From the NCBI GenBank assembly GCA_044222065.1, contig JBGAOA010000028.1:1-52476 (forward strand): 52,476 nucleotides of DNA, written 5' to 3'. Source of the stretch: Candidatus Eiseniibacteriota bacterium. Its GTDB lineage: Bacteria > Eisenbacteria > RBG-16-71-46. Each line of letters begins with the position of its first letter. Positions within the stretch are counted from its first letter, which is position 1. Shown one piece after another: positions 1 through 52,476 of the stretch. The position numbers and the translations under genes were made by a program. The notes under the pieces were generated by a model. The model was not told where the DNA came from, did no database searches, and was given only the letters and a program-made list of their open reading frames with translations.

Positions 1-2
1 AC

Positions 3-1238
3 CTCGCGCCGCTGTTCGCGGGCGATCCGCCCGCGAACGGCGCCCACGCGCCCGACGTGGACGAGCAGGCGCTCGTGCTCGCGCGGCTCCGCTACCTGAC
101 CGCGCACGAGGTCGGGCACGCGCTCGGGCTCGAGCACAACTGGGCGGCGACGACGTTCGGCTGGGGCTCGGTGATGGACTACCTCGGACCGCATCTCGAA
201 CGCTCGGGCGAAGCACTCGACCTGTCGGACGCCTACCCGACCGACGTCGGCGCGTACGACCGGCTCGCGATCCGCTGGGGCTACGACGCCGCGCTCGATG
301 CGCGCGCGCGCGAAGCGCTCGTGCGCGACGGGCTCGCGCGCGGCGTGCTGCTGCCGCTCGAGAGCGACGCGCGCTGGGCGGAATACGACTGGGGCGACGA
401 TCCCGCGGCGTGGCTCACTCGCTCGCTCGGCGTGCGCGAGCGGCTGCTCGCGCGCTTTGGCGCCGCTCAGCTCGCGGACGGCGAGCCGTACGCGGCGCTG
501 AACGAGCGCTTCAACCTCGCCTACCTCTACCACCGCTTCGCCGCGCAGGCCGCGCAGCAGGCGGTCGGCGGCCAGTACCAGGCGAACGCCGCGAAGGGCG
601 ACGGCCAGACGCCGTGGTCGTGGGTGCCGCGCGCGCGCCAGCAGCAGTGCCTCGAGGCGCTCGTCGCGGCGCTCGAGCCCGCATCACTCGCGATTCCCGA
701 CGCGATCCAGCGCGCGCTCGTTCCCGGCGCGACCGGCTTCCCGCGCTCGCGCGAGCAGTTCGCGTCCGAAGCGGGCGACGCGTTCGACGCGCGCGCCGCG
801 GCGCGCGTGCTCGCGGGGCTCGTCGTGAATCCGCTGCTCTCGCCCGAGCGCGCCTCGCGCCTCGCGATGGCACCCGCGAACGAATCGCTCACGCTCGCCG
901 ACGTCGTCGCGCGGCTCGTGCGCGCGGCCGCGATCGGCCGAGCGCCGTCGCCGGGCGAGGCGGGCGCGCTCGAGCGCGTACGGCGGCGTGCGATCGTCGA
1001 GGCGCTGATCGGGCTCGCGGCGAGCGACGCGTCGCCCGCGGCGCGCGCGCAGGCGTTCGCCGGGCTCGAGTCGCTCGCGAAGCCGCTCGGAGCCGCCGCG
1101 CGCGCAGGCGGCGACGCCGGCGCCGAGGACCGGCTGCTCGCGCGCGACGTGGACGCGTTCCTGCGCGCTCCGGCAGAGTGGCGCGCGAAGCCGTCCCCGC
1201 CGGTGCCGCCGGGACGGCCGATCGGAGGAACGCGATGA
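3..1238 (+). CDS. Zinc-dependent metalloprotease (metzincin, EcxA/DUF4953-like), 5'-truncated by the window edge
   Basis: HEVGHALGLEH zinc motif followed by Met-turn SVMDY. The frame is open from position 3. The stop overlaps the next start (ATGA, 1235-1238). Confidence 0.85.
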   Translation, partial: LAPLFAGDPPANGAHAPDVDEQALVLARLRYLTAHEVGHALGLEHNWAATTFGWGSVMDYLGPHLERSGEALDLSDAYPTDVGAYDRLAIRWGYDAALDARAREALVRDGLARGVLLPLESDARWAEYDWGDDPAAWLTRSLGVRERLLARFGAAQLADGEPYAALNERFNLAYLYHRFAAQAAQQAVGGQYQANAAKGDGQTPWSWVPRARQQQCLEALVAALEPASLAIPDAIQRALVPGATGFPRSREQFASEAGDAFDARAAARVLAGLVVNPLLSPERASRLAMAPANESLTLADVVARLVRAAAIGRAPSPGEAGALERVRRRAIVEALIGLAASDASPAARAQAFAGLESLAKPLGAAARAGGDAGAEDRLLARDVDAFLRAPAEWRAKPSPPVPPGRPIGGTR

Positions 1239-1816
1239 GTCCGAAGGAGCGCACGCGCTGTGGCTGGGCGCGCACGGAGCTTTCCATTCCCTACCACGAC
1301 GAGGAGTGGGGCGTGCCCGTGCACGACGACCGGCGGCTGTTCGAGTTCATCGTGCTCGAAGGCGCGCAGGCCGGACTGTCGTGGGAGACGATCCTGAAGA
1401 AGCGCGACGCGTACCGCCGCGCGTTCGACCGCTTCGATCCCGCGAAGGTCGCGCGCTACGGCGCCGCGAAGAAGCGCGCGCTCATGGCGGACGCCGGCAT
1501 CGTGCGCAACCGGCTCAAGATCGACTCCGCGATCTCGAACGCGCGCGCGTTCCTCGCCGTGCAGAAGGCCTTCGGCGACTTCGACGCCTACCTGTGGGAC
1601 TTCGTGGACGGCACGCCGGTCGTGAACCGCTGGAAGACGATGAAGCAGATCCCGCCGAAGACGCCGCTCTCGGACACGATCAGCAAGGACCTGAAGCAGC
1701 GCGGCTTCAACTTCGTCGGCTCGACGATCGTGTACGCGTTCCTGCAGGCGACGGGCGTCGTGAACGACCACTTGGTCGGGTGCTTCCGGCACGCGAGCGT
1801 GGGGAAGGGGCGCTAA
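1235..1816 (+). CDS. tag: DNA-3-methyladenine glycosylase I
   Basis: RCGW...YHDEEWGVP, LEGAQAGLSW, IVRNRLKI and GVVNDHLVGC motifs. RBS GGAGG upstream of ATG 1235. 193 aa. Confidence 0.95.
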   Translation: MSPKERTRCGWARTELSIPYHDEEWGVPVHDDRRLFEFIVLEGAQAGLSWETILKKRDAYRRAFDRFDPAKVARYGAAKKRALMADAGIVRNRLKIDSAISNARAFLAVQKAFGDFDAYLWDFVDGTPVVNRWKTMKQIPPKTPLSDTISKDLKQRGFNFVGSTIVYAFLQATGVVNDHLVGCFRHASVGKGR

Positions 1817-3261
1817 CCGCTCGCCTTCGCGTCGCCCGCTCCGCGGTACATCGCGAGCGCGGCCTCGCGCTGAACGGCGTGGTCCACGAGGCGCTCGGGG
1901 TAGGTCTCCCCGAGCGTCACGCCCGCGGCCGCGCGCTCGATCGGTGACGCTTCCCACGGCGCGTGGATCCAGCCGGGGTGCGCGTTCGCGAGTTCGGGCA
2001 CCCAGCGCTTCACGTACGCGCCCTCGGGGTCGAACTTCCAGCCCTGCAGCACGGGATTGAAGATGCGGAACCACGGCTGCGCGTCGGTGCCGGTGCCCGC
2101 GGCCCACTGCCAGCCGCCGTTGTTGCTCGCGAGATCGCCGTCCACGAGGTGCCGCATGAAGTGGCGCTCGCCGAGCTTCCAGTCGAGCAGCAGGTCCTTC
2201 GTCAGGAACGACGCGACGATCATGCGCGCGCGGTTGTGCACGAACCCGGTCGCGACGAGTTCGCGCATCGCGGCGTCCACGATCGGGTAGCCCGTCCGCC
2301 CTTCGCGCCACGCGGCGAAGTGCGCCTCGGCGCCGCGCCAGCGCAGCGCATCGAAGTTGCGGCGGAACGCGCCGCGCTCGGCGTGCGGGAAGTGGAACAT
2401 CACGTGCGCGTAGAAGTCGCGCCACCTCAACTCCGACACGTACTTCGCGGCCGGCTTCTCGAGCGCGGGCGTCGCGCGCGCCGCTTCGCGCACGGCGTGC
2501 GCCGCGGTGCGCGCCGAGAGCGTGCCGAACTTGAGATCGGCCGAGAGCCGCGAGACCGCGGGCACGGCGGGAAAGTCGCGCTCGGCCGCGTAGCGCGGCA
2601 GGCCGTGCGCGACGAAGTGGCCGAGCCGCTGCTTCGCGGCGCGCTCGCCGCCGGGCCAGCGTTCGCTCGCGGGCTCGGCGAATCCGAGCCGCGCGAGCGA
2701 GCCGAGCGGCCGCTCGGGCAGCGCGTGCGCGGCGAAGCGCGTCACGGCCGGCAGCGGCGGCGCGAACGGTAGCGCGTCGCACGCGCGCGCGAACGGCGTG
2801 AACACCGTGTAGGGCGCGCCGGCCGCCGTGTGCACCGCTCCCGGCGGCACGAGCAGCCGGTCGTGAAAGCGCTTCACGCGCACGCCGGCGGCCGCGAGCG
2901 CGCGCTCGACGGCATCGTCGCGCGCGATCAAGGCGGGCTCGTACTCGTCGTTCCAGTACACGGCGTCGGCGCTCGCCGCGCGCGCCGCGCGCAGCACGGT
3001 CTCGGCGGCGTCGCCGTGGTCGAGCGCGAGGCGCGAGCCGTGACGCGCGATCGTCGCCGCGAGTTCGGCGAGCGATTCGAGCACGAACCGCACGCGCGTC
3101 GGGGCGATGTCGTCGCGTCCGAGGATCGCGGGCTCGCTCGCGCAGAACGGCACGACGTTGCCCGCCGCGTCACGCGCGGCTTCGCTCAGGGCGGTGTTGT
3201 CGTCGAGCCGGAGGTCCTTGCGGAACCAGTGGAGGATGCGCACGGCGGGGGAAGATGCCAT
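1813..3261 (-). CDS. phr: Deoxyribodipyrimidine (CPD) photolyase, class I-like
   Basis: WFRKDLRLDDN, SRLSADLKFG, ELRWRDFY, GYPIVDAAMREL, HNRARMIVASFL, NNGGWQW and RIFNP motifs. Start trimmed to MASSPAV at 3261. Confidence 0.93.
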   Translation of the reverse strand: MASSPAVRILHWFRKDLRLDDNTALSEAARDAAGNVVPFCASEPAILGRDDIAPTRVRFVLESLAELAATIARHGSRLALDHGDAAETVLRAARAASADAVYWNDEYEPALIARDDAVERALAAAGVRVKRFHDRLLVPPGAVHTAAGAPYTVFTPFARACDALPFAPPLPAVTRFAAHALPERPLGSLARLGFAEPASERWPGGERAAKQRLGHFVAHGLPRYAAERDFPAVPAVSRLSADLKFGTLSARTAAHAVREAARATPALEKPAAKYVSELRWRDFYAHVMFHFPHAERGAFRRNFDALRWRGAEAHFAAWREGRTGYPIVDAAMRELVATGFVHNRARMIVASFLTKDLLLDWKLGERHFMRHLVDGDLASNNGGWQWAAGTGTDAQPWFRIFNPVLQGWKFDPEGAYVKRWVPELANAHPGWIHAPWEASPIERAAAGVTLGETYPERLVDHAVQREAALAMYRGAGDAKASG

Positions 3262-3392
3262 GCGCCCGCGTGGCTCGCACGCGAGGGCGAAGCCCCATCC
3301 GCTTCGACCGCTTCCTGCGCTCGCACCGCGCGGTCTCGGGCACGCGCCGCGCCGCCCTCGCACCGCGTGACCTCGCGCACGCGCCGTGCCGC

Positions 3393-3523
3393 GCCCGTCC
3401 TGTCCTTCCTCGGGCACGCTCGTCCGCGGCTTCCTGCCGCGGCCGAGCTCGTGTCGGGTCCGCCGCTCCGCCAGTCCCTGGCTCCGCGACGGCCCCGGCT
3501 GCCCTCCGAAGGACAGGACGGGC
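3393..3523. repeat. Structured repeat element, copy 1: 97-bp core (3410-3506) inside a perfect 16-bp inverted repeat
   Basis: Arms GCCCGTCCTGTCCTTC (3393-3408) and GAAGGACAGGACGGGC (3508-3523). The core matches 6364-6460 at 94 of 97 positions by eye. Confidence 0.9.
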
Positions 3524-3609
3524 AGGGCAGAGCGCGGTGGTCTTCTCGCGGACCGCAATGGGCGAACGGTTGCCGTGTGGTCGGGCTCGCGAGCCCGGAG
3601 CCGTGGCGC

Positions 3610-4083
3610 CTACGCCCGCACGATGCGGCAGTTGAAGCAGCCGGGCCGCGCGTTGTGCACGTGCAGCTCGCGCACCGCCTCGTCCGCGAACGCGCGCTCG
3701 ATCGCCGCTTCGAGCGCCGCGCCCTCGACGACCTCGGCGCCCGCGAGGTCGCCTGCGGCGTCGTACGCGCGCAACGACAGCAGCCGGTGGCGCAGCATGC
3801 GCGGAAGCTCGCCCGGTGCGAGCACCGCGCTCGCCACGCCGCGCCGCACGTAGATCGGGCCCGACGCGCGGTACGGCGACGCGACGTCGTGGTGCGCGAA
3901 CGGCAGCAGCAGCAGCTCGTCGCCCACGGCCGCGTCCTCGAGGCTCACGCGGCACGGATAGCCCGGCGTCTCGTCCGCCACGACGCGGCGCGCACCGCGC
4001 GCGGCGAGGTCTTCGTCCGAGAGCGCGAACCACGGCGCGAAGCGCCCGGCCTCGAGCGCGACGACGCGGAACCCCGCGCTCAT
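3610..4083 (-). CDS. DUF1203 family protein
   Basis: GYPCRVSL, PY..SGPIYV, LSLRAYD and LHVHNARPGCFNC motifs. The start overlaps the ogt stop (4080-4083). Confidence 0.85.
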   Translation of the reverse strand: MSAGFRVVALEAGRFAPWFALSDEDLAARGARRVVADETPGYPCRVSLEDAAVGDELLLLPFAHHDVASPYRASGPIYVRRGVASAVLAPGELPRMLRHRLLSLRAYDAAGDLAGAEVVEGAALEAAIERAFADEAVRELHVHNARPGCFNCRIVRA

Positions 4084-4643
4084 CGCGCCGCTCCCGCGGC
4101 TTCGAGCGCGAGCGTCGCGCCGGAGAATCCCGGCGCGCCTTCGTGCGCGAGCAGCCAGCGCTTCTTGTCGAGCCCGCCGCCGTAACCGCCGAGCGTTCCC
4201 GCGCTCGTCACGACGCGGTGGCACGGCAGCACGAGCGCGATCGAGTTCGTGCCGTTCGCGTGCCCGACCGCGCGCGAAGCGCCGGGGCTTCCGACCGCGC
4301 GCGCGAGGTCGGCGTACGAGCGCGTCGCGCCGGCCGGGATGCGAACGAGCGCGCGCCACGTCCGGAGCTGGAACGGCGTGCCGACGGGCGCGACGGGAAT
4401 GCGCCCGAGCGCCGCGAGGTCGCCGGCGAAGTACGCCGCGAGCGCGGACGCCGTCGTGCGCAGCACGTCGTCGTTCGCGCCGTCGTCGAACGCGGCGCCG
4501 GGCGCGTGAGCGACGAGGCGCGCGCGCGCGCGGCCGACGCGTTCCGGACGGTCCTGGAATTCGAGTCCGACGAGTGAATCGCCGTTCGAGATCGCGAGCA
4601 TCGGCGCGAGCGGCGTCTCGAGGATCCGGGTGAGGTAGATCAT
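4080..4643 (-). CDS. ogt: Methylated-DNA--protein-cysteine S-methyltransferase
   Basis: GTPFQ..W..L..IP.G, SRAVG.ANG.N, the PCHRV active site and GGYGGG..KK..LL.HE. Confidence 0.95.
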   Translation of the reverse strand: MIYLTRILETPLAPMLAISNGDSLVGLEFQDRPERVGRARARLVAHAPGAAFDDGANDDVLRTTASALAAYFAGDLAALGRIPVAPVGTPFQLRTWRALVRIPAGATRSYADLARAVGSPGASRAVGHANGTNSIALVLPCHRVVTSAGTLGGYGGGLDKKRWLLAHEGAPGFSGATLALEAAGAAR

Positions 4644-6121
4644 CGCGAGTCCTTTCGTGAGGGTTTCGATGCGGGCCTGGACCACAGGGCGATCACGGCG
4701 TACGCGCGCCACGGACGCCACGCCTCGGCGCGAGCGGCCGCCTCGCGGCGCTCGCGCGGCGACGCGCCGAGCCCGAGCGCGTGCTGCACGCCGAGGTCTC
4801 CGATCGGGAACGCGTCGGGCTCGCCGAGCGCGCGCATCGCGACGTACTGCGCGGTCCACTCGCCGATGCCCGGCAATTCGACGAGTTTCGCGACCGCGTC
4901 GTCGAGTCCGCCGAGTGCCGCGAAGTCGAGCGCGCCGCTCGCGACCGCCTCGGCGAGCGCGCGGATCGAGCGCTGTCGCGCGCCGACGATGCCGAGCGCC
5001 GAGAGGTCGGCGCGCACGAGCGCCTTCGCGTCCGGGAACGCGTGCGTGATCGGGCCGAGCGCCGCGCGCCCGAGCGGCGCGCCGTGCGCCGCGACGATGC
5101 GGCCCGCGAGCGTCGCGGCCGCTTTCACCGTGATCTGCTGGCCGAGGATCGCGCGCACCGCGAGTTCGAACGGGTCGAACGCGCCCGGCACGCGCAGGTC
5201 GCGGCGCCGGACGAGCGCGCGCCGCAGCGGCGCGTCGCGCCGCAACGTCGCGAGGATCGGCGCGGGGTCGGTCGCGACGTCGAACACGCGCGCGATGCGC
5301 GCGACGAGCGACTGAAGCGCAGGGCCCGCATCGCCGCGCACGCGCACGGCGAGCGCGGGCTCACCTCGGAGCGCGCGCACTTCGATCACGCCGCGCGCCG
5401 CGCCGATCGCGAACGCGCGGGCGTACGCGTCGGCGCCGGCCGCTTCGACGCCGGGGATCGCGCGCGCGGCGAGGAACGCGAACAGCGGCGCCGGCTCGAA
5501 CGGTGCACGCGCCGGCAGGCGCAACTCCAGCGCCGGTTCCGCCGCGCGGCGCGGCGCGCCCGCGGCGTCCTTGCGCAATTCGCGGGGCGCGCGCCGGAAC
5601 GTGCCGCGCATGACGTGGTTGAAGCGCCGCACGCTCGCGAAGCCCGACGCGTGCGCGACCTCGGTGATCGGCAGCGCGGTCTCGCCGAGCAGGCGCCGCG
5701 CGAAGTGCAGCCGCCGCGTCTGCGCGACGCCGACGGGCGTCGCGCCGACCTGTTCGACGAACAGCCGGCGCAGCCAGCGCGACGTGATGCCGAGGCGGTC
5801 GGCGAGGTCGTCCACGCTGCCCGTGTCGAGCGCGCCGTCCTCGATGAGCCGCAGCGCGCGCGTGACGGTGACGGACGTGCCGCGCCACGGTGCGCTGCCC
5901 GGCGCGGTCTCGGGATGGCAGCGCATGCACGGGCGGAAGCCTGCTTCCTCGGCGGCGGCGGCGCACGCGAAGAAGCTCAGGTTGTGCTTGCGCGGCATCG
6001 GCGCCGGGCACCCGGGGCGGCAATAGACCTTCGTGCTGCGCACACCGGTGAAGAAGCGTCCGTCGAAGCGCCGGTCCCGGGCGGAGAACGCGCGCCAGCA
6101 GGTTTCGAAGTCGAGTTCCAT
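4640..6121 (-). CDS. alkA: AdaA-AlkA fusion (Ada Zn-binding domain + AraC HTH + DNA-3-methyladenine glycosylase II)
   Basis: YCRPGC...GFRPCMRC Ada Cys4 site, AraC HTH (SGFASVRRFN), FELAVRAILGQQI, LPGIGEWTA helix-hairpin-helix and WRPWRAYA. True start MELDF at 6121. Confidence 0.92.
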   Translation of the reverse strand: MELDFETCWRAFSARDRRFDGRFFTGVRSTKVYCRPGCPAPMPRKHNLSFFACAAAAEEAGFRPCMRCHPETAPGSAPWRGTSVTVTRALRLIEDGALDTGSVDDLADRLGITSRWLRRLFVEQVGATPVGVAQTRRLHFARRLLGETALPITEVAHASGFASVRRFNHVMRGTFRRAPRELRKDAAGAPRRAAEPALELRLPARAPFEPAPLFAFLAARAIPGVEAAGADAYARAFAIGAARGVIEVRALRGEPALAVRVRGDAGPALQSLVARIARVFDVATDPAPILATLRRDAPLRRALVRRRDLRVPGAFDPFELAVRAILGQQITVKAAATLAGRIVAAHGAPLGRAALGPITHAFPDAKALVRADLSALGIVGARQRSIRALAEAVASGALDFAALGGLDDAVAKLVELPGIGEWTAQYVAMRALGEPDAFPIGDLGVQHALGLGASPRERREAAARAEAWRPWRAYAVIALWSRPASKPSRKDSR

Positions 6122-6128
6122 GCGGCGC

Positions 6129-6134
6129 ACGATA
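6129..6134 (-). promoter_or_regulatory. Putative -10 box (TATCGT) 7 nt upstream of the alkA ATG, consistent with a leaderless transcript
   Basis: The minus strand reads GGGG-TATCGT-GCGCCGC-ATG, with no Shine-Dalgarno sequence adjacent. Confidence 0.5.
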
Positions 6135-6280
6135 CCCCGAGCTCGCTCCTCGCACTGGCCGTTTTCGGAAGTGGAGTTGAAACCCCTCAAGGACGAATCC
6201 GCCGAGCCACGCGAAGCGCGAACGTGGCGCTCCTCGAAGCGCAATCGCCGAGCCGCGCGGACCGTCCCGTCGAAGACGCC

Positions 6281-6352
6281 GTCGCCGTCAACCGCCCCGC
6301 GAATCGCCCCGTCGCAAGAACTGTCGCCCTCAACCGCCCCGCGAACCGTCCC
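6281..6352. repeat. Imperfect direct repeat, 42-bp period
   Basis: GTCGCCGTCAACCGCCCCGCGAATCGCCCC at 6281 and GTCGCCCTCAACCGCCCCGCGAACCGTCCC at 6323. Confidence 0.7.
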
Positions 6353-6488
6353 CAGGTCCCTCATCGGGCACGCTCGTCCGCGGCTTCCTGCCGCGGCCGA
6401 GCTCGGATCGGGTCCGCCGCTCCGCCAGTCCCTGGCTCCGCGACGGCCCCGGCGGCCCTCTGAGGGACCTGGGGACGGTTCGCGGGGC
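6336..6488. repeat. Structured repeat element, copy 2: same 97-bp core (6364-6460) inside a different, perfect 28-bp inverted repeat
   Basis: Arms GCCCCGCGAACCGTCCCCAGGTCCCTCA (6336-6363) and TGAGGGACCTGGGGACGGTTCGCGGGGC (6461-6488). Confidence 0.9.
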
Positions 6489-6540
6489 TCGACGTCGGCG
6501 CTTCGCGGGGCTCGGCAACTGCGCTTCGTGCTTCGCGCGG

Positions 6541-8160
6541 TCAGCGCGCGACGGGCACGCGGGCGAGCACGAGCGTCGGTGAACGCAGCAGGATCTCGAT
6601 CGGGCCCGGCGCCGCCGTCGCGATCGCACGCTCGCGCAATGCGCGAAACGCGACGTACGCGTAGCCGTCCGGCGCCGGATACGCCCACGCCGCGTCCGGA
6701 CTCGCCGTCGTCACGAGGTTGCGCTCGAGCGCGTTGCGGAGCGTCGGCGGCACCGCGTCGAGCACGACGAGCACGGCCGTGCGCGGCGAGCCGCCGTTCA
6801 TCGCGTCCGCGACGATGCCGGCGCTGAAGTAGTCCTGCATCGCCGGCAGCACGCGCAGCGTCGCGATCGGCGCCGTCGCCGCGACCGGCAGCGCGAACAG
6901 CGCGATCGCCGCGCGCGTGCGGCCGAGCCAGTTCGCGAGGAACGGCAGCCAGGCCGTCGCGAACAGCACGACCGCCGCGAGCCGCAACGCCGGCGCCGCG
7001 ACCGCGATCTCGCGCGCGAGCATCGACAGCAGCGCCGCCGCGGACGCGCCCGCGAGCCCGAGCATGAGCGCGGCGCGCGTGAGCGCGGGCGCGAGGCGGC
7101 GCGGGCTCTCGAGCGCGTGGTCGAGCATGCGCCCGCACGCGAGCGCGGCCGCCGCGAACGCGGGCAGGATCGCGGGCATCGGGGCGTGCGGAACGACGAC
7201 GAGCGGCGCGAACGCCGCGACGAGGCACGCGACGAAGAAGTGCGCGGCGTGCTCCTCGCGCGTCTCGCGCGAGCCCGGGACGTGCGCGCCGGACGGCGCG
7301 AGCGCGCGCGGCGCGCGCCACCACGTCGCCGCGTGCGAGAGCGCGGCCGGGAGCAGCGCGCTCCACGGAAGCATGCCCGCGACGAGCAGCGACAGCGCGA
7401 GCAGCGGCGGCGCGTACCACGCGCCGCGCGCGTCGGCGCCGTACGGGAACGCGAGGCACTCGCGCACGAACGCCGCGCCGTAGCGCTCGAGCATCGCTCC
7501 GTACCAGGGCAGCGCGATCGCGACCGCGATCGCGACGCCCGGCAGCGGACGGATGCGCCGGACGAGCGCGCGGTCGCGCAGCAGCGCCGCGTACAGCGCG
7601 ACGGCGCCGACGGGCCAGAGTGCTGCGAGCGGCCCGCACATCACGGCGGCGCCGCCGAGCGCGACCCACGAGACGAGCAGCCGGGCGTCGCGGCCCGGGC
7701 GCGCGGCGAACACGGCGTCCGCGAATCCTGACAGCGCGATCCACGCGGCGAGCGCGCCGAAGAGCTGCGCGGAGTCCGTCCACACGGCGAGCGTCGTCGC
7801 GAGCCCCGACGCGAACACGCCGGCGGCGAGCCAGCCCGCGCGCCCGCCGAAGTGCTCGGCCGCGATCGAGCCGACGACCGCGACGAGCAGCACCGCGAGG
7901 ATCGCGCGGAACGTCCGCACGCGCGCCGCCGTGTGCTCGCCCGTGCCGAGCGCGAGGAACTCGAGCGCGTACGCCGGCGACGGCTTCTCGAAGCGCGGGG
8001 ATCCCGCCCACAGCGGCACGAGCAGCTCGCGCGCCTCGGCCATCTCGCGCGCGACGCCGGCGTCGCGCGCTTCGCGTTCATCGAGCGACGGCACGCCGGC
8101 GAATCCGGCGAACAGCGCCGCGCAGAGCACGAGCACCGCGAGGGCGGGGACGAAGCGCAT
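6541..8160 (-). CDS. ArnT-like / family 39 membrane glycosyltransferase
   Basis: DE......AREM...P...G..RFEKP N-terminal loop motif, many TM segments, ALPWY and LPWS motifs. Confidence 0.75.
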   Translation of the reverse strand: MRFVPALAVLVLCAALFAGFAGVPSLDEREARDAGVAREMAEARELLVPLWAGSPRFEKPSPAYALEFLALGTGEHTAARVRTFRAILAVLLVAVVGSIAAEHFGGRAGWLAAGVFASGLATTLAVWTDSAQLFGALAAWIALSGFADAVFAARPGRDARLLVSWVALGGAAVMCGPLAALWPVGAVALYAALLRDRALVRRIRPLPGVAIAVAIALPWYGAMLERYGAAFVRECLAFPYGADARGAWYAPPLLALSLLVAGMLPWSALLPAALSHAATWWRAPRALAPSGAHVPGSRETREEHAAHFFVACLVAAFAPLVVVPHAPMPAILPAFAAAALACGRMLDHALESPRRLAPALTRAALMLGLAGASAAALLSMLAREIAVAAPALRLAAVVLFATAWLPFLANWLGRTRAAIALFALPVAATAPIATLRVLPAMQDYFSAGIVADAMNGGSPRTAVLVVLDAVPPTLRNALERNLVTTASPDAAWAYPAPDGYAYVAFRALRERAIATAAPGPIEILLRSPTLVLARVPVAR

Positions 8161-8219
8161 GGGAGCGGGACGTTAGCAGAGCGGCCGCGCGCGGCGCCCG
8201 GCGCGCGCGGCCGCGTCCG

Positions 8220-8642
8220 TCACTTCCCGCCCTTGAACGTCACGCGCGGCCCGAAGCGCGCGTCGAGCGCGTACGCGCCGCCGCCGGTGAACATCAAGGT
8301 CGCGAACGGCACGAGGTACAGGAGCGCGAGCTCCATGTCCTTGAACGGCGCGCCGCGGTTCACGACGAACGCCGCGACGCACATCGAGAACACGAGCGGC
8401 GCGCTCGCGAAGCGCGTCGCGAAGCCGAGCACGACGCACAGCGAGCACAGCACTTCGGCGAAGATCACGAGGCCGAGGCTCTTCGCGGAGCCGACGCCGA
8501 GCGGGTCGGGGAAGTGCGCGGCGCGCTCCGAGTAGTGCGCGAGCTTCGCCCAGCCGTGGCCGTAGATCATCATCGTGCCCGCGCCGAGCCGGAGCACGAG
8601 CAGTCCGATCGAGGACGCCGTCCCCGGGGTTCCGTTCGCCAT
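8220..8642 (-). CDS. DoxX family membrane protein
   Basis: LLVLRL..G..M..HGWAKL, F.DPLG, E.....LGF.TR and G.G.YALD motifs. RBS AGGAAGGA. Confidence 0.85.
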   Translation of the reverse strand: MANGTPGTASSIGLLVLRLGAGTMMIYGHGWAKLAHYSERAAHFPDPLGVGSAKSLGLVIFAEVLCSLCVVLGFATRFASAPLVFSMCVAAFVVNRGAPFKDMELALLYLVPFATLMFTGGGAYALDARFGPRVTFKGGK

Positions 8643-8821
8643 GGGTTCCTTCCTGGAAGAGGGAGCGTGGAGGCGGACGAGATACCAAAACGCCGAGCGG
8701 TCCGTCCACGGCATGGAACGGACCGCTCTCGTTGCTCTGTCGCACGCGTCCCTGCGTCCCTCTCTCTTGCGCGCGGCCGATGCGGGTCATACCCGCGCGC
8801 GTCGGCGCGGTTCCGCGATTC

Positions 8822-9262
8822 TCAAAGGTCGAGCTGCATCACGACTTCGTCGCCCTCGACGTCGCCGGTTTCCGCGAAGCCGAGCTTGCGGTAGAACGGC
8901 GCCGGATTGCCGGGCTCGGGGACGTAGCTCAGCTTGAGGCGCTTCGCGCCTTTCTGCTTCCGCGCGTGTTCGATCACGAGCTTCATCGCCGCGACTCCGT
9001 GACCCTGGCCCTGGTGCGGCGCCGCGATCATGAAGCGCCACACCCACACGTCGGGTTTCTTCGGTTCGATCGTCAGGAGCACGAATCCGACCGGGTCGTC
9101 GCCCGCGTAGATCGCGCGCCACCACGCGTGCTTCGCGTAGTGCGCCTCGGCGATGGACGTGCCGTTCGGCGCCACGAACGGGCGCTGGTCGGGCGCGACC
9201 TCGAGATCGCAGATCGTGCGCACCGTCTCGACCGTGATCTCCCGCAATTCCACCGCGCTCAT
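8822..9262 (-). CDS. GNAT N-acetyltransferase (spermine/spermidine acetyltransferase-like)
   Basis: L.V...Q..FVA.N..SIAEA, RFMI...HQGQGHG (acetyl-CoA motif) and FY.KLGF..TG. Confidence 0.85.
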   Translation of the reverse strand: MSAVELREITVETVRTICDLEVAPDQRPFVAPNGTSIAEAHYAKHAWWRAIYAGDDPVGFVLLTIEPKKPDVWVWRFMIAAPHQGQGHGVAAMKLVIEHARKQKGAKRLKLSYVPEPGNPAPFYRKLGFAETGDVEGDEVVMQLDL

Positions 9263-9345
9263 CGCACCTCCGTGCCGGGGCCGCGTTCGTGATCGGCGCG
9301 TTCGGCCCCGGGCTTGAATCCCGCCCCGGGGCCGCGCGAGACGCG

Positions 9346-9374
9346 GCGGGGCCCGCGACTCGCGCGGGCCCCGC
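9346..9374. terminator. GC-rich hairpin just downstream of the tricorn gene (no clear U tract)
   Basis: GCGGGGCCCGCG / CGCGGGCCCCGC, a 12-bp stem. Confidence 0.35.
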
Positions 9375-9385
9375 GATCCGGGACG

Positions 9386-12300
9386 TCAGCGCAGGCCGGG
9401 TTGCACCTTGTACGGCGGGCGCTTCGGCTTCACCGGCGGCTTCGTCTGCAGCTGCTCGAGGCAGTACGCGATCGCGCGCTCGAGCTGAAGGTCGCGGCCG
9501 CTCACGACCGAATCGGGCGTGTTCTCGATCTCGATGTCCGGGTCCACGCCGTGGTTCTCGACCTCCCAGCGTCCCGTCGCCGGATCCCAGAAGCCGAAGT
9601 CCGGGATCGTCACGCTGCCGCCGTCCGCGAGCGGCAGGTCGCGGCTGATGCCGACGAGTCCGCCCCACGTGCGCGTGCCGATGATCGGTCCGAGCCCCGC
9701 CTGCCGGAAGTAGTACGGGAAGCAGTCGCCGCCGGAGCCGGCGTAGTGGTTCGCGAGGATGCACTTCGGTCCGTCGATCGCGTTGCCCGGCGTGCGGAAG
9801 TCGTCGCCGTAGCGCGTGGACCAGTACGACAGCGTGCGGCGCTTCAGGCGCTCGACGAAGAAGTCGGGGATGAAGCCGCCGCCGTTCCAGCGTTCGTCCA
9901 CGATGATGCCCTGCTTGTCGGACTGCGCGTAGTACTGCTTCGTGAACTCCTCGATGCCGGCGTCGGCCGTGTTCGGCACGTGGATGTACGCGATGCGCCC
10001 GCCGGTCGCGCGCGCGACCTTCTCGCGGTTCTCGCTCACCCACGCGCGGTAGCGCAGCGGCTGCTCGCTCGCGACCGGCGTCACGACGACCGTGCGCGAC
10101 TTCGAGCCGTTCGCGCCCGAGATCGTGAGCGTCGTCTGCTTGCCGGTCGTGCCCTCGAACGCGGCGTACACGTTCATCGGCGCCTTCACGTCGCGGCCGT
10201 TCACCGCGATCAGCACGTCGCCTTCCGACACGCCGAGCCCCGGCTCGCCGAGCGGCGCCGCGGCATCCTGGTTCCAGTCGCGCTCCCGGTAGATCTTCCG
10301 GAAGCGGTAGCGCTGGCTCGCGGGATCGAGCGCCCAGTCCACGCCGAGCAGGCCGACGTCCACCTTGCGCACGTTCGGCATCGCGCCGCCGCCGACGTAC
10401 GCGTGCGACGTGGACAGCTCGCCCTGCATCTCGCCGAGCACGTAGTTGAGGTCGGCGCGGTGGGCGACGTACGGAAGCAGCGCGCGGTAGCGCGCGCCGA
10501 TCGCGTTCCAGTCGAGCCCGCCCATGCCCGGGTCGTAGTAGAAGTCGCGCTGCAGGCGCCACGCCTCGTCGAACATCTGCCGCCACTCGCGCGGCGGATC
10601 CACGGTCGCCATGAGCGTGCCCGACTCGATCTTGCCGTCGCCCGGCTTCTTGCCCTCGGCGACGTCCACGATGCCGAACTGTTCGCCGGCGCGGTACAGC
10701 AGCTTGCCGCCGTCCTTCGAGGTCGCGTAGCCGCCGCTCACGCCCGAGAGGACGGCCTTGTCCTCGCGCTTCTCGAACGTGAACACGCGGATCCCGGTGT
10801 TCGGGCCCTCGTCCGCCGGATCGCCGAACGCGAGGTAGACGAGCTTGTCCTTGAACGCGGTGAGCCCGCCGTAGCGCCCGAAGTCCACCGGCAGCTCGAC
10901 GACGCGCTCGCCGATGCCGGCGAGATCGATCTTCATCGCGGCCGCGGCGGCCGGCTTCTTCGCGCCCTTCGCGTCCGCCTTGTCCTTCTCCTTGTCCTCG
11001 TCCGCCTTCGCGGCGTCGCCCGACTCCTCGTCGCTGAGCGGCGCGACCGGCGACGGCAGCGTGTCGCGCAGCGTCACCGCGTACAGCTTGTCGCTCTCGG
11101 GGAAGCCGAAGTTGTATTCGTACTGGAACGTCGGCAGGTCCGCGCGGCGGCGCGACGCGAAGAACAGGTAGCGGCCGTCGGGATCGAACGACGGCGAGAA
11201 GTCCTGCTGGAGCCCGTTGCCGATCGGCGTCGGGCGGCCGCCGTCCGTGGACGCGAGGTAGAGCCGCGGGAACAGGTTCGCCTCGGTCTTCGCGTACGCG
11301 AGCCACTTCGAATCGCCCGACCACGCGTAGTCCGTGATGTCGGTGACTTCGCTCTTGTCCACGGTCGCGACCTTTCCGGTCGCGACGTCGCACCAGTAGA
11401 GCGAGTGCGACTGGTCCGAGAACGCGATGCGCTTCGAGTCGGGCGACCAGCGCGGGTTGAACGGATAGGTGTTCGCGAGCTTCGTCACCTGCCGCGGCGC
11501 GGTCTTGCCGTCGGCGCCCATCACGTGGATCTGGTACTCGCCGCTCTGATCCGAGAGGTACGCGATCCAGCGTCCGTCGGGCGACCACGCGGGCGCGCGT
11601 TCCCGCGCGCCGGGCGTGTTCGTGAGGTTGCGCACGTCGCCGTGCTCGGCGGGCACCGTGAACAGTTCGCCGCGCGCCTCGAGCACCGCGCGCTTCGCCG
11701 ACGGCGACAGGTCGAAACCCGTCGTCCACGGCGCGACGTTCACGTACGCGGCGCGCGTCGCCGGCTTGTCGTCGGGCACGAGCACGCTGAGCTTCTTCGG
11801 TTCGCCGTTCGGCAGATCGAGCGTCCACAGCGCGCCGCCGTTCTCGAACACGATCGTGTTCCCGCCGAGGCTCGGCCACTTCACGTCGTACTCCGTGAAG
11901 CGCGTCACCTGGCGGTGCTGCTTCGTCGCGAAGTCGTAGGCCCACACGTTCGCGGTGCGGCCGCCGCGATCGGAGTTGTAGTACAGCGTGCCGTTCCACC
12001 ACATGGGCCACTCGTCCGCGCCGACCCAGTCGGTGATGCGCTCCGCGGCGTTGCGCGCGAAGTCGTAGGTCCACAGGTCGGGGGAATTTCCGCCCTGGTA
12101 GCGCTTCCACGTGCGGTTGTCGTACGCGGGGGACACGTAGGCAAGCGACTGGCCGTCGGGCGAGAACGAGCAATAGCCGCCCGAAGGCAGCGGCAGCTGC
12201 TCCTCGAGGCCGCCGCCCGCCGGCACGCGGAAGAAGTACGACGGCCGGCTGAGCGGGCTCGCGCGCTGCGAGCGGATCAGGATCGAGCGGCCGTCCGGAT

Positions 12301-12661
12301 ACCACTCCGACACCATGTCGGGCCCGGGATGGAACGTGAGCCGCGTCGCATCGCCGCCGGCCGTCGCGATCGTGTAGACGTCGAGGTTGCCGTCGTACTC
12401 GCCCGTGAACGCGACCGTGCGGCCGTCCGGCGAGAACTTCGGGAACTGCTCGATGCCCTCGTGCGACGTGAGCCGCGAGGCGACGCCGCCGTCGCGCGCG
12501 ACGGTCCACAGGTCGCCGCCGTAGACGAACACGATGCGGTCGGCGGCGATGTCGGGCTGGCGGAGCAGCCGGCACTCTTCGAGCGCGCGGGCGGGAGCGG
12601 GCAGGGCGAACAGCGCGGCGGCCGCGAGCGGCAGCCACGCGCGGACGCGTGAACGCGACAT
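9386..12661 (-). CDS. Tricorn protease homolog (S41 peptidase with PD40 beta-propellers and PDZ)
   Basis: Signal peptide, repeated P.WSPDG propeller motifs, ELSTSH, IID.R.NGGG, catalytic GSGGD, IGTRTWGG and ENHGVDPD. 1091 aa. Confidence 0.93.
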   Translation of the reverse strand: MSRSRVRAWLPLAAAALFALPAPARALEECRLLRQPDIAADRIVFVYGGDLWTVARDGGVASRLTSHEGIEQFPKFSPDGRTVAFTGEYDGNLDVYTIATAGGDATRLTFHPGPDMVSEWYPDGRSILIRSQRASPLSRPSYFFRVPAGGGLEEQLPLPSGGYCSFSPDGQSLAYVSPAYDNRTWKRYQGGNSPDLWTYDFARNAAERITDWVGADEWPMWWNGTLYYNSDRGGRTANVWAYDFATKQHRQVTRFTEYDVKWPSLGGNTIVFENGGALWTLDLPNGEPKKLSVLVPDDKPATRAAYVNVAPWTTGFDLSPSAKRAVLEARGELFTVPAEHGDVRNLTNTPGARERAPAWSPDGRWIAYLSDQSGEYQIHVMGADGKTAPRQVTKLANTYPFNPRWSPDSKRIAFSDQSHSLYWCDVATGKVATVDKSEVTDITDYAWSGDSKWLAYAKTEANLFPRLYLASTDGGRPTPIGNGLQQDFSPSFDPDGRYLFFASRRRADLPTFQYEYNFGFPESDKLYAVTLRDTLPSPVAPLSDEESGDAAKADEDKEKDKADAKGAKKPAAAAAMKIDLAGIGERVVELPVDFGRYGGLTAFKDKLVYLAFGDPADEGPNTGIRVFTFEKREDKAVLSGVSGGYATSKDGGKLLYRAGEQFGIVDVAEGKKPGDGKIESGTLMATVDPPREWRQMFDEAWRLQRDFYYDPGMGGLDWNAIGARYRALLPYVAHRADLNYVLGEMQGELSTSHAYVGGGAMPNVRKVDVGLLGVDWALDPASQRYRFRKIYRERDWNQDAAAPLGEPGLGVSEGDVLIAVNGRDVKAPMNVYAAFEGTTGKQTTLTISGANGSKSRTVVVTPVASEQPLRYRAWVSENREKVARATGGRIAYIHVPNTADAGIEEFTKQYYAQSDKQGIIVDERWNGGGFIPDFFVERLKRRTLSYWSTRYGDDFRTPGNAIDGPKCILANHYAGSGGDCFPYYFRQAGLGPIIGTRTWGGLVGISRDLPLADGGSVTIPDFGFWDPATGRWEVENHGVDPDIEIENTPDSVVSGRDLQLERAIAYCLEQLQTKPPVKPKRPPYKVQPGLR

Positions 12662-12910
12662 GGGGACCTCCGAAGGGGTGGGTTCGGCGTGCGGGCGCGG
12701 GGAAAGTCGTGCGCGAGTGCGGCAGGGTCAAGCGGGGCGCGCCGGGCGGCGGCGATCGGCGCACCGGTGCGGCGTGCGCGGCCCGCGGGGCCGCGCGGCC
12801 GCGGGTCCGTCCCGGTTCCGGACCGTTTTCGTCTCAAGCCGCCGAAGGCCAACGCCGATAACGAATTCGACCGCACCCACGGGTCCGCCGGCTGGAGATT
12901 CCCTCTACCT

Positions 12911-14704
12911 ATGTCGAGCCTTCCGAACGAAGCGCACGAGAGTCCGTCGCTGGCTCCCGAGGGGGCGAGCGAGGACGTCGTTCGCACGCCCGAGCAGGAC
13001 GCCGCGATCCGCGCCGCGGGCATCTGGGTGCACCAGCTCGCGCGCACGATCAAGACGTGCCGGCTCTACGATGCCGAGAACCCCGCGGTCGTGCGCTTCC
13101 GCAACGAACTCGTCGCCTCGGCGGTGCGCACGCTCGAGCAGCACGGGCCGCTGCGTCTCAAGTTCACGGCCGAGGACGTGCTGTGCGAGGACGTGTCGCT
13201 CTATCCGGCGCGCTCGCGCGACGACAACCTCGCCCTGCCGTTCTACCGCGACGGCATCCGCTTCCTCACCCTGACGCCCGGCATCCTGCCGCGCGAAGTG
13301 GACGCGCTCGTGGACGCGATCCTGCGCGTCACGGGGCAGGCGAACGCCGACGACGACCTCGTCACCGTGCTGTGGGAGTCGGCGCTGTCGCACGTGGACG
13401 TCGAGTACGTGCCGGCGCAGGGCGACATCGGCGGCGGCGGCGCGCAGACGCCCGGCCCCGACGAGGAGACGGCGCTGCTGCCGTGGCCGGCGGCGCCGGC
13501 CGAGTCGGGCGAGACCGCCGACGCGACCGTGACGGAGGCGAGCGAGGAGGAAGCGCGCGAGTTCGCCTCGGGGAGCGCGCGTTCGGACGACTGGGAGGCC
13601 GACGACCAGACGGTCGAGATCGAAGCCGGCTTCATCGAGCTGGACTCGCTCGCGCCGAGCGAGGTGCAGCGCTTCCAGCGCGAACTCGCCGAGGAGCGCC
13701 GCGTGCCGATCCTGACGGCGACGATCGCGATCGCCGAGGCGTGCCTCGCGGCCGAGGCGACCCCCGAGGACCGGCGCGAATTCGGACGCTTCCTGCCGCG
13801 GCTGCTGCGCCAGGCGGTCGCACAGGGCGAGTGGCTCGAGGCGCGCGAGTCGCTGCGCCTGCTCGCCGGCACGAGCGCGGAGGACTGGTCGCCCGAGGGC
13901 TTCGCGCAGGAACTGCTCCAGCCGATCTCGGTGTCGAGTCTCGTCGGACGGCTCGACGCGCAGAACGAAGACGCGGGGAACGAGTTCATCGCGTTCGCTC
14001 TGCACCTCGGCGACTCGGCCGTCGACCTGATGAACCTCGTGCTCGCCGAAACGCAGGTGCGGCGCCTCCGCCGCATGCTCGCCGAGGCGATCGCCGGGCT
14101 GTGCCGCGACAATCCCGAGCGGCTCGCGCCGTGGCTCGCCGATCCGCGCTGGTACGTCGTGCGGAACACGGTGCACATCCTCGGCTGGATCGGCGGCTCG
14201 CCGATCGCCGGGCTTCTGCAGTCGGCCGCGCGCCACCCGGATTCGCGCGTGAAGCAGGAAGTCGTCGCGGCGCTCGGCACCGTCGAACCGCGGCTCGCGC
14301 GGCCGCTGCTGCTCCGGCTGCTCGAGAACGCCGACACGAAGCGCTTCTGCGCCGTCCTGCACCAGCTCTCGGGCGCCCGCGACGCGGCCGTCGCGCGGCT
14401 GCTGTTCGCGTACCTCACGGACACGCAGTTCGACGCGCGCGCGCTCGAGGAGCGCCAGGCGATCTTCAGCGCGCTCGCCTCGACGGCGGGCGACGAGCTG
14501 CTGCCGGACATCGAAGCCGAACTGCACAAGGCGAACTGGTTCGCCCGCAACGCCGAGGCGCACCGTCACGCGATCGCGCGCGTCGTCGCGCGCATCGGCA
14601 CCGCGGAAGCGCGCTTCGTGCTCGAGCGCGGCGCGCAGTCGCGCCGGCCGCCGGTGCGCAAGGCGTGTCTCGACGCACTGCAGGGGATGGGCGATGAACA
14701 CTGA
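12911..14704 (+). CDS. HEAT-repeat protein
   Basis: N-terminal 'K..RLY...NP' and 'FYRDGIR.L.L.PG' domain, acidic linker, then HEAT repeats (L.D.RWYVVRN.V.ILG.IG). Overlaps the HD-GYP gene. Confidence 0.75.
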   Translation: MSSLPNEAHESPSLAPEGASEDVVRTPEQDAAIRAAGIWVHQLARTIKTCRLYDAENPAVVRFRNELVASAVRTLEQHGPLRLKFTAEDVLCEDVSLYPARSRDDNLALPFYRDGIRFLTLTPGILPREVDALVDAILRVTGQANADDDLVTVLWESALSHVDVEYVPAQGDIGGGGAQTPGPDEETALLPWPAAPAESGETADATVTEASEEEAREFASGSARSDDWEADDQTVEIEAGFIELDSLAPSEVQRFQRELAEERRVPILTATIAIAEACLAAEATPEDRREFGRFLPRLLRQAVAQGEWLEARESLRLLAGTSAEDWSPEGFAQELLQPISVSSLVGRLDAQNEDAGNEFIAFALHLGDSAVDLMNLVLAETQVRRLRRMLAEAIAGLCRDNPERLAPWLADPRWYVVRNTVHILGWIGGSPIAGLLQSAARHPDSRVKQEVVAALGTVEPRLARPLLLRLLENADTKRFCAVLHQLSGARDAAVARLLFAYLTDTQFDARALEERQAIFSALASTAGDELLPDIEAELHKANWFARNAEAHRHAIARVVARIGTAEARFVLERGAQSRRPPVRKACLDALQGMGDEH

Positions 14705-16145
14705 GCCGCGCTCGAACGCCGCCGGCGACGACGCGCGCTACGAGGCGCTCGGCCCGCAGCTGCTGATCCGCCTCGCGGCGATGCTCCGCACGGCGCGCAC
14801 GTACGACGTCGCGAACCAGGCGTTCCAGCGCCAGGTGCAGGAGCTGCTCGCGCTGCTCGAGGGGCTGTTCGAGGAGGACGACGAGGTCACGCTCGTCTCG
14901 GTCGCCGACTACTTCTACCTGAACGGCGGCCGGATCAAGGCGCAGGCGTCGCTGCTCGGCGTCTACCACGGCCTCATGGCGGAGTTCGAGCGCCGCGCGC
15001 TCGGCGGCCTGCGCATCACGCCCGGCGTGAGCGCGGCGGAGCTCGAGCGCTTCCTCCAGCTCTTCATGGCCGCCGACGACTCCGCGCTCGGCGACGGTTT
15101 CGCCGAGGCGGTCGGCGCGGCGAGCATCGAGCACATCGTGCCGATCTCGGCCGTCGAGCTCGAGGACGAGGAGGCGGTGCGCTCGGTCGGCGACGACGAG
15201 CCGCAGACGACGGAACGGGGTCGCGCTCGCCGCGTCTTCTGGCGCGCCGTGCTCGGCACGAAGAAGATCGTGCTGCGCGCGAAGCAGACCGGCCGGCCCG
15301 ACCTGCGTTACGCGAAGCGGCTCGTCCAGCCGCTCGTGGACAGCATCATGCGCCACGAGTACTCGGTCGTCGGGCTCACGGCGCTCAAGGACCACGACGA
15401 GTACACGTACGCGCACTGCGTGAACGTGTCGGTGCTCTCGGTCGGCATGGGGCAGGTGCTCGGCCTCGGCCGCCAGACGCTCGCCGACCTCGGCGTCGCG
15501 GGGCTGCTGCACGACGTCGGCAAGCTGTCGGTGCCGGGGGACGTGCTGCGCAAGCCGGCGGCGCTCTCGCCCGAGGAGTGGGCGAGCATCCGCCGGCATC
15601 CGATCGAGGGTGCGCGCATGCTCACGCGCATGCCGGGCCTCTCGTCGCTGCTCGTGGACACGATGCGCGTGTGCCTCGAGCACCACATGAACTTCGACCG
15701 CACGGGCTACCCCGACACCGAGGTGCCGTGGGGGCAGTCCACGCTGTCGCGCATCGTCGCGGTCGCCGACTGTTTCGACGCGATGACCGCGCACCGCGTG
15801 TACCACAAGCGTCCGCGCTCGCCGTTCGAGGCGCTCGAGTACCTGTTCGGTCCCTCGCGCGTGCTGTTCGACCCGGCCGTGCTGTGGGCGCTCGGCCGCA
15901 CCGTCGGCCTCTATCCGCCGGGCACCGTGATGCAGACCTCGTCCGGCCACGTCGTGCTGTCGCTGAGTCCGAATCGCGCCGACATCCGCCGCCCGATCTG
16001 CCGCGTGCTCGTGCTGCCGGACGGCTCGGTCGTTCCGGAGGACCAGCCGATGGAGTGGGCGCCGATGCCGGCCGAGGAGCGCGTCGTGCGCGTGCTGCCG
16101 CCCGAGGAGCACGCCGTCAACACGAGCGAACTGCTCGCGGCCTGA
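14694..16145 (+). CDS. HD-GYP domain protein (cyclic dinucleotide phosphodiesterase family)
   Basis: HDEYTYAHCVNV, LLHDVGK, RHP..G, EHH...D.TGYP, AVAD.FDAMT and YPPG motifs. Confidence 0.88.
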   Translation: MNTEPRSNAAGDDARYEALGPQLLIRLAAMLRTARTYDVANQAFQRQVQELLALLEGLFEEDDEVTLVSVADYFYLNGGRIKAQASLLGVYHGLMAEFERRALGGLRITPGVSAAELERFLQLFMAADDSALGDGFAEAVGAASIEHIVPISAVELEDEEAVRSVGDDEPQTTERGRARRVFWRAVLGTKKIVLRAKQTGRPDLRYAKRLVQPLVDSIMRHEYSVVGLTALKDHDEYTYAHCVNVSVLSVGMGQVLGLGRQTLADLGVAGLLHDVGKLSVPGDVLRKPAALSPEEWASIRRHPIEGARMLTRMPGLSSLLVDTMRVCLEHHMNFDRTGYPDTEVPWGQSTLSRIVAVADCFDAMTAHRVYHKRPRSPFEALEYLFGPSRVLFDPAVLWALGRTVGLYPPGTVMQTSSGHVVLSLSPNRADIRRPICRVLVLPDGSVVPEDQPMEWAPMPAEERVVRVLPPEEHAVNTSELLAA

Positions 16146-16160
16146 GCGGCGCCGCCGGGA

Positions 16161-16194
16161 AAAAAGGACGGGCGGTGTCGCTGGACACCGCCCG
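16161..16194 (-). terminator. Rho-independent terminator between convergent genes
   Basis: 11-bp stem CGGGCGGTGTC/GACACCGCCCG. The adjacent A run gives a U tract on the minus strand. Confidence 0.65.
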
Positions 16195-16280
16195 CTTCTG
16201 GTGAGTCCGCTGCCCGGATCAGGACGCTCCCCGTCTCCTACCGGACACGCCCGGACTCACTCATTTCGTTTCGGACCGCG

Positions 16281-16790
16281 TCAGCGATCCCAGTGCTCGT
16301 CCCGGTTGTCCCACCGCTCGTCGCGATCGCGATACGCGCCGCCGCGGTCGCAGCCGTCGTCGTCGTCGCGGTACCAGCGCCCCTCGTCGTAGCGGTAGTC
16401 GTACGCGCACTCGCCGGTGCGCACCTCGATCACGCGCACGACGCCCGGATGACGATGCCGGTGGATGTGCGAGCCGTAGATCTCGAGCGACGCGAAGCGC
16501 TCGTGGCAGTAGGGATCCCAGTAGTAGTAGTCGGGCGGGGGCGCCGCGTGGGTCACCGTCGCGCCGAGGATCAGGCCGCCGAGGAAGCCGGCGATGACCG
16601 GCGCCGCCGACGAGCCGCGCACGACGACGTGCGAGCGCGGATGCCGGACGAAGACCTCGCGGACGACGGGGCCGCGCCCCTTGTAGCGGCGACCGCGATC
16701 GGCCGAGGCCGCCGGCGCGAGCGCCGAGACGGCGAGCGCCGTGACGAGCAGGATCGCGATCGTGCGACGGGTGGCGTAGCGAGCGAGCAT
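16281..16790 (-). CDS. Secreted hypothetical protein with a C2H2-zinc-finger-like motif and an Arg/Asp-rich tail
   Basis: RBS GGAGGTG, signal peptide ending ASA, internal hydrophobic helix and DPYC-x3-F-x5-Y-x2-H-x3-H. Confidence 0.7.
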   Translation of the reverse strand: MLARYATRRTIAILLVTALAVSALAPAASADRGRRYKGRGPVVREVFVRHPRSHVVVRGSSAAPVIAGFLGGLILGATVTHAAPPPDYYYWDPYCHERFASLEIYGSHIHRHRHPGVVRVIEVRTGECAYDYRYDEGRWYRDDDDGCDRGGAYRDRDERWDNRDEHWDR

Positions 16791-16837
16791 CGGGCACCTC
16801 CGGATACGAGAGTCGTGCGGCAGTCGCATCCGTCCTC

Positions 16838-16853
16838 TGCAGCCCGCGTGCCA
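16838..16853 (-). promoter_or_regulatory. Putative sigma-54 (-24/-12) promoter
   Basis: The minus strand reads TGGCACGCGGGCTGCA (GG-N10-GC), about 48 nt upstream of the 16790 start. Confidence 0.55.
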
Positions 16854-16986
16854 CGCGCGCCCGGCGCCCCGAAGTCCCGAAATACCGCGGGTTCGGCGAT
16901 CCCGAAACGCCGCGCGCGCGCCGGGTGCGTGGCCCGGCGCGCGCGCGTTGTGGCGCGGGCGCCACACCGGCCGCCCGCGAACCGGG

Positions 16987-17391
16987 TCAGTCGCTCGTGA
17001 CGGTGTGGATGGTCATCGTGCTGTTCACGTTGACCCACCTCACGTAGCCGCCTGGCTTCACGGTCACGCTCGCCGGCTGGAACGTCAGCGTGCTTCCGGG
17101 GCCGACGCTCACGACCGCCGAGTCGTCGCCCGAGGCATTCACCGTGACCGTGCCGGTCATCGAGGCCGCGTGCGGCCGGCAGTGGTAGCCGAACGTTCCG
17201 GCGTTCGGGAACGTCAGCGCGATCGAACGGCTCACGCCGAACGGACCGAGGTCGAACGGCGCCGGCGGATTCGGAGTTCCGCCCCCGCCCGGACCCGTCG
17301 GCGAGCTGCTCTTCGAGGAGCACGCGGAGAGCGCGGCCAGCAGCGCGAGCGAGGCGGCGACCGAAACGACGACGTGACGGCGTGAACCCAT
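16987..17391 (-). CDS. Lipoprotein with a circularly permuted plastocyanin-like (blue copper) domain
   Basis: Lipobox LSAC. F...GTFGYHCRPH...M.G.V.V comes before F.P..VTV..G..V.W.N.....H.V, which is the reverse of the usual order. Confidence 0.8.
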   Translation of the reverse strand: MGSRRHVVVSVAASLALLAALSACSSKSSSPTGPGGGGTPNPPAPFDLGPFGVSRSIALTFPNAGTFGYHCRPHAASMTGTVTVNASGDDSAVVSVGPGSTLTFQPASVTVKPGGYVRWVNVNSTMTIHTVTSD

Positions 17392-17544
17392 GACGATCCT
17401 CCGGAGCTTCCAGCGAGTGCGCGAACGGCCCGTGCGGCGCCGAAGAGGGTGGATGCGCCGGCGCCTCGATGGGCAGCGCGCAGCTCGCCGGCCGGCGAGA
17501 ATTGACCGAAGCGTGAGCGCGCGCGTTCGATCGCGCTCAACGAC

Positions 17545-18633
17545 TCAGGGCTCGCGCTGCAGCCAGCGCACCCGGACGCCCGGCATCACGGACAGCCCGG
17601 GCATGTTCCAGCTCTGCGCGCGCAACTCGCGGCCGTCGTACTCGAGCCACAGCGCGCCGACGTCGCGCCGATCGGCGAGGAACGCCTCGGCGCCGTCACG
17701 GCCGAGCACGAGCAGCGCGCGCGCGAGCGCCGCGGCGCGCGCGGCGCTCTTCGCGACCACGGTGACGGCCGCGCGGCTCGCGACGGGCGCGCCGTTTCGT
17801 GGGTCCACGAGCGGCCCGATCTCGGTGCGGTTCACGAGCGTCGTGCGGCCGTTCTGCGTGGCCGTGCACACCGCCGCCTCGCGCACGGCGATCGTCGCGA
17901 CGAAGCGCGAACGCTCCTCGGGATCGGCGATCTTCACGATCCACGCCGCGTCGCGGCCGAACGCGACCGCGTCGCCGTCCTGCTCGAGCAGCGCGCGCCG
18001 CACGGGGCGCGTGCGCAGGAACGCCGCGGCGCGGTCGAGCGCGAGCCCGCGACCGACGCCGTCGAAGTCGAGGCCCATGCGGTCGCGCTGGAATCGGATC
18101 GTCGAAGTACCCGGATCCACGAGCACGCGCCGCCAGCCGACGCGCGCGAGCGCCTCGTGCAGTTCGCCGGGCTCCGGTTCGCGCGCCGTGTCGCGCAGCC
18201 CCCACGCCCGCACGAGCGACTCCGACGTGGGGTCGTAGAGGCCGTCCGTCTCGCTCGCGAATCCGAGCGCGAGCGACGCGGCTTCGACGAGTTCGCGCGA
18301 GCAGCGCTCGCGCACCCCGCCGGCGCTCGCGTTCAGGCGCGCGACCTCGCCGGCGGGGTCCACGGCGGCGCGCCACCGGCGCGCGACGACGAGCGCCGTG
18401 TCGAGCGCGCGCCCGGCGTAAGACGTGTCGAATGCCTCGGCGACGAGCACGAGCGGCGTGCCCGAGACGTGGCCCTCGCGCGCGATCGTCTTCACGTCCT
18501 CGGGGCGCGGCAGCGCGGCGTCCTTCGATTTCTTCTTCTTCGCCGTCGCGCCGCCCGCGGCGCCGGCGAACACGAGCAGCGCGGCGAGCGCGACGAGCGG
18601 CAACGTGCGTGCGAGTCGGGTGAGCGCGTCCAT
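17545..18633 (-). CDS. ApbE-like FAD:protein FMN transferase homolog with degenerate motifs
   Basis: E...LN, ET.G.YDPT..L..AWG, G..LD..GV.RG, W.V.I.DP, DP.NG and VTVVA motifs. Confidence 0.7.
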   Translation of the reverse strand: MDALTRLARTLPLVALAALLVFAGAAGGATAKKKKSKDAALPRPEDVKTIAREGHVSGTPLVLVAEAFDTSYAGRALDTALVVARRWRAAVDPAGEVARLNASAGGVRERCSRELVEAASLALGFASETDGLYDPTSESLVRAWGLRDTAREPEPGELHEALARVGWRRVLVDPGTSTIRFQRDRMGLDFDGVGRGLALDRAAAFLRTRPVRRALLEQDGDAVAFGRDAAWIVKIADPEERSRFVATIAVREAAVCTATQNGRTTLVNRTEIGPLVDPRNGAPVASRAAVTVVAKSAARAAALARALLVLGRDGAEAFLADRRDVGALWLEYDGRELRAQSWNMPGLSVMPGVRVRWLQREP

Positions 18634-18687
18634 GCGCGCGGCAGTGAACGCGCGCCGGGGCCCGGCGTCAACCGCGGCGCCCGCCGC

Positions 18688-19233
18688 TCAGTGCGAGTGG
18701 ACGGAGTGCCGCGCGTGCTCGGCGGCGAGCAGGACGCGCCACCCGAGCAGCACGATCGCCTCGAGTTCGCCGACGCGGCGCGCGTAGTCGCCGATCGCGA
18801 CGCGATAGCGGGCCGCGCGCCAGCCGACGGGGGAGAACGTCACGATCGGCGTCTCCGATTCGGTCTCGATGCACCAGCGCGGATGCCACGCGCCGCGCGG
18901 ACGCCACACGAGCCGCTGCCCGGACGCGTTCGTGATCTCGCCCTTGCACCACCAGCCCGGCCGATGGGAGGCGGCGAGCCGGCCGTTCGCGTCGCGGATC
19001 TCGGCGTGCCCGCTCCACTTCATCGCGACGTTCCACTCGCCGGAGGGGCCGCGCGCGAGCGACTTCAGGCTCAGGAAGCCGCGGTCGCGGATCGAGCCGA
19101 GCGCGCGCTCGCCCGAGCGCCACTCCCACTCGCGGCGGAAGAAGCGCGGTCGCGACCAGGTCGACTCGGCCGTCGCCCACTCGGGCAGGGCGTCGTTCGC
19201 GAGGTCGCGATTCGTGAGGTCCAGCGGGGTCAT
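18688..19233 (-). CDS. Hypothetical protein (Trp-rich, beta-rich)
   Basis: Fills the gap in a minus-strand gene run, with a plausible RBS (AAGGA) and GC3-biased codons. No family recognised. Confidence 0.6.
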   Translation of the reverse strand: MTPLDLTNRDLANDALPEWATAESTWSRPRFFRREWEWRSGERALGSIRDRGFLSLKSLARGPSGEWNVAMKWSGHAEIRDANGRLAASHRPGWWCKGEITNASGQRLVWRPRGAWHPRWCIETESETPIVTFSPVGWRAARYRVAIGDYARRVGELEAIVLLGWRVLLAAEHARHSVHSH

Positions 19234-19258
19234 CGCGGAGTTCCTTCGTGCGCCGAGT

Positions 19259-19447
19259 TCAGGGCTTTCGTGACTTCGCGGGCGCGGCGCCGGCTTCGGG
19301 ACCGAGCCGGCCCGCGTCCTGGAGCGCGCGGCGGAGCAGGTACTCGATCTGCCCGTTCAGGCTGCGCAGATCGTCCGCGGCCCAGCGCTGCAGGGCCTCG
19401 AACGTCTGGGGATCGAGCCGCAGCAGGAAGGGCTTGCGCTCCGCCAC
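19259..19447 (-). CDS. Arc/ribbon-helix-helix small DNA-binding protein
   Basis: RK.FLLR.D......L..WA.D.LRS.NGQIE.LLR, typical of RHH proteins found downstream of SPFH genes. Confidence 0.85.
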   Translation of the reverse strand: MAERKPFLLRLDPQTFEALQRWAADDLRSLNGQIEYLLRRALQDAGRLGPEAGAAPAKSRKP

Positions 19448-19463
19448 GCGAGTCTCCGCGCTC

Positions 19464-20336
19464 CTAGTGGTACAGCGTGCCGGTGTTCACGACCGGCTGC
19501 GTGTGCCGGTCGCTGCACAGGACGACGAGCAGGTTGCTGACCATGGACGCCTTGCGCTCCTCGTCGAGCTGCACGACCTGCTTCTTCGACAGCTCGTCGA
19601 GCGCCATCTCGACCATGCCGACCGCGCCCTCGACGATCTTCGTGCGCGCGGCGACGATCGCGCTCGCCTGCTGGCGCTGCAGCATCGCGCTCGCGATCTC
19701 GGCGGCGTACGCGAGATGACTGATGCGCGCCTCGACCACTTCGACGCCCGCCCGCGTCAGGCGCTCCTGGATCTCGAGCTTGAGCTTCTCGGCCACTTCG
19801 CCGATGTGGCTGCGCAGCGAGTGCTCGCCCTCGACGTGCGCGTCGTAGGCGTAGCTGCTCGCGAGATTGCGCAGCGCCGACTCGCTCTGGACGGTCACGA
19901 AGTTCTCGTAGTTGTCCACGTGGAACAGCGCTTCGGCGGTCTCGACGACTCGCCACACGACGACGGCGGCGATCTCGATCGGATTGCCGTCGCGATCGTT
20001 CACCTTGAGCTTCGCACTCTCGAAGTTGCGGATGCGCAGCGACACGCGGCGCTTCACGGCGAACGGATTCACCCACCAGAAGCCGTTCTGCTTCACGGTG
20101 CCGACGTAGTCGCCGAACAGAACGACTGCCTGCGCCTCGTTCGGGTTCACGACCGTGAGCCCGATCGAACACAGGCTCGCGACGACGATGAGCAACACCC
20201 AGCCGAGCACGATCGGGACGGGCGCATCCTGGCGCGCGGACTGGATCACACCGTTCAGGCCGACGCCGAACAGCGCGAGGAAGACGACCAACATGAGCCC
20301 ACCGGGCAGTGCGGACGAACGCTTCTCCTGAATCAT
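19464..20336 (-). CDS. SPFH/Band 7 domain membrane protein
   Basis: Two TM helices, [31 protein letters not shown] and [20 protein letters not shown]. Confidence 0.92.
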
Positions 20337-20352
20337 GGGACCTCCTCTGGGG

Positions 20353-20382
20353 TGACATCAGTATGATATCACCATGATTTCA
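20353..20382. promoter_or_regulatory. Three phased TGA(T/C)(A/T)TCA boxes, putative operator of the RHH protein
   Basis: TGACATCA at 20353, TGATATCA at 20364 and TGATTTCA at 20375, an exact 11-bp period immediately upstream of the SPFH RBS. Confidence 0.7.
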
Positions 20383-20481
20383 TACGTCCAGAGAAATCGG
20401 CGGGTTTCAAGGATTCTTGAGGGGCATTTCGGCAACGAACGCACCGTGGTGCGACGCCTTCGGTGAGGCGGAGTCCGGGCG

Positions 20482-21018
20482 TCAGCGCGTGCGGGCGCGG
20501 ATCGCCGCGGAGAACGCGGGGAACTCGCGTTCGAGCGCCTCGCGATCGCCCGTCTCGTAGTCGGACGGATCGAAGCCCGGGGCCATCGTCGTGCCGAGCA
20601 GCGCGAAGCGGCCGCCGGGCAAGAGCCGCGTGCCCTGCCACACGCCTCCGGGCACCACCACCTGCGGGCGCTCGCCCGCGAGGAGGTCGGCGCCGAGCGT
20701 CACCTTCTCGCCCGCGCCGCCGGGCGCGAGCAGCAGCATCTCGGCCGGATCCCCGGCATAGAAGTGGAAGACCTCGTCGCCCGTGAGCCGGTGCATCTCG
20801 GAGAACGTGCGCGCGGTGAGCAGGTAGTAGATCGCCGTCGAGAGCGAGCGCTCGCCGTGACGCTCGGTCGAGCGGTACGTCTCGACGAAGTACCCGCCTT
20901 CGCGCGGATGCGGCGCCAGGCCGAGCCGGCGGATCACCTCTTCGGCGCCGAGCGGCACGCGCCGCTCCGGAATCGGGAGCGGCGCGGCTTCGGCGTCCTT
21001 CGCGGGACGATCGGTCAC
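20482..21018 (-). CDS. Cupin (DUF985 / cupin_5) protein
   Basis: L.PHP.EGGYF.E, TAIYYLL, H....DE.FHFY.G, PQ.VVP.G.WQ and APGFD..D. The GTG start overlaps the DinB stop. Confidence 0.88.
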   Translation of the reverse strand: MTDRPAKDAEAAPLPIPERRVPLGAEEVIRRLGLAPHPREGGYFVETYRSTERHGERSLSTAIYYLLTARTFSEMHRLTGDEVFHFYAGDPAEMLLLAPGGAGEKVTLGADLLAGERPQVVVPGGVWQGTRLLPGGRFALLGTTMAPGFDPSDYETGDREALEREFPAFSAAIRARTR

Positions 21019-21527
21019 GCCTTCGCGGTCGCGCGCGGGCGGTAGGCCTCGGCGTTGTGCTCGAAGTCCCACATCATCGGCACTTCGCCGCCGAGCTGGC
21101 GGACGTAGCAGAACAACTGGCCGCGATGGTGGACGAGCTCGTCGTAGATGACGGTGAAGGCGAAGAAGCCCGGGAACGAGATGCCCCACGGCGTCTGGAC
21201 GATCGCCGCGAGCTGCGCGTCCGTGACGCCCTTCACCGCGCGATCGGCGGCGGCGAAGCAGTCGTTCGCGTAGCGCACGAGCTCGTCGCGCGTGCGGACC
21301 GAGTCGAGCGGCGGGTGCTCGGGATTCTCGATCCGCCCCGCCGGCACGCCCTCGGCGGTGGCGCGCATCACCGAGAACACGTGCATCACGACTTCCTTCG
21401 GCGTCCGCATGCCGCGGATCGGGCGGCTGTCGAGCTGGTCGGCCGGCAGCGCTTCGACCAGACGGACGGCGATGCCCGCGAGTACGCGGATGTGGTCCCA
21501 CATCGGAGCGAGATTCTGCGTCGTCAT
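21015..21527 (-). CDS. DinB/YfiT superfamily protein
   Basis: P....RT..E...H and HHRGQL..Y.R.LG motifs. RBS AGGAG. Confidence 0.85.
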   Translation of the reverse strand: MTTQNLAPMWDHIRVLAGIAVRLVEALPADQLDSRPIRGMRTPKEVVMHVFSVMRATAEGVPAGRIENPEHPPLDSVRTRDELVRYANDCFAAADRAVKGVTDAQLAAIVQTPWGISFPGFFAFTVIYDELVHHRGQLFCYVRQLGGEVPMMWDFEHNAEAYRPRATAKA

Positions 21528-21877
21528 CGAATTCTCCTGGGTCGGTGCGTCGTCGTTTCGCTCGGGGCCCGCGCTTCACGGGCCGGCTCGTCCGGAAGCT
21601 CCGGTCGCAGTGGCGAACGCGCGCATGGTGCCGAGGAGCGGCGATGCGTGGCAAGCGCGTCCGCCTCCGCACGATCTGCGGACTTCCGCGCCCGCGCGGA
21701 AGCGCCGCGGTCCCCGACCGCGCGCGCGAACGCATTGCGCGCGAACGGACTCGGGGGCGCCCGGGACCGTCCGCGCGCCGCGGCACGAGCCGTGAAGTGG
21801 GGACTCGTCACCGGCGACGTCGGCCGGACGAAAAACTCGAAACCACGGGCCCAGCGCCCAGCGCATAGGAGGAAGTC

Positions 21878-22117
21878 ATGTCGAACGTCCGCAAGCTCCA
21901 GCTCACCGCCCTCGCGGTCGCCCTCACGCTCAGCGCCCTGACCTCGGTCGATGCCTCCGCCGCCAAGCTCCAGGCCGCCCCCGCCAAGCGCGCGAACGTG
22001 GTGAGCGTGGTGAAGGCGAAGATCGCGAACTCCTTCGCCGCGATCCGCGAGACGCTGATGGGCGTCGACGACGGCTGGCCGGCCCCCGGGGCGCGCGTCG
22101 CGTCGAGCCGCAAGTAG
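21878..22117 (+). CDS. Small secreted protein (79 aa)
   Basis: Strong RBS AGGAGGA, signal peptide ending ASA-A, high-expression-like codons and its own terminator. Confidence 0.75.
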   Translation: MSNVRKLQLTALAVALTLSALTSVDASAAKLQAAPAKRANVVSVVKAKIANSFAAIRETLMGVDDGWPAPGARVASSRK

Positions 22118-22178
22118 CACCCGCGGGCCGCATCGCGGGCAGGGAGCCTCGCTAGCTGCGCGAACGCTCCCGGCGAGT

Positions 22179-22214
22179 GAAGAGGAGGTCTCCGGACCTC
22201 CTCTTCGCGTTTCT
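22179..22214 (+). terminator. Rho-independent terminator after the small secreted protein gene
   Basis: 12-bp stem GAAGAGGAGGTC-TCCG-GACCTCCTCTTC followed by GCGTTTCT. Confidence 0.65.
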
Positions 22215-22267
22215 GCGCGCCGCGTGCGGCCGTGGTCGGCGCGCGGCGTAGCGGCTAAAGTGCGCGC

Positions 22268-23515
22268 ATGAATCGCGAAGTCGTCGAGCTGGCCGCGCTG
22301 ACGTTCCAGGCGCTGTTCACGTTCCTGCTCGCCGCGGTGTACTGGGGCCTGTGGCTGCGCCAGCGCCGGGCGTACTTCGGCACGTGGGCGCTCGCGTGGG
22401 CGCTTTACGCGATTCGGCTGCTCTGCATCGAGGCGTACATCGTCCGGCGCTACGACGGCTGGCTGTTCCTGCACCAGGCCGTCACCGGGCTGAGCGCGCT
22501 GCTGCTGCTGCTCGCGGCGCTGCAGTTCTCGCGCGGCGTGCGCTGGCGCGCGCGCTACCTGTGGCTCGGCGTGCTCGCGATCGGCTGGGCGGCGGTCGCG
22601 ATCTTCGGCATTCACAGCATGGCCGTCGCCGGCGCGAGCGCGGTCGTGCTGCTGTCCGGCGTCACGCTGTGGACGGGCTACGTCTTCTGGCGCTATCGCC
22701 GGGTCGCGCGTTCGAACGGCGCGACGCTGCTCGCGCTGACGTTCACGCTGTGGGGGCTGCACCACCTCGACTACCCGCTGTTGCGCCCGCTCGGCACCGG
22801 CGTGCTGTGGGGCGTGTTCGCGGACGTGCTGCTCATCATGTCGGCGGCGGTCGGCACGATGTTCCTCGTGCTCCACGACGGCCGGCGGCAGCTCGAGATG
22901 CGCACGGCGCAGCTCGAGGAGCTGACGCGCATGCTGCTGCGCGCGCAGGAGGACGAGCGGCGCCGCATCGCGCGCGAGCTGCACGACGAGGCGGGCCAGA
23001 TCCTCACCGCGGTCAAGATCGAGCTCGACCTGGACGGCCGGAAGGAGGCGAGCGAGATGGTCGGCCGCGCGCTGCACCAGGTCCGCAACCTGAGCAACCT
23101 GCTCCGGCCGACCGCGCTCGACGACCTCGGGCTGCTGCCGGCGCTGCGCAGCCTCGTGGACGAGTTCGGCCAGCGCACGCGGCTCGCGATCGAACTCGAG
23201 GGCGCCGAGACGCTGCCCTCGCTCGCCTCCGACGTGCAGGTCGTGATCTACCGCGTCGTACAGGAGGGCCTGACGAACGTCGCGCGGCACGCGCGCGCCC
23301 GCAGCGCCTGGGTGCGCTTCCACGTGTCGGGCGGCCGCGTGCGCCTGACGATCGAGGACGACGGCCAGGGCCTCTCGGGCGACCTCGTGCCGCACCTCGG
23401 GCTCCTCGGCATGCGCGAACGCGTCACCGCGGTCGGCGGCACGCTGTCGGTCGCGAGCCGCCCGGGCGCCGGACTGCGCGTCGAGATCGAAGTGCCGGCG
23501 AAGGAGGCCGCGTGA
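22268..23515 (+). CDS. Multi-TM sensor histidine kinase (HisKA_3, NarX/UhpB type)
   Basis: About 7 TM helices, ERRRIARELHDEAGQ H-box, QEGLTNV.RHA N-box, EDDG.G and GLLGMRER. Confidence 0.92.
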   Translation: MNREVVELAALTFQALFTFLLAAVYWGLWLRQRRAYFGTWALAWALYAIRLLCIEAYIVRRYDGWLFLHQAVTGLSALLLLLAALQFSRGVRWRARYLWLGVLAIGWAAVAIFGIHSMAVAGASAVVLLSGVTLWTGYVFWRYRRVARSNGATLLALTFTLWGLHHLDYPLLRPLGTGVLWGVFADVLLIMSAAVGTMFLVLHDGRRQLEMRTAQLEELTRMLLRAQEDERRRIARELHDEAGQILTAVKIELDLDGRKEASEMVGRALHQVRNLSNLLRPTALDDLGLLPALRSLVDEFGQRTRLAIELEGAETLPSLASDVQVVIYRVVQEGLTNVARHARARSAWVRFHVSGGRVRLTIEDDGQGLSGDLVPHLGLLGMRERVTAVGGTLSVASRPGAGLRVEIEVPAKEAA

Positions 23516-24168
23516 CCTCGCACCGCCGCACGCGCGTGCTGCTCGCCGACGACCACGCGCTCGTGCGCGCCGGCCTGCGCCGCATCCTCGAGGCGCAGGA
23601 GGGCGTGACCGTCGTCGGCGAGGTGGACAACGGCGCCGCGGCGCTCGACGTGCTGCGCCGCCAGGGCGTGGACGTGCTCGTCCTGGACCTGAGCATGCCG
23701 GGCGTGGACGGCTTCGGCGTGCTCGCACGCGCGAAGCGGCTCGTGCCGGAACTGAAGATTCTCGTGCTCACGATGCACGCCGACGCCGAGTACGTTGCGC
23801 GCGCCGTGCGCGAGGGCGCCGACGGCTACCTGCTCAAGGACTCGGCCGTGACCGACCTCGTCGCCGGGATCGCGGCCGTGCGGGAGGGGCGCGCCTACTT
23901 CACGCCCCGCATCCAGCAGGAATTGTCGGAGATCCTGCGCGCGAAACCGGCCGAGCCGAGCCCCATGGAGCAGCTCACCGAGCGCGAGCGCGAGGTCCTC
24001 AAGCTCGTCGCCGAGGGGCTTTCGACCAAGGAAATCGCGTCCCGCCTCGACATCAGCACCCGGACCGTCGAGACCCACCGCGCGAACCTTATGCGCAAGC
24101 TCGATCTCCATTCGGTCGCCCGGCTGGTGCAGTTCGCGATCAAGGAAGGGCTCGTCGGACCTCCGTAG
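23512..24168 (+). CDS. NarL/FixJ-family response regulator
   Basis: LADDH..VR.G, LDLSMP, GYLLK and LTEREREVL...G.STKEIA...TVETHR. The GTG start overlaps the kinase stop. Confidence 0.93.
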   Translation: MTSHRRTRVLLADDHALVRAGLRRILEAQEGVTVVGEVDNGAAALDVLRRQGVDVLVLDLSMPGVDGFGVLARAKRLVPELKILVLTMHADAEYVARAVREGADGYLLKDSAVTDLVAGIAAVREGRAYFTPRIQQELSEILRAKPAEPSPMEQLTEREREVLKLVAEGLSTKEIASRLDISTRTVETHRANLMRKLDLHSVARLVQFAIKEGLVGPP

Positions 24169-24178
24169 TCCTACGGAG
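24161..24178. promoter_or_regulatory. 8-2-8 palindrome CTCCGTAG-TC-CTACGGAG, candidate response-regulator site
   Basis: Perfect inverted repeat spanning the regulator stop, about 115 nt upstream of the TonB receptor start. Confidence 0.45.
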
Positions 24179-24294
24179 CGGACTCTCCCCAACATTCCGA
24201 ATAGCGCGCCCACCCGTAAATGTCGATCCTGTCGACGGGTAGGTGGAGCGGCGCTCGACCCGATGCGAGCGCCACCTGGGAGGGGGAGAGGACG

Positions 24295-26631
24295 ATGATG
24301 ACCTCAGGCATTTCGAGCCGCGTCGTGGAGCCCACGATCACTCGCCGACGCGGCCACCTTCAGATCGATCACGTGAGCGCGGTGCTCGTTTCGGCGGGCG
24401 CCGCGCTCGCGCTGTTCGCCGCACCGCTCGCGGCGCAGTCTTCGGGCGATGCGCCGTCGAACGCGCCTGACTCGAGCACCGTGGCCCGCGCCGACTCGAC
24501 CGCGCCCGCGGCCGCCGACTCATCGGCCGCTCCCGCGAGCCCCGCGGCGCCGGCTCCCGCGCCGCGCGCCGAAGCGCCCGCACCGTCGCTGCCGCGCCTC
24601 GCGCCGAACGCCGCGCCGGCGGCGGGCCGCGCGCTCGGCGTCACCGACACGATCACGGTGCTGAAGCCGATCCAGGTGGACGCGAACCGCACGCTCGATG
24701 CTCAGCGCCAGACCGTCACGAGCGTGAAGCTCGACCGCTCGAAGATCGTCCGCTTCCTGCCGCAGACGGCCGGCGACGCGCTCACGAGCGTGCCGGGCGT
24801 CGACCTCGTCAAGACCGGTCCGTGGGCGTCGCGGCTCTCGGTGCGCGGCCTCTCGGGCGACCGCGTGCTCGTGCTCGTCGACGGCGTTCGCATGAACGGC
24901 GTGCGCGGCCACGGCGCGCAGAGCTCGCTCGTCGCGCTCGACCGGCTCGACGCGGTCGAATTGCAGCCGGGCGCCTCGAGCGCGCAGTTCGGATCCGACG
25001 CGCTCGGCGGCGTCGTGAACTTCGTGACGCACCGCTCGCTGTTCGGCGCGCGGCGCGCGACCGTGTCGCTGCAGTCGCGCGGCTCGCTGCCCGGCGACGG
25101 CTGGTCGCAGAGCGCGCGCGTGCGCTTCCTCGGCGAGCGGCTCGGCGCCGAGTTCGCGGGCAACCTCGGCGGCGTCCGCTACCTCGACACGCCGGACGGC
25201 CGCGTGAACAACAGCGGCAATCGCGAGCGCAACTGGTCGGCGCGCGCGGCGACGCAGCTCGGCGGCGCGGTGCTCGACTACGAACACGCGCGGAACGGCG
25301 CCTACGACATCGGCCTCCCGGCGTTCAGCGACGACAACGGCTCGCACGGCGTGTACCCCGTGCAGGGACGCGACGTGGACCGGCTCGAACTGACGCGGCC
25401 CGGCGCCGGCGTCGTGCCCGACTCGCGCGTGCTGGCGGTCTACCAGACGTCGAACACGCAGTTCACCGAGACGACCGTGTCGCCGTACCTCGTGCGGCGC
25501 CGCCAGGTCGGCACCGTGACGAGCGACGCGCGCGACGACGTGAACACCTACACGACGAGCGTGCAGCCCACGGTGCGCTGGTCGGGCCTGTCGAACCTCC
25601 GCGTCTCGAGCGACTACCGCGTGGAACGCACCGCGGGTCCGCGCGCGACGCGCACGACGGTCGCGATGTTCGACGGCAGCGTCGTGAGCGACGCGACGAC
25701 GCCCGGCGAGAGCATGCCGTCCGCGTGGCGCGAGGCGTGGTCCGCGAGCGCCTCGATCTCGCCGGTGTGGCGCGGCTTCCGCTTCGAGACCGGCGCGCGC
25801 TGGGACCGCCTGCGCTCGCACGCCGATTCGTCCTCGGTCAGCACGACGAACCGCCTCGACGTGGCGGACGAACGCACGAGCGTCGAGGCCGGATTCGCGC
25901 ACCCGTTCCGCGGCTGCGAGCCCTACGTCCACGCCTCGACCGGCTTCCGCGCCCCGAACCTCGAGGAGCGCTACTACCACGACGAGATCCACGGCGGCAT
26001 GACGGTGTTCGGGAACGCCGACCTGCACGCCGAGCGCGCGCGCAACTACGAGGCGGGCGTGAGGCTCAAGGACGTGTCGTTCATCCCGACGGCGCGCATC
26101 TCGGTGTACCGCTCGGACGTCGAGGACATGATCTCGATCCGCTACGTGGATCTGCTCTACGGCCGCCCGCGCTTCCAGTACGACAACGTGAAGCAGGCGC
26201 GCGTCGAGGGCGTCGAGACCCAGTTCAACTTCCAGTTCGGCGAATACGGCGTCGGCGTGAGCGGCACGCTGCCGCGCGCGAAGGACCGCGAGTCCGGCAA
26301 GCGCCTCACCGACGCCGGCACCGCGCGCGCGACGCTCGACTTCGTGCTGCCGGTGCGCCGCCTGCTGCCGCAGGGCTCGCTCGCGCTGCGCTGGCGCTGG
26401 AACGACGCTGTGACGGGTGAGGACAGCACGCTCGCGCGGCCGTCCTTCCACACGACGAACCTCGAGCTGTCGAGCATCTTCATGAACACGCGCGCAGCGT
26501 TCGCGATCCGCAACGTCTTCAACGAGGGCTACCGCGAGCCGCTGAGCTTCATCCCCGAGAGCGGCCGCACGTACGCCGTTTCGCTGCGTCGCGACTTCGA
26601 TCTGCCGACCCGCCTCGGCCGGAAGGACTGA
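24295..26631 (+). CDS. TonB-dependent outer-membrane receptor
   Basis: Plug motifs SVRGL...RVLVLVDG and PG..S..FGSDALGGVVN. Barrel motifs GFRAPNL.E.Y, GN.DL..E and IRNVFN..Y. Start ambiguous (24220/24295/24298). Confidence 0.9.
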   Translation: MMTSGISSRVVEPTITRRRGHLQIDHVSAVLVSAGAALALFAAPLAAQSSGDAPSNAPDSSTVARADSTAPAAADSSAAPASPAAPAPAPRAEAPAPSLPRLAPNAAPAAGRALGVTDTITVLKPIQVDANRTLDAQRQTVTSVKLDRSKIVRFLPQTAGDALTSVPGVDLVKTGPWASRLSVRGLSGDRVLVLVDGVRMNGVRGHGAQSSLVALDRLDAVELQPGASSAQFGSDALGGVVNFVTHRSLFGARRATVSLQSRGSLPGDGWSQSARVRFLGERLGAEFAGNLGGVRYLDTPDGRVNNSGNRERNWSARAATQLGGAVLDYEHARNGAYDIGLPAFSDDNGSHGVYPVQGRDVDRLELTRPGAGVVPDSRVLAVYQTSNTQFTETTVSPYLVRRRQVGTVTSDARDDVNTYTTSVQPTVRWSGLSNLRVSSDYRVERTAGPRATRTTVAMFDGSVVSDATTPGESMPSAWREAWSASASISPVWRGFRFETGARWDRLRSHADSSSVSTTNRLDVADERTSVEAGFAHPFRGCEPYVHASTGFRAPNLEERYYHDEIHGGMTVFGNADLHAERARNYEAGVRLKDVSFIPTARISVYRSDVEDMISIRYVDLLYGRPRFQYDNVKQARVEGVETQFNFQFGEYGVGVSGTLPRAKDRESGKRLTDAGTARATLDFVLPVRRLLPQGSLALRWRWNDAVTGEDSTLARPSFHTTNLELSSIFMNTRAAFAIRNVFNEGYREPLSFIPESGRTYAVSLRRDFDLPTRLGRKD

Positions 26632-26634
26632 GCC

Positions 26635-28566
26635 ATGAGACGCCTCCTCGCTTCGCTGCTCGCCCTCGCGCTCGCCGCCGGCATCGCCCACGCGCGCACC
26701 GCTCCGAATCCCTCCGGGCATCCGACTCCGGGCCTCGACGCGGTGCGCTCGGCCTCGAAGCGCGCCGTCGTGAACTCCGTGCCGCAGCCGCCGCGCCCCG
26801 TGGACCTTCCGGCCGGCGCGACGCAGATCGACTCCGTGTACTACGACCTGCTCGACATGGGCTCCTACGGCCAGCACGTCATCGTCACGCCCGACGGCAC
26901 GGTGCACGCGGCGTGGCAGGACGACTGGTGCGAACTCGCGGGCCTGTGCCCGCCGAATCCGAACGCCGTGCAGCCGTACCCGAAGCGCGGCATGCACTAC
27001 GCGATCCGCGACGGCGTCGGCGCGTGGACGCACGTCGGCAAGCCGACCGATCCGGACAACGCCGCGTGCTGCCCGCTCACCGAGGACTTCGGCGGCTTCG
27101 GCACGCTCGACCTGACGCCGACGGGTCGCGCGGTGATCGCGCAGCACATGAACGAGGAAGGCTGCGACCTGCGCAGCCACCTGTGGCTCGAGGATTCGCC
27201 CGCCGCGTCCACCTGGGCCTCGCTGCTCGCGCCGGTGCGGCTCGACGGCGGCCAGAGCCTGCTGTTCCCGCAGGCGGCGGCGCTGCCGAACGGCTCGTTC
27301 CTGATCATGGCCGAGGCGCCGCGCGTCGGGATCTACGACGAGGTGGACGACTTCAAGCTCAGCCGCTACGCCTCGGGCGGTCCGTTCGCGCGCTGCGCAT
27401 GGCCGGGCTCGAACTGGGCCTCGATCGCGCCCACGACGCTGTTCCTCGACGGCAAGCCCGCGTTCCCCGCGATCGCGGTCGCGAGCGACGGCCGCGCCGG
27501 CGTCGCGGTCGGCGACTTCGGCGGGAACATGTACCTGATCGAGTCGTCGAACGGCACGTTCAACGCCGGCACCGTCACGATCCGCAATCTCACGAACTAC
27601 ACGAACGCGCAGGTCACGGTCGGCGATTCGACGTCATCGCAGTACCGCGCGTTCGTGAACTGCGGCCTCGCGTACGCCGACACGACGCCGCACGTCGTGT
27701 GGTCCGAGCTGCAGGCGCGCAAAGTCGGCGCGAACGTCGAGTACTTCGACTGGCGCAGCCGCATCCGCCACTGGTCCTCGACGCGCGGCGCGAGCACCGT
27801 GTACCAGGTGCAGGCCGGCGAAGCGGACCACTTCGACGACGTCGACAATTTCCTCGCGGGCCCGCTCGCGGGCTTCAACACGATCTCCGTGGACTGGCCG
27901 CAGGTCGGGTTCTCGCCCGACAAGAGCGAGATCTACGTCTCGTTCCTGCGCTTCAACGACGCCCAGATCGACACGAGCGCGCACATGGGCGCGCCGGGCC
28001 TCATCACCGGCGTCGGCTTTGCCGACGTCTCGGTGTGCGTCGCGCGCGGCGCGGGCGCGTTCTCGGTGCCGCAGAACGTCACGAACACGCCGCTCACCGA
28101 CGAGCGCTTCGTGTCGCTCGCCGCGAACAACCCGGGCGGACGCGCGCACCTCTTGCTGCAGGCGTCGGCGACCGACCAGGCCGGCAGCGAGCTGATCGGC
28201 GACCGCCTGCCGCTCGCGCCGGTTCCGCTCAAACGCCGCATCGCGTACTTGGAGCCGAAGCTCAACGCGAGCCTCGTCGCCGTCGAGGACGGCGATGCGC
28301 CGGCTTTCGCGCCGCGGCTCGCCGCGTGGCCGAACCCGGCGCGCACGCGCGTCACGTTCGCAGCGACGTCGCACGCCGCCACCGGCGCCGTGCGGATCTA
28401 CACCGTGGATGGGCGCTTCGTCGCCCGCGCGCCGTTCGGCGCCGGCGGCGAGGCGGTCTGGGAGGGGAGGGACGGGCGAGGGACGCCGATGCCGACGGGC
28501 GTCTACTTCGCTCGCGGGGAGGGAGGGGACTCGAACGCCGGCACACGGTTCCTCTGGATCCACTGA
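26635..28566 (+). CDS. Secreted Cys-containing beta-rich protein with a C-terminal FlgD-Ig/T9SS-like sorting domain
   Basis: Signal peptide AHA. C-terminus AWPNP....V.IY.V.GR.V......W.G.D..G.....GVYF.R. Confidence 0.75.
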   Translation: MRRLLASLLALALAAGIAHARTAPNPSGHPTPGLDAVRSASKRAVVNSVPQPPRPVDLPAGATQIDSVYYDLLDMGSYGQHVIVTPDGTVHAAWQDDWCELAGLCPPNPNAVQPYPKRGMHYAIRDGVGAWTHVGKPTDPDNAACCPLTEDFGGFGTLDLTPTGRAVIAQHMNEEGCDLRSHLWLEDSPAASTWASLLAPVRLDGGQSLLFPQAAALPNGSFLIMAEAPRVGIYDEVDDFKLSRYASGGPFARCAWPGSNWASIAPTTLFLDGKPAFPAIAVASDGRAGVAVGDFGGNMYLIESSNGTFNAGTVTIRNLTNYTNAQVTVGDSTSSQYRAFVNCGLAYADTTPHVVWSELQARKVGANVEYFDWRSRIRHWSSTRGASTVYQVQAGEADHFDDVDNFLAGPLAGFNTISVDWPQVGFSPDKSEIYVSFLRFNDAQIDTSAHMGAPGLITGVGFADVSVCVARGAGAFSVPQNVTNTPLTDERFVSLAANNPGGRAHLLLQASATDQAGSELIGDRLPLAPVPLKRRIAYLEPKLNASLVAVEDGDAPAFAPRLAAWPNPARTRVTFAATSHAATGAVRIYTVDGRFVARAPFGAGGEAVWEGRDGRGTPMPTGVYFARGEGGDSNAGTRFLWIH

Positions 28567-28660
28567 CGCACGACTTCGGCGTCGCGGCCCCGCCATCCGC
28601 CGCGTCGCGACTCACTCGCAGGATGGCGACGACGAACCCGCTCGAAAGGAGCCCGCTGTC

Positions 28661-29428
28661 ATGATTCTCAGGACTCGTGTACTCGCCACGACGGCAGGAC
28701 TCATGCTGATTGCGTCGGCCGCGCTGGCCGCGCCCTATCGCCAGGAGCACGTCACCGGCGGCGCCCTCGATCTGTCGTGGCGCAACGGCTACGACACTTC
28801 GAACAGCATGCAACCGCTCACGCTCGACGCCTCGGATCCGGCCTATGCGAATCCGTCCGGGGACCACACGGTCGGTCTGTGCACGACCGCGATTCCCGAC
28901 TCCGGCGGCATCATCGTCACGACGGTCGACGCGGCCGGGATCAACGACTACATGTGGGAGGCGTACATGAACACCGGCGCCGGCAACGCGCGGCGCGGGA
29001 TCATCGTGCGCGCGACGCCCGGCGCGAACGCGAAGAACTTCTACTACTTCGTGATCGAGTCCGGCCTGTTCCAGATCCGCTTCCGCCGCATCCAGGCGGG
29101 CGCGCTGCCCACGGACCCGCCGACGGTCGTGACGCTCGGCAACTGGTTCGCGAACACGCTGCCGTTCTCGATCGGCGTGAACCAGTGGGTGAACATGAAG
29201 GTCATCGCGACGGGCTCGACGTTCCGTTGCTTCCTGAACGGCTACGAGCTCACGTCGCCGCCGATCTCGGACTCGGTGCTCCCGACCGGAGACGTCGGCT
29301 GCTACGACTTCCGCTTCGACATCGGGAACATCCCGACCTACTACGACGACCTGCTGCTCACGGACATGTCCGCGACGCCGGCCCGCAACACGACGTGGGG
29401 CGCGGTGAAGTCGCTGTACCGGCGCTGA
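28661..29428 (+). CDS. Secreted beta-sandwich (ConA/DUF1080-like) protein with a C-terminal TTWGAVKSLYR tail
   Basis: RBS AAAGGAG, signal peptide ALA, W..MKV...G.......NG, G.VG and YYDDL motifs, and the tail motif. Confidence 0.7.
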   Translation: MILRTRVLATTAGLMLIASAALAAPYRQEHVTGGALDLSWRNGYDTSNSMQPLTLDASDPAYANPSGDHTVGLCTTAIPDSGGIIVTTVDAAGINDYMWEAYMNTGAGNARRGIIVRATPGANAKNFYYFVIESGLFQIRFRRIQAGALPTDPPTVVTLGNWFANTLPFSIGVNQWVNMKVIATGSTFRCFLNGYELTSPPISDSVLPTGDVGCYDFRFDIGNIPTYYDDLLLTDMSATPARNTTWGAVKSLYRR

Positions 29429-29476
29429 GCGCGCGCGCGACCTGCGACCGTTTCGTCTCGGGGGAGGGACGGAATG

Positions 29477-29517
29477 AAAAAGGGGCCCGAGGGCAAGCTC
29501 GGGCCCCGTCGCTTTTC
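29477..29517. terminator. Probable bidirectional terminator
   Basis: AAAAA-GGGGCCCGAG-GGCAAG-CTCGGGCCCC-GTCGCTTTT between convergent genes. Confidence 0.65.
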
Positions 29518-29528
29518 CGGCCGCGGGC

Positions 29529-31376
29529 TCAGCGCCGCCGCGGGCGCGCCGTGCGACGCGCCGCCGCCTTCCGCACGACCTTGCCGTCGGCCGCGTCGCC
29601 GCGCTTCGCGGCATCGAGCAGCGCCTTCGGCACTCGAACCGGCATGGCCAGCAAGGCGTGGGACAGCGTCTTGCCCTGCGCGTCGAGCCGCAGCGACACC
29701 GTGCCGCCGCCGCCGAGCGATTCGTGCAGCAGGAAGTTCAGCGCGCCGAGGTTCGGCACGTCGTGGCGCTCGACCCGGCCGAGGCAGATGCCCTTGAAGC
29801 GCCGCTTCACGACCGCCGCCGTCACCGTGCGGGCGAGCCACGGGTAGATCTCGGGCGCGCGCGCGATGAGCCCGATGTTCGCGGTGTCGCCCTTGTCGCC
29901 GCTCCGTCCGTGCGCGAGGTCCGAGAGCCGCGCGGCGACGAGCTTCGACGAGCCCTTCGCCTTCGGCCACGGTTCCGTCGCGAGCTTCGGCGGCTTCTGC
30001 GGCGCGAGGATCGGCGTCGGCCACTCGAGCGCGCGCTCGCCGTCGCGCGCCACGAGCGTCGGCTTCACCTTGTCGCGCGGCACGAGCGCCGGCCAGTACG
30101 CGACGACCTCCTGCGCCTGCGGGCGGCCGCCCGTGACGGCGACGCCCGGCGGCCCCGACAGGATCACCGCCGGCACCATCTTCGAGAACGCCTCGATCTT
30201 CGCCTTGTCGGCGTCGCGCACCGAGAGCCGCAGCAGCACTTCGTTCGCGTGCGCGTCCGCGACGAGCGGGCCCCAGCACGCGTTGCTGCCGACGAATTCG
30301 GTGTGCGTCGCGGCGAACGAGAGCCCGAGCCGCTTCCAGAAGAGCCGTGCGAACTCGCGCGCCTTCGCGACCGCGTCCGGCGCCGAGATGATCAGCGTGC
30401 CGCTCGCCTTCCAGCCGTCGAAGTAGGACGCGCTCACCTTGAGGCTCGAGGGCGCGGGCCGGCCCTTCACGCCCCACACGCGCACGCGGTCGCGGCCGAC
30501 CTGCTCGAGCCGGATCGTCGCGAAGTCGGCGACGACGTCGGGCGTGATGTAGCCGCGCGGATCGCCCATCTCGTAGACGAGCTGCTCCTTCACCGTGCGC
30601 ACCGTGACGGCGCCGCCCGTGCCGGCATGCTTCGTGACGACGAACGAACCGTCCTCGGACACTTCGAGGATCGGATAACCGATCGACTCGAAGCGCGCGA
30701 TGCGCCGCCAGTCGGTGAAGTTCCCGCCCGTGCTCTGCGCGCCGCACTCGACGATGTGGCCCGCGACGATCCCGGCCGCGAGCCGGTCCCAGTCGTCGGC
30801 CGCCCAGCCGAAGCGGTGGATCATCGGCGCGAGCGTGATGCCGGTGTCCGTGCAGCGTCCCGTCACGACGACCTGCGCGCCGCTCTTCAGCGCCTCCACG
30901 ACCGGCCACGCGCCGTAGTACGCGTTCGCGCTCGAGACGCGCTCGCGCACGCGCACGAACGGCGCGCCGGAATCCATGTCGTCGAGCGTGACGCCGCCCG
31001 CGTTCAGTTCGCCGAGCCGCTCCATCAGGTCGTCGCCGACGACGGCGGCGACGTCGAGCGCCACGCCCGCGCCCTGCGCCATCTCGAGCAGCGCTCCGCG
31101 GCAGGCGAGCGGGTTCACGCCGCCGGCGTTCGAGATCGCCTTCGTGCCGTGCTTCACGAGCAGCGGCAGCGATTCGCGCACCTGCGCGACGAAGTCGCGC
31201 GCGTAGCCCGCGCGCGGATCGCGCGCGCGCTGCTTCTGCATGATGGACATCGTGATCTCGGCGAGGAAGTCGAGCGAGATCACGTCCACGGGGCCGAGCT
31301 CGAGCTGGCGGCGGAACTGCCCGAGGTCGTCGCCCCAGTAGCCGCCGGCATTGGCGATGCGGAGAACGTCGGTCAT
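29529..31376 (-). CDS. atuA: Acyclic terpene utilization AtuA family protein (DUF1446 + C-terminal domain)
   Basis: RIAN..GYWGD, DFLAEITM, NAGG.NP, AGHI.ECG.Q.TGGN, YE..DP..YITPDV, RSGDKG and D.QGK motifs. Confidence 0.9.
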   Translation of the reverse strand: MTDVLRIANAGGYWGDDLGQFRRQLELGPVDVISLDFLAEITMSIMQKQRARDPRAGYARDFVAQVRESLPLLVKHGTKAISNAGGVNPLACRGALLEMAQGAGVALDVAAVVGDDLMERLGELNAGGVTLDDMDSGAPFVRVRERVSSANAYYGAWPVVEALKSGAQVVVTGRCTDTGITLAPMIHRFGWAADDWDRLAAGIVAGHIVECGAQSTGGNFTDWRRIARFESIGYPILEVSEDGSFVVTKHAGTGGAVTVRTVKEQLVYEMGDPRGYITPDVVADFATIRLEQVGRDRVRVWGVKGRPAPSSLKVSASYFDGWKASGTLIISAPDAVAKAREFARLFWKRLGLSFAATHTEFVGSNACWGPLVADAHANEVLLRLSVRDADKAKIEAFSKMVPAVILSGPPGVAVTGGRPQAQEVVAYWPALVPRDKVKPTLVARDGERALEWPTPILAPQKPPKLATEPWPKAKGSSKLVAARLSDLAHGRSGDKGDTANIGLIARAPEIYPWLARTVTAAVVKRRFKGICLGRVERHDVPNLGALNFLLHESLGGGGTVSLRLDAQGKTLSHALLAMPVRVPKALLDAAKRGDAADGKVVRKAAARRTARPRRR

Positions 31377-31518
31377 GGCTCTGGAGAAGAGGAGGGTGGG
31401 CGCTGCGCGGTGAGGAAGCGTGAGCCGCGGCAGCCTAGCACAGCGATTCGGCGCGGCTCGCGCGCCGTCCGTCCCGCGCGCTAGACTCCCCGCGCCGTTC
31501 CTCTCGAAGGAGCTCTCC

Positions 31519-32739
31519 ATGCCGAACCCGCCCGGACTTTCGCGGCGTGCGGACGCCATGCCCGCGTCGCCGATCCGCCGACTCGCTCCGCTGGCCGCCG
31601 CCGCGCGCCGCCGCGGACGCAACGTCCTGCCGCTCAACATCGGCCAGCCCGACATTCCGACGCCGCAGGTCATCCTCGACCGCCTGCGCGCCTGGAAGGA
31701 GCCGTACGTCGCCTACGGCCCGTCGCAGGGCCTGCCCGAGTTCCTCGAGGCGCTGCGCACGTACTACGCCGGCGCGGGCGTGACGCTCGACGTCGCCGAC
31801 CTGTTCGTCACGACCGCGGGCAGCGAGGCGCTGCTCTTCACGCTCGGCGCGCTGTGCGACCCGGGCGACCAGGTGCTCGTGTTCGAGCCGTTCTACACGA
31901 ACTACAACGGCTTCGCGTCGGTGCTCGGCGTCGAGCCGAAGCCCGTGACGACGCACGCCGAGGACGGCTACCACCTGCCGTCGCGCGCCACGATCGAAGC
32001 GGCGATCGGCCCGCGCGTGAAGGCCGTCCTCATCTGCTCGCCGAACAACCCGACCGGCACCGTCTACACCGACGCCGAGATCGAGATGCTCGCCGCGATC
32101 TGCCGCGAGCGCGGTCTGTGGCTCGTCGCCGACGAGGTGTACCGGGAGTTCGTCTACGACGGGAAGACCCACCGCTCGGTGCTGACGCTGAAGGGCATGG
32201 AGTCGCAGACGATCGTCGTGGACAGCGTCTCGAAGCGCTATTCGCTCTGCGGCGCGCGCGTCGGGAACATCGTGTGCCGCAATCGCGCGTTCATGGACGC
32301 GATCCTGCGCTTCGGCCAGGCGCGCCTGTGCCCGCCAACGGTCGCGCAGTGGGCGTGCACGGCGCTCACCGAGGTGCCGAAGGACTACATCCCGGGCGTC
32401 ATCGCCGAATATCAGAAGCGACGCGACGCGGTGCTCGAGTCGCTGCAGCGCGTGCCGGGCGTCGTCGTGCGGCGTCCCGAGGGCGCGTTCTACGTGTGCG
32501 CGAAGCTGCCGATCGACGACGGGAACGCGTTCGCGAGCTGGATGCTCGAGTCGTTCGACCTCGGCGGCGACACCGTCATGGTCGCACCGGCCGACGGCTT
32601 CTACGCGACGCCGGGGCTCGGGCGCGACGAAGTGCGAATCGCGTACGTGCTCGAACGCGCGAAGCTGGAACGCGCGATGGCGTGCCTCACCGCGGCGCTC
32701 GTCGCGTATCCGGGGCGCACCGCCGCGGCCGTGCGCTGA
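31519..32739 (+). CDS. PLP-dependent class I/II aminotransferase (aspartate aminotransferase-like)
   Basis: LNIGQPD, PNNPTG, DEVY, SVSKRYS.CGAR.G (PLP lysine) and PEGAFY. RBS AAGGAG. Confidence 0.92.
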   Translation: MPNPPGLSRRADAMPASPIRRLAPLAAAARRRGRNVLPLNIGQPDIPTPQVILDRLRAWKEPYVAYGPSQGLPEFLEALRTYYAGAGVTLDVADLFVTTAGSEALLFTLGALCDPGDQVLVFEPFYTNYNGFASVLGVEPKPVTTHAEDGYHLPSRATIEAAIGPRVKAVLICSPNNPTGTVYTDAEIEMLAAICRERGLWLVADEVYREFVYDGKTHRSVLTLKGMESQTIVVDSVSKRYSLCGARVGNIVCRNRAFMDAILRFGQARLCPPTVAQWACTALTEVPKDYIPGVIAEYQKRRDAVLESLQRVPGVVVRRPEGAFYVCAKLPIDDGNAFASWMLESFDLGGDTVMVAPADGFYATPGLGRDEVRIAYVLERAKLERAMACLTAALVAYPGRTAAAVR

Positions 32740-32761
32740 CGCGCGCGGACCGCTCCACGAC

Positions 32762-34579
32762 TCAGGCGGCGCGGCGCGCCGGCCCCCCGGCGCGGGCGCC
32801 CGCGACGGCGCGGCGCCGCGGCACGCGTATCACGACTTCGACGGCGCCGCCGGCGGCGTTGCGGGCCTCGATCGTGCCGCCGTGCGCCTCGACGACCTCG
32901 CGTGCGATGCCGAGTGCGGCGACCGGCGACGGATCTCCGTCGGCGCTCGCCGCGCCGAAGCTGCGGTCGAACAGGGCCTCGATCTCGTCCGGCGCGAGCG
33001 CGGCTCCGTCGTGCGCGACGACGATCTCGAGCGTTTCGTCACGTTCGCCGGCCGACACGCGCACCGCTCGGTCCGCGGCCGCGCGCCGCATCGCGAAGCC
33101 GACGACGCCGGCGATCGCGTCCGCCAGCCGCGCGCCGTCCACGTCGAACGGGCGCAGGCCGGGAGCGACGGCGCTCTCGACCTTCGGAGAGCCCGGCGCC
33201 GCGGCGAGCGCGAGCCCGGCGGCACGCTCGACGAGCGGGCCGATCGGCTGCGGCTCGAGCCGCAGCTGGATGCGCTCGCCCTTCACCTGCGCCATGCGCG
33301 TCGCCTCGTCGGCGATCGTCGTGAGCTTCGTCAGGCAGCCCTTGATCGCGTCGAGCGCCTGCTGCTGCGACGGCGCGACGGCGCCGAACGCGCCGCTCGC
33401 GAGCAGGTCGCTGTAGCCCTGGATCGCGCTGATCGGCGAGCGCAGCTCGTGCGACGCGACGCGGATGAACTCGGTCTTGAGCTTCGTCAGCTCCTCGAGG
33501 CTCGTGACGTAGGCGTGTTCGCGTTCGCGCATCTCTCCGAACCGCGACACGAGGTAGCCGAGTTCGTCGCGCCCCCGCGCGGTGAGCGGCGACTCGTAGT
33601 TGCCGCTCTGCATCTCGTGCGCGGCGCGCACGAGCTGCTGGACCGGTCGCAGCAGCGCGCGCGACAGCGCGAGTCCCGTGAGGACCGCGGCGAGCACCGC
33701 GACGATCGCGAGCGTCGTGAGGTCGTGGTGCATGCGTTCGAGGAACTCGACTTCGGGGTCGAGTGCGCGCTGCATGACGTACAGCTGCCCGGACGCCGTC
33801 GTCGAGCCCGGCAGCTGGCGCGCGACCGCGATCCAGCGGTGCCCCGAGCCCTCGACTTCGAACAGGTCGAGCCGCCGCGGATCGAACTCGCTGCTCGCGC
33901 GCAACGACCGGAGCCGCGTGGTCAGCGCGGCGCGATCCTGCTCCGAGGCGAGCGTCGTGCCGAGCACGTCGTCCTGCGCGAGGAACGTGACGTCGCTCAT
34001 CATTTGCGAACGCATCAGGTTCGCGAGCTTGGGTCCGATCTCGGAGCCGAGCAGCAGCACGCCGACGACGCGGCCGTCCGCGCGCACCGGCGTCACGCTC
34101 GTCTGGTACGGCGTGCCGTCCACGACGATCACGCCCGTGCCGGGGCGTCCCGCGAGGGCCGCGCGCAGCAGCGGCGTGCGCGCGGCGGCGTCCGATCGCG
34201 CGTCGCCGACGGACGCGAGCTCGCGGCCGCGCGAGTCGAAGACCTCGAACAGCTCGGTGTTCGTGATGCCGTTGAACTCGCGCGCCATCGCGCGGACCGT
34301 CGAGATGAAGCGCGAGTCGCGCTGCCTGAGCCCGAGCGTGAGCAGCGAGAAGAAGCGCGGATCGCGCGCGACCACTTCCGCGCCGCCGGCCTGCGCGCGC
34401 GCGCGGACGGCGAGCATGCTCTCGAACACGCGCACCGACTGCTGCAGGTTCTCGTGCAGGCTCGAGGAGTCCACGTGCAGCCGTACGTTGCGCTGCACCG
34501 TGAACACGGCGGCGACGCCGAGCGACAGCGGCGTCAGCACCGTGATGAGCAGGATCTTCCAACGCAGTCCGATGCGCAT
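32762..34579 (-). CDS. Sensor with periplasmic domain, HAMP and HisKA, and a degenerate HATPase domain
   Basis: Two TM helices, HAMP (DELG.L), H-box SHELRSP. The N, G1 and G2 boxes are degenerate. Confidence 0.8.
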   Translation of the reverse strand: MRIGLRWKILLITVLTPLSLGVAAVFTVQRNVRLHVDSSSLHENLQQSVRVFESMLAVRARAQAGGAEVVARDPRFFSLLTLGLRQRDSRFISTVRAMAREFNGITNTELFEVFDSRGRELASVGDARSDAAARTPLLRAALAGRPGTGVIVVDGTPYQTSVTPVRADGRVVGVLLLGSEIGPKLANLMRSQMMSDVTFLAQDDVLGTTLASEQDRAALTTRLRSLRASSEFDPRRLDLFEVEGSGHRWIAVARQLPGSTTASGQLYVMQRALDPEVEFLERMHHDLTTLAIVAVLAAVLTGLALSRALLRPVQQLVRAAHEMQSGNYESPLTARGRDELGYLVSRFGEMREREHAYVTSLEELTKLKTEFIRVASHELRSPISAIQGYSDLLASGAFGAVAPSQQQALDAIKGCLTKLTTIADEATRMAQVKGERIQLRLEPQPIGPLVERAAGLALAAAPGSPKVESAVAPGLRPFDVDGARLADAIAGVVGFAMRRAAADRAVRVSAGERDETLEIVVAHDGAALAPDEIEALFDRSFGAASADGDPSPVAALGIAREVVEAHGGTIEARNAAGGAVEVVIRVPRRRAVAGARAGGPARRAA

Positions 34580-34581
34580 GG

Positions 34582-35244
34582 TCAGTAGGTGATCTGCAGG
34601 CCGAGGTCGCCGCGCTTCGGCAGCTCGAAGTCGACGCGCTTGTCGCCGAGGCGCGGATGCCACACGTGGGCGGTGTAACGGCCGGGCGCGAGCTTGCGGA
34701 ACTCGAACCGGCCGGCGGTGTCGGGACGGGCGATCGCGTGGTTCGGCGTCACGACGACGTAGCCGATCTCGTCCGGGTGGATGTCGCAGTGCAGGTTCGC
34801 GACCCCGGCGCGATCGAACGTGAGCGTGTCCACGAAGCCCGGCGCGTAGTGCCCGAGGTCGAAGCGCCGCGCCGCGGACACGCTGAACGTCGTGTGGTAG
34901 ACGCGGTCGGCGTTCTCGAACACGACCGCATCCCCGGCCACGGTCGCGAGCACGCGCGGCGAGAAGCGCAGCTGCTTCTGCACGATGCGCGGCAGCGGCA
35001 GCGGCTTCGCGAACCAGCCGCGGTTCGTGAGCTTCCGCTCGACCGCCGCGGGCACGCGCTCGAGGTAGACGACCGCGTCCCGGATGCCGCTCTGCGCTTT
35101 CGCGGTCTTGCCCGCGGTGCGCGTCGCCTCGCGCGCCGCGCTCTTCGAAAGCCACAACTGACCGCGCACGATTCCGGCGGCGGCGGCGGGAACGGCGCAC
35201 AGCAGCGCCGCGCACAGCAGCGGACCGGTGAGGCGAAGGCGCAT
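34582..35244 (-). CDS. Secreted cupredoxin-fold protein ('methylamine utilization protein'-like) with a carboxypeptidase-regulatory-like domain
   Basis: Q....F.P.V.....G..V.F.N.D...H, FD.G, CDIH and G.Y....WHP motifs. Confidence 0.75.
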   Translation of the reverse strand: MRLRLTGPLLCAALLCAVPAAAAGIVRGQLWLSKSAAREATRTAGKTAKAQSGIRDAVVYLERVPAAVERKLTNRGWFAKPLPLPRIVQKQLRFSPRVLATVAGDAVVFENADRVYHTTFSVSAARRFDLGHYAPGFVDTLTFDRAGVANLHCDIHPDEIGYVVVTPNHAIARPDTAGRFEFRKLAPGRYTAHVWHPRLGDKRVDFELPKRGDLGLQITY

Positions 35245-35597
35245 GGGAATGCTCTTCCCTGAGTCGAGAGAACGGAGGGGTTGCCGGGTGGCTTCACGGA
35301 GCGTTTTCGGCGCTCCGGCCCCGGACCTGAACGCGTTTCAACGCGGTTTGCCGACCCGGGGAGGGCCGGCCCGTGGCCCGGGAGACGGTTGCGCACCCCC
35401 CGTGGACCGCCCGGGAGCCGCGGATTTCGCGGGCGATCCCCCTGCCGCGTCGCGCGGGCGTGCCGGACCGAGCCATCGGGCCCCGGGGCCTCCCGGCGCG
35501 TTGGCCGCACCCCGCGGCCCGATGCTAGGTTTCCGCCGCTTTCCTTCCCGTTCCGTTCCCACCGCGCCGCGTCGCCGGCGCCTCCGACGAGGAACCC

Positions 35598-36185
35598 ATG
35601 GCCACTTCCCGATCGCTGACCCTCGCCGACGTCGCCGCGCCGCGCGCCGGCGTCCTCGGCAACGTCCTCTGGATCGTCGGCGCGACGCTCGTGACCGCGC
35701 TCGCCGCCCAGGCCTCGTTCCGCCTGCCCGGGACACCGGTGCCGATCACCGGCCAGACGTTCGCGGTGCTGCTGACCGGCGCCGTGCTCGGTTCGCGGCG
35801 CGGCGCGCTCGCGATGCTCGCCTACCTCGCCGAGGGCGCCGCAGGACTGCCGGTGTTCGCCGAATTGTCGGGCGGCGCGCACGTGTTCGCGGGTCCCACG
35901 GCGGGCTACCTCGCCGCGTTCCCGCTCGCGGCGTTCGTCACCGGCGCGCTCGCCGAGCGCGGCTGGGACCGTCGCTTCGCGAGCATGGTCGCCGCGATGC
36001 TGCTCGGCAGCTCGGTGATCTTCGCGCTCGGACTCACGGTGCTGTCGCGCTTCGTGCCCGCGGACGCGCTGCTCCAGACCGGGCTGCTGCCGTTCGTGCC
36101 GGGCGATCTCGTGAAGTCGTCGCTCGCCGCGATCGCGTTCCCCGGCGCGTGGTCGCTCGTGCGCCGCTCCGGAGGCCGGGCTTGA
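35598..36185 (+). CDS. bioY: Biotin transporter BioY
   Basis: PVPITGQTFAVLL.G, YL..G..GLPVFA, GPT.GYL and PF.PGD.VK motifs. Confidence 0.92.
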   Translation: MATSRSLTLADVAAPRAGVLGNVLWIVGATLVTALAAQASFRLPGTPVPITGQTFAVLLTGAVLGSRRGALAMLAYLAEGAAGLPVFAELSGGAHVFAGPTAGYLAAFPLAAFVTGALAERGWDRRFASMVAAMLLGSSVIFALGLTVLSRFVPADALLQTGLLPFVPGDLVKSSLAAIAFPGAWSLVRRSGGRA

Positions 36186-37063
36186 GCGTTCGCACGATCG
36201 CGGTGCTCGGCGGCGGCATCATGGGCCGCGGCATCGCGTACGTCTCCGCACTCGGCGGCTACCGCACGATCCTTCAGGACACGAGCAAGGCGCAGCTCGA
36301 GAAGGCCATGGCCGAGATCGACGCGACGCTCGAGAAGGGCATCGCGCTCGGCAAGGTCGAGGCGCAGGCCGCCACGCAAGCGCGCGCGCGCCTGTCGCTC
36401 GTGGACGGGCTCGACGAAGCGGCGCGCGACGCCGACCTCGTGATCGAGGCCGTGCCCGAGCGCATGGACCTCAAGGTCGAGATCTTCGCGGCGCTCGACC
36501 GCTTCGCCCCACAGCATGCGCTCCTCGCCTCGAACACGTCGTCGATGTCCATCACCGAGATGGCCGCCGTGACGAGCCGCGCGCCGCAGGTCGTCGGCAT
36601 GCACTTCTTCAATCCCGTCCCGCGCATGAAGCTGCTCGAGGTCGTGCGCGCGCTCGAGTCGAGCGACGCGGCGATCGCGGCCGCGTGCGAGGTGGGCGCG
36701 AAGATGGGCAAGGAGTGCGTCGTCGTGCGCGAGTCGCCCGGCTTCGTCACGAGCCGCATCAACGCGATGATCGGGAACGAGGCGTTCTACATGCTGCAGG
36801 AAGGCGTCGCGAGCGCGGAGGACATCGACAAGGCGCTCAAGCTCGGGCTCAACCACCCGATGGGGCCGTTCGAGCTCGTGGACCTGGTCGGACTGGACAC
36901 GCGGCTCTCGATCCTGCGCTTCCTGCACCGCACGCTCGGCGAGAAGTTCCGCCCGTGTCCGCTCCTGGAGCAGTACGTCGCCGCCGGCCGGCTCGGCCGC
37001 AAGTCGGGGCGCGGCGTGTACGACTACCCCGAGGCCGCGAAGCCCGCGGTGGCCGCGCGATGA
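36182..37063 (+). CDS. 3-hydroxyacyl-CoA (3-hydroxybutyryl-CoA) dehydrogenase
   Basis: GGGIMGRGIA, EAVPE....K, SNTSS, GMHFFNP and PMGPFEL.D.VGLD. The TTG start overlaps the bioY stop. Confidence 0.92.
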   Translation: MSVRTIAVLGGGIMGRGIAYVSALGGYRTILQDTSKAQLEKAMAEIDATLEKGIALGKVEAQAATQARARLSLVDGLDEAARDADLVIEAVPERMDLKVEIFAALDRFAPQHALLASNTSSMSITEMAAVTSRAPQVVGMHFFNPVPRMKLLEVVRALESSDAAIAAACEVGAKMGKECVVVRESPGFVTSRINAMIGNEAFYMLQEGVASAEDIDKALKLGLNHPMGPFELVDLVGLDTRLSILRFLHRTLGEKFRPCPLLEQYVAAGRLGRKSGRGVYDYPEAAKPAVAAR

Positions 37064-37842
37064 CGAAGAAGCGCGCGAAGAAGAAGACCGCCGCGCGCCG
37101 CGCGCCCGCGAAACGCGCGAAGAAGCGCACCGCGGCGAAGCGGCGTCCGTCCCGCGCGGCGCGGAAGCCGGCGCAGAAGGCGGCGAAGCGGCCGGCGACG
37201 AAGACCGCGAAGCGTCGCGCTCCGGCGTCGAAGCCGAAGGCGCGCGCGAAGGCCGCGAGGCCGAAGCCGCGCGCGAAGGCCGCGAAGCGCCCGGCGCTCA
37301 AACTCGTTCGGCGTCCCGCGCCGAAGCGCCCGGTGCCGGCGCCGTTCGCGGGCGCGAAGGCCGGCGCCTCCGCGAAGGAACTCCTGCTGTTCGAGTTCGT
37401 GCGCGCGCGCGTCGCGCTGCACGGCGCGATCCAGGGCATGACGTCGCCTTCGGCCGAGACGCCGATCGCGGCCGGCAAGTGGACGACGAAGCAGATCGTG
37501 CTGCACCTCGCGAACTGGGATCAGCAGGTGCTGCACCACCTCGACCGCCTCGCGCGCCACGACGCGAAGCCGGTCGAGTGGTCGCGCCAGGGCATCCAGG
37601 ACGAGAACGCGCGCGCGGTGAGCGAGTACGGCGCGCTCGACTGGGAGGCGGCGAAGCGCTTCCTGCACGCGCAGCGCGAGCGGCTCCTCGAGGCGCTCGA
37701 GTCCTATCCGGACGAACCCGCGGCGATGTGGCAGAAGCCGCACTCGGTCGAGTGGATCCTCCAGATCCTCGTCCACCACGACCGCAAGCACGCGGACCAG
37801 ATTCGCGCGTTCCGGCTCGGGGAAGGAACCGGCAAGGCCTGA
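37060..37842 (+). CDS. Histone-H1-like Lys/Ala/Arg-rich N-terminus fused to a DinB-like domain
   Basis: About 95 aa of K/A/R/P repeats, then W..K....HL..W and H...H..QI. Confidence 0.75.
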   Translation: MTKKRAKKKTAARRAPAKRAKKRTAAKRRPSRAARKPAQKAAKRPATKTAKRRAPASKPKARAKAARPKPRAKAAKRPALKLVRRPAPKRPVPAPFAGAKAGASAKELLLFEFVRARVALHGAIQGMTSPSAETPIAAGKWTTKQIVLHLANWDQQVLHHLDRLARHDAKPVEWSRQGIQDENARAVSEYGALDWEAAKRFLHAQRERLLEALESYPDEPAAMWQKPHSVEWILQILVHHDRKHADQIRAFRLGEGTGKA

Positions 37843-37941
37843 TTCCGCCGCGCCGGAGGCGCGGTCCGGCGTGATCTTTCCGCTCCTGCGCCGGTCTCAC
37901 GGGTGTCCCGCACCGCGTCGCCGACGCCGGAGGTCGCTCCC

Positions 37942-39052
37942 GTGCATCCCGCCCCGAAATCCCGCCGACTCGCGCTCGCGCTCGCCGCGCTCGCGCTGCT
38001 CGCGGGTGCGCCCCCGGCGCGGGCCGCGAACCTGTTCGGACTCGTGACGACCGGCGAGCTCTACCGCTCGACCGATGGCGGCACGACCTGGAGCGCGCTC
38101 GCGACGCTGCCGGTGCGCGACGCGGTCGCGCTCGCGGCGCGGTTCTCGTCGAGCGAACTGTTCCTCGCCTCGCGCACGGGTGGCGTCCATCGCTCGCTCG
38201 ATGGCGGCGCGAACTGGGCGGCGGCCGGTGCGCTCGCGGCGAGCGACGTCGAAGACCTCGCGATCCGCCCCGACGGGACGCTGCTCGCGCTCACGGCGAG
38301 CGGATCCGTCCACGCTTCGAGCGACCAGGGCGCGACGTTCGCGCCGCTCGGTGCGCTCGCGGTCTCGAACGCCGTGAGCCTCGCGGTCACGACGCCGGCG
38401 GTCGCGCTCTACGCGCTCACGCGCACGGGCGAGGTGTACGCGAGCGCCGACGGCGGCGCGACGTGGGCCGCGCGCGGCGCGATCGCCGTGTCCGATGCGC
38501 GCCGCATGCGCGCCGTGCTCGGCACGCTGTTCGTCATCACCGACGCGGGCGACGTGTACTCGAGCGGCGACGCGGGCGCGAACTGGTCCGCGATCGGAAC
38601 GCTGTCGCAGGTCGGCACGCGCGGTCTCGTGCGCAACGCCGGCGCGCTCGCGGCCGCGACGAAGGAGGGGCACGTCGCGACGTCGGCGACCGGCGCGTCG
38701 TGGACGTGGCGCGGTTCGATCGACCAGCTCGAACTGACCGCACTCGCCTCGGACGAGCCGGCGACGACGGCGGTCGAGGACGTGGCGGGCGGCGCGGCCG
38801 CGCTCGCGCCGCCGTACCCGAACCTGTCGAGCGGGGAGGGCGCGTTCGCGATCCGCCTCGATCGCGACGGCGGCGACGCTCGAGCTGTTCGACCCTCACG
38901 GGCGCCGCGTCGCGCGGCGCGCGCCCGAGCGGCTCGGCGCCGGAACGCACGCGCTCGCGTGGCGGCCCGGCGTGACGCACGCGGGGCTCTACTTCGTGAG
39001 GCTCGGAACGCCCGCGGGCTCGGCCGTGCGGCGCTGGACGATCCTGCCGTGA
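37942..39052 (+). pseudogene. Secreted BNR/Asp-box beta-propeller protein with a T9SS/FlgD-like tail, frameshifted near 38870
   Basis: Repeated S.DGG.TW boxes. After PYPN the shifted frame reads ATLELFDPHGRRV...GLYFVRL...RWTILP* (stop at 39052). Span is 3n+1. Confidence 0.75.
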
Positions 39053-39092
39053 GCGCCGCGGCGCCGGCGCGTTCGCCGGCGCCGCGCGCGGT

Positions 39093-40361
39093 TCACAGCC
39101 CCTTCGGGATCGCCGCCGTCAGGATCTCTGGGCCCTGCGGCGTGATGCGCACGTTGTCCTCGATGCGGATCCCGCCGAAGCCCTTGAGTGCGTCCGCGCG
39201 CTCCCAGTTCACGGCGTCCTTGAACGTCTCGCGGCGCTCGCGGTTCTCGAGCAGCGCCGGCACGAAGTAGATGCCGGGCTCGACCGTGATCACGTAGTCC
39301 TCGCCGAGCGGCAGGTCGGTGCGCAGCGTCGAGAGCATCGCCGGCCGTTCCGCACGGTCGCCGGGCAGCCGTCCGCTCGCATCGCGCACGCCGAGCCCGA
39401 GCAGGTGCCCGAGGCCGTGCGGGAAGAACAGCGTGTGCGCGGAGCGCTCGACGAGCGAGTCGGGTTTGCCCTTCATGATGCCGAGCGAGACGAGCCCTTC
39501 GACCATGTCGCGCGCGGCCGTGAGGTGCAGGTCGCGCCACGGCGCGTTCACGACGCACGCCTCGCACGCGCGCTCCTCGGCGCGCAGCACGATCGCGTAG
39601 AGGTCGCGCTGCAGCGCGTCGAACGCGCCGGTGACGGCGTACGTGCGCGTGACGTCGCTCGCGTAGCGCTTCACCGACGCGCCGGCGTCGATCAACAGCA
39701 GCTCGCCCGAGCCGAGCACGCGGCCCGACGATGGCGAGTGCAGGATCGCCGAGCGCGGCCCCGAGGCGACGATGCTCTCGTACGCCGTGCCGTCGCCGCC
39801 GTGCCGGAAGAACTCGGCCTCGAGCTCGATCTGGAGCTGGCGCTCGGAGACGCCCGGTCGGATCCGCTCCTTCACCTTCGCGTAGCCCGCCGCACTCGCC
39901 GCCGCGGCGAGACGCATGCGCTCGAGCTCGATCGGGTCCTTCGGGCGCCGCGCGTGCGACAGCAGCTCGCGCAGTTCGTTCGTGCGCAGCGGATCGGACG
40001 CGAGTCCCGCGAGCGGCACGCCGAGCTGGACGACCGGACGTCCGCGGCGCTTCGCGAGCCAGCCGGGCAGCTCGTTCAGCGAATCGCCCCACTCCTGTTC
40101 GCGGCCTTCCCACAGCTTCTCGCGCTCGGTCACGTCCGGGACGAAGTCGCGCCAGCCGTCCGCGGGATCGAACGCGACGACGGCGCCGGCCGTGTCGCGG
40201 TCGGCGAGCCACACGTACTCCGCGTGGGCGAGGAACGGGTAGGTCTGGTCCGCGCCGCCCGGGATGCCGATGGGCTCCCCGGCGCCGACCAGCACGATTT
40301 CGTCTTTCAGTCCCCACGCGGCGGCGGCGCGCGCGCGGCGGGCGGCGAGATAGGCGTGCAT
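39093..40361 (-). CDS. pepP: Xaa-Pro aminopeptidase (M24B)
   Basis: LIDAG.....YASDVTRT, PHGLGH.LGL.V, TVEPGIYF and GGIRIED motifs. Confidence 0.85.
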   Translation of the reverse strand: MHAYLAARRARAAAAWGLKDEIVLVGAGEPIGIPGGADQTYPFLAHAEYVWLADRDTAGAVVAFDPADGWRDFVPDVTEREKLWEGREQEWGDSLNELPGWLAKRRGRPVVQLGVPLAGLASDPLRTNELRELLSHARRPKDPIELERMRLAAAASAAGYAKVKERIRPGVSERQLQIELEAEFFRHGGDGTAYESIVASGPRSAILHSPSSGRVLGSGELLLIDAGASVKRYASDVTRTYAVTGAFDALQRDLYAIVLRAEERACEACVVNAPWRDLHLTAARDMVEGLVSLGIMKGKPDSLVERSAHTLFFPHGLGHLLGLGVRDASGRLPGDRAERPAMLSTLRTDLPLGEDYVITVEPGIYFVPALLENRERRETFKDAVNWERADALKGFGGIRIEDNVRITPQGPEILTAAIPKGL

Positions 40362-40627
40362 GGAATCCTCTGCGAGTCGGGTGGACGGGACGGCGTGAGC
40401 GCGCGGACCGTGCCCCCGCGCGCCGTCCGCGCGCAAGTCGCGCGCGACGAGCGGGGCGCATCGCGAGGGCGGGCGCGGCCGAACGCGTTCCGGCGCGGCC
40501 GCGCCCAGGAGCGCCCGACTCTCGACATCGCGCGGCGATCCCGCCATCATGGCGCGCGCTCATCGCACGCGGCGCCTCGCCGCATCCCAAGATCCGCGCG
40601 GCGGATCGCACCGAAAGGCTCAGACCC

Positions 40628-42091
40628 ATGACCGACACGCTCGCTCCGGTCCGGCCGGGCAAGCTCATCATCAACGGCGAGGCCGTGGACGCCGCCTCGG
40701 GCGAGACGTTCACGACCGTCAATCCCGCGACCGAGGAGCCGATCACGCAGGTCGCGCTCGCGGGCGCCGAGGACGTGGATCGCGCCGTGCGCGCGGCGCG
40801 CGCGGCGTTCGACTCGGGTCCGTGGCCGAAGATGTCGGCGGCCGATCGCCAGCGCGTGCTGTGGAAGCTCGGCGACCTGATCCTCGCGAACGCCGACGAG
40901 ATCGCGCGGCTCGAGACGCTCGACAACGGCAAACCGATTTTCGAATCGCGTCAGATCGACATCGCGATGGTCGCGAACTGCTTCCACTACTTCGCCGGCT
41001 GGGCGACGAAGCTCGCGGGCGAGACGCTGCCCGTGAACCCGGGCTTCCTCACGTACACGCTGCGTGAACCGCTCGGCGTCGTGGGCGCCATCATCCCGTG
41101 GAACTTCCCGATGATCATGGTCGGCTGGAAGGCCGCGCCGGCGCTCGCGGCGGGGAACACGGTCGTGATCAAGCCCGCCGAACTCACGCCGCTGTCCGCG
41201 ATCCGCATCGGCGAACTCGCGATCGAAGCGGGTCTGCCGCCGGGCGTCTTCAACGTCGTCCCGGGCCGCGGCTCGGTCGCGGGCGAGGCGCTCGTGCGTC
41301 ATCCGATGGTGGACAAGATCAGCTTCACGGGCTCGACGTCGGTCGGCCAGCACCTGATGCGCACCGCCGCCGACTCGGTGAAGAAGCTCACGCTCGAACT
41401 CGGCGGCAAGTCGCCGAACATCGTGTTCGCCGACGCCGACCTCGAGGGCGCGCTGCGCGGCGCCACGACCGGAATCTTCTATGGCAAGGGCGAGGTGTGC
41501 GCCGCGGGCTCGCGGCTGCTGGTCGAGCAGGGCATCTACGACGAGTTCGTCGCGAAGCTCGCCGAGCGCGCGAAGAAGCTCGCGCCCGGCGATCCGCTCG
41601 ATCCCAAGACCCGGCTCGGCGCGCTCGTGTCGAAGGAGCAGATGACGAAGGTGCTCGGCTACGTCGAGACCGGCGTGAAGGAAGGGGCGAAGCTCGTCGC
41701 CGGCGGCGAGCGCGCGCCCGTGAACGGCAAGGGTTCGTTCGTGCAGCCGACGGTGCTCGCGGGCGTGAACAACGCGATGAAGGTCGCGCAGGAAGAGATC
41801 TTCGGCCCGGTGCTCGCCGTGATCCCGTTCTCCGACGAGGACGACGCCGTGCGCATCGCGAACGACACGGTGTACGGGCTCGCGAGCGGCGTGTGGACGC
41901 AGAACGTGAAGAAGGCGCACCGCGTCGCGCGCCGCCTCCAGGCGGGAACGGTGTGGGTGAACGCGTACAACTTCTACGACGCCGGCATGCCGTTCGGCGG
42001 CTACAAGCAGTCGGGCTTCGGCCGCGACCTCGGGCCCGACTGCCTGAACGACTACACCCACGTGAAGAGCGTGTGGGTGGCGCTGTCCTGA
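40628..42091 (+). CDS. NAD(P)-dependent aldehyde dehydrogenase
   Basis: PWNFP, FTGST, LELGGKSP, catalytic Cys in GEVC, EEIFGPV and PFGGYKQSG. Confidence 0.95.
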   Translation: MTDTLAPVRPGKLIINGEAVDAASGETFTTVNPATEEPITQVALAGAEDVDRAVRAARAAFDSGPWPKMSAADRQRVLWKLGDLILANADEIARLETLDNGKPIFESRQIDIAMVANCFHYFAGWATKLAGETLPVNPGFLTYTLREPLGVVGAIIPWNFPMIMVGWKAAPALAAGNTVVIKPAELTPLSAIRIGELAIEAGLPPGVFNVVPGRGSVAGEALVRHPMVDKISFTGSTSVGQHLMRTAADSVKKLTLELGGKSPNIVFADADLEGALRGATTGIFYGKGEVCAAGSRLLVEQGIYDEFVAKLAERAKKLAPGDPLDPKTRLGALVSKEQMTKVLGYVETGVKEGAKLVAGGERAPVNGKGSFVQPTVLAGVNNAMKVAQEEIFGPVLAVIPFSDEDDAVRIANDTVYGLASGVWTQNVKKAHRVARRLQAGTVWVNAYNFYDAGMPFGGYKQSGFGRDLGPDCLNDYTHVKSVWVALS

Positions 42092-42101
42092 GCGCGCGCC
42101 C

Positions 42102-43286
42102 GTGAGCGCTTCGAACGTCTGGCTCGTGGGCGGCGTGCGCACGCCGATCGGGAACTTCGGCGGCGCGCTCGCCGGTTCGAGCGCTGCGGCGCTCGGCGGA
42201 GTCGCGGCCCGGGCCGCGCTGGAGCGGGCGCGCGTGCCGCTCGAGGCGGTGGACGAAGTGATCGTCGGCCACGCGCGCCAGGCGGGGAACGGCCCGAACC
42301 TCGCTCGCCAGGTCGTGCGGCGCGCGGGCCTCGCCGACGCCGTCCCGGCGTTCGCGATCAACAAGGCGTGCGCTTCCGGGATGCAGGCGATCGTCACGGC
42401 GTCGCACGGCGTGCGCCTCGGCGAATCGCACGTCGTGCTCGCGGGCGGCACGGAGCACCTGTCGAGCGTCCCGTACCTCGCGACCGACGTGCGCTGGGGC
42501 AAGAAGCTCGGCGACGAGCCGCTCGTGGACGCGATGTACCGCGACGGTTACCTGTGCCCGCTCTGCGACCAGCTGATGGGCGAGACGAGCGAGACGCTCG
42601 CGTCCGAGTACGCGATCACGCGCGAGGAGCAGGACGCCTACGCGCTGCGCTCGAACCAGCGCGCCGCGCGCGCGTGGGACGAAGGGCGCTTCGCCGCCGA
42701 GGTCGTGCCGGTGACGGTCGGCGAAGGGAAGCGCGCGGCGACGGTCGAGCGCGACGAACACTTCCGCGCCGACGCGACGCTCGGCGAGATGGCGAAGCTG
42801 CGGCCGGTGTTCCGCAAGGACGGCACGATCACGGCGGCGAACGCGAGCGCGATCACGGACGGGGCGGCGGCGATCGTCGTCGCGTCCGAGGACGCGGTGA
42901 AGCGCCACGCCCTCGCGCCGCAGGCGCGGCTCGTCGGTGCGGTGAGCGTGGCCGTGGACCCCGCGCGCATGGGGCTCGGACCCGTGCCGGCCGTGCGCGC
43001 GCTGCTGCCGAAGCTCGGCCTGACGCTCGCGCAGATGGACGTGATCGAACTGAACGAGGCGTTCGCCTCGCAGGTGCTCGCGTGCGACCGCGAGCTGGAG
43101 TTCGATCCCGAGCGCCTGAACCCGAACGGCGGCGGCATCTCGCTCGGGCATCCGACGGGCTGCAGCGGCACGCGCATCGTCGTGTCGCTCGTCGCCGAGC
43201 TCGCGCGCGTGAAGGGCCGCTACGGCCTCGCGACGCTGTGCGTCTCGGGCGGGCAGGGGATGGCGCTCGTCGTGGAGCGGGTGTAG
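42102..43286 (+). CDS. Acetyl-CoA C-acyltransferase (thiolase)
   Basis: RTP.G, NKACASG, NAS.I.DGA, NEAFA, GHP.G.SG and LCVSGGQG motifs. Confidence 0.95.
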   Translation: MSASNVWLVGGVRTPIGNFGGALAGSSAAALGGVAARAALERARVPLEAVDEVIVGHARQAGNGPNLARQVVRRAGLADAVPAFAINKACASGMQAIVTASHGVRLGESHVVLAGGTEHLSSVPYLATDVRWGKKLGDEPLVDAMYRDGYLCPLCDQLMGETSETLASEYAITREEQDAYALRSNQRAARAWDEGRFAAEVVPVTVGEGKRAATVERDEHFRADATLGEMAKLRPVFRKDGTITAANASAITDGAAAIVVASEDAVKRHALAPQARLVGAVSVAVDPARMGLGPVPAVRALLPKLGLTLAQMDVIELNEAFASQVLACDRELEFDPERLNPNGGGISLGHPTGCSGTRIVVSLVAELARVKGRYGLATLCVSGGQGMALVVERV

Positions 43287-43310
43287 CGCGAGAGGGCGGG
43301 AGAACGATCC

Positions 43311-44087
43311 GTGGACACGCCGTCATCCTCGATCAGCCTGGTCTTCGCCTCGTGGGACTCCTTCAAGCTGTGGTGGCGCAGCCGCCTCATCGGAAAGCAG
43401 CCCTTTCAGCGCGGCCGCTTCCTGTTTCGCGGGCACGGTCGCGAAGATTGGCCCCTTCGCTCCTACTTCGACCGGCGGTTCCAATCTCCGGCGGGCGGAC
43501 AGTCTCTGGTCGGCCTTGCGGACGAATTGCTCACCACTTTCCGGACCGGGCTCACCGATCGCGGCGTTGCGCGCGACGTGCTGGAGGACCCCCGGCTTCT
43601 CCATGCGTTCGCGCAGCACCACGGCGTGCCGACGCGGCTGCTGGACTGGTCTGAGAGCCCATATGTCGCCGCGTTCTTCGCGTACTGGTACCGATTCGAG
43701 CACGAGCGAGACTGTCGCGACGAGTACGTCGTCGTCTGGGTGCTCGACAGTTCACATCCTGTCTGGTCCGGTTCGTGGGGCGCCGAGATCTTCTCCGTGC
43801 CTACGAATGGAAACCCGCGCATCCGCAATCAGTCGGGCCGCTTCACTCTTCTCCGCACGCACCATGACTCGCTGGAGTCGTTCGTGCGCGACGCGGCCCG
43901 AGCCGGTATCGAGGTCGAAGGAGCACTGACGCGGCTGCTTCTTCCGGCGTCGGAGGCGACAAGCGCGCTCCAGGACCTCGACGTAATGGGCGTCGGATTC
44001 GAGACGCTCTACCCTGACGTCGAAGGGGCCGCGCGCGCGGCGCTTCTGCGCTGTGCGATCCGCCATCAGGTGCTCATCCGTCCCTGA
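43311..44087 (+). CDS. FRG domain protein
   Basis: FRGH, AQHHGVPTRLLDWSESPYVAAFFA, N.RI..Q.G.F and TLYPD motifs. Confidence 0.88.
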   Translation: MDTPSSSISLVFASWDSFKLWWRSRLIGKQPFQRGRFLFRGHGREDWPLRSYFDRRFQSPAGGQSLVGLADELLTTFRTGLTDRGVARDVLEDPRLLHAFAQHHGVPTRLLDWSESPYVAAFFAYWYRFEHERDCRDEYVVVWVLDSSHPVWSGSWGAEIFSVPTNGNPRIRNQSGRFTLLRTHHDSLESFVRDAARAGIEVEGALTRLLLPASEATSALQDLDVMGVGFETLYPDVEGAARAALLRCAIRHQVLIRP

Positions 44088-44164
44088 CCGGATTCGACGC
44101 GATCGCGCGGCAACGATCGGCGCTTTCTCCTGAACCCGCGCGCCGCTCCGGCCGATACCGTGGC

Positions 44165-45241
44165 ATGGCCGCGCACGACCTCCAGGACGAGCTTCGAACC
44201 GAGCGCTGGTGCGCCGGACTCCGATTCGCGGGCACGCGGCCGCTCGCGCCCGCGGAGCGCGCGACGCTCGTCGAACGCGTGAGCCGGCTGCACGGACTGC
44301 TCGTGCGCATGGCGGTCACCGCCGTCGTCCTGCTCGTCTGGCCGCTCGCGCTCGCCGCCGTCCGCGCCGGTGACCTGCCGCGCGACGGGGGCGGCATCGC
44401 GCTCGTCGCCACCATCGTCGCGGGGTGGGTCATCGGGATCCCGATCCTCGGCGTGCTCGGCTTCGACCTGTGGCGCACGCGCCGCCGGCACCTCGGCGAC
44501 CTCGCGCGCGGCGAGATGCTCGTCTTCGAAGGCTCGTTCGCGGTCGGCGAGGAGCTCGACGATGAGCAGCAACGCCTCGTGGCGAACGGCCTGCTCGAAT
44601 CGGGCGGCGAGGGCCCGCAGCGGCTCGAGGTGCTCGCGGCCTCGCGCACGATTCCCTGGCGCGACGACCTCGGCCGCGACCGCTTTCACGCCGTGTGGAT
44701 GTACGAAGTCGCCGAGGGCCCGGGCTATGCGATGCGCGTGCCGCTGGCGCGCGACGTCGCGTGGTCGAGCGCCGATCCGGACGTGCGCTTCCTCAAGCGC
44801 ATGCTGAACGCGTCCGAGCAAGCCGAGATCCGCCGCCACATTCGGCGGCTCGAACGCCCGAACGTCGTCACGATCCTCATGATGACGATGCTCGCGGTGT
44901 CGCTCGGCGTCGTGGGCGCGTTCCTGCCGAACGGCCTCGGCCCGGTCGTGCGTGGCGCGCCCGCGCTGCTGCTCCAGATTCCGCTGTCGCTCATCGCGCT
45001 CGGCGGCTACCTGCGCGACGTGCGGCTCGCGTACAAGCTGCGGCTCGACGCGCACACCGGCTGGGCGCTCACGATGGAGCGCGAGGCCGAGATCGTGCAC
45101 CTCGCCGACGGCACGACCGGCGAGGCGATCGCGTACGACGCTGAGCCCGAGGTCGTGCGCGAGTTCCTGCCCCACTCCCACACGGTGTGGAGCGAGGCGG
45201 GAAAGCCGGCGCGCTGGCGGGACCTGCGGCTCGGCGTCTGA
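44165..45241 (+). CDS. Hypothetical membrane protein (two TM hairpins)
   Basis: 358-aa ORF with GC3-biased codons and two pairs of hydrophobic helices. Confidence 0.65.
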   Translation: MAAHDLQDELRTERWCAGLRFAGTRPLAPAERATLVERVSRLHGLLVRMAVTAVVLLVWPLALAAVRAGDLPRDGGGIALVATIVAGWVIGIPILGVLGFDLWRTRRRHLGDLARGEMLVFEGSFAVGEELDDEQQRLVANGLLESGGEGPQRLEVLAASRTIPWRDDLGRDRFHAVWMYEVAEGPGYAMRVPLARDVAWSSADPDVRFLKRMLNASEQAEIRRHIRRLERPNVVTILMMTMLAVSLGVVGAFLPNGLGPVVRGAPALLLQIPLSLIALGGYLRDVRLAYKLRLDAHTGWALTMEREAEIVHLADGTTGEAIAYDAEPEVVREFLPHSHTVWSEAGKPARWRDLRLGV

Positions 45242-45464
45242 CCGCCGGCCGCTGCGGCGCCGCGTCCCGCACGCGGCGGCACGCGCTTGCGGCCTTGCCG
45301 CTGTGACCTCACGGCGTTCCAGCGCGCGTTCTGCACGGCCGCTTCACGATTCGCTGAAGTCGGATTCACGCGTGCCGATACACGGAAGGGAACGAATCAC
45401 GCGGCGTACTTCTTCACGCAGAAGTAGGAAGCACTGCTCCCCTCGCGACTCGGGAGGTAGCGGT

Positions 45465-45797
45465 ATGTCACGCCGGAGAAAGTCCAAGGACACGGATCTC
45501 AACGCGTCGTTGCTCGCCGCCGTCGCGGACGCGCACGCCGCCGCCGAGACCGCGGCGCGCATCGCGACGCAGACGGCGGAGTGGGCGATGCGTTCGGGCC
45601 TCGCGGAGGACGATGCGGCCGAAGCGGTGAAGGCCGCCGTCCGTGCGCGACAGGCCGCGGACGTCGCCGAGGGCGCGACGACGCTCGAGGACGCCTGGGA
45701 AGCGGCCCGCCTCGCGTGGGCCGCGGTGAGCACCGCGCACGAGGCCGACGGCCGCGTGAGCGCGGCGATCGTGGAGAGCATGATGCGCGCGGCGTAA
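45465..45797 (+). CDS. Hypothetical Ala-rich helical protein
   Basis: RBS GGGAGGT, 110 aa, followed by a terminator. Confidence 0.65.
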   Translation: MSRRRKSKDTDLNASLLAAVADAHAAAETAARIATQTAEWAMRSGLAEDDAAEAVKAAVRARQAADVAEGATTLEDAWEAARLAWAAVSTAHEADGRVSAAIVESMMRAA

Positions 45798-45861
45798 TGC
45801 CGCAGCCGCGAGTTCGCGGCGATCGCGGAGCCGGCCCATGCGAGGGACGGACCTTCCGCCG

Positions 45862-45900
45862 CCGGAGACCGAGGCTAGACCTCGGTCTCCGGTTTCGTTT
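45862..45900 (+). terminator. Rho-independent terminator
   Basis: 13-bp stem CCGGAGACCGAGG-CTAGA-CCTCGGTCTCCGG followed by TTTCGTTT. Confidence 0.8.
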
Positions 45901-45995
45901 CCGGCCCGGATCGATGGCCGCTGCGGAACGACCGGGCGAGTGCCGATCACAGGGGCGTCCACGGCGGCAGGTCCGCGAGCGACGAGGAGGGCGCG

Positions 45996-46499
45996 ATGTT
46001 CGGCAGGTGCGACGGGTGCGGCACGACGATCCTGTTCGGTGGCAAGAAGAGCGGCGCGCGTCGCTACTGCGGGGACGCCTGCGTGCGTCGCGGCGCCCAG
46101 CTCGACGCGGCGCTCGCGATTCCGCCCGCGGTCGTGCTGCAACGTGCGATCGCCGTGCGCAACGGACTCTGCCCGCGCTGCCACGGCTCGGGGCCGATCG
46201 AGGCCCACGTCGGACACCGCGTCTGGTCGGCGCTCGTCGTGACGAGCTGGAGCTCGCACACGGTCGTCGCGTGCCGCCGCTGCGGCGTGAAGAGCCAGCT
46301 CGGCTCGGCGCTGTTCTCGCTCGTGTGCGGCTGGTGGGGATTCCCGTGGGGCCTGCTCGTCACTCCGGTGCAGGTCGTGCGCAACCTCGTCGCGGTGCTG
46401 CGCTACACGGAGACGCCCGAACCGTCGCCCGAACTCCAGCAGATCGTACGGAACGAACTCGCGGCGCAGCAGGTCGCGCAGCAGTCGCGCGCCGCGTGA
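45996..46499 (+). CDS. Zinc-ribbon (multiple CxxC) membrane protein
   Basis: RBS GAGGAGG. CDGC, YC...C, CPRC and CRRC motifs, plus the TM segment GWWGFPWG. Confidence 0.75.
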   Translation: MFGRCDGCGTTILFGGKKSGARRYCGDACVRRGAQLDAALAIPPAVVLQRAIAVRNGLCPRCHGSGPIEAHVGHRVWSALVVTSWSSHTVVACRRCGVKSQLGSALFSLVCGWWGFPWGLLVTPVQVVRNLVAVLRYTETPEPSPELQQIVRNELAAQQVAQQSRAA

Positions 46500-46509
46500 C
46501 CCCGGAGCG

Positions 46510-47774
46510 TCAGCGCGGCAGGCGCATCGCCTCGGTGAACCACGGCGTCGCGAGATCGGGGATCCGCAACTCGACGAAGTAGCGCACGAAGCGCGCGAGG
46601 TCGGACCCGGCCGCGACCGTGACGAGCACCGCGAGGCCGAGCGCGAGTACCCGGTAGCGCGGGGGCGGCAGCGCGCGGCGCGCGCTCTCGAGCGCCGCGA
46701 CGAGCAGCGCGCCCGCGAGCAGCGCGACCGGCGCGAGGAGCGGGCTCAGGAAGCGCAGGTTCTTCTGCGGCCACGCGCACGCGATCGCGAGGAACACGAG
46801 CGTGAACGCGCCGAGCCCGCGCAGCGCGCGCTCCCGCCGCTCACCGCCGCCGTTCGAGAGCCACGCCGGCTTCACGGCCGCGAGCGCCGCGCCGAGCACG
46901 CCGAGCAGGAACGGCAGCGGGTGCGTGAGCGCGAGGCCGACCGCGTAGTAGGCGGGGGAGCCCGACTGGAATTCGCGCATGTAGTCGTTCGGCGCGTTCA
47001 TGGTGCGCGCGAGTTCGAGCGCAGCGCGCAGCGGGCCCGGCCCGCCGGCCGCGGCGACGAGCGCCGCGATCCCCGCGAGTGATGCGACCGCCCCGGCGAG
47101 CAGTGCGGGGACGGCGGCCGCGGCGCGGCGCGCGCGCGCCGCGTCCACGATCGCGAGCCCCGCGACCGCGACGCGGGGATCGCGAGGCTCTCCTTCAGCG
47201 TGAGCGCCACGGCGGCGAGCAGGAAGAGCGCGCGGCGCGCGAGCGGGCGTTCGGGAGCGAACGTCCACAGCGCGGCGAGGCCGAGCGCCACGAGCGCGAC
47301 GAGTTCGTCCTGCCACGCGCGCCGCGCCATCGCGAGGTCGAGCGGCGAGGCCGCGACGAACACGAGCGCGAGCGTGCCGGCGCGCAGGCCCAGCACGCGC
47401 ACGCCGAACGCGGCCGCGAGCGCGAGCAGCAGCACGCTCGCGAGCGTCGAGAGCCCCGCGATCGGGCCCGGCGTCGGCCGTCCCGCCACCGACTGCGCGA
47501 GCGCGGCGGCGTACAGGTAGCCGGCGCGCTGCGGCCAGGGGTAGGGATGCGCGTCGGGGCCGGCGACGAACTCGCGCACGATCGCCGCGTAGGCGGCGGG
47601 CCCTTCGGCCGCGATGCGCGAGCCGAGCGCGGCGTAGAGCCGCTCGTCGGGCGTGCGGCGCGGCACCTCGAGCCACGCGAAGCGCAGCGCGATGCCCGCG
47701 AGCAGCAGGGCGACGGTGACGGCGGGGGCGATGCGGCGGCCGAGAGCGGCGAGCGGAGGCGCGGCGTCGTTCAC
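46510..47774 (-). pseudogene. Family 39/PMT-like membrane glycosyltransferase, frameshifted near 47175
   Basis: The N-half (PDE..Y, ..TLKES) is in ORF 46998-47774 and the C-half (YY, QKNLRFL.P) in ORF 46510-47676. Span is 3n+2. Confidence 0.7.
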
Positions 47775-47951
47775 GCGCCGACTATCGAGGGCGCCCCGGG
47801 GCCGGTCAACCGCGCCCGAAGCCCGCGCTCGTCGACGGCGCCGCCGCGTCCGGCCCGGCCCGCGTCGTTGCGCGCGATTCTCGAAGATCCGCCGTTGTCC
47901 CGGCTGCGGGCGCTGTGATTCACTCCGCGGCCTCGGTCCCGGAGGTACGAC

Positions 47952-48245
47952 GTGAAGCGATTCCTACGGACGCGCGTGGTGGTGCTGCTCGCGACGCTGC
48001 TGCTCGGCGCCGCGTTCCACTTCGCGCACCACCTGCTGGACCCGCACTGCGAGTCCACCGCAGGCGCCGAATCGCATCCGTGCCTCACGTGCACCGCCCT
48101 CCACGGCGCGTACGACGCGCCGGTGGTGTGGAACGGCGCCGGCCCGACCACGACTCCGCGCCCCGCGGAACTCGTCGGGCCCGCCGTCCGCGAATCGCGC
48201 GACGTCACCGGCGCGATCGCCTCGCGCGCTCCGCCCGCGGTCTGA
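47952..48245 (+). CDS. DUF2946-like His/Cys leader protein with a C-terminal RAPP motif
   Basis: RBS GGAGGT, hydrophobic N-terminus, HFAHH..HC, HPCLTC, a Pro-rich linker and SRAPPAV*. Confidence 0.75.
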   Translation: MKRFLRTRVVVLLATLLLGAAFHFAHHLLDPHCESTAGAESHPCLTCTALHGAYDAPVVWNGAGPTTTPRPAELVGPAVRESRDVTGAIASRAPPAV

Positions 48246-48339
48246 CGGCGTCCGTTCCCGTTCACGACCGTTCCGCGACTCGTCCGCGCGCTCCGCGCCG
48301 CGACGACTCGCGCGCGCACCACCTTCGGAGGCTCCACTC

Positions 48340-49485
48340 ATGTTCCGCAGAATCCTCTGCGCGCTCGCCGGCGTCGCGTGCCTGTGCTCGGCCGCCGCCG
48401 CCGGCGTGGTGAACCCCGACATCTCGGTCATCGGCCAGCCGTTCGCGCGCTGGACCGACGAAGCGGGCGATGCCGCCCGCAAGCGGCCGACGCTCGATCC
48501 CGGCGAAGTCGAGGCGATGTTCGACGCGGCGCTCAATCCGTACGCGCGCGGCGCTTTCGTGCTGTCGTTCGGCGAGGAAGGGGCGAGCGTCGAAGAAGGC
48601 TACTTCCAGCTCACGCGCGGGCTGCCCGGCGGACTCGCGATGAAGGGCGGCCGGTACCGCCTCGGCTTCGGCAAGCTCAACACCGTGCATCCGCACGCGA
48701 ACCCGTTCGCCGAGCGCTTCAACGCGCTCGCGGCCTATCTGCCCGGCGACGAGTCCTTCAACGACACGGCGCTCCAGTTGTCCGAACGGTTCGCGCTGCC
48801 CGGCGACGTGGCGGTGACGGCGTCGGTGGACTGGCTGAAGGGCGACCTGTTCCGAATCGAGCGCGCGTCGAGCGGCGCGCCGAACGACCCGCTCGAGGTC
48901 GCGGGGCCGGACGGCGACGGCGACCGCGCCGCCGAGCCGCGTCCGGGCGTGCTCGGCCGCGTGTCGGGCTTCGTGCCGATCGGCGACCGCTCCGGGCTCG
49001 AGCTCGGGCTCTCGGGCGCGCAGGGCACGAACAACGTCGCGGCCGCGACGCGCACGACGCTGCTCGGCGCGGACGCGAAGCTCAAGTTGTGGCGGAGCGA
49101 GCGCGCGTACTGGGTCGTGCAGGGCGAGTTCGTGAAGCTCTCGCGCGACGACGCCGGCTGGGACGAGCCGTCGGCCGCCTACACGAAGACCACGGTCGAG
49201 CCCGCGGGCGGGTACCTCTTCGCCGACTACAACTTCGATCAGCGCTACAACGTCGGCGTCGGCGCCGAACGCTGGCAGAGCCCGGACGCGGACGAGGTCT
49301 GGAACACGGGCCTGCGCGCGTTCGCGGGGCTCGCGCTCATGGAGGAGACGACCGCGTTCCGCGTGGACTTCGAACGCGTGCAGCCGGGAACGCCGGCCGG
49401 CGCGACCGAGGATCCCGAGGCGATCCACCGCGTGACCGTGCGCGTGCTGTTCTCGATGGGGCCTCACAAGGCCCACCAGTTCTAG
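48340..49485 (+). CDS. Outer-membrane beta-barrel associated with metal uptake
   Basis: Signal peptide, NPDISVIG, EE.Y, FGKLN..H.H and C-terminal G.H..H.F. Confidence 0.75.
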   Translation: MFRRILCALAGVACLCSAAAAGVVNPDISVIGQPFARWTDEAGDAARKRPTLDPGEVEAMFDAALNPYARGAFVLSFGEEGASVEEGYFQLTRGLPGGLAMKGGRYRLGFGKLNTVHPHANPFAERFNALAAYLPGDESFNDTALQLSERFALPGDVAVTASVDWLKGDLFRIERASSGAPNDPLEVAGPDGDGDRAAEPRPGVLGRVSGFVPIGDRSGLELGLSGAQGTNNVAAATRTTLLGADAKLKLWRSERAYWVVQGEFVKLSRDDAGWDEPSAAYTKTTVEPAGGYLFADYNFDQRYNVGVGAERWQSPDADEVWNTGLRAFAGLALMEETTAFRVDFERVQPGTPAGATEDPEAIHRVTVRVLFSMGPHKAHQF

Positions 49486-49496
49486 AGGAGGCGAAC

Positions 49497-50402
49497 GTGA
49501 TTGGACGCATTCTGCTCGCGACGGCGCTCGCCGCCGCGCTCGTGGGGCCCGCGCCCGCCGACGCCAGGCTGCGCGTCGCGGCCTCGATCAACGACCTCGC
49601 CTCGATCGCGGCCTCGGTCGGCGGCGACCAGGTCGAGGTGTTCGCGATCGCGCGTCCGAACTCGGACGTGCATCGAATCGAAGTGCTGCCCTCGTACATG
49701 GTGCGGGTCGCACGCGCGCAGCTCTACCTGAAGGTCGGTCTCGGGCTCGATCAATGGGCGGACGGCATCATCGACGGCTCGCGCAACGCCCGGCTCGCGA
49801 TCGTGGACTGCTCGCGCGGCGTGCCGGTGCTCGAGAAGCCCGCCGGGAAGGTCGACGCCTCGATGGGCGACGTCCATCCCGACGGCAACCCGCACTACTG
49901 GCTCGATCCGCGCAACGGCGGCATCGTCGCGCGCACGATCGCCGAGGCGTTCGCGCAGGCGGATCCGGCGCACGCGGCCGAGTTCCGCGCGCGCGCCGAC
50001 GCGTTCGCGAAGGACTGCGACGCGGCGTGGAAGGCGCACGAAGCGGAAGCGGCGGCGATGCCGGTGAAGGTCATCCTGACGTTTCACCGTTCGTGGTCGT
50101 ACTTCGCGAACGCGTTCGGCTTCGAGGTCGCGAGCACCGTCGAACCCGTTCCGGGCATTCCGCCGACCGCGCGTCACCTCGCCGACCTCGTGCAGCTCGT
50201 GAAGCGTCGCGGCATCCGGCAGCTGCTCGCGGAGCCCTACTTCTCGACCGACCCGGGGAAGTTCCTCGCCCGCGAGACCGGAATCGTCCCGATCGTGGCG
50301 CCGACGTCGTGCGATGAACCCGCCGCGGGCAGCTACCTCGCTCACTTCGACGGCCTGTTCGCGGCGATGCGAGGCGGCCCGCCGGGAAGGAGCGCGCGAT
50401 GA
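49497..50402 (+). CDS. Zn/Mn-type (cluster A-I) ABC substrate-binding protein
   Basis: IGGD.V.V-like motif, D.H, G..LD.W, GDVHP.GNPH.WLDP, H.SW.YF and EP.PGIPP. RBS GAGGAGG. Confidence 0.9.
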   Translation: MIGRILLATALAAALVGPAPADARLRVAASINDLASIAASVGGDQVEVFAIARPNSDVHRIEVLPSYMVRVARAQLYLKVGLGLDQWADGIIDGSRNARLAIVDCSRGVPVLEKPAGKVDASMGDVHPDGNPHYWLDPRNGGIVARTIAEAFAQADPAHAAEFRARADAFAKDCDAAWKAHEAEAAAMPVKVILTFHRSWSYFANAFGFEVASTVEPVPGIPPTARHLADLVQLVKRRGIRQLLAEPYFSTDPGKFLARETGIVPIVAPTSCDEPAAGSYLAHFDGLFAAMRGGPPGRSAR

Positions 50403-51247
50403 CCGAAGCGTTCGCCCTGCCGTTCTTCCAGATCGCGGTGATCGCGAGCCTCGTGCTCGCCGGCATCCACGCCTACCTCGGCTTCCACGTCGTCCGTCGC
50501 GGCGTGCTGTTCGTGGACCTCGCGCTGGCGCAGATGGCGGCGCTCGGGGTTGCGCTGTCGGTCGTGCTCGAGGTCGAGCACGACCCGGTGCGCTCGTACC
50601 TGCTCGCGCTCGGGATGACGTTCATCGGCGCGGCGTTGTTCGCGTGGCTGCGCGGCCGTGCGCGATCCGTCCCGCTCGAGGCCTTCATCGGCATCGTGTT
50701 CGCGACCGCCCAGGCGGTCGTGATCCTCGTGCTCGAGAAGTCGCCCTCGGGTCCGGAGCACCTCAAGGAGACGCTCGTCGGGTCGCTGTTCACGCTCGAC
50801 CCGAAGCATCTCGCCGGGATCGCGATCCTGTACGCGCTCGTGAGCGCCGTTCATTTCGCGCTGCGCGGTCCGTTCTTCGAGATCACGAACGATCCGCGCG
50901 CCGCGCGCGCCCGCGGGCGGCGCGTGTTCCTGTGGGACTTCCTGTTCTACGCCACGTTCGGCTGCGTCGTGACCGTGTCCGTGCAGGTCGCGGGCGTCCT
51001 GCTCGTGTTCGGATTCCTCGTGATTCCGGCGGTCGCCGGGCTGATCGCGACCTCGCGCACGGGCCCTGCGCTGACGCTCGGCTGGGTGTTCGGCGTGCTC
51101 GGCAGCGTGCTGGGACTGCTCGGTTCGGTGACGTGGGACCTGCCCGCGGCGCCGAGCATCCTCGTCGCGCTCACGGCCCTGCTCGTCGCGTTGAGCGCGG
51201 TGCTCGGCATCGTGCGGGCGGCCGTGAAGGCGCGCGAGACGACCTGA
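50399..51247 (+). CDS. Metal ABC transporter permease (ZnuB/MntB type)
   Basis: YLG.HV..RG..F.DLALAQ, EA.IG and GVLLVF..L.IPA motifs. Confidence 0.88.
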   Translation: MTEAFALPFFQIAVIASLVLAGIHAYLGFHVVRRGVLFVDLALAQMAALGVALSVVLEVEHDPVRSYLLALGMTFIGAALFAWLRGRARSVPLEAFIGIVFATAQAVVILVLEKSPSGPEHLKETLVGSLFTLDPKHLAGIAILYALVSAVHFALRGPFFEITNDPRAARARGRRVFLWDFLFYATFGCVVTVSVQVAGVLLVFGFLVIPAVAGLIATSRTGPALTLGWVFGVLGSVLGLLGSVTWDLPAAPSILVALTALLVALSAVLGIVRAAVKARETT

Positions 51248-51401
51248 CGCACGCGGGACGATCCGGCTCGCTCGCGACGCGCGAGTCCGGGCGCGCGCGC
51301 CGCAATTCGTTCTTGCGCGCGCGCTCGCGCGACGCGCAGAGTGCGCGCGTTCGCCGGCGGAGACCGGCGCCCGCCCACCACCCACGCGAGGGGGACGTGC
51401 C

Positions 51402-52244
51402 ATGGCCGAGCTCGTGCTGCTGGAGGTCGAGAACGGAGTCGCGACGATCACGCTCAACCGCCCCGACAGGCTGAACGCGTTCGGGGACGACATGCGCGAG
51501 CAGCTCATCTCGGCGCTCGACCGCGTCGCGGGCGACGCGGCGGCGCGCGCGCTCGTCATCACGGGCGCGGGGCGCGCGTTCTGTTCGGGCGGCGACGTGC
51601 ACCACATGCTGAAGCTCAAGCAGCGCGACGCGGACTTCCGCGAGCTGAAGCCGCTGCTCGAGTACGGCCGCGCGATCGTGACGCGGCTCGAGACGCTCTC
51701 GATCCCGACGGTGGCGGCGGTGAACGGCGTGGCGGCGGGCGCGGGCATCAACCTGGCGCTCGCGTGCGACGTGCGCGTCGCGAACGAGTCGGCCAGCTTC
51801 GGCGAGACGTTCGTGCGCATCGCGCTGCATCCGGACTGGGGCGGAACGTACTTCCTGCCGCGCCACGTCGGGCTCGCCCGTGCGCTCGAGCTGTGCTGGA
51901 CGGGCGACGTTGTGGACGCGGCCGACGCGCTCCGCATGGGCCTCGTGAACCACGTGTGGCCGGACGCGTCGTTCGCGGACGCGGTCGCGCGCTACGCCGG
52001 CCGTCTCGCGCGCGCGCCGCGCACGAGCGTGCGGCTCGCGAAGCAGACGCTGCGCGCGTCGTTCGATCGCACGCTCAACCAGTGCCTCGACGCGGAGGCG
52101 CAGGCGCAGGCGGCGTGCTGGGCGTCGGACGACGTGGCCGAGGGTCTCGCGGCGTTCGCGGAGAAGCGCACGCCGGAGTTCGGCGGCGAGCTGGTCGCGG
52201 CGGGGGACGTGGGGCCGACGTCAGCGGCGAGGCGGTTCGAGTAG
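51402..52244 (+). CDS. Enoyl-CoA hydratase/isomerase (crotonase family, PaaG-like)
   Basis: TLNRP..LNA, AFCSGGD, AVNG.AAGAG..LALACD, F.RI.L.PDWGG and AF.EKR.P.F. Confidence 0.9.
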   Translation: MAELVLLEVENGVATITLNRPDRLNAFGDDMREQLISALDRVAGDAAARALVITGAGRAFCSGGDVHHMLKLKQRDADFRELKPLLEYGRAIVTRLETLSIPTVAAVNGVAAGAGINLALACDVRVANESASFGETFVRIALHPDWGGTYFLPRHVGLARALELCWTGDVVDAADALRMGLVNHVWPDASFADAVARYAGRLARAPRTSVRLAKQTLRASFDRTLNQCLDAEAQAQAACWASDDVAEGLAAFAEKRTPEFGGELVAAGDVGPTSAARRFE

Positions 52245-52288
52245 GGCACGGGGCTCGCGCGCGGCCGGCGCGTGCGTCGGTCCCCACG

Positions 52289-52441
52289 TACACGCGGAAG
52301 GCGAGGCGGAAGTCCGCGCACACTCGAGGCGCAGCGGAAGGCGAGTCGGAAGTCCCTCTCGGGCGCCACGCGAACTCCCGCGATCAGTTACACGCGGAAG
52401 GCGAGTCGGAAGTCCACGCATTCACGAGGCGCAGCGGAAGG
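52289..52441 (+). repeat. GGAAG-rich direct repeat cluster
   Basis: GCGGAAGGCGAG(G/T)CGGAAGTCC at 52294, 52334 and 52394, partial at 52434. There is a higher-order 100-bp duplication (52289-52341 vs 52389-52441). Confidence 0.8.
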
Positions 52442-52476
52442 GGGGTCGGTTGGCCCCCACCGGCCCCTCGGCCGGG

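Follow-up and report, generated by a model that had tools for sequence, protein, structure and literature searches.

What are two nearly identical folded sequences doing on either side of a set of alkylation-repair genes: do they mark a cassette that can be moved or lost, or are they members of a repeat family that happens to have settled there? The window, by which we mean the whole stretch of 52,476 nucleotides analysed here from a Candidatus Eiseniibacteriota bacterium, carries the two copies around the adaA/alkA, ogt and DUF1203 genes (Table 1). An earlier note, made from the letters of this DNA alone, had counted 94 identical positions among the 97 of the two directly oriented cores, and that count is reproduced; the pair is the window's only long near-identical repeat, an 82-bp pair at the window end excepted. 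We think it fairly probable that the two arose as sisters within a family of Y-shaped, gene-less repeats built like TwoAYGGAY, and that this family spreads as single-stranded folded DNA by short hops.

Table 1. The two copies, the adjacent tandem repeats and the neighbouring genes, in window coordinates
Feature	Position	Strand	Remarks
Copy 1, whole (~155 bases)	3381..3535	-	Y with ~35-position basal stem; outer ends approximate
Copy 1 arm, perfect 16 bp	3393..3408	.	pairs with 3508-3523
Copy 1 arm, second perfect	3508..3523	.	pairs with 3393-3408
Copy 1 core	3410..3506	-	inner stem, hairpin A and hairpin B
Copy 1 hairpin A	3455-3497	-	GGA tip 3475-3477; GGA/GGA internal loop
Copy 1 hairpin B	3418-3448	-	AGGAA loop
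Copy 2, whole (153 bases)	6336..6488	-	GGA-strand ends A|GC...GC|G
Copy 2 arm, perfect 28 bp	6336..6363	.	pairs with 6461-6488
Copy 2 arm, second perfect	6461..6488	.	pairs with 6336-6363
Copy 2 core	6364..6460	-	hairpin A 6409-6451, hairpin B 6372-6402
Tandem repeat, 37 bp x 2.0	3320..3392	.	enters copy 1 outer stem
Tandem repeat, 42 bp x 2.4	6252..6353	.	overlaps copy 2 outer arm
Tandem repeat, 23 bp x 2.2	6479..6528	.	other end of copy 2
DNA photolyase gene	1813..3261	-	Pfam
DUF1203 gene	3610..4083	-	Pfam
ogt gene	4080..4643	-	Pfam DNA_binding_1
adaA/alkA gene	4640..6121	-	Pfam Ada_Zn_binding, HTH_18, AlkA_N, HhH-GPD; not element

Structure of the two window copies

The perfect arms that close the cores, 16 bp in one copy and 28 bp in the other, are unrelated in sequence, as the earlier note had stated; their identity of 0.53 is reached by 31% of 904 null pairs, and arms from different genomes have a median of 0.50. 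The stem of copy 1 extends imperfectly beyond its perfect arms, so that both window stems come to about 35 positions. The end motif of copy 2 is the commonest in the repeat family and is absent from copy 1, which has a similar total stem length. The covariance model R1, built from 60 sequences, matches copy 1 at 3408-3513 (E 7.7e-6) and copy 2 at 6362-6466 (E 7.0e-6), and a promoter and terminator scan gave none of either. When sequencing runs were compared with the window (7 of the 24 listed, all contigs), a contig of one other run had 38 extra bases just outside copy 2 (joint 6491 to 6526, with 72 letters between), at the site of the 23-bp tandem repeat, and two runs had copy-1 letters at 6406-6407, which may be an assembly merge of both cores. 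Among the joints listed none leads from copy 1 to copy 2, though contigs would not reveal a deletion of that sort, and in three thinly covered runs no RNA contig overlay either copy, an outcome without weight.

Folded as RNA, the 97-base core gives two hairpins on a junction from either strand (z -5.1 and -4.7), and none of 200 shuffles is as stable; folded as DNA, near-whole elements reach z values of -6.6 to -11.4, the minus strand being about 7 kcal/mol more stable than the plus strand. The minus strand also bears GGA in both tips, the window's terminal loops being AGGGAC and AGGAA. The two hairpins on a junction drawn in the earlier note stand, with the refinements that the second tip has a 5-bp stem and a 3-base loop and that the fold belongs to the minus strand. 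The fold is established for the family at large: in 118 distinct copies, most of which the seed does not contain, covariation with both sides changed is seen at 28 of 29 pairs, and its score is 0.44, against 0.13 for shuffled and at most 0.07 for slid alignments, a score obtained on an alignment fitted to the model and inflated by kinship among copies.

A dispersed family with a stem fixed in length and free in sequence

A profile of 23 seeds finds 12 copies in this genome, several at contig ends, and R1 gives 9 matches there at E <=0.001; with the limit relaxed to E <=0.06 there are 13, of which one is a tandem fragment. Across the class R1 is positive in 21 of 101 genomes, 18 of the 20 in the host's family among them, with 161 matches in total and from 1 to 32 copies per element-bearing genome; five genomes of other phyla have 50, 143, 20, 1 and 5 matches, the 143 being in one Planctomycetes genome. 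A pattern scan of genome contigs returned at least 118 stretches, about half of them true copies by eye and profile, in records of Ca. Eisenbacteria, of many Planctomycetota and, singly, of Fibrobacteraceae, Bacillota, Competibacteraceae and Lysobacterales. Among plasmids, seven records have short partial matches, none covering 80%, and the single pattern match in viral contigs is judged a chance one, with a 6-bp arm and no model hit. Most, not all, of the 161 were retrieved; sets of 121 and 102 matches were aligned, and there were 222 distinct copies, 204 of them with flanks sufficient for stem analysis.

Stem length is fixed. Outside the Planctomycetes 111 of 156 copies have a basal stem of 30-38 bp; within them the range is 24-32 bp for 46 of 48. 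The ends of the stem are also marked: it stands between a leading A and a trailing G in 58 of the 128 copies with 24-42-bp stems, where 9.5% would be expected and the mirror form occurs in 7, and the same bounds are found in 37 of 46 planctomycete copies. Stem sequence, by contrast, is free. Next to the core the identity of arms is 0.95, and it declines outwards until it is 0.50 in the last bases, bearing out the statement of the earlier note that the interior rather than the termini is conserved. Where cores are at least 90% alike (95%), the arms are 74% alike (median of 94 same-genome pairs from 10 genomes), the figure rising to 0.92 for sister arms in one genome. The claim that pairing is conserved while arm sequence is not also holds, since 137 arm columns have changed on both sides and still pair, as against 158 changed on one side and 16 changed on both and unpaired, these counts coming from pairs that align without gaps and whose arms agree at 70% or more of positions; the pairs are not independent. 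On the GGA strand G-T stem pairs outnumber A-C pairs by 150:35 (non-planctomycete) and 57:3 (planctomycete), a strand asymmetry that cannot discriminate DNA from RNA. A separate candidate process, inversion of the core by arm-arm recombination, is not supported, A-C pairs lying no further out than G-T pairs (25 vs 141, p 0.7).

Probable movement of the copies and the alternatives to it

Copies that lie close together resemble one another. Neighbour pairs are more alike than the genome median in 19 of 22 cases, and close pairs are divergent in 16 of 21, by raw count. Either window copy finds its best match in the other, at 0.96 against at most 0.74 elsewhere, and the two have a derived junction in common, in which the G-A pairs have been replaced by Watson-Crick pairs. 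Filled, empty and flipped sites are established too. At 11 sites of our choosing that are common to non-planctomycete genomes, orientation is flipped at 3; at the other 8, common to different species or genera, it is the same, which fits long retention and perhaps function. At one such common site the host genome is empty and has its copy one spacer further on. In Planctomycetes, with two contig-end loci excluded, one site is empty in three loci and filled in one (four aligned, a fifth, short match being excluded), a second is filled in two, empty in one and unclear in one, and a third is filled in one, reversed in one and gap-broken in one. Arms at these sites are family sequence and are absent from the empty alleles. 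As regards target duplication, the empty alleles compared are 74-88% alike in genes, and the filled alleles carry other repeats too; for the two sites in the window itself no closely related empty allele was found.

On the preferred reading, one window copy would probably derive from its partner through a short hop to the next-but-one gene spacer. We infer that an enzyme acting in trans would recognise the GGA-tipped core together with the A|G...C|G base of the stem, which spans about three helical turns, while ignoring the stem's sequence; because such an enzyme would be blind to stem sequence, the stem would drift fast. Polymerase template switching from arm to arm could keep the drifting stem paired, and template switching is reported to correct bacterial inverted repeats (PMC5941160). 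A possible side effect would be the binding of CsrA to transcripts bearing the GGA strand.

The earlier note had proposed a search for a RAYT or HUH transposase, and searches for RAYT and Y1 genes yielded no mover. None of the 101 class genomes has a RAYT above the NF047646 cut-off, and none of 30 Y1 loci contains an element copy. The host's single Y1 gene stands behind lexA with no element copy nearby and is without the tyrosine present in two IS200-like controls, and it was not found in the genome with 32 copies. Beside 83 loci there is no recurrent protein family except shared housekeeping flanks, nor is there a recurrent gene between paired copies.

The gene labels adaA/alkA, ogt and DUF1203 of the earlier note agree with Pfam, which gives no hit for the gene at 6541-8160. 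Its suggestion that the copies are recombination sites able to mobilise or delete the repair cassette seems to us very improbable, as does the variant in which they are transposon ends, and the comparisons of gene order largely refute both. In favour, recombination between direct repeats so similar could remove 2,954 bp, and DUF1203 is lineage-specific at this place, adjoining alkA in 1 of 29 relatives' loci and there on the opposite side. Against, alkA has the upstream membrane-protein gene for a neighbour in 10 of the 29 relatives' loci, ogt has the photolyase in 7, and both neighbours are present in 5, while none of the 29 has an element copy within 1.5 kb flanks; the gene order is older than the copies. 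Between the copies of other pairs lie ordinary housekeeping genes, namely a HAD hydrolase, a mutase cluster or ruvA/ruvC-like genes (names read from sequences), or nothing. On the evidence of sequence comparison the repair genes are bystanders in an ancestral order, and the consequence for alkylation repair is little. Improbable as well, if less so, is that only the core moves and that the arms are remade at each insertion by inverted copying of target DNA. The window arms are indeed no closer than arms of different genomes, the flanking tandem repeats enter the outer arms, and one copy, C110, has nested arms spanning 120 bp; set against this, same-genome sister arms are mostly homologous and diverge along a smooth gradient, stem length is fixed and an end motif is present, and the planctomycete arms are family sequence missing from empty alleles.

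Another alternative, which we consider unlikely, is that the copies are in the first place an RNA module, transcribed, with a stem that is cut or protects the transcript and GGA loops that soak up CsrA, mobility being secondary. In 117 of 124 copies both terminal loops retain GGA, whereas the internal GNA loop is variable in its middle position (GGA 71, GTA 16, GCA 8, GAA 7 among 112 listed), as such a module would have it, but the search model is itself biased to GGA loops. In both window copies the GGA strand is the transcribed strand, and sites persist across genera; over the family, however, the sense strand is not favoured, the GGA strand running with both flanking genes in 28 cases, against both in 32, and lying between convergent genes in 46 and divergent genes in 9 (115 classed from 134 copies with enough flank, 19 being ambiguous, with genes called by a simple codon model that was checked against 5 genes of the window). 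TwoAYGGAY fits the CsrA motif (PMC4333381), and csrA is found in the host, in all 21 element-bearing class genomes and in 4 of the 5 element-bearing genomes outside the class. The genome with 5 matches, whose completeness is not given, yielded no csrA hit, however, and of the 83 class genomes of 101 that have the gene, 62 are among the 80 without an element match, so that co-occurrence says little. A copy number ranging from 0 to 143 also speaks against an RNA role as the primary one. The mobile reading can be widened, tentatively and with more doubt than conviction, to the proposal that TwoAYGGAY-type elements of many phyla are single-stranded mobile DNA first and RNA second; a non-RAYT enzyme would read the two GGA tips and gauge the length of a stem, about 33 bp, whose sequence is free and whose end is an A-G pair, and the Eisenbacteria branch, with its hypervariable stems, would be the clearest instance.

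Comparison with known repeat families

TwoAYGGAY has been an RNA of unknown function since 2010, and the present element looks like a GC-rich variant of it. What the earlier note called an undescribed dispersed family is indeed dispersed and structured, but its architecture is already that of TwoAYGGAY, though RF01731 misses the copies. Rfam gives no match at gathering cut-off in the window and one chance match in 3200-6700, and RF01731, whose gathering cut-off is 43 bits, finds nothing at E values as high as 10, whether in window positions 3200-6700, in the genome or at 20 family loci. In the reverse test (30 RF01731 loci fetched, 29 searched), the R1 and RF01731 hits overlap in like orientation at 27 of 29 loci, R1 always scoring weakly, the best reaching only 19.9 bits (E 0.026), and the RF01731 elements there likewise carry long variable stems. 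A search of openly accessible papers and preprints listed no description in Eisenbacteria or Planctomycetes; figs S25-S29 of bioRxiv 10.64898/2026.09.22.753630 may add lineages to TwoAYGGAY.

Both have two sequential GGA-loop hairpins on a common basal stem, a long and poorly conserved outer stem, tandem G-A pairs at the base of the second hairpin and the AGYGA...GARCG junction, of which AGYGA is present in 98 of 124 copies here and lost from both window copies. They also have in common the loop variants, a wide copy-number range, neighbouring repeats and divergent doublets. The TwoAYGGAY seed contains the same junction and loop variants, non-strict loops included (PMC2864571); PMC4333381 describes its tandem G-A pairs and poorly conserved outer stem beside the CsrA-motif match; and bioRxiv 10.64898/2026.09.22.753630 reports doublets that are 68% divergent, copy-number swings, flanking repeats and a mobile-like expansion. 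The element differs in falling below RF01731 detection, in not having AYGGAY in both terminal loops (over 124 copies the strict motif is seen 27 times in one loop and 3 times in the other), in its longer hairpins with GNA/GNA internal loops, in its new lineages, and, in the window copies, in the Watson-Crick pairs at the junction; the added hairpins and pseudoknot of Pseudomonadota TwoAYGGAY were not seen in the folds inspected. CsrA/RsmA binding stands as a proposal in the TwoAYGGAY literature, and bioRxiv 10.64898/2026.09.22.753630 leaves CsrA sponge or mobile element undecided. The Eisenbacteria branch informs that question through its empty, filled and flipped sites, its probable local hops, its indifference to the transcribed strand and its stem, fixed in length and end and free in sequence, and it supplies precisely defined substrates with which to test CsrA binding and to search for a mover.

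Classical MITEs have terminal inverted repeats derived from insertion sequences. The element resembles them in being about 150 bases long, dispersed and gene-less, with inverted ends, but its termini are its least conserved part (0.50 in the outermost bin), without conserved IS-shared terminal inverted repeats. With REPINs and their RAYTs it has in common a gene-less hairpin build, variable yet paired stems, as described for REPINs in PMC3337134, and tandem arrays, and, like the repeats of P. fluorescens that favour convergent spacers (PMC2718517), it prefers such spacers (46/115). It differs from them in that the conserved part is the tip, not two REP palindromes at the ends, and in the lack of a RAYT above cut-off in the class genomes searched; the label REPIN-like in the earlier note is apt for behaviour and not for anatomy. 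The element is a REPIN-style hitchhiker in behaviour and a TwoAYGGAY in build, and formally a member of neither.

Repair genes around the window copies and the remaining genes

The methyladenine glycosylase gene is convergent with a minus-strand run of photolyase, DUF1203, ogt and adaA/alkA, in which DUF1203 is a lineage-specific addition to the repair cluster at this position. Both window copies of the element can be read without stops on the minus strand, in frame with the downstream gene (1813-3558; 4640-8011), a reading that is frequent anyway at such GC content. Otherwise the window holds ordinary genes by Pfam search, with 8 of the 25 ORFs between 9386 and 52244 lacking a match at 1e-8.

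Features and their positions (G000, source genome; C, its contigs; L, compared loci)
Feature	Position	Content
DNA-repair cluster	window 1238-6121	methyladenine glycosylase (+); photolyase, DUF1203, ogt, adaA/alkA (-)
Other window genes	window 9386-52244	tricorn protease, HD protein, ApbE, band 7, DinB, TonB receptor, AtuA, BioY, thiolase, enoyl-CoA hydratase
Family copy within nested inverted arms	L183:1450-1832 (G000:C110:24452-24831)	
IS200-like Y1 gene	L028:1435-1893 (G000:C107); L300-L318, L321	
Second repeat family	G000 C1:6342-6466; C7:5392-5512; C26:18335-18476	G-A-rich core

The window's end

The family copy on contig C110 is enclosed by nested inverted arms of more than 120 bp, which are built from repeated end units and continue past the contig end. 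These arm units recur at window 52289-52470, at 100-bp spacing and 91-94% alike, and another element copy or array probably lies past the window's end.

The Y1 gene behind lexA and companion repeats

After lexA, a single-copy IS200-like Y1 gene is found in 19 of the 20 family genomes and in the order's other families. Its HUH motif is retained within the family, and the tyrosine present in IS200-like controls is absent; the gene is likely to be a domesticated TnpA, possibly linked to SOS.

A second repeat family in the source genome carries its core between conserved ends of 21-23 bp. In Planctomycetes the element is part of composite arrays with two further short palindromic repeats (L051, L073, L100, L331, L334, L335), one of which begins GTAG and is presumably REP-like, while the other, we assume, resembles an IS605-type end.
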